DNA from: Nitrososphaeria archaeon
Lineage (GTDB): Archaea; Thermoproteota; Nitrososphaeria; Conexivisphaerales; UBA164
Direction: 5' to 3'
Length of the DNA stretch: 64,000 nucleotides
Assembly (NCBI GenBank): GCA_049967195.1
Contig: JBMFTE010000001.1
Span: 15,734 to 79,733, forward strand
This document shows, in pieces, positions 1-64,000 of this stretch. Below the pieces are notes generated by a model. That model was not told the origin of the DNA. It was given only the letters and a program-made list of their open reading frames with translations, and ran no database searches. Position 1 is the first letter of the stretch. Every line of letters begins with the position of its first letter. The translations under genes and the position numbers were made by a program.

Positions 1-276
1 TAGATTTGCCTGTGTAACAGAAATCAAGTACTTAGCTGTGGCTTTAGCTTGGAACTCAGCAAAAGAATCTGCAAACGTCCCAAACCAAACGGTAATAAAA
101 ATAAGCAAAAGAATCGAAAAGTAAAATAAGGAAAAAGACTTCGTAACCAATATATATAGAGCGACAATAATAAAAGAAATTTCTGTCATCAACATCACTG
201 GATTCAAATACAAATAGGTTGGAGATAATCTCTTTAATGATTCCTCAAACAAAGCGACAATTGTTTTAATTTCCAT
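1..276 (-). CDS. kdpB: K+-transporting P-type ATPase subunit KdpB, N-terminal part (gene runs off the window)
   Basis: Not in the ORF track. My minus-strand translation from the ATG at 276 reads MEIKTIVALFEESLKRLSPTYLYLNPVMLMTEISF...FADSFAEFQAKATAKYL. This fits the KdpB N-terminus pattern (NPVMF, FAEA.AEGR.KAQA). It starts 10 nt after the kdpA stop. Confidence 0.8.
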   Translation of the reverse strand, partial: MEIKTIVALFEESLKRLSPTYLYLNPVMLMTEISFIIVALYILVTKSFSLFYFSILLLIFITVWFGTFADSFAEFQAKATAKYLISVTQANL

Positions 277-285
277 ATGCTGTCA

Positions 286-1833
286 TCAACCTGCCATAGG
301 TCCTAAAACAAGTAAAGGCAACAGTGTTATTATAACTAAAAGAAATATAAATATTATTAACGTGAAGCTAAATGCAAGTGTGTCGGTTCTTATCTTTGTA
401 GCTGACTGATTTTTTTTCTTTTTAATAAACTCATTAGCAATTAATAACCCAATCATTAAAAATAAATATCTTCCAAATAACATTATGACGCCGGTTAGGT
501 AATTAAGGGCGGCGGAGTTTCCCAAAACCCCAAAAAAATCGGCACCGTTATTTTGAGCTGCACTAACTATTTCCCATAAGGCCTGTGTGAAACCTGAACC
601 AAGAGAAGGGTATAGGGTTTTTGGTAAAATAAGCAAGGCGAGTAAAATACCGGCATAGATTAAAAGCGGATGCAAAAGAAACGCCAAAGAAGATAACCTT
701 ATTTCTTTCGCATTTAGTTTAAAATTTAAATATTCAGGCATTCGCCCTGACATCAAACTTATAAAAAATACTGTTAAAATCGCGTAGACTTCTATATCTA
801 TAAAACCTGTACCAATTGATCCAGGGGCCATCGCCACCACCATACCCACTATATATATTGCCAGTGCGCCTTTACTTAGCCCGATTAAAGGCGCTGACAA
901 CAACCCTGTATTTGAGAAGATAGATGTTGCTGTTAAAATTTTAGTATTAAACGAGCCTATCCTAAATGGGAAGGCACCGAGCGGCTCATACAATATAATT
1001 ACGAACGCTATCAAAAAAATTAACATTGAAGCGACAAGCAAAAATAACCCTTCCTTTTTGTTTTTTAGGTTAAACCCAAAAAGCCAAAATAATGATAATG
1101 GAAAAACCAACATTGATGCAGATTGAATTAAATTTGTTAAGATGTTTGGGTTTTGTAAGGCAATGGCCGAACCAAGGGCATAGTAAGAACCACCATTGTT
1201 ACCCAATGTCATAATGGGCAATAGTGAACTTATGGGACCAACCGGCTCAGGAAACTTGATTATTGAAATAAACGCTTGCGGAACCCCAAGAGCCATGTAT
1301 ACTAATGATAAAACTAAAGAAATTGGTAAAAAGATCATTAAAAGCGCAGATAGTACATCATTATAGAAATTGCCGATTCTTCCGTGTGTAATTGATCTAA
1401 TAAAAGCTATGCTTACAGCAAGCCCCGTAGCAGGAGCAATCCATTCAAGAAATTGAAGCGCAAACGCTTCGCCATATGATGTAAACGTAAATTCACTTGC
1501 AAAATGCTCCAAGTCCGTATTTGTTATGAACGAAGCAAGCGTATTAAACAACAACGATGATGTGATGTGATATCCAGGGTAAAGTGATGTCATTAGAATG
1601 ATAGTAGCAATTATCACAACAAAAAGATTAAACACTAATAGTGATATAAAATAGGTTCCCCAACTCATGTCTTCCCCGAAAATATTAAAACCCTTTAAAA
1701 TTTTATAGATAAGTTTGTTTTCGCCAAAAAAAACACGATTTTCCAACAAGGCTAAAAAATAAGATAATGATATCACAAAAATTGTAAATACTAAAATCAT
1801 AAAAAAATTAAGGGGGCTTTCTAATGATATCAA
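286..1833 (-). CDS. kdpA: K+-transporting ATPase subunit KdpA
   Basis: 515-aa polytopic membrane protein. LGNNGGSYY resembles the KdpA selectivity-filter LGTNGGGFF. kdpB follows immediately. Confidence 0.8.
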   Translation of the reverse strand: MISLESPLNFFMILVFTIFVISLSYFLALLENRVFFGENKLIYKILKGFNIFGEDMSWGTYFISLLVFNLFVVIIATIILMTSLYPGYHITSSLLFNTLASFITNTDLEHFASEFTFTSYGEAFALQFLEWIAPATGLAVSIAFIRSITHGRIGNFYNDVLSALLMIFLPISLVLSLVYMALGVPQAFISIIKFPEPVGPISSLLPIMTLGNNGGSYYALGSAIALQNPNILTNLIQSASMLVFPLSLFWLFGFNLKNKKEGLFLLVASMLIFLIAFVIILYEPLGAFPFRIGSFNTKILTATSIFSNTGLLSAPLIGLSKGALAIYIVGMVVAMAPGSIGTGFIDIEVYAILTVFFISLMSGRMPEYLNFKLNAKEIRLSSLAFLLHPLLIYAGILLALLILPKTLYPSLGSGFTQALWEIVSAAQNNGADFFGVLGNSAALNYLTGVIMLFGRYLFLMIGLLIANEFIKKKKNQSATKIRTDTLAFSFTLIIFIFLLVIITLLPLLVLGPMAG

Positions 1834-1840
1834 CGTAAAT

Positions 1841-2347
1841 TCACTTTAGATTGTTCTTAGAAATTAACCTGTATTTATAAGGTTTGTGTGATTCGTCTCG
1901 TTCTAATGTTCCCTGTTCAACCATTTTTTTTAATGTTCTACTTACATGTTCCCTCGTTTTACCAACGAGGGCCTGAATTTCTGAACTGGAAAGTTCCTGG
2001 TTTTTTAAGTTATTTATAATAATGCCTTCTAATCCACTGACAAGATTTTCATTGTTTTGTTCTTTAATAGCTAACACAGACTTGTCTGCTGCTGGCTCTA
2101 TTTTATTATATGGCTTGAGTTCTTTGCCTAATGAATCGTTTTTTGATAATAAATCTATTTTCCAAGCAATATCCGCTATTTTATTATTTTGGAGGGTGAT
2201 CACATCACTAATCAGATCAATATCCTTTAGTTTACGGCTATAATTAATAACATATGATATCGCGATTATTGAAAGAATTAAAGCTATAATTGTCGTGATA
2301 TCTGATATAATCGTGATATCAATCATAACCAGTTTATCACATAGCAA
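1841..2347 (-). CDS. Membrane-anchored winged-helix DNA-binding protein (N-terminal TM helix, C-terminal wHTH)
   Basis: Hydrophobic N-terminus ITIISDITTIIALILSIIAISYVI. C-terminus LSSSEIQALVGKTREHVSRTLKKMVEQGTLER..YKYRL is MarR/ArsR-like wHTH. Its stop is 7 nt upstream of the kdpA start on the same strand. Confidence 0.55.
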   Translation of the reverse strand: MLCDKLVMIDITIISDITTIIALILSIIAISYVINYSRKLKDIDLISDVITLQNNKIADIAWKIDLLSKNDSLGKELKPYNKIEPAADKSVLAIKEQNNENLVSGLEGIIINNLKNQELSSSEIQALVGKTREHVSRTLKKMVEQGTLERDESHKPYKYRLISKNNLK

Positions 2348-2434
2348 ATTATTAAGTTTTGCGATTTATCGTGATTTAATTGCAAAATCTTAAGCTAGCA
2401 CAAACTATATAAAATTATATAGCTTATTGATACC

Positions 2435-2788
2435 GTGGACCTATATTTTGATGAGATAGTAAAAAGATCTAGCTTGACAAAATTGCAAGTTGAAGCGGTG
2501 TGCTCTACAATGTTAGCAGCTGAACGATTATTTAATAAACAGGAAGTTGAAAGAATTAAATCAAAGCCTAGCGGTGAGGTTTCAACGATTAGAAGGCAGG
2601 GCAGAACAAATGTTAAACGGTCATTGTATACTTTTATTCTGGGGTTTTATATCGGATTCCTTAAAAAGGAGTATATTCCAAATTTGCTCGAGGTTGCAGA
2701 AGCCTTGAAAAAATTATCAGAGCAGGGAGTGTTTTCTGATTCTGCTCTTGAGAATCTAGATAAAATAATAGATGCAATGCTAATATGA
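2435..2788 (+). CDS. Hypothetical protein (117 aa, GTG start)
   Basis: ORF only, with no recognisable motif. Divergent from the wHTH gene. Its 3' end overlaps the GGGPS gene by 9 nt, convergently. Confidence 0.35.
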   Translation: MDLYFDEIVKRSSLTKLQVEAVCSTMLAAERLFNKQEVERIKSKPSGEVSTIRRQGRTNVKRSLYTFILGFYIGFLKKEYIPNLLEVAEALKKLSEQGVFSDSALENLDKIIDAMLI

Positions 2789-3535
2789 TTTTAATGCGCT
2801 AGAAATCTCGGCAAATTTTTTGGTTCCATTTTTTTCTTCTAACAAATTTCCTATTACAAGTCCGTCAGCTCCAGCTTCCAATAAAGAAGTAGCTGTCTCT
2901 TTATCTTTTATTCCACCTCCTACGATTAGCAAGCCATTAAAATATTTTCTTGCTGCTTCTACCATACTTGAAGGTATTGGGGCTGATGTCCCAGATCCAC
3001 CTTCAAGGTACAATAATCTAAAACCGAAATATTTAGCGGCAAGGGAGTAAAGCGAAATTATTTCTCTGTTATTAGGTAAAGGTCTAGCATGACCTATATG
3101 TGACACTGCCGAACCCGCGTTTATCACAATATATCCCGCCGGTATAGGTTCGATGTGATATTTATATATTAAGCCAGATCCAAGAACTTGTGCTTCCACT
3201 ACATAATATGTATTTTCTGAATTCATTAGCATCATATATAAAATCGCGTCAGCATTTTTGGAAATTCCTGTTATATTGTTAGGAAATAATATCACCGGCA
3301 TATGTGATATTGATTTAATATTTGATATCACATCATCTAAAAATGTTACATCAATCATAGTAGATCCTCCTACCAACAAAGCATCCGCGCCGTTTTTTTC
3401 TAGCTCCTTGACGGTATTAATTAGTGAGTCCGGGTTTAGATTTATGGGATCAATTAGCGGAAGGCATAGTGCCTTTTCCTTCCTTCTCTGATTTAAATAG
3501 TTTTCAACGAAGCCCATTTTTTCTGCCACGCTCAT
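2780..3535 (-). CDS. Geranylgeranylglyceryl phosphate synthase (PcrB/GGGPS family)
   Basis: 251 aa TIM-barrel pattern: ALLVGGS, YLEGGSG, LIVGGGIKD, GADGLVIGN. Confidence 0.8.
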   Translation of the reverse strand: MSVAEKMGFVENYLNQRRKEKALCLPLIDPINLNPDSLINTVKELEKNGADALLVGGSTMIDVTFLDDVISNIKSISHMPVILFPNNITGISKNADAILYMMLMNSENTYYVVEAQVLGSGLIYKYHIEPIPAGYIVINAGSAVSHIGHARPLPNNREIISLYSLAAKYFGFRLLYLEGGSGTSAPIPSSMVEAARKYFNGLLIVGGGIKDKETATSLLEAGADGLVIGNLLEEKNGTKKFAEISSALKSY

Positions 3536-3762
3536 GATATTTTCCCTGAGTTAAATGCATCAACAAATTCATTATAAACATCTATATATTCCTGATTTGA
3601 TGTCGGTTTAGTGTATTTTAAGCCACAATTACCGCATATTACGACCCATCCACTTTCGTTTTTAATAACTTTTACAGATATTGAGCCACATTTTGGGCAT
3701 CTTAATATCTCTGGTATTGCCCGCCTAACTGGTTTAACAACTCTCCTTTTTTTCCTTGTCAT
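3532..3762 (-). CDS. Elf1-like zinc-ribbon transcription elongation factor homolog
   Basis: Basic N-terminus MTRKKRRVVKP, CPKC..x17..CGNC zinc ribbon, and a tail EYIDVYNEFVDAF that resembles eukaryotic Elf1 EPVDVYSDWIDA. I start at the internal Met; the ORF track extends to 3810. ATGA overlap with the GGGPS start. Confidence 0.6.
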   Translation of the reverse strand: MTRKKRRVVKPVRRAIPEILRCPKCGSISVKVIKNESGWVVICGNCGLKYTKPTSNQEYIDVYNEFVDAFNSGKIS

Positions 3763-3915
3763 TATCCTAAATTGGATTATTACCCTTATATAAATGGTTA
3801 TAATTAACACTACTTTTTGTGCAATTGGGCTTTCATGCTTAAGATATAATTAATAAATAATCATATTATAATACTGAATCGCTTTAGCAATTTTTAGTTA
3901 TTGAAAGTTTTTATC

Positions 3916-4389
3916 TCAGAAGCAATTTTTTAATTTATCATAAGTTCTGTACAAATGCTCTGGCAAAACCTTTACTTCGCCTATAACAGGCATAAAATTG
4001 GTATCTCCTCTCCAACGTGGAACTAGGTGAAAGTGGAGGTGCTCAAACCCCGCCCCCGCATCTTCTCCTATATTAGCACCAAAATTGAATCCGTTTGGCC
4101 TAAGTTTTTCTTTTAAACATTTTTCGCTCTGATTAAGCATTATAAAAATTTCTGTTAGTTCTTCTTTTGTTAATTCTGATATTTTAGAAATGTGCCTAAT
4201 GGGTACGAACATGAGGTGGCCGTTATTATAAGGGTATTTATTCATAATGATAAAGCTGTTTTTTCCCCGGTATAAAACCAAATTTTCTCTATCTAATTTT
4301 TTATTTGCTTTGATGACGTCGCAAAATAAACAATTTTTGGGTACGGCCTCGATAAAATCTATTCTCCAAGGAGCCCAAACAACTTTCAT
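3916..4389 (-). CDS. HIT-family nucleotide hydrolase/transferase
   Basis: Histidine triad HLHFHLVPRW; 157 aa. Confidence 0.8.
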   Translation of the reverse strand: MKVVWAPWRIDFIEAVPKNCLFCDVIKANKKLDRENLVLYRGKNSFIIMNKYPYNNGHLMFVPIRHISKISELTKEELTEIFIMLNQSEKCLKEKLRPNGFNFGANIGEDAGAGFEHLHFHLVPRWRGDTNFMPVIGEVKVLPEHLYRTYDKLKNCF

Positions 4390-4589
4390 TTTATCATATT
4401 AACAACATGTTCTAATTTAAACCTTTTTAATATAAGCAGTTTACTTGGAGGTTGGGCCAATAAAGCCGCCAATTTACGTTTATTCTCCAATTGTAGACCA
4501 GAAATCGCTAGGTCCAATGTTATAGCATCAACGGCCTTTTTAAAAACCACATAAATCTATGTGACTTCATTTTTTATATATTTTAGAAA

Positions 4590-6728
4590 TTAGCTGTAAA
4601 CTGAAGAATGAGTAAATCTAGATTCAATGTGCTTGTTTATTTCATCATAAAATTTTAGCAGCGCTGGTGTTAATGATGGTTTAATGCGTTGCAAGCTTTC
4701 GTTGAAGTCTTCTAGCTTAATTTTTTCTGAGCCTCTGCTAATTGCTAAAAGTCCTGCTTCTCTTACGAGAGATTTTAAATCGGCTCCGGAATAACCTTCG
4801 GTTTTTGCAGCAATATAATTAATGTTTATTTGCTCTTCAACATATACCTTTTTTATAAATGCAGTTAAAATTTTATTTCTTTCGTCTGCGTTGGGGGGGC
4901 CAACATACACAAGCAGGTCAAATCTTCCCGGTCTAAGTAATGAAGGGTCGATCAAATCAGGCCTATTTGTAGTTCCGATTACAAATACCAAATCTTCCGG
5001 CTGTAAAGAATCTATTGCTGTTATGAGCTGGCTTACAATTGACTCGATGGAGTCTTGATTCGATCCCCTGATTTTCGTAATGGAATCTACTTCGTCTAGC
5101 AGTATAATAGATGGGGCTGAAGATTTTGCTTTTCTAAAAATTTCTCTTACTGCTTTTTCTGATTCTCCAACCCACTTGCTTAAAATCTCTGGTCCCTTTA
5201 TTGTAATTAAATTTGCCTTGGCTTCATTTGCAAGTGCTTTAGCCAGCAGGGTCTTGCCACAGCCGGGGGGCCCATAAAGCAGAACTCCTCTTGGAGGCTC
5301 TATTCCAACCTTCTTGAATTTTTCTATGTTTTCTATAGCTTCTACTACATTTAATTTTAATTTTGATATCAGGTTTTCATATCCGCCAATATCGCTCCAT
5401 GAAATCTTTGGAATTTCAAAATATAGCTCCCTAAGGGCGGTAGGAACTATTTGTCTATAAGCGTGCAGAAAATCTGAGTCCGATACAAATATGGTATTTA
5501 TTTTTTCTTCAATCAAGTTTTTTTCCTCTAAGGCCTGCGGCGTAATTCTTCTAATGGCATTAAATGCTGCTTCTCGACACAATGCTGCTAAATCAGCTCC
5601 ACTATATCCTGCCGTCATTCTTGCATATTTTTTGAGATCTACATTATGCTCTAGTGGCATACCTCTGATGTGTATATTTAAAATTTCCAACCTTCCATCC
5701 TCGTTAGGAACCCCGATTTCTAATTCTCTATCAAATCTTCCTGGGCGCCTCAACGCTGGATCGACGTCCTCTACTCTATTGGTTGCGCCTATTACAATTA
5801 CGTCGCCGCGGTCCTTTAACCCATCCATCAATGTCAACAGTTGCGCCACTACCCGAACCTCTGCTTCACCAAAAGCCTCGCTCCTTTTTGGGGCTATAGA
5901 ATCTAGTTCATCAATAAAGATTATACTAGGCGCATTCTTTTTAGCTTCCTTGAAAATCTCTCTTAATTTGGCTTCAGTTTCTCCGTAGTATTTACTCATT
6001 ATCTCAGGGCCGTTTATTGAATAAAAACTTGCATCAGTTTCATTTGCAAGTGCTTTAGCCAGCAGGGTCTTGCCACAGCCGGGGGGCCCATAAAGCAGAA
6101 CTCCTCTTGGAGGCTCTATTCCAACCTTCTTGAACAGTTTTGGGTATTTTAGTGGCAACTCCACCATTTCTCGCAGTATCTGTAACTGATCTTTTAACCC
6201 ACCTACATCCTGATATGATACGCCGTTTTCGGTTCTCTTTTTATGGCCCTGCAAAATTTTTGTTTTGCTGCTTATTTTAACCGCGCCTTTTGGGTTAGTA
6301 AATACTATCAAAAACGTTATTGTATTCCCCATAAATTTTGTTTCTAATATATTGTTTTCAAATACGGGAACACCAACAAAATTTTTTTTAAAAATGGTCT
6401 CAAGCGCCTTTTTATCTAGTTTTATATCTGAATTATTAAATTCGACTTGTATTTGGAGTGCCTCCTGCAAGTTGGCCTGTTTTATTGTAACATAATCGCC
6501 GATTTTTACTCCTGTATTTTGCCTTGTTATACTATCTATCTTTATTGTTTCAGTATCTTTTTCATAATGCGGTAATGCATAAGCTGCGGCCAGAGATTTA
6601 CCGGCAATTATTAAAACGTCTCCTTTTTTTAATTTCATTGATTTAATTAGTTTATCGGGGATCCTAACCCGGTATTTTCCGATATCACGGGGCAAAGCCT
6701 CGACAACCCTTAACTTAAATTCGCTCAA
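4590..6728 (-). CDS. cdc48: CDC48/VCP-like AAA+ ATPase (N domain plus D1 and D2)
   Basis: Two AAA modules, each with GPPGCGKT Walker A and DE(L/V)D Walker B. Has a CDC48 N-domain-like start. Confidence 0.9.
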
Positions 6729-6778
6729 TTCTTTTAATAAACCAGCGAACCATAAATATTTAATCTTATTTTTAAAAC

Positions 6779-7621
6779 CTATGCTTTAGATTTTATGTAC
6801 TCAGCAACTGTTACCGCCTTTGCTGTCTCAGCAACATCGTGAGTTCTAATAGCATCGGCCCCATTTATAACTGAAATGGCAGCCGCGGCCAATGAACCGG
6901 CCAGTCTCTTGCTAGGATCGTTTTCCTTTGTTATGATGCCTATAAATGATTTTCTAGAAACACCAACAAGTATTGGAAATCCGAGAGTTCCCTTTATTTT
7001 TCCTAGGCGCGCTATAACTATAGCGTCCCAATCATGGCTTGTAAGTTGAGAGTTTCTAAAAAATCCTATTGCTGGATCAATCACAATTTTATTTGGTTCT
7101 ATTCCTGAATTCTGTGCGTTATTTAAAGACGCACTTATCGCTTCTACAATAAAATCTACTGGATCGTGCGCACCCCGCGCATTTCCTGCTGCACACAAAA
7201 TAAGCGACGCGTTATGATCTTTTATTATTTTAGCTGCTTTGTTGTCTGATAGCCCGCTTACGTCGTTTATAATGGTGGCTCCTTTTTTTAACGATTGCTC
7301 CATAATGTTACTTCTTTGTGTGTCTATGGAAATTTCTGCCTTAATGTTAAGATCCTTTATAATTTCAAGCGCCCACAAAATTCTGCGTGATTCAACCTCC
7401 TCACTTACTAATGTTTTTTTATAGGGCGCTGTGCTCATTCCGCCTAAATCAATTACTTCTGCTCCTCCATCAATGCTTGATAGGGCCTTTGCTTCAAACT
7501 GCTTTTTTTTAGTTACTACAGAACCTTCAAAAAATGATTCTGGGCTCAAGTTAATGACTGCAATTAGCCTTACTGGCTCTCTAGCCCCAACCCTTAAATT
7601 CCCAAGATAGGAGACATTCAT
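6779..7621 (-). CDS. folP: Dihydropteroate synthase
   Basis: Pterin-binding pattern DLGGMSTAPY, IINDVSG, SRKSFIG, AIRTHDV; 280 aa. Confidence 0.75.
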   Translation of the reverse strand: MNVSYLGNLRVGAREPVRLIAVINLSPESFFEGSVVTKKKQFEAKALSSIDGGAEVIDLGGMSTAPYKKTLVSEEVESRRILWALEIIKDLNIKAEISIDTQRSNIMEQSLKKGATIINDVSGLSDNKAAKIIKDHNASLILCAAGNARGAHDPVDFIVEAISASLNNAQNSGIEPNKIVIDPAIGFFRNSQLTSHDWDAIVIARLGKIKGTLGFPILVGVSRKSFIGIITKENDPSKRLAGSLAAAAISVINGADAIRTHDVAETAKAVTVAEYIKSKA

Positions 7622-7902
7622 CTCATAGATTCTGATTTTCTTTCTTCTCTAGACCTAACTTTAACTATCCCCATATGTACCGCGCACGAAATACAGTAAT
7701 ATTTTGTAGCAACGGTATATGGAATAATTGCACCCTTCGCCTGCAACTCTTTAGCTAACGCTGAGTCAACCAGAGGTACTCTAACAGTTACTTTTTTGGC
7801 CTTATCACGCGGCACCCGCGCCCCGCATGAACTGCATGTGACATATTCGCTTCTTCCTTTGGAACCCTTACTTCTTCCCCTACTTTTTCTCTTTTTTGGC
7901 AA
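7618..7902 (-). CDS. rps26e: Ribosomal protein S26e
   Basis: MPKKRKSRGRSKG...CSSCGARVPRDKA...YCISCAVH. Overlaps the folP start. Confidence 0.85.
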   Translation of the reverse strand: MPKKRKSRGRSKGSKGRSEYVTCSSCGARVPRDKAKKVTVRVPLVDSALAKELQAKGAIIPYTVATKYYCISCAVHMGIVKVRSREERKSESMR

Positions 7903-7967
7903 TGCTATTATTTGTTAAAATGCCCTTTTTTTAACCCTTTCGCATACTATTGCTATAGTATTTCATT

Positions 7968-8636
7968 TTAATCAGGATATAGTTTAAACTGAGTGCCACT
8001 TTCTGGTTCGTGTCTGTTATATTCAAGCACCCATTTTACCTTTCTAGCTTTTGTGGGCCCGATGACCTTTGCCAATTCTGATAGTTTGGCATTGAATGCC
8101 TTTGATGGTGTTCCAAAAGTCATAATTATCTTCTCCGCCAATTTGGGCCCAATTCCTGGCAACGATGAAATTAAATATACTTGGTCGTCATCTGTCGTAG
8201 CTAATTTCTTTTTATATACGATTTTTGGTTTCTGACCCTTTTTTAAATTAAATGCCAGTCTCTCGATAAAAATTGCACTTTCATCGACGGTGGGCACAAA
8301 GGCAGTTTTTACATTAAAATTTATTATTAAACTTGATAAAGCCCCATAGTAAACTTTGGGGTTATTTAATATTTGAGACATAATGGACATATCGCCCTCG
8401 ATTAAAATAATTGGTGTTTTATAGTGGTTACTCAAACTTTCTGCCTGTCTAAAAAGGCGGCCGTCAAAAAGGGATGATATAAAATCATGTACGGTCTTGC
8501 GCTCTATAGCTAAGTCTTCCGAAATTATATAATCTCCTACTAGAAGTTGCTTAAAGCTGATTTTTACCCCCAGTTCCCCAAGAATCCTAGGCAGTTCAGA
8601 TGATTGTTCCCTATAATCAACAACGATCTCAGACAC
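7968..8636 (-). CDS. Short-form XPF/ERCC4 structure-specific nuclease (nuclease plus HhH2, no helicase domain)
   Basis: ERCC4 signature GDYIISEDLAIERKTVHDF. C-terminal HhH LPGIGPKLAEKI. 222 aa. Confidence 0.8.
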   Translation of the reverse strand: MSEIVVDYREQSSELPRILGELGVKISFKQLLVGDYIISEDLAIERKTVHDFISSLFDGRLFRQAESLSNHYKTPIILIEGDMSIMSQILNNPKVYYGALSSLIINFNVKTAFVPTVDESAIFIERLAFNLKKGQKPKIVYKKKLATTDDDQVYLISSLPGIGPKLAEKIIMTFGTPSKAFNAKLSELAKVIGPTKARKVKWVLEYNRHEPESGTQFKLYPD

Positions 8637-8740
8637 ACGTGTTTTTTATTGGTCATTTTAATAAATTTGTTGGGCGTGGTTTTTCACGCTGTAGTTCGCC
8701 GCAAGTCACTTTTTTGTTTTATATTTAGGTTTATTTGATA

Positions 8741-9070
8741 CTATGACGATCGGCTTTTATGTAGTATATTGTATATTTTTTCTAATGTTTCAGTAGTAAC
8801 TAGCTTTTTCCAGCTTACAAGATAGGTTCTTATTTCTTCGGCGGTGTCTGGATAGATGTTAACAAGTTGGATTGCAACATCTTCATCTAATGATGCCTCG
8901 TTAACAAGTTTGTTAACTAGCTCTTTCGCTTTTTCTGGGGACAGTTTTGAGAAGGTGTTCAAATATTCCAGCGTTCTTCTTTGCAGATCGTCCAACTCCT
9001 CCTGATTTTTTGATAAAAGTTCTTTCGCTTCATGCATTGTTATCTTTGAAGCCTTATTTGTTTTAGTCAT
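8741..9070 (-). CDS. rpoF: RNA polymerase subunit F (Rpo4/Rpb4-like)
   Basis: 109-aa helical protein directly downstream of L21e, which is the conserved archaeal L21e-rpoF pair. Rpb4/RpoF-like sequence pattern. Confidence 0.65.
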   Translation of the reverse strand: MTKTNKASKITMHEAKELLSKNQEELDDLQRRTLEYLNTFSKLSPEKAKELVNKLVNEASLDEDVAIQLVNIYPDTAEEIRTYLVSWKKLVTTETLEKIYNILHKSRSS

Positions 9071-9075
9071 TAAAA

Positions 9076-9384
9076 TCAGCCCTTAAATGGCATTATATGC
9101 TCATATCTTGTGTAAATGTTCTTTTCTTTGTCTCCTATCATTACATTTAACGAAATAGACCTTTTTCTAATTTCTTTAATTATACCCACCTTGCCATGAA
9201 ATCTTCTATGAGGCATGCCCCTGTGTTGTGCCGGATCAATTTTTATTACAACCTTGTCACCTACTTTATATTCGTTTAATAAATAAGATAGCCCTCTTTT
9301 GCCTTCTGAACTCAAAAGTTGCCTTGTCTTTCTTCTGTAACCTTTATTATGCGGCATATAAGCTCGCATATTGAATAGCCCCAT
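9076..9384 (-). CDS. rpl21e: Ribosomal protein L21e
   Basis: PHNKGYRRKTR...GDKVVIKIDPA...FHGKVG. The true start may be the Met at 9357 (MPHNKGY). Confidence 0.85.
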   Translation of the reverse strand: MGLFNMRAYMPHNKGYRRKTRQLLSSEGKRGLSYLLNEYKVGDKVVIKIDPAQHRGMPHRRFHGKVGIIKEIRKRSISLNVMIGDKEKNIYTRYEHIMPFKG

Positions 9385-9426
9385 CTTAAGCTTTTCTATT
9401 GAGTTGGCGTCTATTGCGGTTAAGGT

Positions 9427-10641
9427 CTACAGATTCAAATTTTTTAGTGTCTCATCTTCTTTTATTATTTTAATTACTATGTTTTTATCTAGGGCCAAGC
9501 TTATTTTTTTTGATCTGCCGTACCGACCTCTGTTAATTACTGGCGCGCTTATTAACCCAAGCATATCTAATTCGTTAATAATGGCACTGACTCGTCGTTG
9601 TGTAAGTGGCTGTATTCCTAAATCTTCGCACGTTTTTAAATATTTAATATATATATGGCCGGTATTTTCTGCTTCCTTTAAGGAGACTATCGTTAACATG
9701 ACCAGTTTTTCTTGTATAGGCAAAGACGAGATTGCTTCACTAACTTTATCCTGCTCCATATTTTTCGAAGCTTCTTGAACATGCCTTATTTCTATTTTCT
9801 TGGCATTTTCCCTTTCTGCTAATTCTGCAGCAACTCTTAGCAAATCTACTGCCCTTCTGGCATCCCCATGTTCTCCTCCCGAGCGAGCTGCTATTAAATT
9901 AATAACGTCGTCTGTTATAGCATTATCTATAAATGCGGTCTTGGCTCTTTCTTTAAGTATGTCCTTTAATTCATCTACACTATATGGTGGAAAAAAAACT
10001 TCCTCATCATGTAAGCTGCTGTAAACCCTAGATTCTAAATAATCCTTAAATTTTATATCATTGGATATGCCTATTATCGAGATAAAACTGTTCGAGTCTG
10101 CGTAACTTCCATATCTTGTTAATTCATATAACAGGTCGTTTCCTGCATCTTTTTTTAGTGGTGAGTTTACCAAAAAATCGATTTCGTCCAACACTAATAA
10201 AAGTTTTATTTCGTTCTCTTTCAAATATCCAAAAATCCTTTTTTGTACTTCACTAACAGAAAGCCCTGTAAATGGCACTTTTATGTTTAATGAATATGCA
10301 ACATCTGACAACACTCTGTATATTGTACCGCTTGTTCTAGAGTTTATGTAACTAATAATTGTTTTATTGTTTTTTTTCTTGTTTTCAAGTGCGTTCATAA
10401 CATACTTTGTAACCATTGTTTTTCCCGTGCCGGTTTTACCATAAATAAATAAATTTGAAGGCTTAGCCAGATTAAGCACCGGGGATAATACGGAAGCTAT
10501 TTTTTCAGTTTGAATATCACGATAAAGTATTTTATTTGGTATGTAATCAAGTTTTAATACGTCAGTATTCTTGATTAATTGGCTTCCTCTTGTTGCTTTG
10601 TCAAATACCTTATTTACTATGTCAGAACTATCCATACCCAT
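9427..10641 (-). CDS. cdc6: Orc1/Cdc6 replication initiator
   Basis: Walker A GKTGTGKT, Walker B LVLDEIDF, C-terminal winged helix. Abuts ORB-containing intergenic DNA. Confidence 0.9.
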   Translation of the reverse strand: MGMDSSDIVNKVFDKATRGSQLIKNTDVLKLDYIPNKILYRDIQTEKIASVLSPVLNLAKPSNLFIYGKTGTGKTMVTKYVMNALENKKKNNKTIISYINSRTSGTIYRVLSDVAYSLNIKVPFTGLSVSEVQKRIFGYLKENEIKLLLVLDEIDFLVNSPLKKDAGNDLLYELTRYGSYADSNSFISIIGISNDIKFKDYLESRVYSSLHDEEVFFPPYSVDELKDILKERAKTAFIDNAITDDVINLIAARSGGEHGDARRAVDLLRVAAELAERENAKKIEIRHVQEASKNMEQDKVSEAISSLPIQEKLVMLTIVSLKEAENTGHIYIKYLKTCEDLGIQPLTQRRVSAIINELDMLGLISAPVINRGRYGRSKKISLALDKNIVIKIIKEDETLKNLNL

Positions 10642-11080
10642 ACCCCAAGATTTCCACTGGAACTTATTTGTTATTAAACCTAATTATATAAAAAGAAAAT
10701 ATAAAATATAAAATATAAAATATAAAAGCAAAAGTCAAAAAAAATAGACTGGCTATTTTTATGGAAAAATATCTTCAATAGATGCAGTGGAAAAAAACGG
10801 GTGGGGAGGTACACCGCTTACTATATCAAGCCAGAATTTAGTTATAACTGGTTAGATACTCCCAGCTATCCAGAAGATGTTATTCTATATCAATATATGA
10901 ATATTTATGCTATTGCTAAATACTTACCTTTATTAAAAACATTTGATTGATAACATCAATAAACTGGATGATTAAACCCTGACAAAACAACCCCCATATT
11001 TCCACTGGAGCCCCTGCAGGGTAGATTAACAGTAAAATAGCCTAAACAACCCCCATATTTCCACTGGAGCCCCTGCAAAC
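10642..11080. other. Predicted replication origin (oriC) with ORB elements and an AT-rich unwinding element
   Basis: Three ORB cores (TTTCCACTGGA, reverse complement TCCAGTGGAAA) at 10651-10661, 10999-11009 and 11058-11068. A shorter core (CAGTGGAAA) lies in the opposite orientation at 10785-10793. Each has an adjacent G/C string. A 7-bp ATAAAAT tandem run at about 10695-10729 lies between the inverted boxes. Located between cdc6 and gins-mcm. Confidence 0.8.
10986..11077. repeat. Two perfect 33-bp direct repeats carrying ORB boxes (10986-11018 and 11045-11077)
   Basis: AACAACCCCCATATTTCCACTGGAGCCCCTGCA occurs twice, separated by 26 bp. Confidence 0.9.
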
Positions 11081-11212
11081 ACAATAAACTACCTCCTCCA
11101 TTGTTAATTTAAAGATAGCTTGTCAAATTAAGTAAGCGCACTGTTTGATAACAAGTTAACATTTTTTGCTGTTAATGGTTTTTATGCCATAAAAGTTAAC
11201 GTTCACCAAGAT

Positions 11213-11620
11213 TTGCAGCGCAAGGCCATTAAATTAGAATTTGAGGATAATGGTGGGGCTAAATACTTTTTTAAATTGGAGGGAAGCGTTTCAAGAGATA
11301 AAATAATAAGATTGCTTGATATGTACGAAATTATTTCTGAATCGGAAAGCAAACAAATACCACCGAAAGAAGACTCGATAATCAAAAGAATTGAAAAAAT
11401 AATAAACGACTTTTCGACAAAAAAATTCTCGTCAAAAACTATTTTAGAGGCATATGAAGACAAATTTAAAGAAGGCATTAAGCTTAGTATAATATCAACA
11501 TATTTGAGAAGACTTTCAGATAAGGGGCAGCTAGTAAGAGAAAAAAGGGGAAAGGAATGGATATACTATCATCCAGAGTTACTAAAGGTACTAAATAAAA
11601 GAATATCACATGAAGATTAA
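11213..11620 (+). CDS. Hypothetical winged-helix protein next to the origin
   Basis: C-terminal part SIISTYLRRLSDKGQLVREKRGKEWIYY is wHTH-like. The start is uncertain; internal Mets exist. Confidence 0.4.
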   Translation: MQRKAIKLEFEDNGGAKYFFKLEGSVSRDKIIRLLDMYEIISESESKQIPPKEDSIIKRIEKIINDFSTKKFSSKTILEAYEDKFKEGIKLSIISTYLRRLSDKGQLVREKRGKEWIYYHPELLKVLNKRISHED

Positions 11621-11681
11621 AAGTCAGCATGAAAGCTCAGGCATTAAAATTATAAAGTACTTAATTAAATGACATATAGTT

Positions 11682-12212
11682 ATGTTAAAAAACTATGATA
11701 AAATTAGTTCGCTGAAATTAGTTAGCAAAACCGAAGAACTTTACAAGATAAGAGTGCAAATAACAAGCAATATAAACGGCTTTATATTTAGAGAATTTGG
11801 AATAAATGAACCCAAACAAGGGGACATTATTGACGTAGAATCTTGGCTGGGCACATTGATGGTAAAAGCCGGATACGCCAAAATGATGACTGAAGAGTTT
11901 GAAAACGAGGTACTTAATTCATTAAATAGAGAAAAACTGATAGGTCAATATCAATTAGGCAATATCAAGCCCGATTTCTATATAAAGCTCAAAACGCTTT
12001 TCTCATATAAAGAAAAAACAGAAGTTGATAAAATACGAATGTATGCAATGGATCTAGTCACTTTAAGGATGAATAAAATAGTTCAACTAGCTCTGCAGGG
12101 GGCGCAATACGAAAAACTCTCTAATGCCTTAACGCCCGAAGAATCGATATTCTTTCAAGAAATAAGAGAAAGCATAGAATATTGGAAATTAAGGATAATG
12201 GGTGAAGTTTAA
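11682..12212 (+). CDS. GINS subunit (Gins23-like)
   Basis: 176-aa helical protein whose stop overlaps the mcm ATG (TAATG). A gins23-mcm operon is known in Sulfolobus-type archaea. Has an LTPEE motif. Confidence 0.55.
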   Translation: MLKNYDKISSLKLVSKTEELYKIRVQITSNINGFIFREFGINEPKQGDIIDVESWLGTLMVKAGYAKMMTEEFENEVLNSLNREKLIGQYQLGNIKPDFYIKLKTLFSYKEKTEVDKIRMYAMDLVTLRMNKIVQLALQGAQYEKLSNALTPEESIFFQEIRESIEYWKLRIMGEV

Positions 12213-14254
12213 TGGTATATTCAGAATCAAAACTATATGACCAATTCGAGTTTTTCTTAAAGAGTTACAGGTCCCAGGATGGTCGGCTAGCATATAGAGA
12301 ACAAATTTCAAGACTTGCTTCAGAACAGAAACGTTCGATCGTAATAAACTATCAGGACATAATTAGATTTGATCCAGAACTTGCTGTTTCCTTGGCAGAA
12401 TCTCCTGGTCCGGCCATAGAAGAGTGCGCAAGAGCCGCAATTGAGACCATGAAAATAGAAAATTTTGACTATGCTCAGTCAATTGAGAGGGAATTTAAAG
12501 TAAGGGTACGAGGACTTCCAGAAAGGCTGAACCTACGTAACATAACTTCAAAGTACATTGATAAATTGATATCAATAGGCGGAATGGTTGTAAGAACGTC
12601 AGAAATAATGCCACTACTGAAGGTAGCAGCCTTTGTGTGTCCAAGCGGGCACGTAACTCACATTATTCAAAAAGGCACTTTATTAAAATTACCCTCTAAG
12701 TGTTCCCAGTGCAACGAAACAAGGAATTTTGAGTTAGATAGAACTAAAAGTATTTTCACCGACTTTCAGATTTTAAGAATTCAGGAACTTCCAGAAGAGT
12801 TGCCTCCGGGCCAGCTGCCGCAATATATTGACATTGAAATTGACGGTGATGCAGTAAACGTTGCTAGACCGGGCGATAGAATCATAGTAACTGGCATCAT
12901 AAGGGCAGAGGGAGAAAAGAATAAAAAAATGATACAATCAAGCCTTTTTAAGATAAAACTAGAAGGGCTTTATATCGAAGAACTGAGCCGGTCTAACGAA
13001 AGAATAGAAATAACGCCTGAGGACGAAGAAAAGATCAAGGAGCTCGCTAAAAGCCCAGATATATATGGTAACTTGATATTTTCGTTAGCCCCCGGAATAT
13101 ATGGGCATAATGAAATAAAGGAGGCGTTGTTATTAATGTCGGTTGGTTCTCCGCAGGTCTTTCTTCCTGATGGTCAGGCTTTAAGGGGAGATATTAATGT
13201 CTTACTTGTAGGTGACCCAGGGACAGCCAAGTCTGAGCTTTTAAAATATGTGTCTCGGCTGGCGCCGCGAGCACTATATACAAGCGGAAGAGGATCTACG
13301 GCCGCAGGCCTTACCGCCGCAGTTGTCAAGGAAGCAAACGGGATGATGATGCTAGAAGCCGGGGCGGTTGTGCTTGCGGATCAGGGAATAGCATGCATAG
13401 ATGAATTTGATAAGATGAAACCAGAAGACAGGAGCGTTTTGCATGAAGTTATGGAACAGCAAACAGTTAGCGTGGCTAAGGGTGGCATAGTAGCCACACT
13501 TAATGCAAGAACTTCCATAGTGGCGGCAGCCAATCCCCTGTTAGGAAAATATGATACTTACAAAAATCTATATGAGAACATTAATTTGCCTGTACCACTT
13601 TTAAACAGATTTGATCTGATATTTATTATAAGGGATTTACCAAATAGGGAAGCAGACGAAAAGTTAGCTGAGCATATACTGGAAATACGCAAAAAAAACG
13701 ATTATGCGTATTATCCTCCTATAGAATTTAATTTATTGAGAAAATACCTTGAATATGTAAAACGAACAACCCCCAAACTTTCAGAGGAAGCATCAGAAAA
13801 AATCAAGGCATTTTATTTAGAAATGAGGGGGTCTAGCCAAGAGGGAACAATAGCAATCACGGCGAGGCAACTAGAAACGCTTATAAGGTTGACGCTTGCC
13901 CGCGCAAGACTGTTACTGAAGGAAAACGCTGATGCAGAGGACGCAACTAGGGCCCTAGAACTTGTTAAATCTATGCTTGAAACCGTGGGAGTTGACGTAA
14001 GAACCAAAAAGTTTGATCTGGGTGGAATATTACAAGGAAAGCCGGCCAGCGAAAGATCTCAATTACAAATCGCGCTGGAAACCTTTGCAAAACTTTGCGG
14101 CCCAAAAAATGAGCCGGTAGAAGAGAAAACCATAATCGACGAATTGATCAAAACAGGTAAGTTTACTAATGAAGATGCGGTAAGAATTATAACAATAATG
14201 CTGCGGAATGGCCAAATATACGAAAAGGCGTGGGGGAAATATAGCCTTGTTTAA
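12212..14254 (+). CDS. mcm: MCM replicative helicase
   Basis: Walker A GDPGTAKS, Walker B CIDEFDKM, arginine-finger NRFDLIF, C-terminal wH. 680 aa. Confidence 0.95.
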   Translation: MVYSESKLYDQFEFFLKSYRSQDGRLAYREQISRLASEQKRSIVINYQDIIRFDPELAVSLAESPGPAIEECARAAIETMKIENFDYAQSIEREFKVRVRGLPERLNLRNITSKYIDKLISIGGMVVRTSEIMPLLKVAAFVCPSGHVTHIIQKGTLLKLPSKCSQCNETRNFELDRTKSIFTDFQILRIQELPEELPPGQLPQYIDIEIDGDAVNVARPGDRIIVTGIIRAEGEKNKKMIQSSLFKIKLEGLYIEELSRSNERIEITPEDEEKIKELAKSPDIYGNLIFSLAPGIYGHNEIKEALLLMSVGSPQVFLPDGQALRGDINVLLVGDPGTAKSELLKYVSRLAPRALYTSGRGSTAAGLTAAVVKEANGMMMLEAGAVVLADQGIACIDEFDKMKPEDRSVLHEVMEQQTVSVAKGGIVATLNARTSIVAAANPLLGKYDTYKNLYENINLPVPLLNRFDLIFIIRDLPNREADEKLAEHILEIRKKNDYAYYPPIEFNLLRKYLEYVKRTTPKLSEEASEKIKAFYLEMRGSSQEGTIAITARQLETLIRLTLARARLLLKENADAEDATRALELVKSMLETVGVDVRTKKFDLGGILQGKPASERSQLQIALETFAKLCGPKNEPVEEKTIIDELIKTGKFTNEDAVRIITIMLRNGQIYEKAWGKYSLV

Positions 14255-14335
14255 AATAGTTTCACATTTTCTGAATTAAAGACATAAAACACCATTAAAA
14301 TTTAATAATAGATAAAAAGAATATAATGAACATAA

Positions 14336-15151
14336 ATGAATTTCACCGAATTAATAACAAAGCTTAGCAATGACATTATGCCTAATTTTGATAATGAAAT
14401 TGATAGCAGGCTGTTTCAATTTCATGATGATGTTTTATATGAGAAGATGAAATATGGCCTTCTAAACGGCAAAAGAATAAGACCGTTGTTGGCGATTCTA
14501 GTGAACAAGGGCTTAGGTACGGACAAAGACCCCATAGATGCTGCAATAGCGATTGAACTGATGCACTCATTATCGCTAATTCATGATGATGTAATTGATA
14601 GAGAAATCTTAAGAAGAGGAAGCAATCCCTTTTATATAAAATATGGTTTTGAGAATACGCTTTTAGTAGCAGATTATATATTTGGAATTATTATAAAAAT
14701 TGTAAATGAATATAACAAACCAGAAATTTTCACTGCGCTTTCACAAGCAAGTGTTGAAATGAGTCGCGGGGAAGCAAGGGAATTATATTTAACAAGCAAA
14801 CCCAGAAAAATACAGTTAGAAGAATACCTGCAAATCATAAACGAAAAAACAGCGTCTTTATTCGCGGCTTCTGCCAAAATAGGTGCGCTGTTATCAAAAA
14901 AAACCGAACTTAGTTATGCTATGGAAGATCTGGGAAAAAACTTTGGAGTAATTTACCAAATAAAAGACGATTTAAAGGACATTGAAAATGGAAGGACGGA
15001 AATTATCACGTTTTTAGATGTAGATTTAAGCAGCCTTAAGCACTTAGTTAATTCGTTTGAAAAGGCAGCTGAAAACGAAATAAAATTAATTAAGGATAAA
15101 AGCGCACAAACACTCTTGACAGAAATACTCACCACCCTCAGAGATTATTAA
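14336..15151 (+). CDS. Short-chain trans-polyprenyl diphosphate synthase (GGPP/FPP synthase type)
   Basis: First Asp-rich motif LIHDDVIDRE and second IKDDLKD. Confidence 0.75.
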   Translation: MNFTELITKLSNDIMPNFDNEIDSRLFQFHDDVLYEKMKYGLLNGKRIRPLLAILVNKGLGTDKDPIDAAIAIELMHSLSLIHDDVIDREILRRGSNPFYIKYGFENTLLVADYIFGIIIKIVNEYNKPEIFTALSQASVEMSRGEARELYLTSKPRKIQLEEYLQIINEKTASLFAASAKIGALLSKKTELSYAMEDLGKNFGVIYQIKDDLKDIENGRTEIITFLDVDLSSLKHLVNSFEKAAENEIKLIKDKSAQTLLTEILTTLRDY

Positions 15152-15152
15152 A

Positions 15153-15572
15153 ATGGATATATTTGAAATTGAGTTCTTTGGGCACAAAAATGTCAGGGCG
15201 CTTCACAAAACTACTTTGGAAATTACCAAGGAAGAGAATCTGACGCCGAAGGGAGATTGCATAATTGGTGTTGGCGCAAGCGCTGCGGTATCAGATTTTC
15301 CCGCATGGCTAAAAAGCGATATAAAGGATGGAAAAAAACTCAGGTTCACCATAATAGTAAACAAATCAGAGTTTTCTTTCGAGGGCTATGGAAGCCGCTT
15401 TTTGAGTCTCAGTGATCCTCTAGAGCTTGTGATAAGAAAAAGCGAATATATTTCTACGAGAACGGCGGCCATAAAAAGCACCGTATCTGCTGTTGATATA
15501 CCAAGAGAACTAATAAAAAAACTAAAGGAAGATAACGTTGCAGGCAAAATGGAAATAAGGACTGCCCCGTAA
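15153..15572 (+). CDS. DUF371-family protein
   Basis: GHKNVRALHKTTLEITKEENLTPKGDCIIGV matches the conserved DUF371 N-terminal pattern. Confidence 0.6.
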   Translation: MDIFEIEFFGHKNVRALHKTTLEITKEENLTPKGDCIIGVGASAAVSDFPAWLKSDIKDGKKLRFTIIVNKSEFSFEGYGSRFLSLSDPLELVIRKSEYISTRTAAIKSTVSAVDIPRELIKKLKEDNVAGKMEIRTAP

Positions 15573-15610
15573 ATTTTAGATGTCAACGCGCACGGGCTCA
15601 CAATGGAACA

Positions 15611-17458
15611 CTACAGTTCCTTTAGAATAGGAATTCCCAGTATTTGCAACAAATCACTCATTATGTAAATGTACGCCAATACCAAGCAAGCTCTGGCATT
15701 CTTTACCGTTTCATTCTTTTCGTCTATAACTCTGTGCCTTTCATAAAAGACATTAAACTGTACAGCAAGCTCATGAGCATAGTTGACGATTGTAGATAAT
15801 GAAACGGCTTCGTAGGATCTGTTAAGTTCATAATCAAACTTAGTTAAATTTAGCAATAAACTCCTTTCCTCTTCAGATTTTAAAAGCTCAACGTTGCAAG
15901 GGGCATTGACTGAGCCTAATTTTTCTATAATTTTCATGGCCCTTGCTAAGGAATACTGCAAATATGGACCAGTATCGCCCTCGAGCTTTAACGCATCATC
16001 AATATCAAAAATTATTTGCTTATCCAAATCTATCCTTAAAAGGGAATACCTTATGGCAGAAATTGCTATTCCTTCAGCCACGCGCTCTTTATTTTCTGGC
16101 AGCATATCCCTTTTATTTATTATTTCCATGGCCGCCTCCTTTACCATAAGATAAAGATCGTCTAAATTAAAGAACATCCCACTCCTTCCCGACATATGAA
16201 CAAACTTTCCGCTTCCAATATTTGCGTCGATTTTTTCGGCTGTATTTTTTGATAGCGCAACAAGCCCATATGAAATAATTTTATATTTTTTATCCGGGGC
16301 AATGGCTTCAATAACATCTTTTATCATCTGTTGAATGGGTTCCTGCCTCTGATCTATTACTATATAACTCACATTTACCGGCTCATAAAATTTAATATTG
16401 CTTTTATTTAAAGCAGTAGTAATTAGTGAAGTGCCATCAAGTTGGTTTGCAAAAACATCATATCCAAATTTATCATTAACAATTCCGAGTTTCCATGCGG
16501 CATAAATTAAATCTTTGGCAGTATAGACCGTGGTGCCATCACTCCTTACTAGAATCTTTTTCCCATTTAACACCCAACACCCGGCATTTTTACCCTCGGA
16601 GACATATTGAACTACGCCTTTTGACTTCAGTATGCTAAATACCTCATTCCAATATCCGGCATGCAAAAAATGGCTTTCCCAATTTAGAAGATCATATCTT
16701 GCTCCTAATGCCCAGGCGCTTTTCAGCTGTTCGCTGACAATTCGTGACACAATACTATTAGCAAAGGCGTAAGTTTCGCCTCCAACCTCAAGCTCTTTAA
16801 GGATATTTGACCTGATTTCCTTTAGGCGCAAATCGCTTTCTATGACCTTATTAACTTTTACGTAGACTACATCGCCACAGTAATGGTCAAACTTTTGACC
16901 GTCTCCATCAACACTGAATCCCATCTCTTTAAACCCAATCAATAGATCGGCCACCTGTACACCTGTATCATCTATATAATTTAGCACAACAACGTGGTGC
17001 CCCAGCCGCTTAAGCAGCCTATAAAAAGTGTCGCCAATTACGACGTTTCTTGCGTGCCCAACATGCAGAGCCTTATTTGGGTTCACACTGGTATGTTCTA
17101 TTGCAATTTTTTGTGACACAGCGCCTATATGGCCAAACCCCCTCTGAGAAACAACTTCATTTATGAATTTATTAAAAAATTCATCATTAAGCCAAAAATT
17201 TACAAATCCGCTTGGGTGGGGTACAACCTTTAATAGTTCCTTAGATGAAGGTTTAAACTTCATTAAAAAGAGGGTTATTGCTTCGGATGGTGGCACCTTT
17301 TTTTCTTTTGAAATTACAAATGCTGCATTAGTCGTTATGTCGCCAAAGCCCGGCACAGTTGTTTCAGAAACGGAAAAATTAATTTCTAGCCCTATGTCTT
17401 TTAGAGCGCTTTCTGAAGCCCGTTTTATATCATTTATCTCAGATAGATAACTTATCAT
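15611..17458 (-). CDS. argS: Arginyl-tRNA synthetase
   Basis: HIGH-type HVGHARN and KMSKS-like MSGRSG. C-terminal anticodon-binding DALR-type domain. 615 aa. Confidence 0.9.
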   Translation of the reverse strand: MISYLSEINDIKRASESALKDIGLEINFSVSETTVPGFGDITTNAAFVISKEKKVPPSEAITLFLMKFKPSSKELLKVVPHPSGFVNFWLNDEFFNKFINEVVSQRGFGHIGAVSQKIAIEHTSVNPNKALHVGHARNVVIGDTFYRLLKRLGHHVVVLNYIDDTGVQVADLLIGFKEMGFSVDGDGQKFDHYCGDVVYVKVNKVIESDLRLKEIRSNILKELEVGGETYAFANSIVSRIVSEQLKSAWALGARYDLLNWESHFLHAGYWNEVFSILKSKGVVQYVSEGKNAGCWVLNGKKILVRSDGTTVYTAKDLIYAAWKLGIVNDKFGYDVFANQLDGTSLITTALNKSNIKFYEPVNVSYIVIDQRQEPIQQMIKDVIEAIAPDKKYKIISYGLVALSKNTAEKIDANIGSGKFVHMSGRSGMFFNLDDLYLMVKEAAMEIINKRDMLPENKERVAEGIAISAIRYSLLRIDLDKQIIFDIDDALKLEGDTGPYLQYSLARAMKIIEKLGSVNAPCNVELLKSEEERSLLLNLTKFDYELNRSYEAVSLSTIVNYAHELAVQFNVFYERHRVIDEKNETVKNARACLVLAYIYIMSDLLQILGIPILKEL

Positions 17459-18158
17459 TTTTTATTAACCAATCTACAGCATATAGCACGCCCTGAGGCC
17501 CGGGCTCTGGCGATATAATCACACGGTCATTTAAACCCCCCTCTTCCAATAGTGGTGTATCTTTAGAGACCCAGAACGAAATGCCTGATGACTCTAACAT
17601 TGGTATATCAACGGCACTATCGCCTATGCTCACAACATCATCGCATTTAATGTCAAGCATCTTACAAAGATTTTTCAGGGCATATCCCTTATTTATATGT
17701 GCCGACGAAAGATGAAAGGCATAGCCACTATCTACTATTTTTGCATTAACGCCATATTTACGCAATATTTTGTTTGCTTCGTCAAGATCTATATTTCTTT
17801 CTAGTATAATTTCAGTTAACCTAGGCATCCTTTGATTTATAATTACTCCATCAATTTCTTTTGATAAAACATTATATGCTTGATAGGCATCGCTGATCTC
17901 CCCAAGCACGGCTATCCGCGTAGGCTCATTATAGAATATGACGCCGCCATTTTCGGATATCCCAAATCGGCTAAACCCCAAAAAATGAGAAAGCGTATAG
18001 TTTTCCCAAACGCTCCTTCCTGTGTTCAAAAATACGGGAATGCCCAAAGACATTATTTTTCTCAGTAAATCGATTGCTTTAGTGTTTATTAGGCCATCTT
18101 TGTCAGTTATCGTGCCATCCACATCTATTGAAATAAGCCTAACCTTCAATTCTTGCAC
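17439..18158 (-). CDS. HAD-superfamily phosphatase (phosphoglycolate/sugar-phosphate phosphatase type)
   Basis: Motif I ISIDVDGTIT and motif IV GDSAVDIPM. Confidence 0.75.
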   Translation of the reverse strand: MQELKVRLISIDVDGTITDKDGLINTKAIDLLRKIMSLGIPVFLNTGRSVWENYTLSHFLGFSRFGISENGGVIFYNEPTRIAVLGEISDAYQAYNVLSKEIDGVIINQRMPRLTEIILERNIDLDEANKILRKYGVNAKIVDSGYAFHLSSAHINKGYALKNLCKMLDIKCDDVVSIGDSAVDIPMLESSGISFWVSKDTPLLEEGGLNDRVIISPEPGPQGVLYAVDWLIKNDKLSI

Positions 18159-18304
18159 TAGGGAACATTTTTATCAAATATAAACATAGCACAATTTATC
18201 ATAAATAAACTCACTACATCACAAAAATATATTGGCAAAGATATAACGTTGGCAAGCCGGGTTGGCCAACAATGTTGGTAAATATATAAAATGGCACCTT
18301 TGTC

Positions 18305-18447
18305 CTTTGTTGCATTATTTTGATCTAATTGCATAATGTCAAATTATGACAGGTTGGCCAGAGGATAACAAGCCGGTTAATGAGGTAGTTGATGTATTTG
18401 TCAGCACAGACCTGCTGGTTGGTCAGGAGAAGCAACTAAAGTACACT
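18305..18447 (+). mobile_element. Solo terminal fragment (about 140 bp) of the IS5-family element found at 27404-28347
   Basis: TCCTTTGTTGCATTATTTTGATCTAATTGCATAATGTCAAATTATGACAGGTTGGCCAGAGGATAAC... matches the reverse complement of 28347 downward. It covers the first ~30 transposase codons (MTGWPEDNKPVNEVVDVFVSTDLLV), then diverges and ends. Confidence 0.85.
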
Positions 18448-18487
18448 TTCGGAAAAGTATATAAACGCCCATTTTAAAAAACTGTAA

Positions 18488-18600
18488 GCCGGCCATAGGA
18501 GTAGGGCTCTACCCGGTCCCATCTGAACCCGGAAGTAAAACCTGCTACCGCCGCTGTGTTAGTGAGATGCGCAAGCTCTCGTGAAGCAGCGGTGCCGGCG
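18488..18600 (+). rRNA. 5S rRNA (unlinked to the 16S-23S operon)
   Basis: GCCGGCC...CCCATCTGAACCCGGAAGTAAAACC...GGTGCCGGC. It has the conserved loop-B/helix-III motif and terminal helix GCCGGC/GCCGGC. It is a GC-rich island in an AT-rich intergenic region. Ends are +/- 5 nt. Confidence 0.85.
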
Positions 18601-18646
18601 CCTCATTCTTTTTGTTAAGGAATTAAAATATAGTGTTATTAAGTGC

Positions 18647-19411
18647 TTAATTGTGAGTACCCTTTATTAATGAGTCAACAATTCTTCCCTTGACCGACAT
18701 CTTATCCATGTTATGCAAAACCTTTAACGTAATTCCGCCGGGTGTAGTTATCTTTTCGATCAGCTCTTCATAGGTAACTTTTTTATATTTAAGATAATCA
18801 GAGGTAGATAAAGCCACCATGTTCACTATTTCTCTAGAGCTGTCCCCCTCTAACCCAATTATTTTGCAATATTGAACGAGTGAATCAAGAAAATAGGATA
18901 TTAGTGCAGGACCACTACCTACAATGGTTGTAAGATCATTAAGCAACAATTCGCTTACTGGGTAAATTTTTCCCAGCGATACCAGAATTTCTTGGGTCAT
19001 GGGATCCAGCGGTTCATCACCAGTCACCAAAACCGGCGCAGAGTTAAACTCACATCCAAGGTTTGTCATAATGCGATAAACCCTTACATTTGATGGAATT
19101 AGATTTTTTTTGATAAAATCAACAGAAACACCAGCAGCAGCAGATATAACGGTTTTTACAGCAAACTCTGTGGATAACTTATGTAATGCCGGTTTAACTT
19201 GTGGTGGTTTAACCGCAATAAAAAGAACATCCGAGTTTCGATAAAGTTCCTCTTCAGATTCTACTATTTTGACGCGGCCTGCATTAATCTTTGAAACTAC
19301 ATCGCCATTCTTATCGTATGCAAAGAGCTTTATTTTGTTTGCATCAGATTGAGCAAGGCCATTTATAATCGAGCTCCCAAGATTCCCTATACCTAATACA
19401 CCAACCTTCAA
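18647..19411 (-). CDS. proC: Pyrroline-5-carboxylate reductase
   Basis: N-terminal Rossmann VGVLGIGNLGSS, GSGPA and TTPGGIT motifs. Confidence 0.8.
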   Translation of the reverse strand: MKVGVLGIGNLGSSIINGLAQSDANKIKLFAYDKNGDVVSKINAGRVKIVESEEELYRNSDVLFIAVKPPQVKPALHKLSTEFAVKTVISAAAGVSVDFIKKNLIPSNVRVYRIMTNLGCEFNSAPVLVTGDEPLDPMTQEILVSLGKIYPVSELLLNDLTTIVGSGPALISYFLDSLVQYCKIIGLEGDSSREIVNMVALSTSDYLKYKKVTYEELIEKITTPGGITLKVLHNMDKMSVKGRIVDSLIKGTHN

Positions 19412-19472
19412 TTTAATCCTTCTAAAATAGGGTCAGATTTAAATTTAGCCATTTCAAATAAAAAAACGGCAC

Positions 19473-20048
19473 ATGAACTACGATTTAATAATATTGGCTG
19501 CAGGAGAATCAACGCGATTTGGAGAAAACAAATTAATTTACAGGATAAACGGTATTCCGATCATAAGAAGAGTAACAACGGAAGCCCTGTTGCCAAATGT
19601 TAGAGTGATAGTAGTGATAGGACATGATCCGGGCAAAATAAGAGCAGCATTAGAGGGGACAAATGTAGATTATGCCTATAATGCAGATTATAAAAAAGGA
19701 ATGAGCCAGTCAATTATAACCGGTGTAAAACTTTCAAACTCCATTAAGGGAATTTTAATACTGCCTGGCGACATGGCATACATCAAGTCGCGCACAATAG
19801 AACAAGTTATTGAAGCACATATAAGAACCGGCGCCAATATAGTGATTCCTACCTACAATGGGCGTGGGGGTCACCCCATATTATTTGATGTTAAATTAAA
19901 GAGCGAGTTGTTATCCATTAAAGAGGAAACAAGGGGGTTAAAGGATATAGTGCAAAGGCACGAGAACGAGGCATATAAAATAGAAGTAGGTACACCTACG
20001 GTCATCCACGATGTAGATATAAAGGACGACTTGAACTTTAGTAGTTAA
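19473..20048 (+). CDS. MobA/MocA-like molybdenum cofactor nucleotidyltransferase
   Basis: LAAGESTRFG..NKL N-terminal signature. Directly upstream of the Mo-hydroxylase subunits. Confidence 0.75.
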   Translation: MNYDLIILAAGESTRFGENKLIYRINGIPIIRRVTTEALLPNVRVIVVIGHDPGKIRAALEGTNVDYAYNADYKKGMSQSIITGVKLSNSIKGILILPGDMAYIKSRTIEQVIEAHIRTGANIVIPTYNGRGGHPILFDVKLKSELLSIKEETRGLKDIVQRHENEAYKIEVGTPTVIHDVDIKDDLNFSS

Positions 20049-20102
20049 TTGTAGTTTATAGCACACCGCATCAAAATCAACTGGTTAGGCGCCTAAATTA
20101 AC

Positions 20103-20609
20103 ATGCAAAAATTTTTAACACCTAAAATTATACTAATGGACATGGATATTTCTGTCACCTTTACTTTAAATGGAAAACAAGTTACAGTGAAAGCACCTGC
20201 AGCAAAAAGCCTTTTGAGAACCTTGAGGGAAGACTTAGGTATAACATCAGTAAAGCCCGGATGCGAAGCTGGGGAATGCGGCGCCTGTACGGTTTTAATG
20301 GATGGAAAAGCCGTTACATCGTGTTTAGTGATGATTTCCCAAGTAGAAGGACACCAGATTGTAACCGCGGAAGGGCTGGTAAGAGATGGGAAGCTGGACC
20401 CCCTACAGGAAGCCTTTGTAGATGAAGGGGCAAGCCAGTGCGGTTATTGCACCCCGGGATTTGTCATGTCAGCTAAGGGATTGTTGCTGGAGAAGCCCAA
20501 TCCAAACGAAAATGAAATATTGGAAGCCATCGGGGGAAATATATGCAGGTGCGGAGCATATCCGCGCATTATAAGTGCAATCAAGAAGGTTAGTGGTGAG
20601 CAGCATTGA
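20103..20609 (+). CDS. Mo-hydroxylase small subunit, [2Fe-2S]-binding (CoxS/CutC type)
   Basis: CEAGECGACTV, CGYCTPGF and CRCGAY cysteine motifs. The real start is probably near 20142 (MDISVTFTLNG). Confidence 0.9.
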   Translation: MQKFLTPKIILMDMDISVTFTLNGKQVTVKAPAAKSLLRTLREDLGITSVKPGCEAGECGACTVLMDGKAVTSCLVMISQVEGHQIVTAEGLVRDGKLDPLQEAFVDEGASQCGYCTPGFVMSAKGLLLEKPNPNENEILEAIGGNICRCGAYPRIISAIKKVSGEQH

Positions 20610-21508
20610 ATTATTCTCATTATATCGTCCATTCTCCACAAAGCCTTAATGAAGCACTTGGCATCTTAAAAGAGAAATCGTCGGAGGTTAGAATTGTTTC
20701 GGGGGGCACTGATATAATGGTTCTAATAAAGGACGATTTGGTAAAGGAAAAGGAGTTGCTTAATTTATCTTATTTAAACGAATTAAAATACATCAGGGAA
20801 GATGAGGGCACTGTAAAAATAGGTGCCCTTACCACATATAGAGAACTAGAAAAGTCAGACACCATGAACCTTAACGCTCCAATACTTGTTGATGCCTGTA
20901 AAACGATTGGAGCAACGCAAATCCAAAATTTAGGGACACTCGCGGGAAATTTGGGCAACGCAAGCCCTGCTGGTGACAGCATTCCTCCGCTGTATGTTCT
21001 TAATGCCAACGTTAAGTTACAGAGCGCAGAATCTGAAAGGGTTATCCCGGTAAGTGAGTTTTTCCTGGGACCTAGGAAAACCAAAAGGGATCCAAACGAA
21101 ATCATCACAGAAATTGCCGTTGAAAAGGAAAAACCTGGCACATACTATTTTTTCAAAAAGCTTGGATTAAGGGAAGCCAACGCGATTTCCCTTGTAAGTG
21201 TTGCTTGCATGGCTGATTTAAGCGAAGATAAAAAAATAACCACAATCAAACTGGCGCTTGGTGCAGTTGCTCCAACTGTAATACGAGCAGTTAAATCGGA
21301 AAAGCTGGCAACTGGCAGACAGCTTGATTTAAATCTCGTAGACGAAATTGCGAGAAGTGTTTCAGAAGAAATATCACCTATAACGGATATCAGGGGAAGT
21401 GCAGAATATAGAAGGAGAGCAGCCTATGGGCTTGTTTATGAAGGATTATATGAAGTACTTATGGGAACGGCTAAAAGGGTAAGTAGTGGCCTTGAAGGTG
21501 TTTATTGA
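20606..21508 (+). CDS. Mo-hydroxylase medium subunit, FAD-binding (CoxM/CutB type)
   Basis: SGGTD and TLAGNLGNASP motifs. 300 aa. Overlaps the small-subunit stop. Confidence 0.85.
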   Translation: MNYSHYIVHSPQSLNEALGILKEKSSEVRIVSGGTDIMVLIKDDLVKEKELLNLSYLNELKYIREDEGTVKIGALTTYRELEKSDTMNLNAPILVDACKTIGATQIQNLGTLAGNLGNASPAGDSIPPLYVLNANVKLQSAESERVIPVSEFFLGPRKTKRDPNEIITEIAVEKEKPGTYYFFKKLGLREANAISLVSVACMADLSEDKKITTIKLALGAVAPTVIRAVKSEKLATGRQLDLNLVDEIARSVSEEISPITDIRGSAEYRRRAAYGLVYEGLYEVLMGTAKRVSSGLEGVY

Positions 21509-21719
21509 ATTGGGCGGCACTTTCATATACCAGTTTGGCAGAGAACACATCCTGAATCTTCATGAGGGCTCTAGCATAGAAGATGCACTTGGTATATTGG
21601 GGATTAAAGAACGCATTTATATTGTAACTGTAAGGAACGGCAGCTTAGCTAAATTTAGTGACAAGCTTAAGGACGGCGATAAATTGGTAGTTTTTCCCCC
21701 AATAGGCGGTGGAAATTAA
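21486..21719 (+). CDS. MoaD/ThiS-family beta-grasp sulfur-carrier-like protein with C-terminus ...PPIGGGN
   Basis: IEDALGILGI...VTVRNG...LKDGDKLVVFPPIGGGN is a typical MoaD/ThiS layout. GTG start overlaps the medium-subunit end. Confidence 0.6.
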   Translation: MALKVFIELGGTFIYQFGREHILNLHEGSSIEDALGILGIKERIYIVTVRNGSLAKFSDKLKDGDKLVVFPPIGGGN

Positions 21720-21721
21720 TT

Positions 21722-23965
21722 ATGGAAGAAGAGCTAGAACAAAAATATAAATCAATAACCCGCTCGGTTCCTAGGATTGATTCTGAAGCCAAAGTGTCTG
21801 GAGCCTTAAAATTTATTACTGATATGAAGATTGAAAACATGCTTTTTGCTGCTGTTGTAAGAAGCAAGCTAGCGCATGCTAAGATTCTCTCCATAGATAC
21901 TAAGGAAGCTGAAAAAATTGGCGGTGTAAAAGCAATACTTACGTACAAAGACATTCCGGGCCTAAACGCATACGGGGCAATTGTTCCTGACGCTCCGGTG
22001 CTAGCGTATGACCGGATACGTTATTATGGCGAACCGGTGGCACTGATTGCAGCAGATACAGAAGAAATCGCTAGGAATGCCGCATCACTTGTAAAAATTG
22101 AGTATGACCCGTTACCAGTAATAACAAGCATAGATGAATCAATATCTTCAACAGCCATAGCGCTGCACGACAATGGGAATATAGCCAGACACACGATAAT
22201 CAAGAGAGGAGACAGCGACAGGGCTAGGCAGGAAGCATATCTGACACTTGATAGGACGTACAGAACACCATTACAAAAACACATGTTTTTAGAGCCGGAA
22301 GGGGGAGTTGCATATATAGACGAATCTGGGATAATAAATGTGTTTGCAGGAGGCCAGAGTCCGTACAGGGATAAATTGCAGATTGCAAGGTCTCTTAACA
22401 TGCCCCCCGAAAAAATTCGTACGGTGGATTATCCAACCGGCGGCGCTTTTGGTGGAAAAGACGACATAACCGTTCAAATACATCTTGCCTTGCTTGCATA
22501 TAAAACTGGGAAACCCGTTAAATTGTGGTTCAGCAGGGAAGAAAGCGGTGTGGCCGGCTATCATAGAACCGGGTCTCAAATACGCCTTATCACCTCTGTA
22601 GATAAAGATGGTAGCCTCCTTTCAAATGAGGCGCACATATATCTTGATACAGGAGCATATCAGAGTTTTGGGCCAACAATTTTGGACGTCAGCATAGAGA
22701 CAATAAACGGCCCGTACCGGATCCCTAACTACATCATAGATGCAAACTTAGTCTACACAAACAATGGCTTTTCATCGGCATTTAGAGGGTTTGGTGCTCC
22801 CGAAAGCAACTTTGCCATTGAAAGCATGATCAACGAGCTTTCGGCAGAGCTCCATCTGGACCCAGTAGATATGAGGTTAAAAAACATCCTTATGACAGGT
22901 GAGGAAGGGCCATTTGGAAATACAGTAAGGCACAGCGACGGCTTAAGGGAAGCCCTTACGAGAGCAAAAAAATCTAAAATCTGGAACACTTTAACTGAAA
23001 ATAAGCCTTGGCAAAGAAACGGTGTAGGGATGGCCATTGCAATAAAGGGCGTGGGATTTGGCACGTTGCCTGATTATCCTACGGCCGCAATAGAAATAGC
23101 AACAGAGGGTAAGGTAAAAATAATGTTTAGCAACGTAGATTATGGGCAGGGCATCAATACGGGAAATGCGCAGCTTGTGGCAGAAAGGCTGGATATACCT
23201 TTAAGCCAAGTTGAGGTAAGGCATGCAGACACGAAGTATTCACCTGATACAGGAAGCTCAAGCGCCTCCAGATCAACCTTTACTTCTGGTAATGCCCTCT
23301 TAATGGCATGCAATAAGGCTCTAGAGCGGCTAAAAATGGAAGCATGCCTTTACTTTGGGGTTACCAGTGAAAAACTGGAATATAAGGAAGGAAAATTTTA
23401 CTATAAAGACAGATCAGCTAGTATATATGAGCTGGCAAAAGGCCTAAAGGCAAGGGGAGAAACGCTCAGGTTCGAATCAACATTTGAAGTTCCAAGATAT
23501 CCAGCCCCAGTGGAGGGAACGCTTGAGGTTCCTCACGTAGTTTACATGTATGGTGTAATGTTGAGTTCCGTGCTGCTGGATGAACTCACCGGGAATGTGC
23601 ATGTAAACCAAGCTGAATTTTATGCAGATATAGGAACAGTAATAAACCCATCTATAGCAAGCGGGCAAATTGAGGGAGGAATAGTGCAAGGCCTAGGATT
23701 TGCAATAACAGAAGACCTCAGATATGATGCCAACGGCAAACCGCTGAACAACAACTATACAACATACATAGTGCCTTCGGTCAGGGACGTTCCAGACATA
23801 TACGTTGAATTTATGGACAGTTCTGAGGAACTTGGGCCTTATGGAGCCAAAGGGGTAGGCGAAATATCAATTATTCCAGTAGGGGCATCTATAGCACACG
23901 CAGTTTACAACGCCAGCGGCAAATGGATACGGGACCTTCCGCTTCTTCCTTGGAAACTAATCTGA
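21722..23965 (+). CDS. Mo-hydroxylase large subunit, molybdopterin-binding (aldehyde oxidoreductase/xanthine dehydrogenase family)
   Basis: 747 aa with GGAFGGK, GFGAPE and GAKGVGE motifs. No CODH-type VAYRCSFR loop seen, so it is not a CO dehydrogenase. Confidence 0.9.
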   Translation: MEEELEQKYKSITRSVPRIDSEAKVSGALKFITDMKIENMLFAAVVRSKLAHAKILSIDTKEAEKIGGVKAILTYKDIPGLNAYGAIVPDAPVLAYDRIRYYGEPVALIAADTEEIARNAASLVKIEYDPLPVITSIDESISSTAIALHDNGNIARHTIIKRGDSDRARQEAYLTLDRTYRTPLQKHMFLEPEGGVAYIDESGIINVFAGGQSPYRDKLQIARSLNMPPEKIRTVDYPTGGAFGGKDDITVQIHLALLAYKTGKPVKLWFSREESGVAGYHRTGSQIRLITSVDKDGSLLSNEAHIYLDTGAYQSFGPTILDVSIETINGPYRIPNYIIDANLVYTNNGFSSAFRGFGAPESNFAIESMINELSAELHLDPVDMRLKNILMTGEEGPFGNTVRHSDGLREALTRAKKSKIWNTLTENKPWQRNGVGMAIAIKGVGFGTLPDYPTAAIEIATEGKVKIMFSNVDYGQGINTGNAQLVAERLDIPLSQVEVRHADTKYSPDTGSSSASRSTFTSGNALLMACNKALERLKMEACLYFGVTSEKLEYKEGKFYYKDRSASIYELAKGLKARGETLRFESTFEVPRYPAPVEGTLEVPHVVYMYGVMLSSVLLDELTGNVHVNQAEFYADIGTVINPSIASGQIEGGIVQGLGFAITEDLRYDANGKPLNNNYTTYIVPSVRDVPDIYVEFMDSSEELGPYGAKGVGEISIIPVGASIAHAVYNASGKWIRDLPLLPWKLI

Positions 23966-24067
23966 GCAAACCTACAACAAGTGCCAGAGTTATATTTGTG
24001 AACAAGTCCAAATAAAGACTTATAACAAAATTTATAAGTAATATAAAGAACGTCGCTGTGACCAAAA

Positions 24068-25324
24068 TTGAGCGAAAAAAAGCAGAACCCATGGGAAATG
24101 GCACTTTCACAATTCAAAAAGGCGGCAGATGTAATAAATTTATCAGATGATTTAAGAGCAGTGTTATCCGTTCCGCAGAGAGAGATTCATGTAGCAGTTC
24201 CTGTAAAAATGGATAACGGAAAGGTAAAGGTCTTTACTGGTTATAGGGTGCAGCATAATAATGCGCGTGGACCATACAAGGGAGGAATCAGATATCATCC
24301 AAATGTATCTATAGAAGAAGTTAAAGCACTGTCGATGTGGATGACTTGGAAAACCGCAGTGCTTGACTTGCCGCTTGGTGGTGCAAAGGGAGGAATAATA
24401 GTTGACCCCAAAACGCTATCAATTGGGGAAAATGAGCGCCTGACAAGAAGATATGCATATGCAATTTCGAAGTTCATAGGGCCATACGAGGATGTGCCCG
24501 CGCCTGATGTTTACACTACGCCACAGCACATGGCTTGGATAATGGATGTATACAGCGCACTTGCAGGGCACTATGAGCCAGGAGTTATAACAGGAAAGCC
24601 AATTGAATCCGGTGGAAGTCTGGGCAGATCAAATTCTACTTCACGTGGGGTTGCAATAACAGTTGCTGAAGCAGCTAAACGCATGAACATAAAGCTAAAG
24701 GATGCATCGGTAGCCATTCAAGGATTTGGAAATGTGGGATCCAACGCAGCTATTATAATGACGCAGGAATATGGTATGAAAATTGTAGCAGTAAGCGACT
24801 CAAAGGGGGGGATATATAAAAAGGAGGGATTAGATGTTAATTCAGTGCTTAAGGAAAAGGAAAAGAGTGGAACAGTTACAACGCTAAAAAATGTTGATAA
24901 GATATCAAACGAGGAAGTTCTTACGCTCGATGTAGATGTTCTTGTCCCTGCCGCACTGGAAGAGGTTATAACTGAAAAAAACGCCAATAAAATAAAGGCT
25001 AAAATAATCAGCGAAGGAGCAAACGGTCCTACCACTCCAGAAGCCGACGAGATATTATATAAAAACGGCTCGCTAGTAATCCCCGATATACTAGCAAACA
25101 GCGGGGGTGTTACGGTAAGTTATTTTGAATGGGTACAGGATTTACAGAGACTGTGGTGGAGTGAAGAACAAGTCAACAAGATGCTTGCAGAAAGGATGAC
25201 AAAATCCTTTAATGATGTTTATGATGCAATGAAAAAATACAAGATAGACATGAGGACAGCCGCGCTTACATTAGCAGTCAAGAGAGTCTCAGATGCCGTC
25301 ATGGCTCGGGGAATATGGCCATAA
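24068..25324 (+). CDS. gdhA: Glutamate dehydrogenase
   Basis: KGGIRYHP, GGAKGG and GFGNVGS motifs. TTG start in the ORF track. Confidence 0.9.
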   Translation: MSEKKQNPWEMALSQFKKAADVINLSDDLRAVLSVPQREIHVAVPVKMDNGKVKVFTGYRVQHNNARGPYKGGIRYHPNVSIEEVKALSMWMTWKTAVLDLPLGGAKGGIIVDPKTLSIGENERLTRRYAYAISKFIGPYEDVPAPDVYTTPQHMAWIMDVYSALAGHYEPGVITGKPIESGGSLGRSNSTSRGVAITVAEAAKRMNIKLKDASVAIQGFGNVGSNAAIIMTQEYGMKIVAVSDSKGGIYKKEGLDVNSVLKEKEKSGTVTTLKNVDKISNEEVLTLDVDVLVPAALEEVITEKNANKIKAKIISEGANGPTTPEADEILYKNGSLVIPDILANSGGVTVSYFEWVQDLQRLWWSEEQVNKMLAERMTKSFNDVYDAMKKYKIDMRTAALTLAVKRVSDAVMARGIWP

Positions 25325-25404
25325 AAAGCAATTAAATTAAATACCTTTTTTTTGTTTATTTGTTATAAATATTTTTAAAGGTCCCTAATTTCTAACCTTT
25401 TATT

Positions 25405-27039
25405 ATGGTGCTAGAGGAAAAATTTGGAGAATCAGAATATGAGGGCAACAGGTTTCTAAGACAGACTAGAAGTATATGTCCAGAATGTAATAGAATTATC
25501 GATGCCACAATATTTGAAAGGGGAGGGAAAGTTTATATTGGCAAGACATGTCCTAAGCACGGTTATTTTGAAGAGGTGTATTTTGGTTCATATTCCATGT
25601 ATGAAAGGTTTTCCAGCTATGCGCAAGACGGGCGCGGGATTGAAAACCCCAAGATCATATCTGATAACATAACGTGCCCGGCAAGCTGCGGTTTATGTTC
25701 CAACCACCTTAGCCATACTGCATTAGCTAACATAGTTTTAACAAATCGCTGCGACCTAAACTGCTGGTATTGCTTCTTTTATGCAGAAAAAGCCGGTTAC
25801 ATCTATGAACCAACAATAGACCAAATCAGGAGAATGGTCAGGAATATGCTCAATGAAAAGCCGATTCCCGGTGTGGCTGTGCAACTCACAGGCGGAGAAC
25901 CAACAATGAGGGAAGACCTCATTGAAATTATAAAAGCAATAAAGGAAGAGGGGCTGACTCATATTCAGCTAAATACTGATGGGGTAAACCTTTCAAGAAA
26001 ACCAGAATTGGTTCGTGCAGTAAGAGATGCCGGCGTAAACACACTTTATGTAAGTTTTGACGGTGTAACCCCGAAGTCAAACCCAAAAAATTACTGGGAA
26101 ATACCAGCATTGTTAAAGAATTGCAGAGATGCTAACCTCGGATTGGTATTAGTGCCTACAGTAATTAATGGCATAAACGACCATGAAGTTGGAGATATGA
26201 TGCGGTTTGCATTTCTTAATATGGACATTGTCAGGGGCTTGAATTACCAACCGGTTTCATTGGTAGGGCGCATCCCAAAAAGAGAACGCGAAAAGTTCAG
26301 AATTACGATTCCGGATGTAATAGGAAAAATAGAGGAACAAACTAAGGGCACGGTAAAGTCAGACGACTGGTTCCCGATTCCTGCCGCAATGCCGTTTTCC
26401 AGATTTATAGAGGCATGGACCGGTCAGTTAAAATATGAATTAAGCACACACTTTGCCTGCGGTGCGGCCACATACATATTTAACGATGATGGAAGAATGG
26501 TGCCAATTTCTAGGTTTGTAGATATTGATGGGTTACTTAAATTCTTGGATGAAAAGGCAGAAAAAATAGAGCGCGGTGAAAACAAATACATAGTTGGCTT
26601 ATCTGTGATAACAAACCTTTCCAGATATATTAACAAGTCTAAGATGCCACACGGATTAAACCTCACACAGATGCTGATAAACGTGATAGCAAAACACGAT
26701 TATTCCGCTTTGGGTGAGTTACAGATGAAATCATTGTTTGTTGGCATGATGCACTTTCAGGACAAATACAACCACGACGAAGAACGCGTTAGGCGCTGTG
26801 ATATTCACTATCTTACGCCTGATGATAGGATAATTCCCTTCTGCACATTTAATGTCATACCTGAATGGTATCGGGATCGGATTCAGAAAAAATATTCAAT
26901 AACGATTGAGGAATGGGAAAAACAGACCGGGAGGAAGCTCAAGAACGACTATTATGTCAGACCCAGCTTTAGTTATGAAGAAGGGGAAGACCTCTTTAAA
27001 AAAATGGGCATAGACAAAACACTAATCAAAGAAGCATAA
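25405..27039 (+). CDS. Radical SAM enzyme of the COG1964 / tetraether-lipid-synthase (Tes, GDGT-MAS) type
   Basis: N-terminal zinc-ribbon CPECN..x17..CPKHG followed by radical-SAM CDLNCWYCF. 544 aa. The Tes assignment is from remembered family architecture, not a search. Confidence 0.55.
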   Translation: MVLEEKFGESEYEGNRFLRQTRSICPECNRIIDATIFERGGKVYIGKTCPKHGYFEEVYFGSYSMYERFSSYAQDGRGIENPKIISDNITCPASCGLCSNHLSHTALANIVLTNRCDLNCWYCFFYAEKAGYIYEPTIDQIRRMVRNMLNEKPIPGVAVQLTGGEPTMREDLIEIIKAIKEEGLTHIQLNTDGVNLSRKPELVRAVRDAGVNTLYVSFDGVTPKSNPKNYWEIPALLKNCRDANLGLVLVPTVINGINDHEVGDMMRFAFLNMDIVRGLNYQPVSLVGRIPKREREKFRITIPDVIGKIEEQTKGTVKSDDWFPIPAAMPFSRFIEAWTGQLKYELSTHFACGAATYIFNDDGRMVPISRFVDIDGLLKFLDEKAEKIERGENKYIVGLSVITNLSRYINKSKMPHGLNLTQMLINVIAKHDYSALGELQMKSLFVGMMHFQDKYNHDEERVRRCDIHYLTPDDRIIPFCTFNVIPEWYRDRIQKKYSITIEEWEKQTGRKLKNDYYVRPSFSYEEGEDLFKKMGIDKTLIKEA

Positions 27040-27065
27040 AAATAGGAGACCTTATATTTTAATGA

Positions 27066-27359
27066 TTGTTAATAAGTGATATGGCAAAAAGAAAGTTTAT
27101 TATAGACCTTGACGGGGAAAAGGTGGAAGTAGAAGGATACGACCCAAAGAAAGCGCTTATACGTTATTTAATGAAAAAGAGGAGAAGTATGCTTATGACA
27201 AAAGACAAGGAAAAGGTTGAAAAAATGTGGGAAAATGTTCCTTCTAACGCTTCGGTTTCTGGTGCAAGGTCAGAAAAGAGATATAAAATTAACTGGAAGA
27301 GGCAGGGAGAAGGAGAACTGGCTGGAGCCAGATTTGTTTTTGAACTTCAGGAAATTTAG
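27066..27359 (+). CDS. Hypothetical basic protein
   Basis: ORF only. Likely start at 27081 (MAKRKFIIDLDG). Confidence 0.35.
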   Translation: MLISDMAKRKFIIDLDGEKVEVEGYDPKKALIRYLMKKRRSMLMTKDKEKVEKMWENVPSNASVSGARSEKRYKINWKRQGEGELAGARFVFELQEI

Positions 27360-27403
27360 TACCAAAATAAAACCCATCCATTATTTATACATGTGATTTA
27401 TGA

Positions 27404-28347
27404 TCTTTTGTTACATAAATCTTGACCCGCTTATTTTATTGCATTAAAGGGATTCCATAATAATGATCTTTAGCATCTATACCATGTAATCTGTGTCATT
27501 TCTGCTAGCCTTCACCATATTGTACTCTAACGACTGATCTTATTGTTTATTCCAATGTTTTGTATTGATGTTCCTGTAGCATCCTCCTCAATATGTAAAA
27601 CATGGTTTTAACACGCCCTATGGCGTTTCTTCTTCTATACCTACGGGTCTGACAGCAACCCACTTACTCCCCTGGCACAAGAATTACGGGCATTTATGTG
27701 AAGCTCATCTTGATTACAGGCTCATCACCTATTGCATAATTGAAGCTAGCCCTTTAATCGTACGCTGAATCACCAAAAACATTGCTTGTCTTTCTTACAG
27801 CGTACTTCGCATTGAGCTAGCCTAATCCTTCCCTTCAGATTTATCTGTTACCTGCACACTTGTTATCAGGCGGTTGGCTATGTCGCAGATTATGTGCAAC
27901 TTCACCCATCCCCTCCTGATGGCCCACTTCTGCCTGACCCCTCTGTTGAAAGCTTTGATACCTGTAGAATCAATTGCTATATCTACGGGCTTGTCATATT
28001 TTACCCCAAGAGGCACTTTCAGCTCCTTCTGCCTTCTGCAGATCTGTGTGTAGGAAGGTATCCTTGCTCCCCATATCCCGCCTAACAACCTGGCAAACCC
28101 TTCCGTCTGCCTGTAGGGCAGGTCAAAGTATTCCCTGACAGCAAGTATTATGACCATCAGTGCATTAGAATAGCTGTATGGCCTTCCCCTCTTATCCTTG
28201 CTCATCTGCTTCAGCTGTTTCTTTTGGTCTACAAGCAGGTCTGTGCTGACAAATACATCAACTACCTCATTAACCGGCTTGTTATCCTCTGGCCAACCTG
28301 TCATAATTTGACATTATGCAATTAGATCAAAATAATGCAACAAAGGA
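27404..28347 (-). mobile_element. Decayed IS5-family (DDE) insertion sequence, about 0.94 kb
   Basis: Imperfect terminal inverted repeats: TCTTTTGTTACATAAAT at 27404 and TCCTTTGTTGCATTATT (reverse complement) ending at 28347. Encloses a broken transposase reading frame. Confidence 0.75.
27600..28304 (-). pseudogene. IS5-family transposase pseudogene
   Basis: The 160-aa N-terminal ORF (27822-28304) ends prematurely. In other minus-strand frames downstream I read KYAVRKTSNVFGDSAYD*RASFNYAIGDEPVIKMSFT*. This is the DDE (GD.AYD...PVIK) region interrupted by stops. Confidence 0.75.
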
Positions 28348-28393
28348 GCATTTTCAAAATCCTTAAATTATATTAAAAGCATATTTTACCACA

Positions 28394-29566
28394 TTGGATG
28401 AAAAAATCCGGGCACTGATATTCACCGGCATAGGGCATTACCTGAATGACAGTTTTTTGATTTTACTGTCAATTCTGATAGTTTATTATCTTGCTGAAGG
28501 GGTATCACCTGTTTTTCTTGCGATAGCAAGCGCTGTTTATGGCGTACTTTCCGGCCTGCTGAGCCTACCAATCGGAAGCATAGCTGATAGGAAGGGAAAT
28601 TATGTGAAACTGATGCTATTTGGTTTTGTGTTCATTGGAATATCAAGTATCTTGTTTGCCGCTTCATTTGTAATATATAGGCTGTATTTTATATCAGTGG
28701 CGTCTGTACTGCTGGGAAGTGGCGCTGCATTCTATCATCCGTTAGGGGGATCTATATTACAAATAAAATATGGTGGGAGAGAGGCACCCAAGGCTCTGGG
28801 GATCAACGGGTCACTAGGGAGCCTAGGACGCGCAATATCGCCGACACTTTTAGTTCTATTACTGGCCTTTTTCGGGAAAGTTACAGGTCTGCTATTGTTG
28901 TCAATATACACATTTGCATTAGGAATAATAGTGTATCTGGGGCTGAAGGACATCACAATTACAACCTCATCTGACAAAACAAAAGCCACTAAAAGTTCGA
29001 TTCGCACGTATGCATATCTATTATTGCCTTTATCAATAATGATATTTATAAGGTCCATGTTTACGTTTGGAGTGATGATGTATATGCCTGCCTACATGAC
29101 AGACTTGTACAGATCAAAAATAGTCATGGGCTTGGTTCTGACTATAAGCTACTCCATGGCGATATTTGGCCAGCCTTATTTTGGCAGGATAACATCGAGC
29201 TTAGGTGGAAGGGCAGTGCTTATTATTACCACAGTTGGCGCCACAGCCGCGTTTTTGCTTTTTATTCTGTTAAAAGGTTTCTACATACAGGTCATGCTTT
29301 TTGCCATATACTCATTCTTTGCATACAGTGGATTTCCAAATCTGCTGGGTTATGTAGGGCAGGTAGTTGATCGTGGCGCTCTAGCAGTTGCAAATGGAAT
29401 TGTATGGGGTATAGGTAGCTCTGTGGGAGGTGCTACCGGCGTTCTTTTGGGTGGATCGCTAATTTCTTCTATAGGGCTAGGGGAAGTTATGTGGGCGTTT
29501 GCTGTAATAGCAGTCATATCAACGGCATTGCTTACTATACTTCCAAAGCCCCGCCGCGCTCCATAG
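28394..29566 (+). CDS. MFS-type transporter
   Basis: 390 aa, about 12 predicted TM segments. GSIADRKG loop motif between TM2 and TM3. Confidence 0.75.
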   Translation: MDEKIRALIFTGIGHYLNDSFLILLSILIVYYLAEGVSPVFLAIASAVYGVLSGLLSLPIGSIADRKGNYVKLMLFGFVFIGISSILFAASFVIYRLYFISVASVLLGSGAAFYHPLGGSILQIKYGGREAPKALGINGSLGSLGRAISPTLLVLLLAFFGKVTGLLLLSIYTFALGIIVYLGLKDITITTSSDKTKATKSSIRTYAYLLLPLSIMIFIRSMFTFGVMMYMPAYMTDLYRSKIVMGLVLTISYSMAIFGQPYFGRITSSLGGRAVLIITTVGATAAFLLFILLKGFYIQVMLFAIYSFFAYSGFPNLLGYVGQVVDRGALAVANGIVWGIGSSVGGATGVLLGGSLISSIGLGEVMWAFAVIAVISTALLTILPKPRRAP

Positions 29567-29926
29567 AGGAGTTATCATACATAAATTACTTCATCACTAC
29601 GCGGGTGAATGGACAGTTTAGACATTAACTTTAACAAGCTCTTAGAGTATAATAAATTATATCTAGATTTGGTGTATATGTTTTACGATCTGCGTGTAAG
29701 GCGGTGTCGTTATGGCCTTTGCATTTATTATCAAAACATTAAACAAATACTGTAAAACGACAAAGCGCCAGTATTGTGGCACCACCTGCAGGTAACTCAG
29801 GATTTTTATGATAAATGCTACCCCCTTACAGACTACACTTTATCTTGTTAGACTTTGTATTAGAATATTGCTGCGTTGATTCTCTAAGAATGCTTTTAAG
29901 ATGGTAATTTAAAAACTAATATTGTA

Positions 29927-30337
29927 ATGCCACGTGATAGTAAGGAAGAAGATCTGATAAGTATGGTATACAAGCTTGTGCTTGAGAGCGGAGATGGGGG
30001 AATATTACAGAGTGAACTTTGGAAGAAGCTCAGTTTAACAAGCAGGGATGGTTCGAGAATTGCAACAAGGCTTGAGAAGCGCAAACTGATAAGGAGAGAA
30101 AAAGTACTAGAGGACGGAAGGTGGACTTACAGATTAAAGCCTTTGGTTATACCTCTGAGTATAGAAAGCATAGCCGACGCTCCATGCATAACATGTCCGC
30201 TTTATTATAAATGCTACGAGGATGGAGCAGTATCACCAAGAACCTGCACAAAAATAGAAAGATGGGTTGTTACGGAATACCAGCGAGCCATAAATATTAA
30301 CAATGTAAGTGTAGGGGAACTGAATGAGGCCAGATGA
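29927..30337 (+). CDS. TFE-beta / RPC34 (hRPC39)-like protein: winged helix plus C-terminal 4-Cys cluster
   Basis: wH LQSELWKKLSLTSRDGSRIATRLEKRKLIRREKV..GRWTYRL. Then CITCPLYYKCYEDGAVSPRTCTKIERW (C-x2-C-x6-C-x12-C), which resembles the FeS domain of RPC34/TFE-beta. Confidence 0.5.
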   Translation: MPRDSKEEDLISMVYKLVLESGDGGILQSELWKKLSLTSRDGSRIATRLEKRKLIRREKVLEDGRWTYRLKPLVIPLSIESIADAPCITCPLYYKCYEDGAVSPRTCTKIERWVVTEYQRAININNVSVGELNEAR

Positions 30338-30926
30338 GGCTAAAAACGATTATTATAGAAGATTAGCCCGAAAGAGTGGGTATGTTAGCAGGGCCGCTTT
30401 TAAATTAATTGAGCTGGACTCCAAATACGAAATATTTCATCCCGGGCAAAGAGTGTTGGACTTGGGTGCATCTCCAGGAGGATGGTCTCAGGTGGCCTCC
30501 AAGGCCGTAAAAGATGACGGGGAAGTTATTGCGGTAGATGTCAGGCCAATCAAAGTCAACCTAGAGAACGTCAGTTTTATTAAAATGAATCTGAAAGAAG
30601 ATAAACCGGCTCTAAAAGGCATTGATGTCGTATTGTCAGACCTTTCGCCTCAGGTTAGCGGCATCTGGGAATACGATCAGGAAAGGCAGTGGGGTCTGAC
30701 GGAAAATGCCCTTATAATAGCCGAAGAAAGCTTGAACCGCGGTGGGGCATTTGTTTGCAAGGTTTTTGATGGGGAAGGGGTAAAACGCATTATGGAAAGA
30801 GCAGAAAAATCATTTACCTTTGTAAAACTGACAAAGCCCAAAGCCAGCAGAAGAGAGAGCAGCGAGCTTTATCTTATATGCAAAAACTTTTTAAGGCATA
30901 ATCCAGTCAATAATTTAAATGGATAA
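30324..30926 (+). CDS. rlmE: 23S rRNA 2'-O-ribose methyltransferase RlmE/FtsJ
   Basis: YRSRAAFKL-type SRAAFKLIELD and SAM motif DLGASPGGWSQV. Confidence 0.85.
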   Translation: MRPDEAKNDYYRRLARKSGYVSRAAFKLIELDSKYEIFHPGQRVLDLGASPGGWSQVASKAVKDDGEVIAVDVRPIKVNLENVSFIKMNLKEDKPALKGIDVVLSDLSPQVSGIWEYDQERQWGLTENALIIAEESLNRGGAFVCKVFDGEGVKRIMERAEKSFTFVKLTKPKASRRESSELYLICKNFLRHNPVNNLNG

Positions 30927-32247
30927 TAAATCATTTGCCAAGGAGAATTATGCAAAAATATTTGAACTCTTAAAAGAACATCATAAATGGTTTTCAGAAT
31001 CACTTACGCTAATAGCATCTGAAAATGTAATGAGCGACGCCGTTAAAGAAGCAGTTGTTTCTGATTTGATGTCCAGATATGCGGAGGGTTGGCCGGGGGA
31101 CAGGGTTTATGCAGGATGTAAGTACATTGACCAGATTGAGTTGAGCGCCATAGATCTGGGAAAGAGGCTATTTGATGCAGAATATGTTGACGTAAGACCA
31201 ATAGCTGGGGTTACAGCAAACCTTGCTGTTTACACTGCATTTACACAACCAGGTGACACAATCATCTCTCTGGCCATTCCTAATGGTGGGCACATCACTT
31301 ACGGCAAAAAGGACCTTGGAGGAACAGCCGGCGCCGTGCGTGGCCTAAACGTCGAGAACTTTCCTTTTGATTCAGCCGAAATGAACATTGACGTGGATAA
31401 AACAAAGAGCCTTGTAGGCAAGCTAAAATCCGAGGGTAGAAAACCAAAAATGGTCATATTCGGCGGATCGCTTTTCCTTTTTCCACATCCATTAAAGGAA
31501 TTGGTTCCATTTCTTAAAGCAGAAGGAATTACAGTAATGTATGATGGCGCCCATGTGATGGGGTTAATAGCAGGAGGGGAATTCCAGCAGCCTCTAAAAG
31601 AAGGAGCAGACGTAATGACTGGAAGCACGCATAAAACACTGCCAGGACCTCAGGGGGGATTAATAGTTAGCTATGATAAGTATGCCGAAGTTCTAAAAAG
31701 CGCGGTATTTCCAAGTAACGTTTCAAATCATCACCTGCACCACGTTGCAGGTAAGGCTGTAGCCTTTGCTGAAATGCTAAACTTTGGGAAAGATTATGCA
31801 AGGGCAGTAATTGATAATGCAAAAAAGCTCGCTGAATCTCTTGCATCAAAGGGCTTCGTTGTTCTTGGCGAAAAACACGGCTACACAAAATCCCACCAAG
31901 TTGTAATAGACGTTTCCATGTACGGGGGAGGGGGCACAATAGAAAAGGAGCTTGAAGACTCTAACATAATAGCTAACAGGAACCTAATACCGGGCGACAT
32001 AAAAGCAGGAAGACACTTCCGCAATCCTGGCGGGTTAAGAATGGGCGTGCAGGAAATCACAAGGCTTGGCATGGGGTCAAATGAAATGGAAGAAGTTGCA
32101 GATATTCTCTACAGGGTCATAGTTAAAAAAGAGGACCACAATGCTACTAAAAAAAGTGTAAAGGAACTTAAAAATAATTTCAGCAGTGTCAGATATGCAT
32201 TTGAAAGTAACAGGAAAGCATATGAATACATAAAAATAAGGACCTGA
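30919..32247 (+). CDS. glyA: Serine hydroxymethyltransferase
   Basis: PLP-lysine motif THKTLPGPQGG. 442 aa. Confidence 0.9.
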   Translation: MDNKSFAKENYAKIFELLKEHHKWFSESLTLIASENVMSDAVKEAVVSDLMSRYAEGWPGDRVYAGCKYIDQIELSAIDLGKRLFDAEYVDVRPIAGVTANLAVYTAFTQPGDTIISLAIPNGGHITYGKKDLGGTAGAVRGLNVENFPFDSAEMNIDVDKTKSLVGKLKSEGRKPKMVIFGGSLFLFPHPLKELVPFLKAEGITVMYDGAHVMGLIAGGEFQQPLKEGADVMTGSTHKTLPGPQGGLIVSYDKYAEVLKSAVFPSNVSNHHLHHVAGKAVAFAEMLNFGKDYARAVIDNAKKLAESLASKGFVVLGEKHGYTKSHQVVIDVSMYGGGGTIEKELEDSNIIANRNLIPGDIKAGRHFRNPGGLRMGVQEITRLGMGSNEMEEVADILYRVIVKKEDHNATKKSVKELKNNFSSVRYAFESNRKAYEYIKIRT

Positions 32248-32289
32248 CCTTTTTAAACGCTACTTTTTAATTGCCGCCTTTTACTGATC

Positions 32290-32917
32290 ATAAAATCATC
32301 GCCTTAAAAGCGAAGGATACAGTTATACTTTGAAGTTTATTTTTCCAAAAATTAAGCAAACAGGGCAAAAACGATAGAGAAGTAAACAAAGGAAATACAC
32401 GGCCAGAAGGAGCTTTGAGGTGCTGGAAAACATTTGATGAGCAAAAGTTCATGCCGGAATACCTGTGTTTTGCGCGTGACCTTAAAGTGGGAAAGGCCCG
32501 GTTTTAACTGGACGCGGTTCGCTGCGTAAAAGCGCGTGTCTTGTTCGAAGATAAGTTTTTGTGCTTTAAGATTGCCAATCGGATATTTAAAAGGTTGTAC
32601 CACAGCAAATGCTATATTGCTTTAGGGATACTAGGAAAATGTTAAATTGATAACAGTAAATTGGGGCACTCAGTTTAATTGACCAAACTTTCAGCTGAAG
32701 ATAGAGGGTGTACGCCTGCAAGTTCTGCGGTTTAACAATAGACGGGGACCTGAACTCGGGAATTGAAAATGATGCAAAAGGCCATCTGGTCCTGGGTACA
32801 ACCTTAATGCCTGAGAATGATGAGACACCACAGTTATGCTGGAATACCTATTCCGTACGTTGCTGCGAGCCTCGTCGGTGAAGCGGGACGCGCCCAGCTT
32901 TAGCTGGCGTAGTTCAC
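32290..32917 (+). mobile_element. Internally deleted tnpB relic of an IS200/IS605-type element, copy 1 (about 0.6 kb; 5' boundary approximate)
   Basis: Broken frames end in RVYACKFCGLTIDGDLNSGIEN, the TnpB C-terminal zinc-finger/RuvC-III pattern (C..CG...D.DLNAAINI). This is followed by a structured non-coding tail ending ...GTTCAC. No intact ORF. Confidence 0.6.
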
Positions 32918-34113
32918 AATGTTATTGTCTGAAATTCCCACGGCAGTCTGATTTGTATTATAGTTTTGTCTTCCACTTGGAAGCGGCCAACCACCTGAAG
33001 GTCACGTCCGATAGATTTAAGGTATCCCTTTAACATTAAAAGCCATGGAGAAACCGGTAGCTTACCATCCTTGCCCGCGTATTCTATGTTAATTATTTTA
33101 GTTAGTTCATCATATTTTACAGTGCCATCCTTTATATCAGACGAAATCAACTCGATAAAAACAGGTATAGCTAGATTAAATTCAGACGTAACAAATTGAG
33201 CTGGCACTCTTGTTTTAAAAATATCAACCATTTCATCTCCTATTTGCCAAAGCACGTCTTCAGGCAACCTTTCAAAAACTGCATGAGAAAGAATTTCGAA
33301 GATGCCTTTGTCGTTTTTTAAATTGAAAAAGTCTTCTGCGGATCCAGTGTTTATCAGCCTAATGTAACTTTTTATATCGATTGAACTTAAAATTATGGGA
33401 TCAACTACATACTTGTCAATCAGGCCTATGAGCTGGGGCAGCATTATAAGCACGCCCGTTCCGCTGTCTTCGTTTATAAGAAGCATGTATTTATCGTCGC
33501 TAATGATTGCGCTGCGACCGTCAATGGTATTGCCAACCAGCATGGGCAAAAGAGAAATTGATGCATCATTCACTAGTTCAGTATCCTTTGGAGAGACAAT
33601 GGCATTAACCTTCACCTCAGAAAGTCTCATCGACATCAACTGCCTTTCATATTTTTTTATTATCCCAAAAGTATTGGAATTAACAATGAATGTTATTTTA
33701 TCCCTAGTTTTGCTTATCATGTCATTGACTACGCTTTCTATGCCTCCACCGTTTATAATTTGGAATGATCCCTTTACGGAACTTACACCGGTTTTCTGGC
33801 TCATCGACCTTATTTCGCTTACCAGTGATTTCAGCTCTCTGAACTTTCTTTCTTCCTGTTCTATTATGACTTCAAACGGTTCAGGGCTGGATACAGCAGA
33901 AAACTTTCTTGGCCTGCCATAAGCCTCGACGAGCTTCTTTTTAATCAATCCCCTTATAGATTCATAGACCTTAGTTCGTGGTACCCCGGAATTAAGCGCA
34001 AGCTCACCTCCCTGTAAAGATCCCTTGGTTATAAGCGTGAGGTAAACCCGGGCCTCGTATTCGGTAAGTCCAAGTTCCTTAAGCTTCCCCACCATCTTGA
34101 TTAATTCTGACAT
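32914..34113 (-). CDS. TrmB-family transcriptional regulator (N-terminal wHTH, coiled coil, large C-terminal domain)
   Basis: LKELGLTEYEARVYLTLITKGSLQGGELALNSGVPRTKVYESIRGLIKKKLVE is the TrmB HTH signature. 399 aa. Divergent from the ESCRT-III/Vps4 operon. Confidence 0.75.
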   Translation of the reverse strand: MSELIKMVGKLKELGLTEYEARVYLTLITKGSLQGGELALNSGVPRTKVYESIRGLIKKKLVEAYGRPRKFSAVSSPEPFEVIIEQEERKFRELKSLVSEIRSMSQKTGVSSVKGSFQIINGGGIESVVNDMISKTRDKITFIVNSNTFGIIKKYERQLMSMRLSEVKVNAIVSPKDTELVNDASISLLPMLVGNTIDGRSAIISDDKYMLLINEDSGTGVLIMLPQLIGLIDKYVVDPIILSSIDIKSYIRLINTGSAEDFFNLKNDKGIFEILSHAVFERLPEDVLWQIGDEMVDIFKTRVPAQFVTSEFNLAIPVFIELISSDIKDGTVKYDELTKIINIEYAGKDGKLPVSPWLLMLKGYLKSIGRDLQVVGRFQVEDKTIIQIRLPWEFQTITL

Positions 34114-34213
34114 ATAAAATCTATTATAACATAATGCTATAATTCAATATGACAACTATTTTTGACCTTTATCTCAAAAATATGTCACTGATATATGCTG
34201 TTACTGTGGTTAC

Positions 34214-34909
34214 ATGCTAACCAAGTTACAAAACGGTAAAATTAAAATCCAAGATACTATGGGTACAATGAGCGATTTTGCTAAGAGATGGAGTTCACCG
34301 CAGGGAGAGGGTGTAGGGGAAAGGATAAGGGGCGCCGTAAGACCAGAAGGGCCACTGAAGCCAAGGATAGAGCAAGCTACAAGGCAGCTGCAGATGCAGA
34401 TAACAAAGCTGGATAATACAGCAAACAGGCTAAAGGAGAAGGATAACGCAACCTTTTCCAAAATTGTAAATTACCTTCAAAAGCACGATACTGACCACGC
34501 CACAGTTTATGCAAATGAGCTGGCAGAAATAAGGAAAATGTATAAAATGATAAGCCAGGCGAGGCTAGCGCTTGAACAAATAGTTACTAGACTTTCCACT
34601 GTAACAGATTTGGGTGATGTGGTTGTAACACTGGCACCGGCTATGTCAGTAATAAGGAGTGTCAGAGCCGGGTTAACTCAAGTAATGCCAGCTGCAGAGG
34701 GCGAAATATCAGAAATATCTTCGATGCTCAGCAGCATACTGGTAGATGCAGGACAGATGAGCGGAACAACACTTAACTTCGAAAGTGCAAATGAAGATGC
34801 AGAAAAGATACTAGCAGAGGCAAGCACTTTGGCAGAGGCTAGGATGAAGGAAAAGCTTCCAGATCTTGGAACACTTGGAATTTCAGAAGGAGAAAAGCAC
34901 CAAATCTAG
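34214..34909 (+). CDS. ESCRT-III/Snf7-family protein (CdvB-like), paralog 1
   Basis: MSDFAKRWSS...LKPRIEQATRQLQMQITKLD...DHATVYANELAEIRK is the helical-hairpin pattern of archaeal CdvB/Snf7. No C-terminal wH. The likely true start is at 34268 (MSDF). Confidence 0.8.
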   Translation: MLTKLQNGKIKIQDTMGTMSDFAKRWSSPQGEGVGERIRGAVRPEGPLKPRIEQATRQLQMQITKLDNTANRLKEKDNATFSKIVNYLQKHDTDHATVYANELAEIRKMYKMISQARLALEQIVTRLSTVTDLGDVVVTLAPAMSVIRSVRAGLTQVMPAAEGEISEISSMLSSILVDAGQMSGTTLNFESANEDAEKILAEASTLAEARMKEKLPDLGTLGISEGEKHQI

Positions 34910-34994
34910 GCACCCGCTAATATAATTTTTTCTTTTTGTTAATTTTTTTTGACTTTGATTAATAAATGGGACAAATGTGAAGAGGTGTATATAA

Positions 34995-35582
34995 TTGAAA
35001 TTTATTTTTAACCCGTTTAGGAAAAAGAACGGCGACGAGCTTAAGAAAGCCCTTAGGGAACTTACCATATATCGCTATAACTTGGCAAACTTGGACCTCA
35101 GGATAAAATCTAAAATGCAGATAATGGAGGGCAAACTATCAACAATGGATCGCAGTAAAGATGAAGCCAGAATCCTCGCGAATGAATACGTGGTACTTGA
35201 CCGGGTTTCGCTCCTTGTAGGCCGAATCGATTTGCTTTTATTGAAGCTTTCGCTAAGGTTGGAGAGCTTGATAGAATTTAAATCGCTAATAATGGCACTG
35301 CAGGATGCTACAACTTCATTAAATAAACTAAAGCCATATTTAGCAGGAATTTCTGACACATACGGCTTGCTGATAAGCCAGTTAAATGAAGCGATGCAGG
35401 AAATGGGCGCTGTATCTGTATCCCCCGCCGGAATATCTATTCCAATGTTAGATGAAGACGCAGAAAATGTGCTCAATAATGCGGTAGATTTTACGCTTGG
35501 AGAAACTGATTCAGATACGGGAATAAAGGAAATAATTTTGCAGGCCGCTAAAGATGGCCAGCTGGTTGAAGAGGTTGCTTAA
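34995..35582 (+). CDS. ESCRT-III/Snf7-like protein, divergent paralog 2
   Basis: 195 aa, all-helical with heptad character. TTG start. Sits between ESCRT-III paralog 1 and Vps4. Acidic C-terminal tail. Confidence 0.6.
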   Translation: MKFIFNPFRKKNGDELKKALRELTIYRYNLANLDLRIKSKMQIMEGKLSTMDRSKDEARILANEYVVLDRVSLLVGRIDLLLLKLSLRLESLIEFKSLIMALQDATTSLNKLKPYLAGISDTYGLLISQLNEAMQEMGAVSVSPAGISIPMLDEDAENVLNNAVDFTLGETDSDTGIKEIILQAAKDGQLVEEVA

Positions 35583-35584
35583 TC

Positions 35585-36754
35585 ATGAGCTACCAAGCAG
35601 CAGGAGAACTAGAATCTATAGCAATAAAATACGCAAACGAAGCAATAAGGCTCGACAGCCAGGGAAGCTATCCCCAGGCAATTATGATGTATCAGAAGTC
35701 CATAGAAACACTAATGAAACTGATAAACCTCTATCCAGATTACAAGTTAAACCAGATTTATACACAGCGCGCAATTGCATACAGAGAAAGGATAAAGGCC
35801 ATTCAGAGAGCAAGGGGAATAGGGGAAGAGGCGGGCGTTGAGCCAAAGGATGGTGAAGGGAGAGTGGAAACACTGCGGGCAAATTTTGACGATTTGGTCT
35901 TAAAGGAAAAGCCGGACGTCAAATTTGATCAGGTAATCGGGTTAGGCGAAGCAAAAAGAGCCCTTGAAGAGGCGATAATCTTTCCAAATAAGAGGCCTGA
36001 CCTTTTTCCACTTGGGTGGCCACGTGGAATTTTGCTTTATGGACCGCCTGGATGTGGAAAAACCATGCTGGCTGCAGCAACGGCAGCTGAAATTGATGCG
36101 ATATTTTTGTCTGTTGATGCTGCAAGTATTATGAGCAAATGGTTGGGAGAAGCAGAAAAGAACGTTATGAAGCTATTCCAGCAGGCCCGCGAAATTGCCC
36201 AGCAGGAAAACAAGGCGGTTATAATATTCATAGATGAAGTCGATTCATTGTTTGGCACAAGATCTCAGGAAGTGGGTGGGGAAATAAGGGTCAGAAACCA
36301 GTTCTTAAAGGAGACTGATGGCATTACAGAAAAAGGCAAAAAGGTCCCCATATACATTTTAGCAGCCACAAATAAACCTTGGTCGCTTGACCCTGCCTTT
36401 TTAAGAAGATTTGAGAAGAGAATATTTGTTAATCTGCCAAATGAATTGGCAAGAAAAAACATGTTCGAGCTATATACTCAGCCCTTAATGCTTGACTCAA
36501 GTGTCAAGCTTGAAACACTTGCCAAATTGACTGAAGGTTACACTGGAAGCGACATAAAGGACATAGCGCAATCGGTGCAGCTAAATGTTGTGAGGGAATT
36601 GTTTGATTCAGGTGATGCATTAAATTTGGGTTCAAAGCCTAGGCAAATAACCATCGAGGATTTTAAAAATGTGGTAAAACAGAGAAGGCCAAGTGTAAGC
36701 CCGGAGTTGTTGAAAACATATATTAAGTGGAGCGAAAGCTTTAAGGCTCTTTAA
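35585..36754 (+). CDS. cdvC: Vps4/CdvC AAA+ ATPase with N-terminal MIT domain
   Basis: MIT-like AIKYANEAIRLDSQGSYPQAIMMYQKSIETL. Walker A GPPGCGKT, Walker B IIFIDEVD. 389 aa. Starts 2 nt after the paralog 2 stop. Confidence 0.9.
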   Translation: MSYQAAGELESIAIKYANEAIRLDSQGSYPQAIMMYQKSIETLMKLINLYPDYKLNQIYTQRAIAYRERIKAIQRARGIGEEAGVEPKDGEGRVETLRANFDDLVLKEKPDVKFDQVIGLGEAKRALEEAIIFPNKRPDLFPLGWPRGILLYGPPGCGKTMLAAATAAEIDAIFLSVDAASIMSKWLGEAEKNVMKLFQQAREIAQQENKAVIIFIDEVDSLFGTRSQEVGGEIRVRNQFLKETDGITEKGKKVPIYILAATNKPWSLDPAFLRRFEKRIFVNLPNELARKNMFELYTQPLMLDSSVKLETLAKLTEGYTGSDIKDIAQSVQLNVVRELFDSGDALNLGSKPRQITIEDFKNVVKQRRPSVSPELLKTYIKWSESFKAL

Positions 36755-36770
36755 AGAGGGGGTTGGCATT

Positions 36771-37010
36771 ATGAATAAAAAATATGATGTGGAAATAAAA
36801 AAGGCGGAGAAAGCATTAAAGATTCCCAAAGAGAAAATTGACAGCTTAAAGGGACTTAGTGGAAAAATATTATCGTCTATGAAAAAAGAGTATGTTGATT
36901 GCCCTGTTATAAAGGAACAGGTGCCATTTATCGTGTGTTATCAGTGCCAATCTTTTATCAGAAGATATAGAGGAGTTGTTCACTGTGCAGGGGAAAAGGG
37001 CCCATATTAA
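36771..37010 (+). CDS. Small 4-Cys protein co-oriented with and 16 nt downstream of vps4
   Basis: 79 aa: N-terminal helical part, then CPVIKEQVPFIVCYQCQSFIRRYRGVVHC (C-x12-C-x2-C-x12-C). No family recognised. Confidence 0.45.
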   Translation: MNKKYDVEIKKAEKALKIPKEKIDSLKGLSGKILSSMKKEYVDCPVIKEQVPFIVCYQCQSFIRRYRGVVHCAGEKGPY

Positions 37011-37039
37011 ATGGTCAGACTCGTTTTAGATTAAGCGGG

Positions 37040-37656
37040 AACCTGCTATTTGAGTTGTTTTTATTGATTGTAAAACCATAGCTTTTAAGCGATGGATCAT
37101 CAACATGTTTCTGTTCTCAAAAATTATGTAATGCTGGGCAAAAGCGAGAGAATTGCAGAGAGCAGGAAGATGACAAAGGAACGGCACGAGGGGATGACTG
37201 TAAAGATGTCAAGGTGCTGAAGAATAACCTTGATGCGACCACCCTTAGGCTAATAAGAATTTTCATTGAGGCCAAGTGGTTCACAAACAGTGCTCAGGAA
37301 CCATTCAATGCGAGGTCAAGAGCGTGCAGGTTAATGCTGGCGACAACTTCGGAGAAAGGGAGTAAATGTTCTATCAAGCCAGATGAGACAGGACATCATA
37401 GATAGTATATTCAAGCTGCCACAGGCTCAACAAAATCACTCTCAGTCAGAGGGTGTACGCCTGCAAGTTCTGCGGTTTAACAATAGACGGGGACCTGAAC
37501 TCGGGAATTGAAAATGATGCAAAAGGCCATCTGGTCCTGGGTACAACCTTAATGCCTGAGAATGATGAGACACCACAGTTATGCTGGAATACCTATTCCG
37601 CACGTTGCTGCGAGCCTAGTCGGTGAAGCGCACAGTTTTAGCTGGGCTTAGTTCAC
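37040..37656 (+). mobile_element. Internally deleted tnpB relic of an IS200/IS605-type element, copy 2 (5' boundary approximate)
   Basis: Same family and orientation as copy 1. Positions 37448-37630 match 32703-32885 with 2 mismatches in 183 nt. Ends ...GTTCAC at 37656. The upstream part is homologous but much more diverged and full of stops. Confidence 0.6.
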
Positions 37657-37767
37657 CAGAGACGCGTTCAGTATTGCCTGCAAATAGCCACCGTGCCGGC
37701 CATTTATTTTTTTGGCAGTAATAAAAAGTATGCGCGTTTAAAATCTTCATAATAATCTAGGCTTCAT

Positions 37768-38871
37768 TTAAGGTATAATCTCGGTGGAATCAAGCAGCGG
37801 ATCATAAAATACCTGTTCCCTCTTTATGATTCCAGCATCGATCAGTTCTCTTATTGTTGGGCCAATTTTTATTATTTCACGCACCGTAAATTTAGTTACT
37901 TCATCGACTTCCATTACACCCTGTTTTCCCCAGTAATTTAACCCTTCATTGAGGGAGTAAAGGCACCTTCCCCCGCAGTATGGTAAAACATCGCAGTCCT
38001 TGCACATGGGCGAAATTGACGGGTCAGTTTTTTTAAATCCTAATTCAATATGGCCAATGTTGGCCCATTTTTCAGACACAGCAATTGGGCATGACAGTAT
38101 TTTTCCGTCTGTAGATATTGCGACAGCATTATATCCAGCACCGCATGGAACGCCCTCGAACGGTTTATACAGATAGGCACTTAGCACACCTAATATTGGT
38201 ACTAAACCCATAACTTTTCCTTTTTTGCTTTCTGCTAGAAACCGGTCAACAAGTTTTGAAATCCCCGGCTTGTAAGATTCATTGGCCCATTTAACAAAAT
38301 TCCAGCGTTCACTCCAGATTACATTGAGCTGCCAGTGCACAAGGTCGAATCCAAGATTTAGTAAATGCATGGCATCAGTGTAAATATCCGTGTTTTCAGT
38401 GGCCGCCATTCTGGCTATTATCCTTTTTAACCCCATTTTTTTAAGGTGGTTCAATGACTTTAGCACTGCATCGTATACCCCGGGACCCCTAGCGCTGTCA
38501 GTAACCTGTTTCCTACCATCAATTGATAACAAAACAACATCCATCATTTTCCAGTATAAGTCGGGAATCTTATATGTGAGCGTCCCGTTTGTTTGGATTC
38601 CCCACCTTGCGGCCTTAACTGAATTCATTACCTCAATTATGTATCTATAATTTACCAATGGCTCACCGCCGTAGAAAATGACCGTAGCTTGATTGTCGCG
38701 CTCGATAATTTCCTTTAATTTATTCAAGTCGTATTTGATTTTCCAAGGTACCACCTCCCGGTCAAATGATCCGCCACAGTAACTACAATTTAGATTACAT
38801 GCGCCAGTTGTGAGCAGTATGTACAGCAAGCAGCTCAATTTATAATTGCCCAGATATAAATATGTGACCAC
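37768..38871 (-). CDS. Radical SAM enzyme with C-terminal SPASM-type cysteine cluster (peptide/protein-modifying maturase class)
   Basis: CNLNCSYCGG radical-SAM motif. C-terminal CPIAV...CKDCDVLPYCGGRC auxiliary-cluster motif. 367 aa. GTG start in the track. Confidence 0.75.
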   Translation of the reverse strand: MVTYLYLGNYKLSCLLYILLTTGACNLNCSYCGGSFDREVVPWKIKYDLNKLKEIIERDNQATVIFYGGEPLVNYRYIIEVMNSVKAARWGIQTNGTLTYKIPDLYWKMMDVVLLSIDGRKQVTDSARGPGVYDAVLKSLNHLKKMGLKRIIARMAATENTDIYTDAMHLLNLGFDLVHWQLNVIWSERWNFVKWANESYKPGISKLVDRFLAESKKGKVMGLVPILGVLSAYLYKPFEGVPCGAGYNAVAISTDGKILSCPIAVSEKWANIGHIELGFKKTDPSISPMCKDCDVLPYCGGRCLYSLNEGLNYWGKQGVMEVDEVTKFTVREIIKIGPTIRELIDAGIIKREQVFYDPLLDSTEIIP

Positions 38872-38929
38872 AAGGGCAGACCTTTACATACGAAATGCCT
38901 ATTTTTGTCATCACAATCGTCAGTTAAAA

Positions 38930-39570
38930 GGATGTTTCGTGGGTTGAGGTAAATTTCATTTGATTCAGTAATGAAGTATTAACAAGATTGGCAAAATATA
39001 TTTTTATGTCAAAAACAAGTTTTCAACAATCTGGTTATACCCGATGAGGAACAGGAGAAAACTCTCAAAAACTAGCTTAGGTAAAGAACTAACATAGCTT
39101 AAACGGCTTGCTTTAGTACTATGAGAAAAGACCTGACTTGGCGGCAGAACGGACTGCCAGAGATGAAGAATGTAGACGGCAAATTAGCACCGGTTTGTGC
39201 TCGCGTGTTGCATCAGTTGACATAGCATTTAAGAGTCATGAGCCAAGTTCTGGATAAAGGGCTTGAAAGGCAGGGCAAAATGGCACGCTTACCGTGGAAC
39301 CCTAATGTTCAACTAGGAATTTTGCCATGCGACTATTGTATTATCAGAGGGAGCATTTGTCTACCCTTCATGTGGCCTATAAAGAGCAGAGCTTTCAAGA
39401 TAGGCAGAACAAAGTGTGTTATTAGGGGCGGTCTGAACTTATGCATCCGGAGACGCCAACTTCGGGGCACCAAACGGGTGTTAGCTGTGTGCTAATTAAA
39501 AGAAAACAAATGCAGAGTAACCCAAACGGGGGATAGCGGTATGTGAAGCTTTAGCGCTGGAGTACATCAC
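38930..39570 (+). mobile_element. Internally deleted tnpB relic, copy 3 (more diverged; boundaries approximate)
   Basis: Near 39030 one frame reads VIPDEEQEKTLKN, the TnpB N-terminal YP.EEQ motif. Near 39350-39420, FVYPSCGL is a zinc-finger remnant. The tail GTGAAGCTTTAGCGCTGGAGTACATCAC is homologous to the tails of copies 1 and 2. Confidence 0.5.
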
Positions 39571-39614
39571 TATTTTTTGTAAAGTTTATAAATGCGGCAC
39601 AGGCAAGCGTAAAT

Positions 39615-39782
39615 ATGCCAATAGCAGACCCCGTTAAGCGCCAGATAGCTGTCCAGAGGCGGTTAATGTTCAAAATATGCATGAAGTGTGGAGCTAAAAA
39701 CCCAATTGATGCAGTAAAGTGCAGAAAATGTGGTAGCCACGCTCTTAGATTAAAGAACAGGGAACTTGGTGCAAAGAAGTAA
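39615..39782 (+). CDS. rpl40e: Ribosomal protein L40e
   Basis: Not in the ORF track (55 aa). My translation: [55 protein letters not shown], with the C-x2-C..C-x2-C L40e pattern. Confidence 0.85.
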
Positions 39783-39790
39783 GTCTCATG

Positions 39791-39865
39791 GGGCCGGTGG
39801 TGTAGCTTGGTCAGCACATCGCCTTGACATGGCGGGGGTCGCCGGTTCAAATCCGGCCCGGCCCA
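39791..39865 (+). tRNA. tRNA-Val (anticodon GAC)
   Basis: Cloverleaf by hand: acceptor GGGCCGG/CCGGCCC, anticodon arm TCGCC-TTGACAT-GGCGG, T arm GCCGG-TTCAAAT-CCGGC, discriminator A. No encoded CCA. Confidence 0.9.
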
Positions 39866-39873
39866 CTCCTCTA

Positions 39874-41829
39874 TTGATTATAGCGGAAAAGAGGGATGCC
39901 GCAGAAAGAATTGCAGCGGCACTGGATAACAGCTATAAAACATTTAATATAAATGGCGTTAAGATTTATCAGATAAAGTTTGGCGATAGATATGCTACAA
40001 TCCTGCCAGCAAGGGGGCACATTTTTGGGTTAAACAGCGATGTGAAAAACAGACGCATTTACCCGGTAACCGACCTGGAATGGGAAACACTGAGCAGCAT
40101 TAATAAAAAATTTTCAGATACAGGAGGAATAGCTGAACTGGCAATGCGGCTACTTAGGGATGCGGAACAAGTTATAATTGCCTGCGATTATGATATTGAA
40201 GGCGAAACCATAGGTTATAACATCGTTAAATACTGTGGGGGGGCCGATAAAAAACTTTACAGGGCAAAATTTTCAACGTTAACTATTGAAGATTTGCGCC
40301 TCAGCTTTGGATCTCTGATTAAAAGGGATAAATGGAATATGGCTGAAGCTGGGAGGACTAGGCATTATATAGACTATCTGTGGGGCATAAATCTTTCAAG
40401 ATTGGTAAGTGATGAAGTAAGACACATAAGGTATGCAAACCTTAGCATAGGCAGGGTTCAGGGTCCGACACTGCTTGAGCTTTATAGTAGGGAATTTGAC
40501 ATAAATACATTTATTCCTAGGCCATACTGGCAGACCACGGCACAGGTGGATATAAACGGAGAAAAAATAAACATGACCGGTCCCATAGTATATTCTCAAA
40601 ATGATGCCTTAAATATAAAAAAGCTCGAGGGAAAAAGTGGCACGGTTGTGTTGGCTAAAAGTTATGTAGAAAGGTTGCCTCCATTTCCTCCTTTTAATCT
40701 TGCTGACATTCAGAAAGAAGCTTACAGAATATTTAAAATGAGCCCATGGAAAACACTTTCTATTCTTGAAAGCCTTTACCTAAAAGCCGCTATATCATAT
40801 CCCCGGACATCATCCCAGAAATTGCCGGCAAGCATAAATTATAAGAAAATTCTGGGCAAACTTGTCGCAAGTTACTGGGAAGCAGGTGTTACAAGAAGGA
40901 ACATTCCTGTAGAAGGCAAGTTAACCGATTCTGCCCATCCCGCAATATATCCTACAGGCGAAGGCAGGGTTGTAACTCAAGATGAAAAGAGCGTCTATGA
41001 CCTTGTTGCAAGGCGGTTTATATCCTGCTTCATGGACGATGTCACCATTAGGAAAAAATTGATCAGGGTAAATGCTGAAGGGGTTAGCTTTAGCGCGGAA
41101 GGGCAGGAGATTTTATCGCGAGGCTGGACAAGCACCTATCATTTTAAGGAATTGAGCGAAGTTAAACTGCCTGATACTAAAGAAAAGGATAACGCCATAA
41201 TAAATAAGGTAAATATAGCAGGCAAGTTTACCAAGCCCCCACCCAGATATAATCCGTCCTCATTGCTAGAGTGGATGGAAAAAAATGACATCGGCACCAA
41301 GGCCACTAGGGGTGAAATAATAAGAACACTCTATAAAAGGAATTATGTGGACGGTCAGAGGATGCAACTTACAAACCTTGGTTACGGCGTCTCTAGGTTC
41401 TTTATAAGTTCTCCAATAATTACCGTTGAGATGACTAGGAACCTTGAAATCAGTTTAGAAAAAATAGAAGAGGGCTTGATGAACACCGATAACATAACAT
41501 TGCAATCAATCAATTTACTCTTAGAAGAAATTCGGAAGAGGAGAGAGGGCGAAGAACTTTCTGAATACTTTAAATTGTATTTAAGGGGAGAAAAAATAGC
41601 CAACTTCGGCAAGTGTCCGGTTTGCAGCGTTGGGAGCCTCATCTTCCACCGGTCTGTCAACGGCAAGAGATTCTTAAGATGTGACAAATGTGGCGCCTCT
41701 GCTCCCATGCCGTCAAGGGGGCTGATAACTCCAACCAAAACAGTGTGCAAATTTTGTGGCTGGCCACTCATGCGCAGAGGCAGATGGGTGTTCTGTCCAA
41801 ATCCGGCTTGTCCAGGTAAAAAGAAATGA
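39874..41829 (+). CDS. topA: Type IA DNA topoisomerase (Topo I/III) with C-terminal zinc ribbons
   Basis: Toprim LIIAEKRDAA and DYDIEGE, catalytic-Tyr motif ISYPRTSSQ, C-terminal CPVC...CDKC and CKFC...CPNPAC. I place the start at TTG 39874, because the track ORF (from 39766) reads through the tRNA. Confidence 0.85.
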   Translation: MIIAEKRDAAERIAAALDNSYKTFNINGVKIYQIKFGDRYATILPARGHIFGLNSDVKNRRIYPVTDLEWETLSSINKKFSDTGGIAELAMRLLRDAEQVIIACDYDIEGETIGYNIVKYCGGADKKLYRAKFSTLTIEDLRLSFGSLIKRDKWNMAEAGRTRHYIDYLWGINLSRLVSDEVRHIRYANLSIGRVQGPTLLELYSREFDINTFIPRPYWQTTAQVDINGEKINMTGPIVYSQNDALNIKKLEGKSGTVVLAKSYVERLPPFPPFNLADIQKEAYRIFKMSPWKTLSILESLYLKAAISYPRTSSQKLPASINYKKILGKLVASYWEAGVTRRNIPVEGKLTDSAHPAIYPTGEGRVVTQDEKSVYDLVARRFISCFMDDVTIRKKLIRVNAEGVSFSAEGQEILSRGWTSTYHFKELSEVKLPDTKEKDNAIINKVNIAGKFTKPPPRYNPSSLLEWMEKNDIGTKATRGEIIRTLYKRNYVDGQRMQLTNLGYGVSRFFISSPIITVEMTRNLEISLEKIEEGLMNTDNITLQSINLLLEEIRKRREGEELSEYFKLYLRGEKIANFGKCPVCSVGSLIFHRSVNGKRFLRCDKCGASAPMPSRGLITPTKTVCKFCGWPLMRRGRWVFCPNPACPGKKK

Positions 41830-42065
41830 ACTGTGTAATATGCGGGTTCCATGCAAATGACAATAAGCTCTGTTTTAAACATGCTGCGGCGGCAAAAAGT
41901 TTAGTGGAAAACTATAATCTTTGGAAAAGTGCTTTTAATATAAGTTTTGAAGAATACCTGCACAACATCCTAAAAAACAAGGACACTGGAGTGTGGGCAG
42001 CAGATGTAGCCAGATATATAATTGAATCAGGAGACGCCTCAATATTGCAGCAACAGGCACCCTGA
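41826..42065 (+). CDS. Hypothetical small protein overlapping the topA stop (ATGA)
   Basis: 79 aa. N-terminal C-x2-C...C..H. No family recognised. Confidence 0.35.
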   Translation: MNCVICGFHANDNKLCFKHAAAAKSLVENYNLWKSAFNISFEEYLHNILKNKDTGVWAADVARYIIESGDASILQQQAP

Positions 42066-42251
42066 ATTTTAAATATCATGCAGGAAGGAACAGTTCAAGA
42101 ATAAATGCCAGCATCCGACTGGCTCAAAATGGCATCTAGCATGCAACGCACTAACTCTGCAGGTACAGGCTAATATAAACGCAAGGGGCAACCGGATCAT
42201 AATGGCATAAATAAGGCAAGATCCACAGTACGGGTAAATTTTCTTGGCAGG

Positions 42252-42578
42252 TTATGATATTTTAGTGCCTGGAGGAATGTCTTTGTCAGTGGTAAGAAGG
42301 GAGAGATCTGCTTCATTAAAAGCGGCTAGAAGCATCACTTCAGAAACATATCCCATAATGGGTTTTGGGACAAGATTAGTTACCACAATAACCCTTTTAC
42401 CAACAAGGTCCTGCGCGCTGTAGTATTTACTTATGCCGGCTATAGCCTGCTTTTGAGAATCTCCAAGATCAACCACCACCTTCAGCAGCTTTCTTGAACC
42501 TTCTATTGGATAAACCTCCTTAATTTTACCCACCCTTAAATCTAACTTTTGGAAGGTATCAAATTCTACCTGGCTCAT
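42252..42578 (-). CDS. tRNA-binding domain protein (Trbp111/CsaA/EMAP-II-like OB fold)
   Basis: FQKLDLRVGKIKEV...LLKVVVDLGD...RVIVVTNLVPK...G..SEVMLLA. Confidence 0.8.
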   Translation of the reverse strand: MSQVEFDTFQKLDLRVGKIKEVYPIEGSRKLLKVVVDLGDSQKQAIAGISKYYSAQDLVGKRVIVVTNLVPKPIMGYVSEVMLLAAFNEADLSLLTTDKDIPPGTKIS

Positions 42579-42705
42579 GCTAATAAATTAAAATCATCAG
42601 TTTAATAAAAGTTTGCAAATCGTTATAACCGCTTGCAACCTTTTTCATCATTCAAAAGAATGCAACGATAAGTTTAAATGGTCACATATAGTGGAATTCA
42701 ATGTC

Positions 42706-43164
42706 ATGCCAACAGCATATGATGTACCAGCAGAAAGCCTGATAGATGGGTTAAAGGATTATCTAAAAAAGTCAGGCATAATTAATGTGCCACCTTTTAT
42801 AAACTATTCAAAGACAGGATCACAGGCTGAAAGGCCGCCGTTTGATCCGGACTGGTATTTTTATAGAGCAGCTTCAATATTGAGGAAAGTCTATATTTAC
42901 GGGCCGGTGAGCGTAAAGGATCTTTCTAAAAAGTATGGAGGTAGAAAACAACGTGGATTCTACCTGGCCCATTCCCAGCCAGCAGGAATGAAGCACATAA
43001 GAAAGATACTTTTAGATCTGGAAACAGCAGGACTGATTAAAAAGACAAAAGCCGGTAGAGAGTTAACTGGAAAAGGAATATCAACAGTTGACAAGATATC
43101 AAGTGACATTTTTGACGGTTTAAAAGCTAAAGTGAAGGCCGTCGAAAAGCTGGGTATCGGGTGA
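42706..43164 (+). CDS. rps19e: Ribosomal protein S19e
   Basis: MPTAYDVPAESLI...PDWYFYRAASILRKVY..GPVSV..L...YGG. The start is moved to the internal ATG; the track ORF begins at 42613. Confidence 0.85.
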   Translation: MPTAYDVPAESLIDGLKDYLKKSGIINVPPFINYSKTGSQAERPPFDPDWYFYRAASILRKVYIYGPVSVKDLSKKYGGRKQRGFYLAHSQPAGMKHIRKILLDLETAGLIKKTKAGRELTGKGISTVDKISSDIFDGLKAKVKAVEKLGIG

Positions 43165-43173
43165 ACAGAAAAA

Positions 43174-43446
43174 ATGGCAGCTCCCTATTCTGCAGACGAG
43201 GATCGCAAAAAGAAAGAATTAGCGGAGCTAAGGGAAAAATACCTCAGAGTTTATCTTACGCCCGAAGCAAGATACAGATTAAATAATTTAAAGTTGGTGG
43301 GCAATGAAACGGCTAATGTACTGGAGGATAAAATTTTCGAGCTTGCCATAAATGGAAAGTTAGACCACCAGATAAGCGACGAAGAATTAAAGGACCTTCT
43401 TTCCAAAATGCAAGCTAATAAAAGGGAGTTTAAAATAGTATGGTGA
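43174..43446 (+). CDS. PDCD5/TFAR19-like DNA-binding protein
   Basis: YLTPEARYRLNNLKLV.. pattern. Lies in the conserved archaeal position between S19e and L39e. Confidence 0.7.
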   Translation: MAAPYSADEDRKKKELAELREKYLRVYLTPEARYRLNNLKLVGNETANVLEDKIFELAINGKLDHQISDEELKDLLSKMQANKREFKIVW

Positions 43447-43452
43447 TAGAAA

Positions 43453-43614
43453 ATGGGTTCAAATAAAAATGCAAAGGATAAAAAAAGATTTGTTACGGCT
43501 ATTAGAAAGAACAAGCCAGTACCTTCGTGGGCAGTATTAAAAACAAACAGGACATTTACATATAATTTTAAAAGGAGAGACTGGCGGCATAAAAAAATAG
43601 GGGATAACAAATGA
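43453..43614 (+). CDS. rpl39e: Ribosomal protein L39e
   Basis: Not in the ORF track (53 aa). MGSNKNAKDKKRFVTAIRKNKPVPSWAVLKTNRTFTYNFKRRDWRHKKIGDNK. Its stop overlaps the L31e ATG. Confidence 0.85.
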   Translation: MGSNKNAKDKKRFVTAIRKNKPVPSWAVLKTNRTFTYNFKRRDWRHKKIGDNK

Positions 43615-43907
43615 CAGAGGAGAAAACCATAACGATTTCATTTTCAAGAATATTTTATAAACAGTATTATCAAAGGTCAAACAAGGCCATAGAATATCTT
43701 AAAAGCAAAATTAAGAAAATGACAAAGGTTGATAGGGTTATCGTGACCAACGACCTAAATGCTGAAATATGGGGCAGGGGCCAAAACCTTAACATTAGGC
43801 GCATAAAAATGAAGATTTCAATAGATAAAGAAAACAATCAGGCAACAGCTGATGTGTTTGAACATCATAAAGCAGAAGAATCGCCTTCAACTCCCAGCCA
43901 AGCATAA
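43611..43907 (+). CDS. rpl31e: Ribosomal protein L31e
   Basis: RSNKAIEYLKSKIKKMTK...VIVTNDLNAEIWGRG pattern. Confidence 0.85.
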   Translation: MTEEKTITISFSRIFYKQYYQRSNKAIEYLKSKIKKMTKVDRVIVTNDLNAEIWGRGQNLNIRRIKMKISIDKENNQATADVFEHHKAEESPSTPSQA

Positions 43908-43941
43908 ACCATTATTAACATGCCTAAGCTAAGCTATTGAT

Positions 43942-45921
43942 ATGTTAGAGGAACTGTTTTACCCTAAAAGTATAGCTATTGTCGGGGCATCAAGGAACAG
44001 GGACAAAATTGGGAATATAATATTAAGAAATATAATATCCACATATACAGGAAAAATATATCCAGTAAATAACAGGGCTGATGAGATAGAGGGATTAAAG
44101 TGCTATAAAAGCATATCAGATATCAAGGATCCGGTAGACCTGATAATTTTCAGCATCCCACGGGAAGAGGTTGTTGAGGCAATGGAAGAGGCTGGCAAAG
44201 CGGGCATAAAGGCGGCCGTGGTAATAACGGCTGGATTTAGGGAAAGGGATCAAGAGGGAGCAAGAATTGAAAATGAAATGGTAAAAACAGCCTCAAAATA
44301 CTCAATGAGGTTTTTGGGTCCAAATACAATGGGTATAATGACCCCCACGTTTAATGCGACATTTACTTTTGCAGATGTCAAACAGGGAAACATAGCAATC
44401 GTTGCCCAATCTGGAGGCATGGGGGCTTATATGCTAAACTGGGCTCAGAGGACCAGAACCGGTTTGAGTTATTTTGTGGGTTTGGGAAACCAGGCGGATA
44501 TAAAGGAAATTGATGTTTTTGAATTTTTGTCAAATGACCCACAGGCAAAGGCAATTTTTTCCTATATGGAAGGAATATCAGACGGTGACCGGTTTTTAAA
44601 TGAAATGCCAGAGATAACTGTAAAGAAACCTGTAGTTTTCCTTAAAGGAGGTGCCAGCAGTGCAGGTGAACAGGCAATACGCACGCACACAGGTAGCCTC
44701 GCAGGATCTTATGAACTGTTCAGGTCAGCGGTAAGGACGGTCGGGGGCATATTTGTAGAGAATTTAACTGATCTTTTAAACCTGGCAAAGATATTGTCGT
44801 CTGAAGAGCCAATTAAGAGAGACATACTTATAATTACCAATTCGGGGGGGCACGGCGTATTAACTGTGGATGAGATAGATAGGAACAAACTTAGTTTAAC
44901 CAAATTGCCACCGAGGGTGCAGTCAACGCTGGAAATGGTGCTTCCGCCACATGCATCACCCAGAAACCCTTTGGACTTGGGAGGAGACGCCAATCTTGAG
45001 AGGTACATAACAGCACTTAAGATAGTTCAGGGGCTTGACTGCACAAAGTTGGTTTTAGTCCAATCTCTGGCAACTGTGAGTTGTGTGGAAGTAGCCAAGG
45101 CTCTGCTTAATTTCAAGGGAAAGGGATTCGTAGGTGTAGTAATGGGGCTCAGCGAAGATGCAGCCGCAAGGACACTTGACTCAGCCAATGTCCCCTCATT
45201 CAGGTTCCCAGAAGAAGCTGTTAGGGCAATAAGGTACTATACAGATAAAAGAGAACCAATGCAAAAGATAAGGATAGCTGAGCCAATAATGGGAGCCAAA
45301 GAGCTTGTTGAAGGGAAAACAACTCTTAAAGACTATGAAGCGTTCAAGCTAATGGAAATCTACGGTGTAAGGGTGCCTCCTTGGGCTGTTGTATCTAATT
45401 TGGAGGATGCAAAGAAGGAAGCAGAAAGGATAGGCTTCCCGCTTGTCATGAAAATTTCGCTTGATGAGCCCGGGCATAAAACAGAGCTGGGTGGGGTTGT
45501 GACAAACGTAGAAAAGGAAGATGTGGAAAATGTATTTAATCAGCTGACATTAAAATCAAAAAGAATACTCTTGCAGAGGCAGCTCAGCGGCGTAGAGGTC
45601 TTTCTAGGAGGGCTTAAAGATGCAACATTTGGCCCATCCATACTGGTAGGAATGGGGGGAATTTACGTCGAAGTAATTAAAAGCGTAAGCTATGGGCTGT
45701 CACCAGTATCTGAACAGGAAGGATTGCAGATGCTGAAGGAAAGCAAGGTATATGACATGCTTACAGCTAGAAAAAGAAACTACAACATTAACGCAGTGCT
45801 TAGAACACTGAGCAGGATTTCAAGGATGATTGTTGACCTTAATGTTAAAGAAATGGATATTAATCCGCTTATAGTGAATCAGGAAGGCGCATTTGCGGTT
45901 GATGTGAGAATAGTATTTTAG
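43942..45921 (+). CDS. ADP-forming acetyl-CoA synthetase (fused alpha-beta; CoA-binding plus ATP-grasp)
   Basis: N-terminal PKSIAIVGASRN, GPNTMGI and catalytic-His loop THTGSLAG. C-terminal ATP-grasp domain. 659 aa. Confidence 0.8.
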   Translation: MLEELFYPKSIAIVGASRNRDKIGNIILRNIISTYTGKIYPVNNRADEIEGLKCYKSISDIKDPVDLIIFSIPREEVVEAMEEAGKAGIKAAVVITAGFRERDQEGARIENEMVKTASKYSMRFLGPNTMGIMTPTFNATFTFADVKQGNIAIVAQSGGMGAYMLNWAQRTRTGLSYFVGLGNQADIKEIDVFEFLSNDPQAKAIFSYMEGISDGDRFLNEMPEITVKKPVVFLKGGASSAGEQAIRTHTGSLAGSYELFRSAVRTVGGIFVENLTDLLNLAKILSSEEPIKRDILIITNSGGHGVLTVDEIDRNKLSLTKLPPRVQSTLEMVLPPHASPRNPLDLGGDANLERYITALKIVQGLDCTKLVLVQSLATVSCVEVAKALLNFKGKGFVGVVMGLSEDAAARTLDSANVPSFRFPEEAVRAIRYYTDKREPMQKIRIAEPIMGAKELVEGKTTLKDYEAFKLMEIYGVRVPPWAVVSNLEDAKKEAERIGFPLVMKISLDEPGHKTELGGVVTNVEKEDVENVFNQLTLKSKRILLQRQLSGVEVFLGGLKDATFGPSILVGMGGIYVEVIKSVSYGLSPVSEQEGLQMLKESKVYDMLTARKRNYNINAVLRTLSRISRMIVDLNVKEMDINPLIVNQEGAFAVDVRIVF

Positions 45922-45957
45922 AAACACTTAATTTTTAGTTTATTTTATATATAATAT

Positions 45958-46401
45958 ATGGATGTTTTCAGCGATTCGTTTGAAAATGGCGCTAGAATAC
46001 CAAGAAAGCATACATGCGAAGGTGAAAACGTTTCTCCTCCAATAAAGTGGGGCAGGGTTAATGGCGCTTCAACATATGCAATTATTGCAGAAGATCCGGA
46101 CGCTCCGGGCGGGACATTTGTTCATTGGGTCATCTATAATCTAACTGGCACGGAAATTCAAGAAGGAATCAAGCCCACCTCATCTACCGGTGTTCAGGGG
46201 AAAAACGACTTTGGCAAAACAGGCTATGGTGGGCCATGCCCCCCACGCGGAAACGGCAACCACCGGTACTTTTTTAGAATTTATGCCCTAAATGATACGC
46301 TCCCAATTCTGAGTGGCGTCAGCGCACTCAGGTTGAAGGAGTTAATAAAAAACAAAATTCTTGATTCAGGAGAGATAATGGGCACATATTCAAGGGATTA
46401 A
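45958..46401 (+). CDS. PEBP/YbhB-family (Raf kinase inhibitor-like) protein
   Basis: DPDAPGGTFVHW and GPCPPRGNGNHRYFFRIYAL motifs. Confidence 0.85.
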   Translation: MDVFSDSFENGARIPRKHTCEGENVSPPIKWGRVNGASTYAIIAEDPDAPGGTFVHWVIYNLTGTEIQEGIKPTSSTGVQGKNDFGKTGYGGPCPPRGNGNHRYFFRIYALNDTLPILSGVSALRLKELIKNKILDSGEIMGTYSRD

Positions 46402-46570
46402 ATATATTAAACATTCATTATATTATTATCGCATTTAGTAAAATAAGTACAGCAAACATATTAAAAAGCGAAGTGTAATATCATTATTAGTTAATAATCT
46501 GCGAAATACTTATCCAAAAACGTTAAATAATCAGAACGAACCCCTTCATGGTTGAAGGTGCAATAAAATA

Positions 46571-47869
46571 ATGTCACAAAAAACTCACCTGAATTTAGTC
46601 GTGGTGGGGCATGTAGATAATGGCAAATCAACTACTTTAGGGCATTTTCTATTTAATCTCGGCGTAATAGATCCAAGGGAAGTAGAAGAATTTGCAAAAG
46701 AATCTGAAAAACTGGGAGTGGGCGATTCATTTAAATATGCTTGGGTTTTGGACAGGCTGAAGGAGGAAAGGGAAAGAGGGGTCACTATAGACCTGGCCTT
46801 CCAAAAATTTGAAACTAAGAAGTACTTTTTCACTTTAATTGATGCCCCAGGGCACAGGGACTTTGTAAAGAACATGATAACTGGTGCAAGTCAGGCAGAT
46901 GCAGCAATTCTCGTTGTTTCAGCGAAGGAAGGTGAAACTGAAACTGCTTTATCAGAAGGGGGTCAGGCAAGGGAGCACGCTTTCCTGCTTAAGACTCTGG
47001 GTGTTAATCAGCTAATAGTCCTGATTAATAAATTGGATGCCACACAGCCACCGTACAGTCAAAAAAGATTCGATGAAGTTAAAAAGATGGTAACTGATCT
47101 GTTAAAGTTAGTGGGTTATAAAATTGACACCCTACCGATAATACCGGTTTCAGGCTGGACAGGGGACAATCTGAGCGAAAAATCCACCAACATAACATGG
47201 TATAAGGGCCCAACTTTGCTTGAGGCTCTGGATAATCTGCAGGTTCCGCCAAAACCAACCGACAAACCGCTCAGAATACCTATTCAGGATGTTTACTCAA
47301 TTACCGGGGTCGGCACTGTGCCAGTGGGTAGAGTAGTTACTGGAGTTATGAAAGTGGGTGAAACGATAGTTGTGATGCCTCCCGGTTTAAAGGGAGAAGT
47401 GAAGAGTATAGAAACGCACCACACTGGAGTTGAAAAAGCTGAGCCGGGAGATAACATTGGATTCAATGTCAGGGGAATAGCCAAACAGGATGTAAAAAGG
47501 GGCATGGTGTTAGGGCATCCAGATAATCCACCAACTGTAGCAAAAGAGTTCATAGCTCAGATATTTGTTGTATTTCATCCAACGGCTATAGCGGCAGGGT
47601 ATACACCCGTGCTTCATGCACACACAGCTCAAATAGCTACCTCAATATCAGAAATAATAAGCAAGATAGATCCAAGAACGGGGCAGGTAGTGGAGGATCA
47701 TCCAAAGACAATAAAGACTGGCGATGCTGCGCTGGTTAGATTAAAGCCACTTACTCCGCTTTGCATTGAGACGTATAAGGAATTTCCAGAACTTGGAAGA
47801 TTTGCATTAAGAGATTCAGGAAGAACCGTTGCGGCCGGCATAGTAAAGGAAATCACTCAGAAAGCTTAA
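46571..47869 (+). CDS. tuf: Translation elongation factor EF-1 alpha
   Basis: [17 protein letters not shown] and NKLD GTPase motifs. 432 aa. Confidence 0.95.
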
Positions 47870-48154
47870 GTCATATTCCTCTGAAGATTCTTGGTCTTCG
47901 GATAAAATTTCTGAAATTTTATTAAACCTTTCAACAATAGATTCAATAAAACTTCTTATTCTTTTTAGGTCATCTTCTTCATTTTCCCTTTTATCTATGA
48001 TGTTCATAGTTTCAGTGCACTGATTTATAATAAGCCCAACCTCTTCAACTAAATTTGAATCAGTATTATTAAGCGCTAACCGCAGGGCTTCTCGGTATTC
48101 CTGCAACATAAATTTTAACCCTTCTAATTCGTTCATTGAACTTTCCATGCCCAT
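47816..48154 (-). CDS. Hypothetical acidic helical protein downstream of sepF
   Basis: 112 aa, coiled-coil-like and Glu/Asp-rich. Starts 30 nt after the SepF stop on the same strand. Its 3' end overlaps the tuf 3' end by 54 nt, convergently. Confidence 0.4.
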
Positions 48155-48183
48155 TGTTTGATCAAACCGGCACTTAAAAGCAT

Positions 48184-48465
48184 TTAATATTTTAACCCTG
48201 ATTCCCTAAATATTTTAACGCCTGGCGGTGTGATTACAATTCTATCCTCTCCAAGCCGCGCTATGTCTCCTCCGATGGCCATAACATATTTGTATATGTC
48301 ATCAATAGATTTTGACAGTTCATCAAGGCTCTTTTTTATAAGTGGTGTAAATCTAATTATTACAATGCAGCCAGCATCGAGGTCAGCCTTTACCCTCTGT
48401 ATATCGTCGTATCCCTTCAGAGGGTAAGCCTTTAAATAAGTCACTTTTTCTGATGACTTTTGCAT
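48184..48465 (-). CDS. sepF: SepF-like (DUF552) cell-division protein
   Basis: YDDIQRVKADLDAGCIVIIRFTPL...IDDIYKYVMAIGGDIARLGEDRIVITPPGVKI follows the SepF core pattern. Only 93 aa, and I see no obvious N-terminal amphipathic helix. Confidence 0.6.
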   Translation of the reverse strand: MQKSSEKVTYLKAYPLKGYDDIQRVKADLDAGCIVIIRFTPLIKKSLDELSKSIDDIYKYVMAIGGDIARLGEDRIVITPPGVKIFRESGLKY

Positions 48466-48616
48466 ACTTTAAATTAAATAAAGGGCATAATAAACGTTTT
48501 TTGCTAATTTTATATACTATTTAGTTAAAAATATATTATTAATAGTTTTTTGGGGTCAAAATTTTAGGAATAAACTACAGGCTACAATAAAATATGCCTA
48601 GTTCATCCGTTAAATA

Positions 48617-49432
48617 TTAGCCATATTTCTCAGATATGGTTGCAAAATCCTCTTTTGAAAGCTTCCACCCCATGGCTCCGGCGTTCTCCTTTATATGGTC
48701 TATTTTTTCAGATTTAGGAATTGGTATTGTATCATTATATGAGAGCCAGTTCAATGCTATCTGAGTGGCTGTTTTATTATATTTTTTTCCTATTTCACTT
48801 AGAAAGCTATCCTTAGATACTAAACCTTTTTCTAAAGGCGTATATGCTATAAAAGCTAGATGTTCCCTTTTGCAATAAGGCAAAAGGCGTTTTTCTGGCT
48901 CTCTGTAAAGTAAACTGTACCTTACCTCGTCTGCCACCAGATCGCTACGCGGAATTTCCTCTCTAGCCTTTTTTAGCAATTCAATATCAAAATTGCTTAC
49001 ACCAGCGTACCTTATCTTTCCATCGTCTATCAGTTTTTGCATTGCAGAAAGGGGCTCTCTTAGTGGGACACTTTCATTTGGCCAGTGTATAAGATAAAGG
49101 TCAATATAGGACAGATTTAATCTTTTTAATGAGCTTTCAGCAGATCTTAGAACCTGATCTCGCTCCAGATGCGTGTACCATACCTTGCTTATTACAAAAA
49201 CTTTTTCTCTTTCAACCTGTTTTAGCGCTTTACCGACAAGTTCCTCTGTGTGACCTTGGGCATAAAATTCCGCCGTATCCAGCAAGCTTAGACCGTTGCT
49301 TATAGCAAACATAATGGCCTTTATCATTTCATGGTCTCTGGAACTGTCGGGGTATGTTTTGCCGCCCATTCCCCAGGTTCCTAACCCGATAGGTGATACT
49401 CTGTCATTTCCAATTAATTTAAAATAGTTCAC
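48617..49432 (-). CDS. Aldo/keto reductase
   Basis: LGTWGMGG, LLDTAEFYAQGHTEE, YLIHWP and GVSNF motifs. Confidence 0.85.
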   Translation of the reverse strand: MNYFKLIGNDRVSPIGLGTWGMGGKTYPDSSRDHEMIKAIMFAISNGLSLLDTAEFYAQGHTEELVGKALKQVEREKVFVISKVWYTHLERDQVLRSAESSLKRLNLSYIDLYLIHWPNESVPLREPLSAMQKLIDDGKIRYAGVSNFDIELLKKAREEIPRSDLVADEVRYSLLYREPEKRLLPYCKREHLAFIAYTPLEKGLVSKDSFLSEIGKKYNKTATQIALNWLSYNDTIPIPKSEKIDHIKENAGAMGWKLSKEDFATISEKYG

Positions 49433-49863
49433 AATTTAATTATTATATATTTAATTTAAAACCATAGCTGTAATTATAATTGATGTTGCATCGCAGGCCA
49501 CTAGTTTTTTGCATCATCACGCTTAAAACGCTAATGATTTATTATCGCTATGACGGTTAATCAAAATAAGCGCCTATATTGCAAGGTATGGTGTCTTTGG
49601 GCGCCACAATAATATTCTGTGCTTTGTAAGATGCCATAACGCATCAATTTAGTCGTATGAACTTTTGCAGGTAATCGGTGTTTTATAAGGAGGTAATTTC
49701 TTATTTTCTAAACAATTATTTAAATATCTGTAAAATATTACGCAATAATTATAAATTTATCATAAAAAAACAGCTTAATTTTTGTAATAAATTTAATAAA
49801 GCTATCTTAAAAAAACGTTTTTGCGATAAACTTAAAAGAGATATTGAGGTTTACTCTGCAAAA

Positions 49864-50115
49864 ATGAACGTGCAACCTCAAACCGCAACTCAGAAACGCG
49901 CATTCGAAGTTTTAGTTATAGGCGATAGATGTAAGGAATGCGGATTATGCATCGAGTTATGCCCAACCAAAATACTGGACAGGCATGATGATTATAACAG
50001 ATTTGGATACAGACCAACTTATATAAAAGATAACTCTGGCTGCATAGGCTGCAAAATATGTGAATATGCGTGCCCCGAATTTGCCATCTTTGTAAGAAAA
50101 GTTGACATAAAATGA
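49864..50115 (+). CDS. 2-oxoacid:ferredoxin oxidoreductase delta subunit (2x[4Fe-4S] ferredoxin)
   Basis: CKECGLCIELCP and CIGCKICEYACP motifs. The start is moved to the internal ATG; the track ORF begins at 49678 in AT-rich promoter-like DNA. Confidence 0.8.
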   Translation: MNVQPQTATQKRAFEVLVIGDRCKECGLCIELCPTKILDRHDDYNRFGYRPTYIKDNSGCIGCKICEYACPEFAIFVRKVDIK

Positions 50116-51245
50116 GTGACAGCAGATTAATCTTTGTGAATGGCAATGGGGCCATCGTAGAGGGCGCAATACAGGCTGGCTGCAGGTTTTATGCCGGTTA
50201 TCCAATAACACCCTCTTCAGAAATAGCTGAGGAAATGTCCAAAAGGCTTCCGCAGGTTGGCGGGATATATGTTCAGGGAGAAGACGAGCTTGCGTCAATC
50301 AATATGATAGTTGGTGCATCAATGGCAGGCGCCAAGGCCATGACAGCTACCTCTGGCCCCGGTTTCAGCTTAATGCAGGAGGGGTTGGGCCTGGCAGTAG
50401 CCACAGAGACACCGCTTGTAATCGTTGACATGATGAGAGCAGGTCCTAGCACAGGAATCGCCTCCAAAGCTTGGCAGGGTGACATAATGCAGTCGAGGTT
50501 CGGCTCACATTCAGATTATGAAATTATTTCCATTTATCCATGGAGCGTTCAAGAAGCCTTCGAGTTAACAATAGAATCGTTTAATCTTGCCGAGAAATAT
50601 ATGACACCAGTTGTCCTTTTGGGTGATGCAATTCTTGCAAGAATGCGGGAACGACTGTATATAAAACGGGAAGAAATCATTGAAAGAAAAAAACCGAGTG
50701 AACCTGCAGAAAGTTACATGCCATATAAAAGAGACCAGTCACTTGTGCCCGCCATAGCTTCTTTCGGCGAAGGGTTCTATGTGCTCAAGGATAGTCTCAC
50801 CCATAATGAAAATGGGTATTACTATGAAAAGCCAGAAGTTCAGGCAAAATATGTTAAAGGCATAACTGAAAAGATTAAAAAAAATGCGAATATAATTGAA
50901 AAATATGAAGCCGCATTTACTGAAGACGCGGAAGTGATCATAGTTGCTGCAGGGTCGATGGCTAGGGTGGTGTATGCCATGATAATTGATGCTAGAAAGA
51001 GAGGCAGAAAATGGGGGATGTTTAGGCCAGTGACTATCTGGCCGTTTCCTGAGGAACAACTTAAGAAATTTGTGAAAAGCGCAAGGTATGTAATTGTAGT
51101 TGAAATGAGCACCGGCAAGTTGGTTTATCCGGTCAAGTGGTCAATCAACGATAACGACAAAGTAAAGCTTGTTAGCTGGTTAAGCTATGAAGTGCCATCT
51201 CCAGAAGAACTTGAACTTTTGTGTGAAAAGGAGGTAAATGGTTAA
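50112..51245 (+). CDS. 2-oxoacid:ferredoxin oxidoreductase alpha subunit (four-subunit type)
   Basis: GYPITPSSEI and TSGPGFSLM motifs. 377 aa. Confidence 0.85.
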   Translation: MSDSRLIFVNGNGAIVEGAIQAGCRFYAGYPITPSSEIAEEMSKRLPQVGGIYVQGEDELASINMIVGASMAGAKAMTATSGPGFSLMQEGLGLAVATETPLVIVDMMRAGPSTGIASKAWQGDIMQSRFGSHSDYEIISIYPWSVQEAFELTIESFNLAEKYMTPVVLLGDAILARMRERLYIKREEIIERKKPSEPAESYMPYKRDQSLVPAIASFGEGFYVLKDSLTHNENGYYYEKPEVQAKYVKGITEKIKKNANIIEKYEAAFTEDAEVIIVAAGSMARVVYAMIIDARKRGRKWGMFRPVTIWPFPEEQLKKFVKSARYVIVVEMSTGKLVYPVKWSINDNDKVKLVSWLSYEVPSPEELELLCEKEVNG

Positions 51246-52081
51246 TGGAAGAAACACTCGTTCATCCTCTTGAAAGGTATTTAAGAACAGAAAAATTACC
51301 GCATATGTGGTGCCCTGGGTGTGGGATAGGGACTGTCGTTCAGGCATTTTTGAGGGCAGTGGATGAACTTAAGATAGAACAGGATAAGTTGGTGGTGGTC
51401 AGCGGAATAGGATGCACCGGAAGGATTCCGCAATATATAAAATTTGATGGTGCTCACGTGCTTCATGGAAGAGCCATACCTGTAGCGCTTGGTATAAAGC
51501 TGGCTCGCCCTGATCTAAGGGTTGTAGTATTTGGCGGTGACGGTGACCTTGCTTCTATAGGTGGTAATCATCTAATACATGCAGCAAGAAGAAATGCGGA
51601 CCTTACTGTAATAATGGTCAACAATTTTATTTACGGCCTAACTGGAGGCCAGGTGGCTCCTACTACGCCCAAAGAAGCAACAACATACACATCTCCGTAC
51701 GGGCCTGATAGTAAACCCATAGATGCAGTTAAGCTTGTTTCTGCTGCCGGCGGGACTTTTGTAGCAAGATGGTCCACAGCATATCCAGTATTGTTAAAGG
51801 AAAGCATAAAGAAGGCATTTAACCACAGAGGATTTTCCTTTGTAGAGGTCATTTCCCAGTGCCCCGAGCTGTTCGGAAGAATAAACAACTTTAAGAATCC
51901 ATATGAACTTTATCAAAAAATAAAGAAAGTAGGGGTAATAAGGAGGGGAATAAGCCCATTTGAAGCTAAATGTGACTGGACCAGCGAAATATCGTTGGGC
52001 GAATTTGTAAATTTTGATGCACCAAGCTATTATGACCAGCTAAGGGAAATTATTGAAAAGGCAAAGGGGGTTAAGAAATGA
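51245..52081 (+). CDS. 2-oxoacid:ferredoxin oxidoreductase beta subunit (TPP-binding)
   Basis: WCPGCG, GIGC and GGDGD motifs. 278 aa. Confidence 0.85.
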   Translation: MEETLVHPLERYLRTEKLPHMWCPGCGIGTVVQAFLRAVDELKIEQDKLVVVSGIGCTGRIPQYIKFDGAHVLHGRAIPVALGIKLARPDLRVVVFGGDGDLASIGGNHLIHAARRNADLTVIMVNNFIYGLTGGQVAPTTPKEATTYTSPYGPDSKPIDAVKLVSAAGGTFVARWSTAYPVLLKESIKKAFNHRGFSFVEVISQCPELFGRINNFKNPYELYQKIKKVGVIRRGISPFEAKCDWTSEISLGEFVNFDAPSYYDQLREIIEKAKGVKK

Positions 52082-52629
52082 AGCACCAGATTCTTATAGC
52101 GGGCAAGGGTGGCCAGGGTATACAAATGATGGGATACCTTTTGGGATATTCATTTGTCAAGTATCAGGGAAAGCACGTAGTGCAGACCGAGGAATATGGG
52201 GCATCTACAAGGGGAGGGGAATCATATACGGAATTGGTTGTTGGTGATCGTGAAGAAGACGTTGTGCTTTTTAAGGTTCAAAAAGCTGACACAGCGATTT
52301 TTATGTTCCAGCAGTCATGGAATTCCTTGCTTAAAAAAATACAAAGCGACACGACCGTAATATACGACGGCTCATTGGTAAAGCCAGACAGGGGGAGACT
52401 TTTTAATATAATGGCTACAGAAATATCAAGAAATGAGTTAAAAAGCCCTATTGTAGCTAACATGATAATGCTTGGCGCCATTTCGGCAGTATCCAGAATA
52501 GTAACGCTAAACGAATTAAAATCAGCAATCAATGAAGTGTTAAGCCATAAATGGGAAGAACTAAATATCAGGGCTCTGGAAACAGGCTATAATAAAGCAA
52601 ATGAATTATTGTATGCAGAGAACAAATGA
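52078..52629 (+). CDS. 2-oxoacid:ferredoxin oxidoreductase gamma subunit
   Basis: GKGGQGI N-terminal motif. 183 aa. Overlapping start. Confidence 0.8.
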   Translation: MKHQILIAGKGGQGIQMMGYLLGYSFVKYQGKHVVQTEEYGASTRGGESYTELVVGDREEDVVLFKVQKADTAIFMFQQSWNSLLKKIQSDTTVIYDGSLVKPDRGRLFNIMATEISRNELKSPIVANMIMLGAISAVSRIVTLNELKSAINEVLSHKWEELNIRALETGYNKANELLYAENK

Positions 52630-52670
52630 GCTAATATGCCAGCGTGTTTTTTTAGATAGGTTTTTATTTA

Positions 52671-55509
<2,839 letters not shown>

Positions 55510-55549
55510 CTAAACTTTTAAAGCTGGCTGGATTTACTTACACTGCTAA

Positions 55550-55644
55550 AGCCCGGTCGTCTAGGGGCCAAGGATTTCGGGCTCTGGATCGCTCCTAGAG
55601 CAAGGGGAAACCCGGCGACGGCGGTTCGAATCCGCCCCGGGCTA
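55550..55644 (+). tRNA. tRNA-Gln (anticodon CTG) with a putative 22-nt intron after position 37
   Basis: Acceptor AGCCCGG/CCGGGCT, T arm GGCGG-TTCGAAT-CCGCC, anticodon stem TCGGG...CCCGG with loop CTCTGG|intron|A. Intron ATCGCTCCTAGAGCAAGGGGAA contains hairpin GCTC-CTA-GAGC. Folded by hand. Confidence 0.7.
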
Positions 55645-55698
55645 CATTTCTAATTTTTCAGGAAAGGTTTTAACTTATATAGATACAGCATAATTAAA

Positions 55699-56442
55699 TT
55701 GTTAAGTGTAAGCGACCTTAAAGCCGGGATAAATGACAAAATAATACTTAATGGCGTTAATGTAAAGTTTGATGACGGAAAAATATATGCAATAATGGGG
55801 CCAAACGGGTCAGGTAAAAGCACACTAAGCTTCACCATCATGGGTAACCCGGCGTACAAAATACAAGACGGAAAAATCCTTTTGGATAATGAAGAAATTA
55901 CACGTTTTTCCCCGGACCAGAGAGCAAAGAGGGGAATATTTCTGGCATTTCAAAATCCAGTTGAGGTGCCTGGCGTTCCAAGTTTTTCATTTATAAAAAC
56001 TGCATACAATACCATAACTGGCCAAAACTTAAGCACATATGTTTTTAACAAGATGGTAAAACAGAAACTGTCTGAATTGGGGATAGATGATTTGCTGCTT
56101 TCAAGAAATCTAAATGAAGGCCTGTCTGGCGGTGAAAGAAAGAAGATGGAAATAATACAGATGGCCATTCTGCAGCCCAAGTTTGCCATACTTGATGAAA
56201 TTGATTCAGGGCTTGATGTCGATTCTCTGGAATTAATAGCTTCTGCGATCAATAAAATACATGCCAAAATAGGCAATACAATTATAATGGTGACTCATTA
56301 TTCAAGAATTTTAAGATACATAAAGCCAGACGTGGTTTATGTTCTTGTAAACGGCAAAATAGCTGCGGGCGGTGATTCAACGCTAGCTGATAAAATAGAT
56401 AAGGACGGATATGGATGGATAAGAGATGAAAGCAGCAGCTGA
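55699..56442 (+). CDS. sufC: Fe-S cluster assembly ATPase SufC
   Basis: GPNGSGKST, LSGGERKK and ILDEIDSGLD motifs. 247 aa. Confidence 0.85.
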   Translation: MLSVSDLKAGINDKIILNGVNVKFDDGKIYAIMGPNGSGKSTLSFTIMGNPAYKIQDGKILLDNEEITRFSPDQRAKRGIFLAFQNPVEVPGVPSFSFIKTAYNTITGQNLSTYVFNKMVKQKLSELGIDDLLLSRNLNEGLSGGERKKMEIIQMAILQPKFAILDEIDSGLDVDSLELIASAINKIHAKIGNTIIMVTHYSRILRYIKPDVVYVLVNGKIAAGGDSTLADKIDKDGYGWIRDESSS

Positions 56443-56695
56443 GTCAGTGAAATTTCTAATAAAGCAGGTCTATTATGATCCATCCAGCAAACTTTCAGAA
56501 AAACAGGCAAAACTCGCAAATAGGATTGCTCTGAAGTTCAGAATGAAGCAACCTTATGAGCTAAAACTACTTTTTTGTAAAAGGTGCAAGGCATATTCGC
56601 CACCCATGTATGATAAAACAATAAGGGTAAGGGGAGGAAAACTTGTATTTACGTGTAAAAAATGCGGTTCTGTGTACAGAATTCCATTTAAATAA
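56426..56695 (+). CDS. RNase P protein component 4 (Rpp21/Rpr2)
   Basis: CKRCKAY...RVRGGKLVFTCKKCGSVYRIP zinc-ribbon pattern preceded by a helical N-terminus. Overlaps sufC by 17 nt. Confidence 0.75.
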   Translation: MKAAAESVKFLIKQVYYDPSSKLSEKQAKLANRIALKFRMKQPYELKLLFCKRCKAYSPPMYDKTIRVRGGKLVFTCKKCGSVYRIPFK

Positions 56696-56726
56696 AATAA
56701 GGTATATTACAAAACGGCAATGAACC

Positions 56727-57344
56727 TCAAGGCTTCTTGGAAACGGTGCAGTTGCCGCCAATCAAAAACCTCCATTTTTTATCAGTAGCTTTCGAGATTC
56801 CTACCCTTGCGCTTTCGAGAATTTTTTCTCCTTTATCGAGCCAACCCTGTGATATAAATAGGCCAGTGCCAGCGGTCAGGTCATATCCATTATATGTTGC
56901 ATTTATATTTAATGACTTAGTTAGATTCCCAGGCCCACTTGAAATTTTGCATTTGTCCCCATCGTGGAATGTTTTCATAAATTGGTACCCAATTACCGGT
57001 TCGCCGCTTCTTATTAAAACAGCACCTGCTTCCTGATCCGCAGATCTTGCCACAACATTAAGGCAATAATGAACTCCATAAGACAAATACACATATGCTA
57101 GGCCCACATTTCCAAACATGATGTCGGCCCTTCCTCCTCTTCCCCTGTATGCATGGCTTGCAGGGTCCAGTAGCCCTTTGTAAGCTTCCACTTCTGTGAT
57201 TCTAACTATCATTAAGTTTTCGCCTATCTCCCTAACCAGCAGCTGGCCCAGAAGTCCTTTAGCTACATCGGCGGTTTCCCTAAGATAGAATTTTCTATCA
57301 ATAGGCTTAAATTCTGTAGAATTTCTGGGGATTTTCAATGGCAA
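56727..57344 (-). CDS. 3-methyladenine DNA glycosylase (MPG/AAG family)
   Basis: VAKGLLGQLLV...ITEVEAY...DPASHAYRG...MFG..G.AYVYLSYG.HYCLNVV. Confidence 0.85.
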   Translation of the reverse strand: MPLKIPRNSTEFKPIDRKFYLRETADVAKGLLGQLLVREIGENLMIVRITEVEAYKGLLDPASHAYRGRGGRADIMFGNVGLAYVYLSYGVHYCLNVVARSADQEAGAVLIRSGEPVIGYQFMKTFHDGDKCKISSGPGNLTKSLNINATYNGYDLTAGTGLFISQGWLDKGEKILESARVGISKATDKKWRFLIGGNCTVSKKP

Positions 57345-58104
57345 TCTTTCTGGGAATATCTTTTAACCCACTGCGTTCTAATTTGTTCAAAAGCAGGGCA
57401 GGCCAGCCAGGCTGGCTCGACTCGGTGCTCGAATCAGAATTTATCAAAACCCTCTCAAAATCAAGTTTCTGAACAAGCTCAAAAGCTTCATTTACGGACA
57501 ACTTTCCTGGTTGTACTGACAATCCAAAATAGGTCTTTAGCCCGTGAACCATATCGTAAACATCAGAATTTAGATGGTCTATAGCAACCATTTCTAGGGG
57601 AAAAGACACCGATTCGATCGCATTTAATATTTTTTTAAGAACAATTTTTTTGTCAACTTTTGGCGTATGAATAATGACAGGCTTATCAGCGAGCATGGCC
57701 AGCCGTAATTGTCTTTCAAGCACATAAATTTCTGTATCGTCACCGTTTTCCAACCCGACCTCTCCTAGTGCCTTTACATCGTCCATTTGTAGCCATGTTT
57801 CAACATTAGCTAATGATTGCTCTAATTCTGCAGTGGGTATACATCTAGGGTGTATGCCTATTGCAGGGATCACCTTGAGACTGATTTTACTTAACCGTTC
57901 CTTTTCTCGGTTTACTACCCAAGTATACAGGTCAATTAAAGTTGAAGAAGATGTAGGCCTTACGGGTATCCAGCTGGCTTCTACAACCCCCGATAACCCT
58001 CCCTGATGCAGCTCATCCAATATTGAAAGCGAAGTCAGATAATGATGTGAATGAGAATCTATCCATCGCATAAATGGCTGTATTATATGTTTAAATTTAA
58101 ACAT
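57307..58104 (-). CDS. TatD-like metal-dependent hydrolase
   Basis: IDSHSH N-terminal metal motif, GEVGL and IIHTP motifs. 265 aa. Confidence 0.6.
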   Translation of the reverse strand: MFKFKHIIQPFMRWIDSHSHHYLTSLSILDELHQGGLSGVVEASWIPVRPTSSSTLIDLYTWVVNREKERLSKISLKVIPAIGIHPRCIPTAELEQSLANVETWLQMDDVKALGEVGLENGDDTEIYVLERQLRLAMLADKPVIIHTPKVDKKIVLKKILNAIESVSFPLEMVAIDHLNSDVYDMVHGLKTYFGLSVQPGKLSVNEAFELVQKLDFERVLINSDSSTESSQPGWPALLLNKLERSGLKDIPRKIAIENPQKFYRI

Positions 58105-58876
58105 TGTTACAAACTTCGTGCGTCCACATACTTTCCAAGTTAAACTACAGAAGAGTATGCGCTTAGAGTAATAACTCGCGGTTTCCCACTTCCTCCGCTC
58201 GTCGGCGGTAGATAACTGGCTACGCTTTCAGCCATTTCCCCTTGTGCCAGCTGTTTAATACCAGTTATTGTGATATATTGACATGTAAGCTCACGTTACT
58301 TATTCCCTCTGACTCTGCTTGAGACAGCCTGTTCTTCATAACCACGCTATATGTTGTGTTGAAAGCTAAACCATTAATTATTCAGTATACTCCTCAGTTA
58401 CACGACCTCGCATTTATGCTTTGTAAGCTATAACCTGCTTTGAGGACGATAGTGGCCTCTTGACAGGCCTTTCCTAGTTACTTTAACTGATATACGGTGA
58501 CGGTGCGCCTGTGTTGACTCCTAAGACCCTTGCCTCAGATATGTGCTGCACAGTTACTATATCCTTATTGCACAACTTCCCGCCAACCTTCTGCTGTTTA
58601 TCCAGCATATCTAATTATCTGTAAGTTATGCCGAGGGTCTACGATATAATATTTTTAGAATATGACACGTCTCATGTAATGGGTAAAAATTAATAAAGGG
58701 GGATATTGCAGATTTATAACGCGCATAAACGGGCATCATTGCAGAGATGGGTATATTCTTGCCCTGACTGTGATGCAGTGATCTCCAAGTGCGCGTACAA
58801 TAATGAAGATCCAACATATACATGTTGGAACTGATGCTGGTCACAGAAGGTAAATAGAGTTTAGGCCGGTAGTGCG

Positions 58877-60374
<1,498 letters not shown>

Positions 60375-60530
60375 ATGTACATTGCCGACCTAAACTTTTA
60401 CTAAGTTCTGTGACCAGATATAAAATATGCAATCTGCAATTAAATTTGCAGATGAAGAGTGAAGTGGATTTACTATCCGCGATGATACTGTACATAGGGA
60501 TGACGAAAGTTGATCATATCTGAGAAACGA

Positions 60531-63567
<3,037 letters not shown>

Positions 63568-63611
63568 CGTTTCTCGGATGTGGTCAGCCGTCAATATCCC
63601 TATGTACAGTG

Positions 63612-63686
63612 GGGCTGGTGGTGTAGCCTGGTTAGCACATCGCCCTTACACGGCGAAGATCCCAGGTTCAAATCCTGGCCAGCCCA
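63612..63686 (+). tRNA. tRNA-Val (anticodon TAC)
   Basis: Acceptor GGGCTGG/CCAGCCC, anticodon arm TCGCC-CTTACAC-GGCGA, T arm CCAGG-TTCAAAT-CCTGG. Starts 2 nt after the 23S processing stem. Confidence 0.9.
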
Positions 63687-63725
63687 TTAATTTATTGAAT
63701 GTAAAAAAATAAAATGTAAAAACAA

Positions 63726-64000
63726 CTATTTATTATTAATGAATCCACTTTTAACTAATTTTTTCATGTCTAGCATTGAATCAATTTCCTTATCGTTATA
63801 TCCTAATTCTTTTAGCGCGTCTCTTATTGATAATCCCTTTGCAAGCTGTTTGCCTATCTTTGAAGCTTTATCATAGCCTATATATGGCGAAATTATCGTT
63901 ATAAGGGAAGGGCTGCTTTCAGCAAGTCTCTTGGCCCTTTCCGTATTAGGAATAATATTGTCTATTACAATTCTGGCCATTTTCGTAAGCGATTCACTGA
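63726..64000 (-). CDS. Class II fumarase/aspartase-family lyase, C-terminal part (gene runs off the window)
   Basis: [41 protein letters not shown] matches the conserved C-terminal domain of FumC/AspA-type lyases. The open frame continues to the window edge. Confidence 0.7.

Follow-up and report, generated by a model that had tools for sequence, protein, structure and literature searches.

Two decayed tnpB relics bracketing a block of archaeal cell-division genes share a tract of almost identical DNA, and this near-identity is probably the product of a recent DNA exchange, by gene conversion or an equivalent event, between elements of different subfamilies. Homology of both loci to one tnpB family, a structure common to the right ends of this family, and a mosaic distribution of differences are plain from the alignments; conversion would be the mechanism behind the mosaic. 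Both relics lie in the window (the whole 64-kb stretch of DNA that was analyzed; coordinates refer to it unless a contig is named). A preceding sequence-only reading had offered two explanations for the near-identity, recent gene conversion or selection on an RNA, and the mosaic pattern with its discordant tails favors the first.

A repeat search of the window yielded a 183-nt direct repeat of 99% identity (32703-32885 and 37448-37630, denoted as the modules of copy 1 and copy 2), with a spacing of 4.7 kb. As originally noticed, the modules differ at only 2 of 183 positions (T/C at 32856/37601 and C/A at 32873/37618), and a stretch of 154 nt (32702-32855 in copy 1) is free of any difference between the copies. 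Assuming the ~76% identity of the left ends (LEs), the only other alignable part of the two copies, the chance of such an identical run is ~6e-19. The tails following the module (copy 1, GGACGCGCCCAGCTTTAGCTGGCGTAGTTCAC; copy 2, CACAGTTTTAGCTGGGCTTAGTTCAC) are related yet distinct, as had been described: they are distinguished by a 7-nt indel (GCGGGAC, absent in copy 2), a 1-nt indel, and three substitutions, and GTTCAC closes both of them (32912-32917 and 37651-37656). Upstream of the module, the copies are alignable solely over the left-end stretch, comprising ~88 columns with 76% identity. The statement that the upstream parts hardly align is thus correct, but what lies upstream in copy 1 is for the most part not a tnpB relic.

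A JGI metagenome contig (L012, 4029 nt) corresponds to window 32806-36834 at 99.975% and contains the right part of copy 1, its tail, and the junction with the neighboring TrmB-family gene. L012 begins within the repeat and hence confirms, from a separate assembly, the right part of copy 1; this support applies to that part only and not to copy 2. No match to copy 1 was obtained by blastn against a plasmid collection, and scans with exact 21-mers returned one locus per collection, L002 in the genomes and L003 in the metagenomes, the host genome being outside the collection. The features of both loci are compiled in Table 1.

Table 1. Features of the two tnpB relics and of the adjoining gene end (window coordinates).
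Feature	Position	Strand	Basis or remark
Older mini-element left end: motif TTTTACTGATCAT and imperfect hairpin	32279..32315	+	alignment
Decayed, shortened right-end-like segment, end GGTTCGC	32455..32522	+	covariance model R1
163 nt without detectable homology to the element family	32523..32685	.	nhmmer, blastx, tblastn
Copy 1 relic proper: 5'-truncated tnpB 3' end and right end	32686..32917	+	nhmmer, tblastn, R1
183-nt module, copy 1	32703..32885	+	exact tract 32702-32855; mismatches 32856, 32873
TrmB-family stop codon (TGA)	32914..32916	-	inside terminal GTTCAC 32912-32917
Putative guide of copy-1 omega-RNA, AATGTTATTGTCTGAAATTC	32918..32937	+	from position only
Copy 2 left end: TTTTATTGATTGT and hairpin CCATAGC-TTTTAA-GCGATGG (37076-37095)	37059..37095	+	alignment
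Copy 2 tnpB N-terminal remnant, P0007 aa 4-102	37137..37409	+	blastx, tblastn, nhmmer E 5e-48
Copy 2 tnpB C-terminal remnant, P0007 aa 333-418, and right end	37411..37656	+	tblastn E 3e-11

Judged by homology, both loci go back to an insertion sequence of the IS200/IS605 superfamily that carries tnpB only (IS1341-like); what remains of it is protein-dead and non-autonomous. Their identification as tnpB relics, already made from the bare sequence, is supported by blastx matches of both loci to the intact TnpB protein P0007, by tblastn with P0007 (E 3e-11 for copy 2, E 8e-9 for copy 1), a search that detected neither a further tnpB copy nor an intact tnpB within the 64-kb window, and by nhmmer with a profile of intact elements (E 1e-22 to 5e-48 against both loci). 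The TnpB profile PF07282 gives a weak match to the translation of copy 2 (Pfam, E 0.0038, below threshold), and the module translation ...RVYACKFCGLTIDGDLNSGIEN... is recognizable as a TnpB Zn-ribbon/RuvC-III motif in degenerate form. Aligned with P0007, the module covers aa 346-418, and from there it extends up to the right end (RE), so the proposal that it comprises the tnpB 3' end plus the RE was right. A word-indexed protein search delivered the relative P0001, a protein of 127 aa with PF07282 and 63% identity that comes from a metagenome genome, and a HMMER search with P0001 retrieved mainly short fragments, i.e. further relics. P0007 is the closest full-length protein (418 aa, PF01385 and PF07282 above threshold); it is annotated as a transposase and originates from Nitrososphaerota MAGs, where intact copies of the family occur. 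A tnpA neighbor is lacking at all four intact loci (P0007, P0152, P0153, P0154), which places the family in the tnpB-only, IS1341-like branch of IS200/IS605. Mobilization of the elements would presumably depend on a transposase provided in trans. The notion of a nuclease-dead TnpB, prompted by a Gln opposite the catalytic Glu, was rejected, as Q-x-[D/E] is found throughout the clade including its bacterial members; the acidic residue of this clade is probably merely offset in the alignment.

The ends of the family are well recognizable. Right ends finish with GTAGTTCAC or a slightly different sequence; that of the most distant member is GTAGCTCAA. Left ends have TTTTAYTGAT in common, after which comes a hairpin with the loop TTTTAA, the stem of which covaries (CCATCGC/GCGATGG, CCTTTGC/GCAAAGG, CCTCGCC/GGCGGGG). 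Subterminal imperfect hairpins are thus present at both LE and RE, with compensatory stem changes across elements, and the repeat search of the window found no inverted repeat between the element ends. A comparison for a candidate TAM or left boundary revealed no common motif 5' of the conserved TTTTAYTGAT; TTCAC, the terminus of the RE, which is also seen in the form TTCAT at the native TrmB end of the relative L016, was considered and is absent beside the left ends. The shortest layout is displayed by L003a, a 312-nt mini-element on metagenome contig L003 (330-642) that consists of an LE and ~150 nt of RE only; a second right-end-like segment is located downstream of it on the same contig. 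A decayed relic in a Nitrososphaeria MAG (L002, 190-265 and 290-902) lies, by eye, directly downstream of an apparent tRNA gene; L002 and L013, a relative considered below, stem from the same assembly.

The two relics were regarded by the sequence-only reading as equivalent deletion derivatives of roughly 0.6 kb, a view that their architectures contradict. Copy 2 is an internally deleted element, in which P0007 aa 4-102 are fused to aa 333-418 with the loss of ~0.7 kb. Its LE shows 82% identity to that of L003a, its N-terminal remnant carries frameshifts and stops, and its right part scores 118 bits with R1. The 7-nt deletion (GCGGGAC) directly follows the module and removes the 3' strand of helix 1 of the predicted RNA scaffold, of which 26 of 30 pairs are left.

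Copy 1, which retains only P0007 aa ~346-418 in a frameshifted form, belongs to a locus that is read most economically as a composite: an old mini-element extending from the hairpin at 32297-32315 to 32522, 163 nt of other DNA, and the 5'-truncated relic. The older LE, with the hairpin CATCGC-CTTAAAA-GCGAAG, reaches only E 0.38 when searched by nhmmer alone; it aligns with those of copy 2, L003a, and intact elements, and its hairpin stem covaries across elements. The segment at 32455-32522 is suggestive of the right end belonging to this mini-element and probably represents it: R1 assigns to it 17.9 bits (E 0.008 for 112 kb searched, 3.9e-5 locally), and MAFFT aligns it with the right ends of the family. 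For the following 163 nt, neither nhmmer with the intact-element profile nor blastx or tblastn gave a match. Apart from the weak left-end match, nhmmer homology to intact elements starts at ~32686 (E 1.2e-22, HMM positions 1109-1362), and the relic reaches 139 bits with R1. Its predicted omega-RNA scaffold (32775-32917) has 29 of 30 pairs intact. Since the locus is composite and the upstream parts of the two copies correspond to different element parts, they cannot be aligned with each other.

The right ends of the family are structured. RNAalifold predicts four helices with compensatory changes in the last ~150 nt; over 30 pairs in these helices and 10 elements, 94.2% of the cells are paired, compared with 33-37% when partners are slid by 1-3 columns, and double-sided changes occur at 12 pairs versus 2-5 in the slid controls. 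None of 500 shuffles attained the observed pairing values, in a test that comprised ten sequences only and in which the structure was derived from the same alignment. Pairs are kept to different degrees (L003a, 29/30; L001, 23/30, with one strand of helix 2 lost; L002, 20/30), and the losses in L001 and L002 are at different places. In single-sequence folding, the modules are no stabler than shuffles (z = -1.0 and -0.8), so the structure is apparent at the family level only. In position and kind it is what is expected of a TnpB omega-RNA scaffold. The suggestion that the module resembles omega-RNA was borne out as far as the covarying, family-wide structure at the RE is concerned, but not by a match to a described omega-RNA: Rfam 15 gave nothing at E <= 5 for the window locus and only a chance-level match to GadY for an intact element.

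This structured region is at the same time protein-coding. The tnpB stop codon falls within the loop of the terminal hairpin, meaning that nearly the whole right end is coding and that the last ~150-215 nt serve together as coding sequence, RE, and predicted scaffold. The scaffold region encodes a C-terminal peptide conserved in the clade (TSTxMxEYxNxIPxxxAS...ETG); the dual-use region corresponds to 4100-4272 of L004 and to aa 370-418 of P0007, and the same holds for P0152-P0159. As the peptide is conserved as well, part of the sequence conservation is at the protein level. The terminal RE hairpin could also act as a single-stranded-DNA signal for a transposase. Copy 1, with its scaffold almost intact, could yield a guide RNA if an intact TnpB is present elsewhere in the genome. 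In the IS200/IS605 superfamily, the guide comprises the ~16-20 nt located 3' of the right end. This position of the guide is given in the legend to Fig. 1b of Meers et al. (2023, bioRxiv 10.1101/2023.03.14.532601). The segment 32918-32937, which would take this place in copy 1, runs antisense to the 3'-terminal codons of the TrmB-family gene.

Evidence for an exchange comes from the distribution of differences between the copies, with 0 differences in 153 nt and then 7 events in the last 62 nt (Fisher p = 1.3e-4). In its terminal 29 nt, copy 2 equals L001, an element of another genome (29/29 identical, GCGCACAGTTTTAGCTGGGCTTAGTTCAC), whereas the tail of copy 1 has the CCCAGC...GGCG states of L003a and L004, an assignment to subfamilies that draws on three substitutions and two indels in about ten family members. 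GCGGGAC is retained in copy 1 and every other member and is missing from copy 2 only. Because the tails match different elements elsewhere, they are best taken as inherited subfamily differences, and the identical tract appears to have been copied across subfamilies in the host genome. The first ~70 nt of the module are located upstream of the conserved structure and are nevertheless perfectly identical, while the same region differs by ~13-23% between genomes and shows lineage-specific deletions. The left edge of the tract lies ~17 nt inside the remaining homology of copy 1. Such an edge is predicted by conversion in either direction, so the direction is not inferable from it; a comparison with L001 was also given up for this purpose, its deletions being private and its substitutions without a clear signal.

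In the proposed mechanism, a non-reciprocal exchange (gene conversion or some equivalent process of recombination or repair) would have occurred between two directly repeated elements of different subfamilies situated 4.7 kb apart. The tract would have stopped ~60 nt before the right end, with each copy keeping its own older tail. A third copy elsewhere in the genome may have served as the donor. When elements of different genomes are compared, conservation is higher at the right end than in the remainder of the relics, so there is some selection in the family on the RE/omega-RNA region; the identity within the genome is not explained thereby.

Alternatively, both right-hand parts could be recent, independent descendants of one active master element, with tails and left parts altered later. 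Near-identity over 154-183 nt is typical of recent copies, the two relics differ in their deletion architectures as independent derivatives do, and intergenic sites around the gene block gather mobile-element remnants in relatives. This scenario is nonetheless unlikely, as the tail differences are non-random, copy 2 agreeing with L001 and copy 1 with L003a/L004. Since these tail states are common to elements of other genomes, a master element would still require recombination. Moreover, copy 1 lacks a matching left end; the LE at its locus is only 76% identical to that of copy 2 and is probably paired with the older internal RE.

Purifying selection on an omega-RNA that serves, in trans, an intact TnpB encoded elsewhere, or on a domesticated ncRNA, might likewise be supposed to keep the module identical, and several features go with it: the module is located at the conserved, covarying structure of the family, copy 1 keeps 29/30 scaffold pairs, mini-elements such as L003a retain the LE and ~150 nt of RE only, and PATEs often encode omega-RNAs that would depend on TnpB in trans, as stated by Meers et al. 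(2023). As the cause of the sharp identity within this genome it is quite improbable. The identity extends over the ~70 nt upstream of the structure and fails in the 3' ~60 nt beside the predicted guide start, i.e. it decays before the RE, the part most needed by an omega-RNA. Copy 2 has lost helix 1 by removal of its 3' strand (26/30), modules of other genomes are 13-23% different and harbor lineage-specific deletions, and the 64-kb window is devoid of an intact tnpB. Selection would also be unable to erase neutral differences over 154 nt and yet leave the tails subfamily-specific. An assembly artefact, in which two diverged repeats were collapsed or polished to one sequence, might be suspected given that the source is probably a metagenome-derived genome and that L012 breaks within the repeat, showing that assemblers struggle there, but it is hardly credible, because L012 has the last 112 nt of copy 1 with both copy-1-specific bases and the tail (99.975% over 4 kb), collapse merges near-identical sequences only and would not create 154 identical bases from ~80%-identical copies, and the flanks are unique and consistent on both sides.

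Copy 1 abuts a convergent TrmB-family ORF (32914-34113, minus strand, PF01978). It was said to end inside the stop codon of this gene, and the overlap is real, 32914-32916 being part of GTTCAC; the sequence is, though, native-like in L016. The idea that the IS end supplied the TrmB stop by luck was therefore softened: L016 natively has TCATAATG, and every orthologue ends with ...TITL* at 399 aa, so the insertion left the TrmB-family protein unchanged. The gene end reads TCATAATGTTATTG in L016 versus TCACAATGTTATTG in the window; TCA(C/T)AATG is the native end in L016, and the RE shares its final four bases with sequence of a native type. GTTCAC followed by AATG occurs in three independent elements (window 32912-32921, copy 1; L001 707-716; L004 4267-4276), and the element-free TrmB end of L016 (~5137-5145, minus strand) is TTCATAATG. 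Behind the recurrence of GTTCAC plus AATG there may be a preferred target site, or the right end may extend 4 nt further than is taken here.

The relics bracket a 4.1-kb block (~32913-37013) that encompasses the TrmB-family gene, two CdvB/ESCRT-III-like genes, Vps4, and a 79-aa ORF. An exact-protein look-up gave no record for the 79-aa ORF or for the SHMT of the window. The same block is present in four relatives (L013-L016) at 80-87% nucleotide identity. Neither relic is found in L013 and L014, where the neighbors differ on both sides of the block; L016, a Conexivisphaerales MAG and a closer relative, is the only one with the radical-SAM neighbor that the window has on the copy 2 side. Other remnants occur at these borders. 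In L015, a remnant of another TnpB family follows the 79-aa ORF (~470-560, minus strand, ...CGLKINRQLNAAINL..., by eye). At the L016 site orthologous to that of copy 2 (878-1024, minus strand), there is a ~150-nt, right-end-only relic of a different subfamily (end GGGTAGTTCAC, R1 21 bits), which was rejected as an orthologue of copy 2, its terminal hairpin and tail being unrelated. Downstream of TrmB, L016 harbors a frameshifted HTH_Tnp_1 transposase remnant (5373-5600, PF01527, E 1e-7), and its TrmB gene (3944-5143) is split into ORFs of 260 aa and 105 aa. From these remnants and the differing neighbors it follows that the block borders repeatedly gather mobile-element debris and coincide with synteny changes; on this comparative basis they look like recurrent sites of insertion and rearrangement. 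In a further reading of low probability, the directly repeated relics themselves would drive rearrangement of the 4.1-kb cell-division block. The observation at its basis is that the neighbors of the block differ between relatives on both sides.

With respect to known systems, the family resembles tnpB-only elements of the IS1341 group (e.g. that of ISDra2 TnpB): a P0007-type homologue harbors OrfB_IS605 and the Zn-ribbon (TNB), an adjacent transposase gene is lacking, both ends carry subterminal hairpins, and a covarying structured region overlaps the tnpB 3' end and runs to the right end. Unlike intact members of this group, the window copies are dead, with stops, frameshifts, and large internal or 5' deletions; and unlike in ISDra2-type systems, the ORF reaches the last hairpin loop, rendering the whole predicted scaffold coding. 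Protein-less derivatives with an LE and ~150-230 nt of RE, for which L003a is a clean example, are like PATEs and other MITE-like elements. According to Meers et al. (2023, bioRxiv 10.1101/2023.03.14.532601), PATEs often encode omega-RNAs that would depend on TnpB in trans. They differ from the window copies in that copy 1 has no matching LE and copy 2 has a damaged scaffold; the latter two look like decaying remnants rather than actively spreading mini-elements; the host is an archaeon here and Geobacillus in the case of PATEs. With the sotRNAs, sense-overlapping ncRNAs at the 3' end of archaeal IS1341-type tnpB genes (Gomes-Filho et al. 2015, PMC4615843), the case has in common the archaeal host and the expectation that the 3' end of such a tnpB gives rise to an RNA. 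The sotRNAs were detected experimentally from intact Halobacterium genes, whereas the relics described here are known from sequence alone. Finally, a short identical tract between older, diverged flanks, discordant flanks that group with different lineages, and direct partners 4.7 kb apart are reminiscent of ectopic gene conversion (concerted evolution) among prokaryotic repeats and IS copies.

Several other repeats were recorded in the window. A 139-nt inverted repeat, 94% complementary, has its arms 9.8 kb apart (18303-18441 and 28209-28347); the right arm overlaps the start of a 160-aa ORF (27822-28304, minus strand) together with the region upstream of it, and the left arm, an orphan copy, lies a short way upstream of the 5S rRNA gene (18485-18603). 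A 256-nt direct repeat of 75% identity is found at 5080-5335 and 5896-6151 (816-nt spacing). Inverted repeats around 16S and 23S genes are expected as processing stems of archaeal rRNA. Two such pairs (58837-58899/60355-60417 and 60487-60529/63568-63610) flank the 16S and 23S rRNA genes of the window, and the 5S gene, at 18485, is unlinked to them.

As a whole, the case is well explained by known transposon biology together with ectopic recombination and does not call for a new kind of system. It provides a worked example of a tnpB relic that may look "selected" and yet be a recombination mosaic, and the comparison of the flanks of an identical tract with elements of other genomes is a test for such a mosaic. 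It also explains a repeat-induced contig break beside archaeal cell-division (cdv) genes, which is of use for annotation. For the uncultured Nitrososphaeria, a tnpB family is documented whose reading frame extends over all of the predicted guide-RNA scaffold, along with mini-elements of the same family consisting of two ends only. That copy 1 is more than debris, its nearly intact scaffold being expressed and taken up in trans by a functional TnpB from another part of the genome, has little likelihood; if true, its guide would be complementary to the 3'-terminal codons of a TrmB-family regulator beside the cdvB/vps4 cell-division genes, and the RNA might in addition act as a cis-antisense RNA on the mRNA of that regulator.
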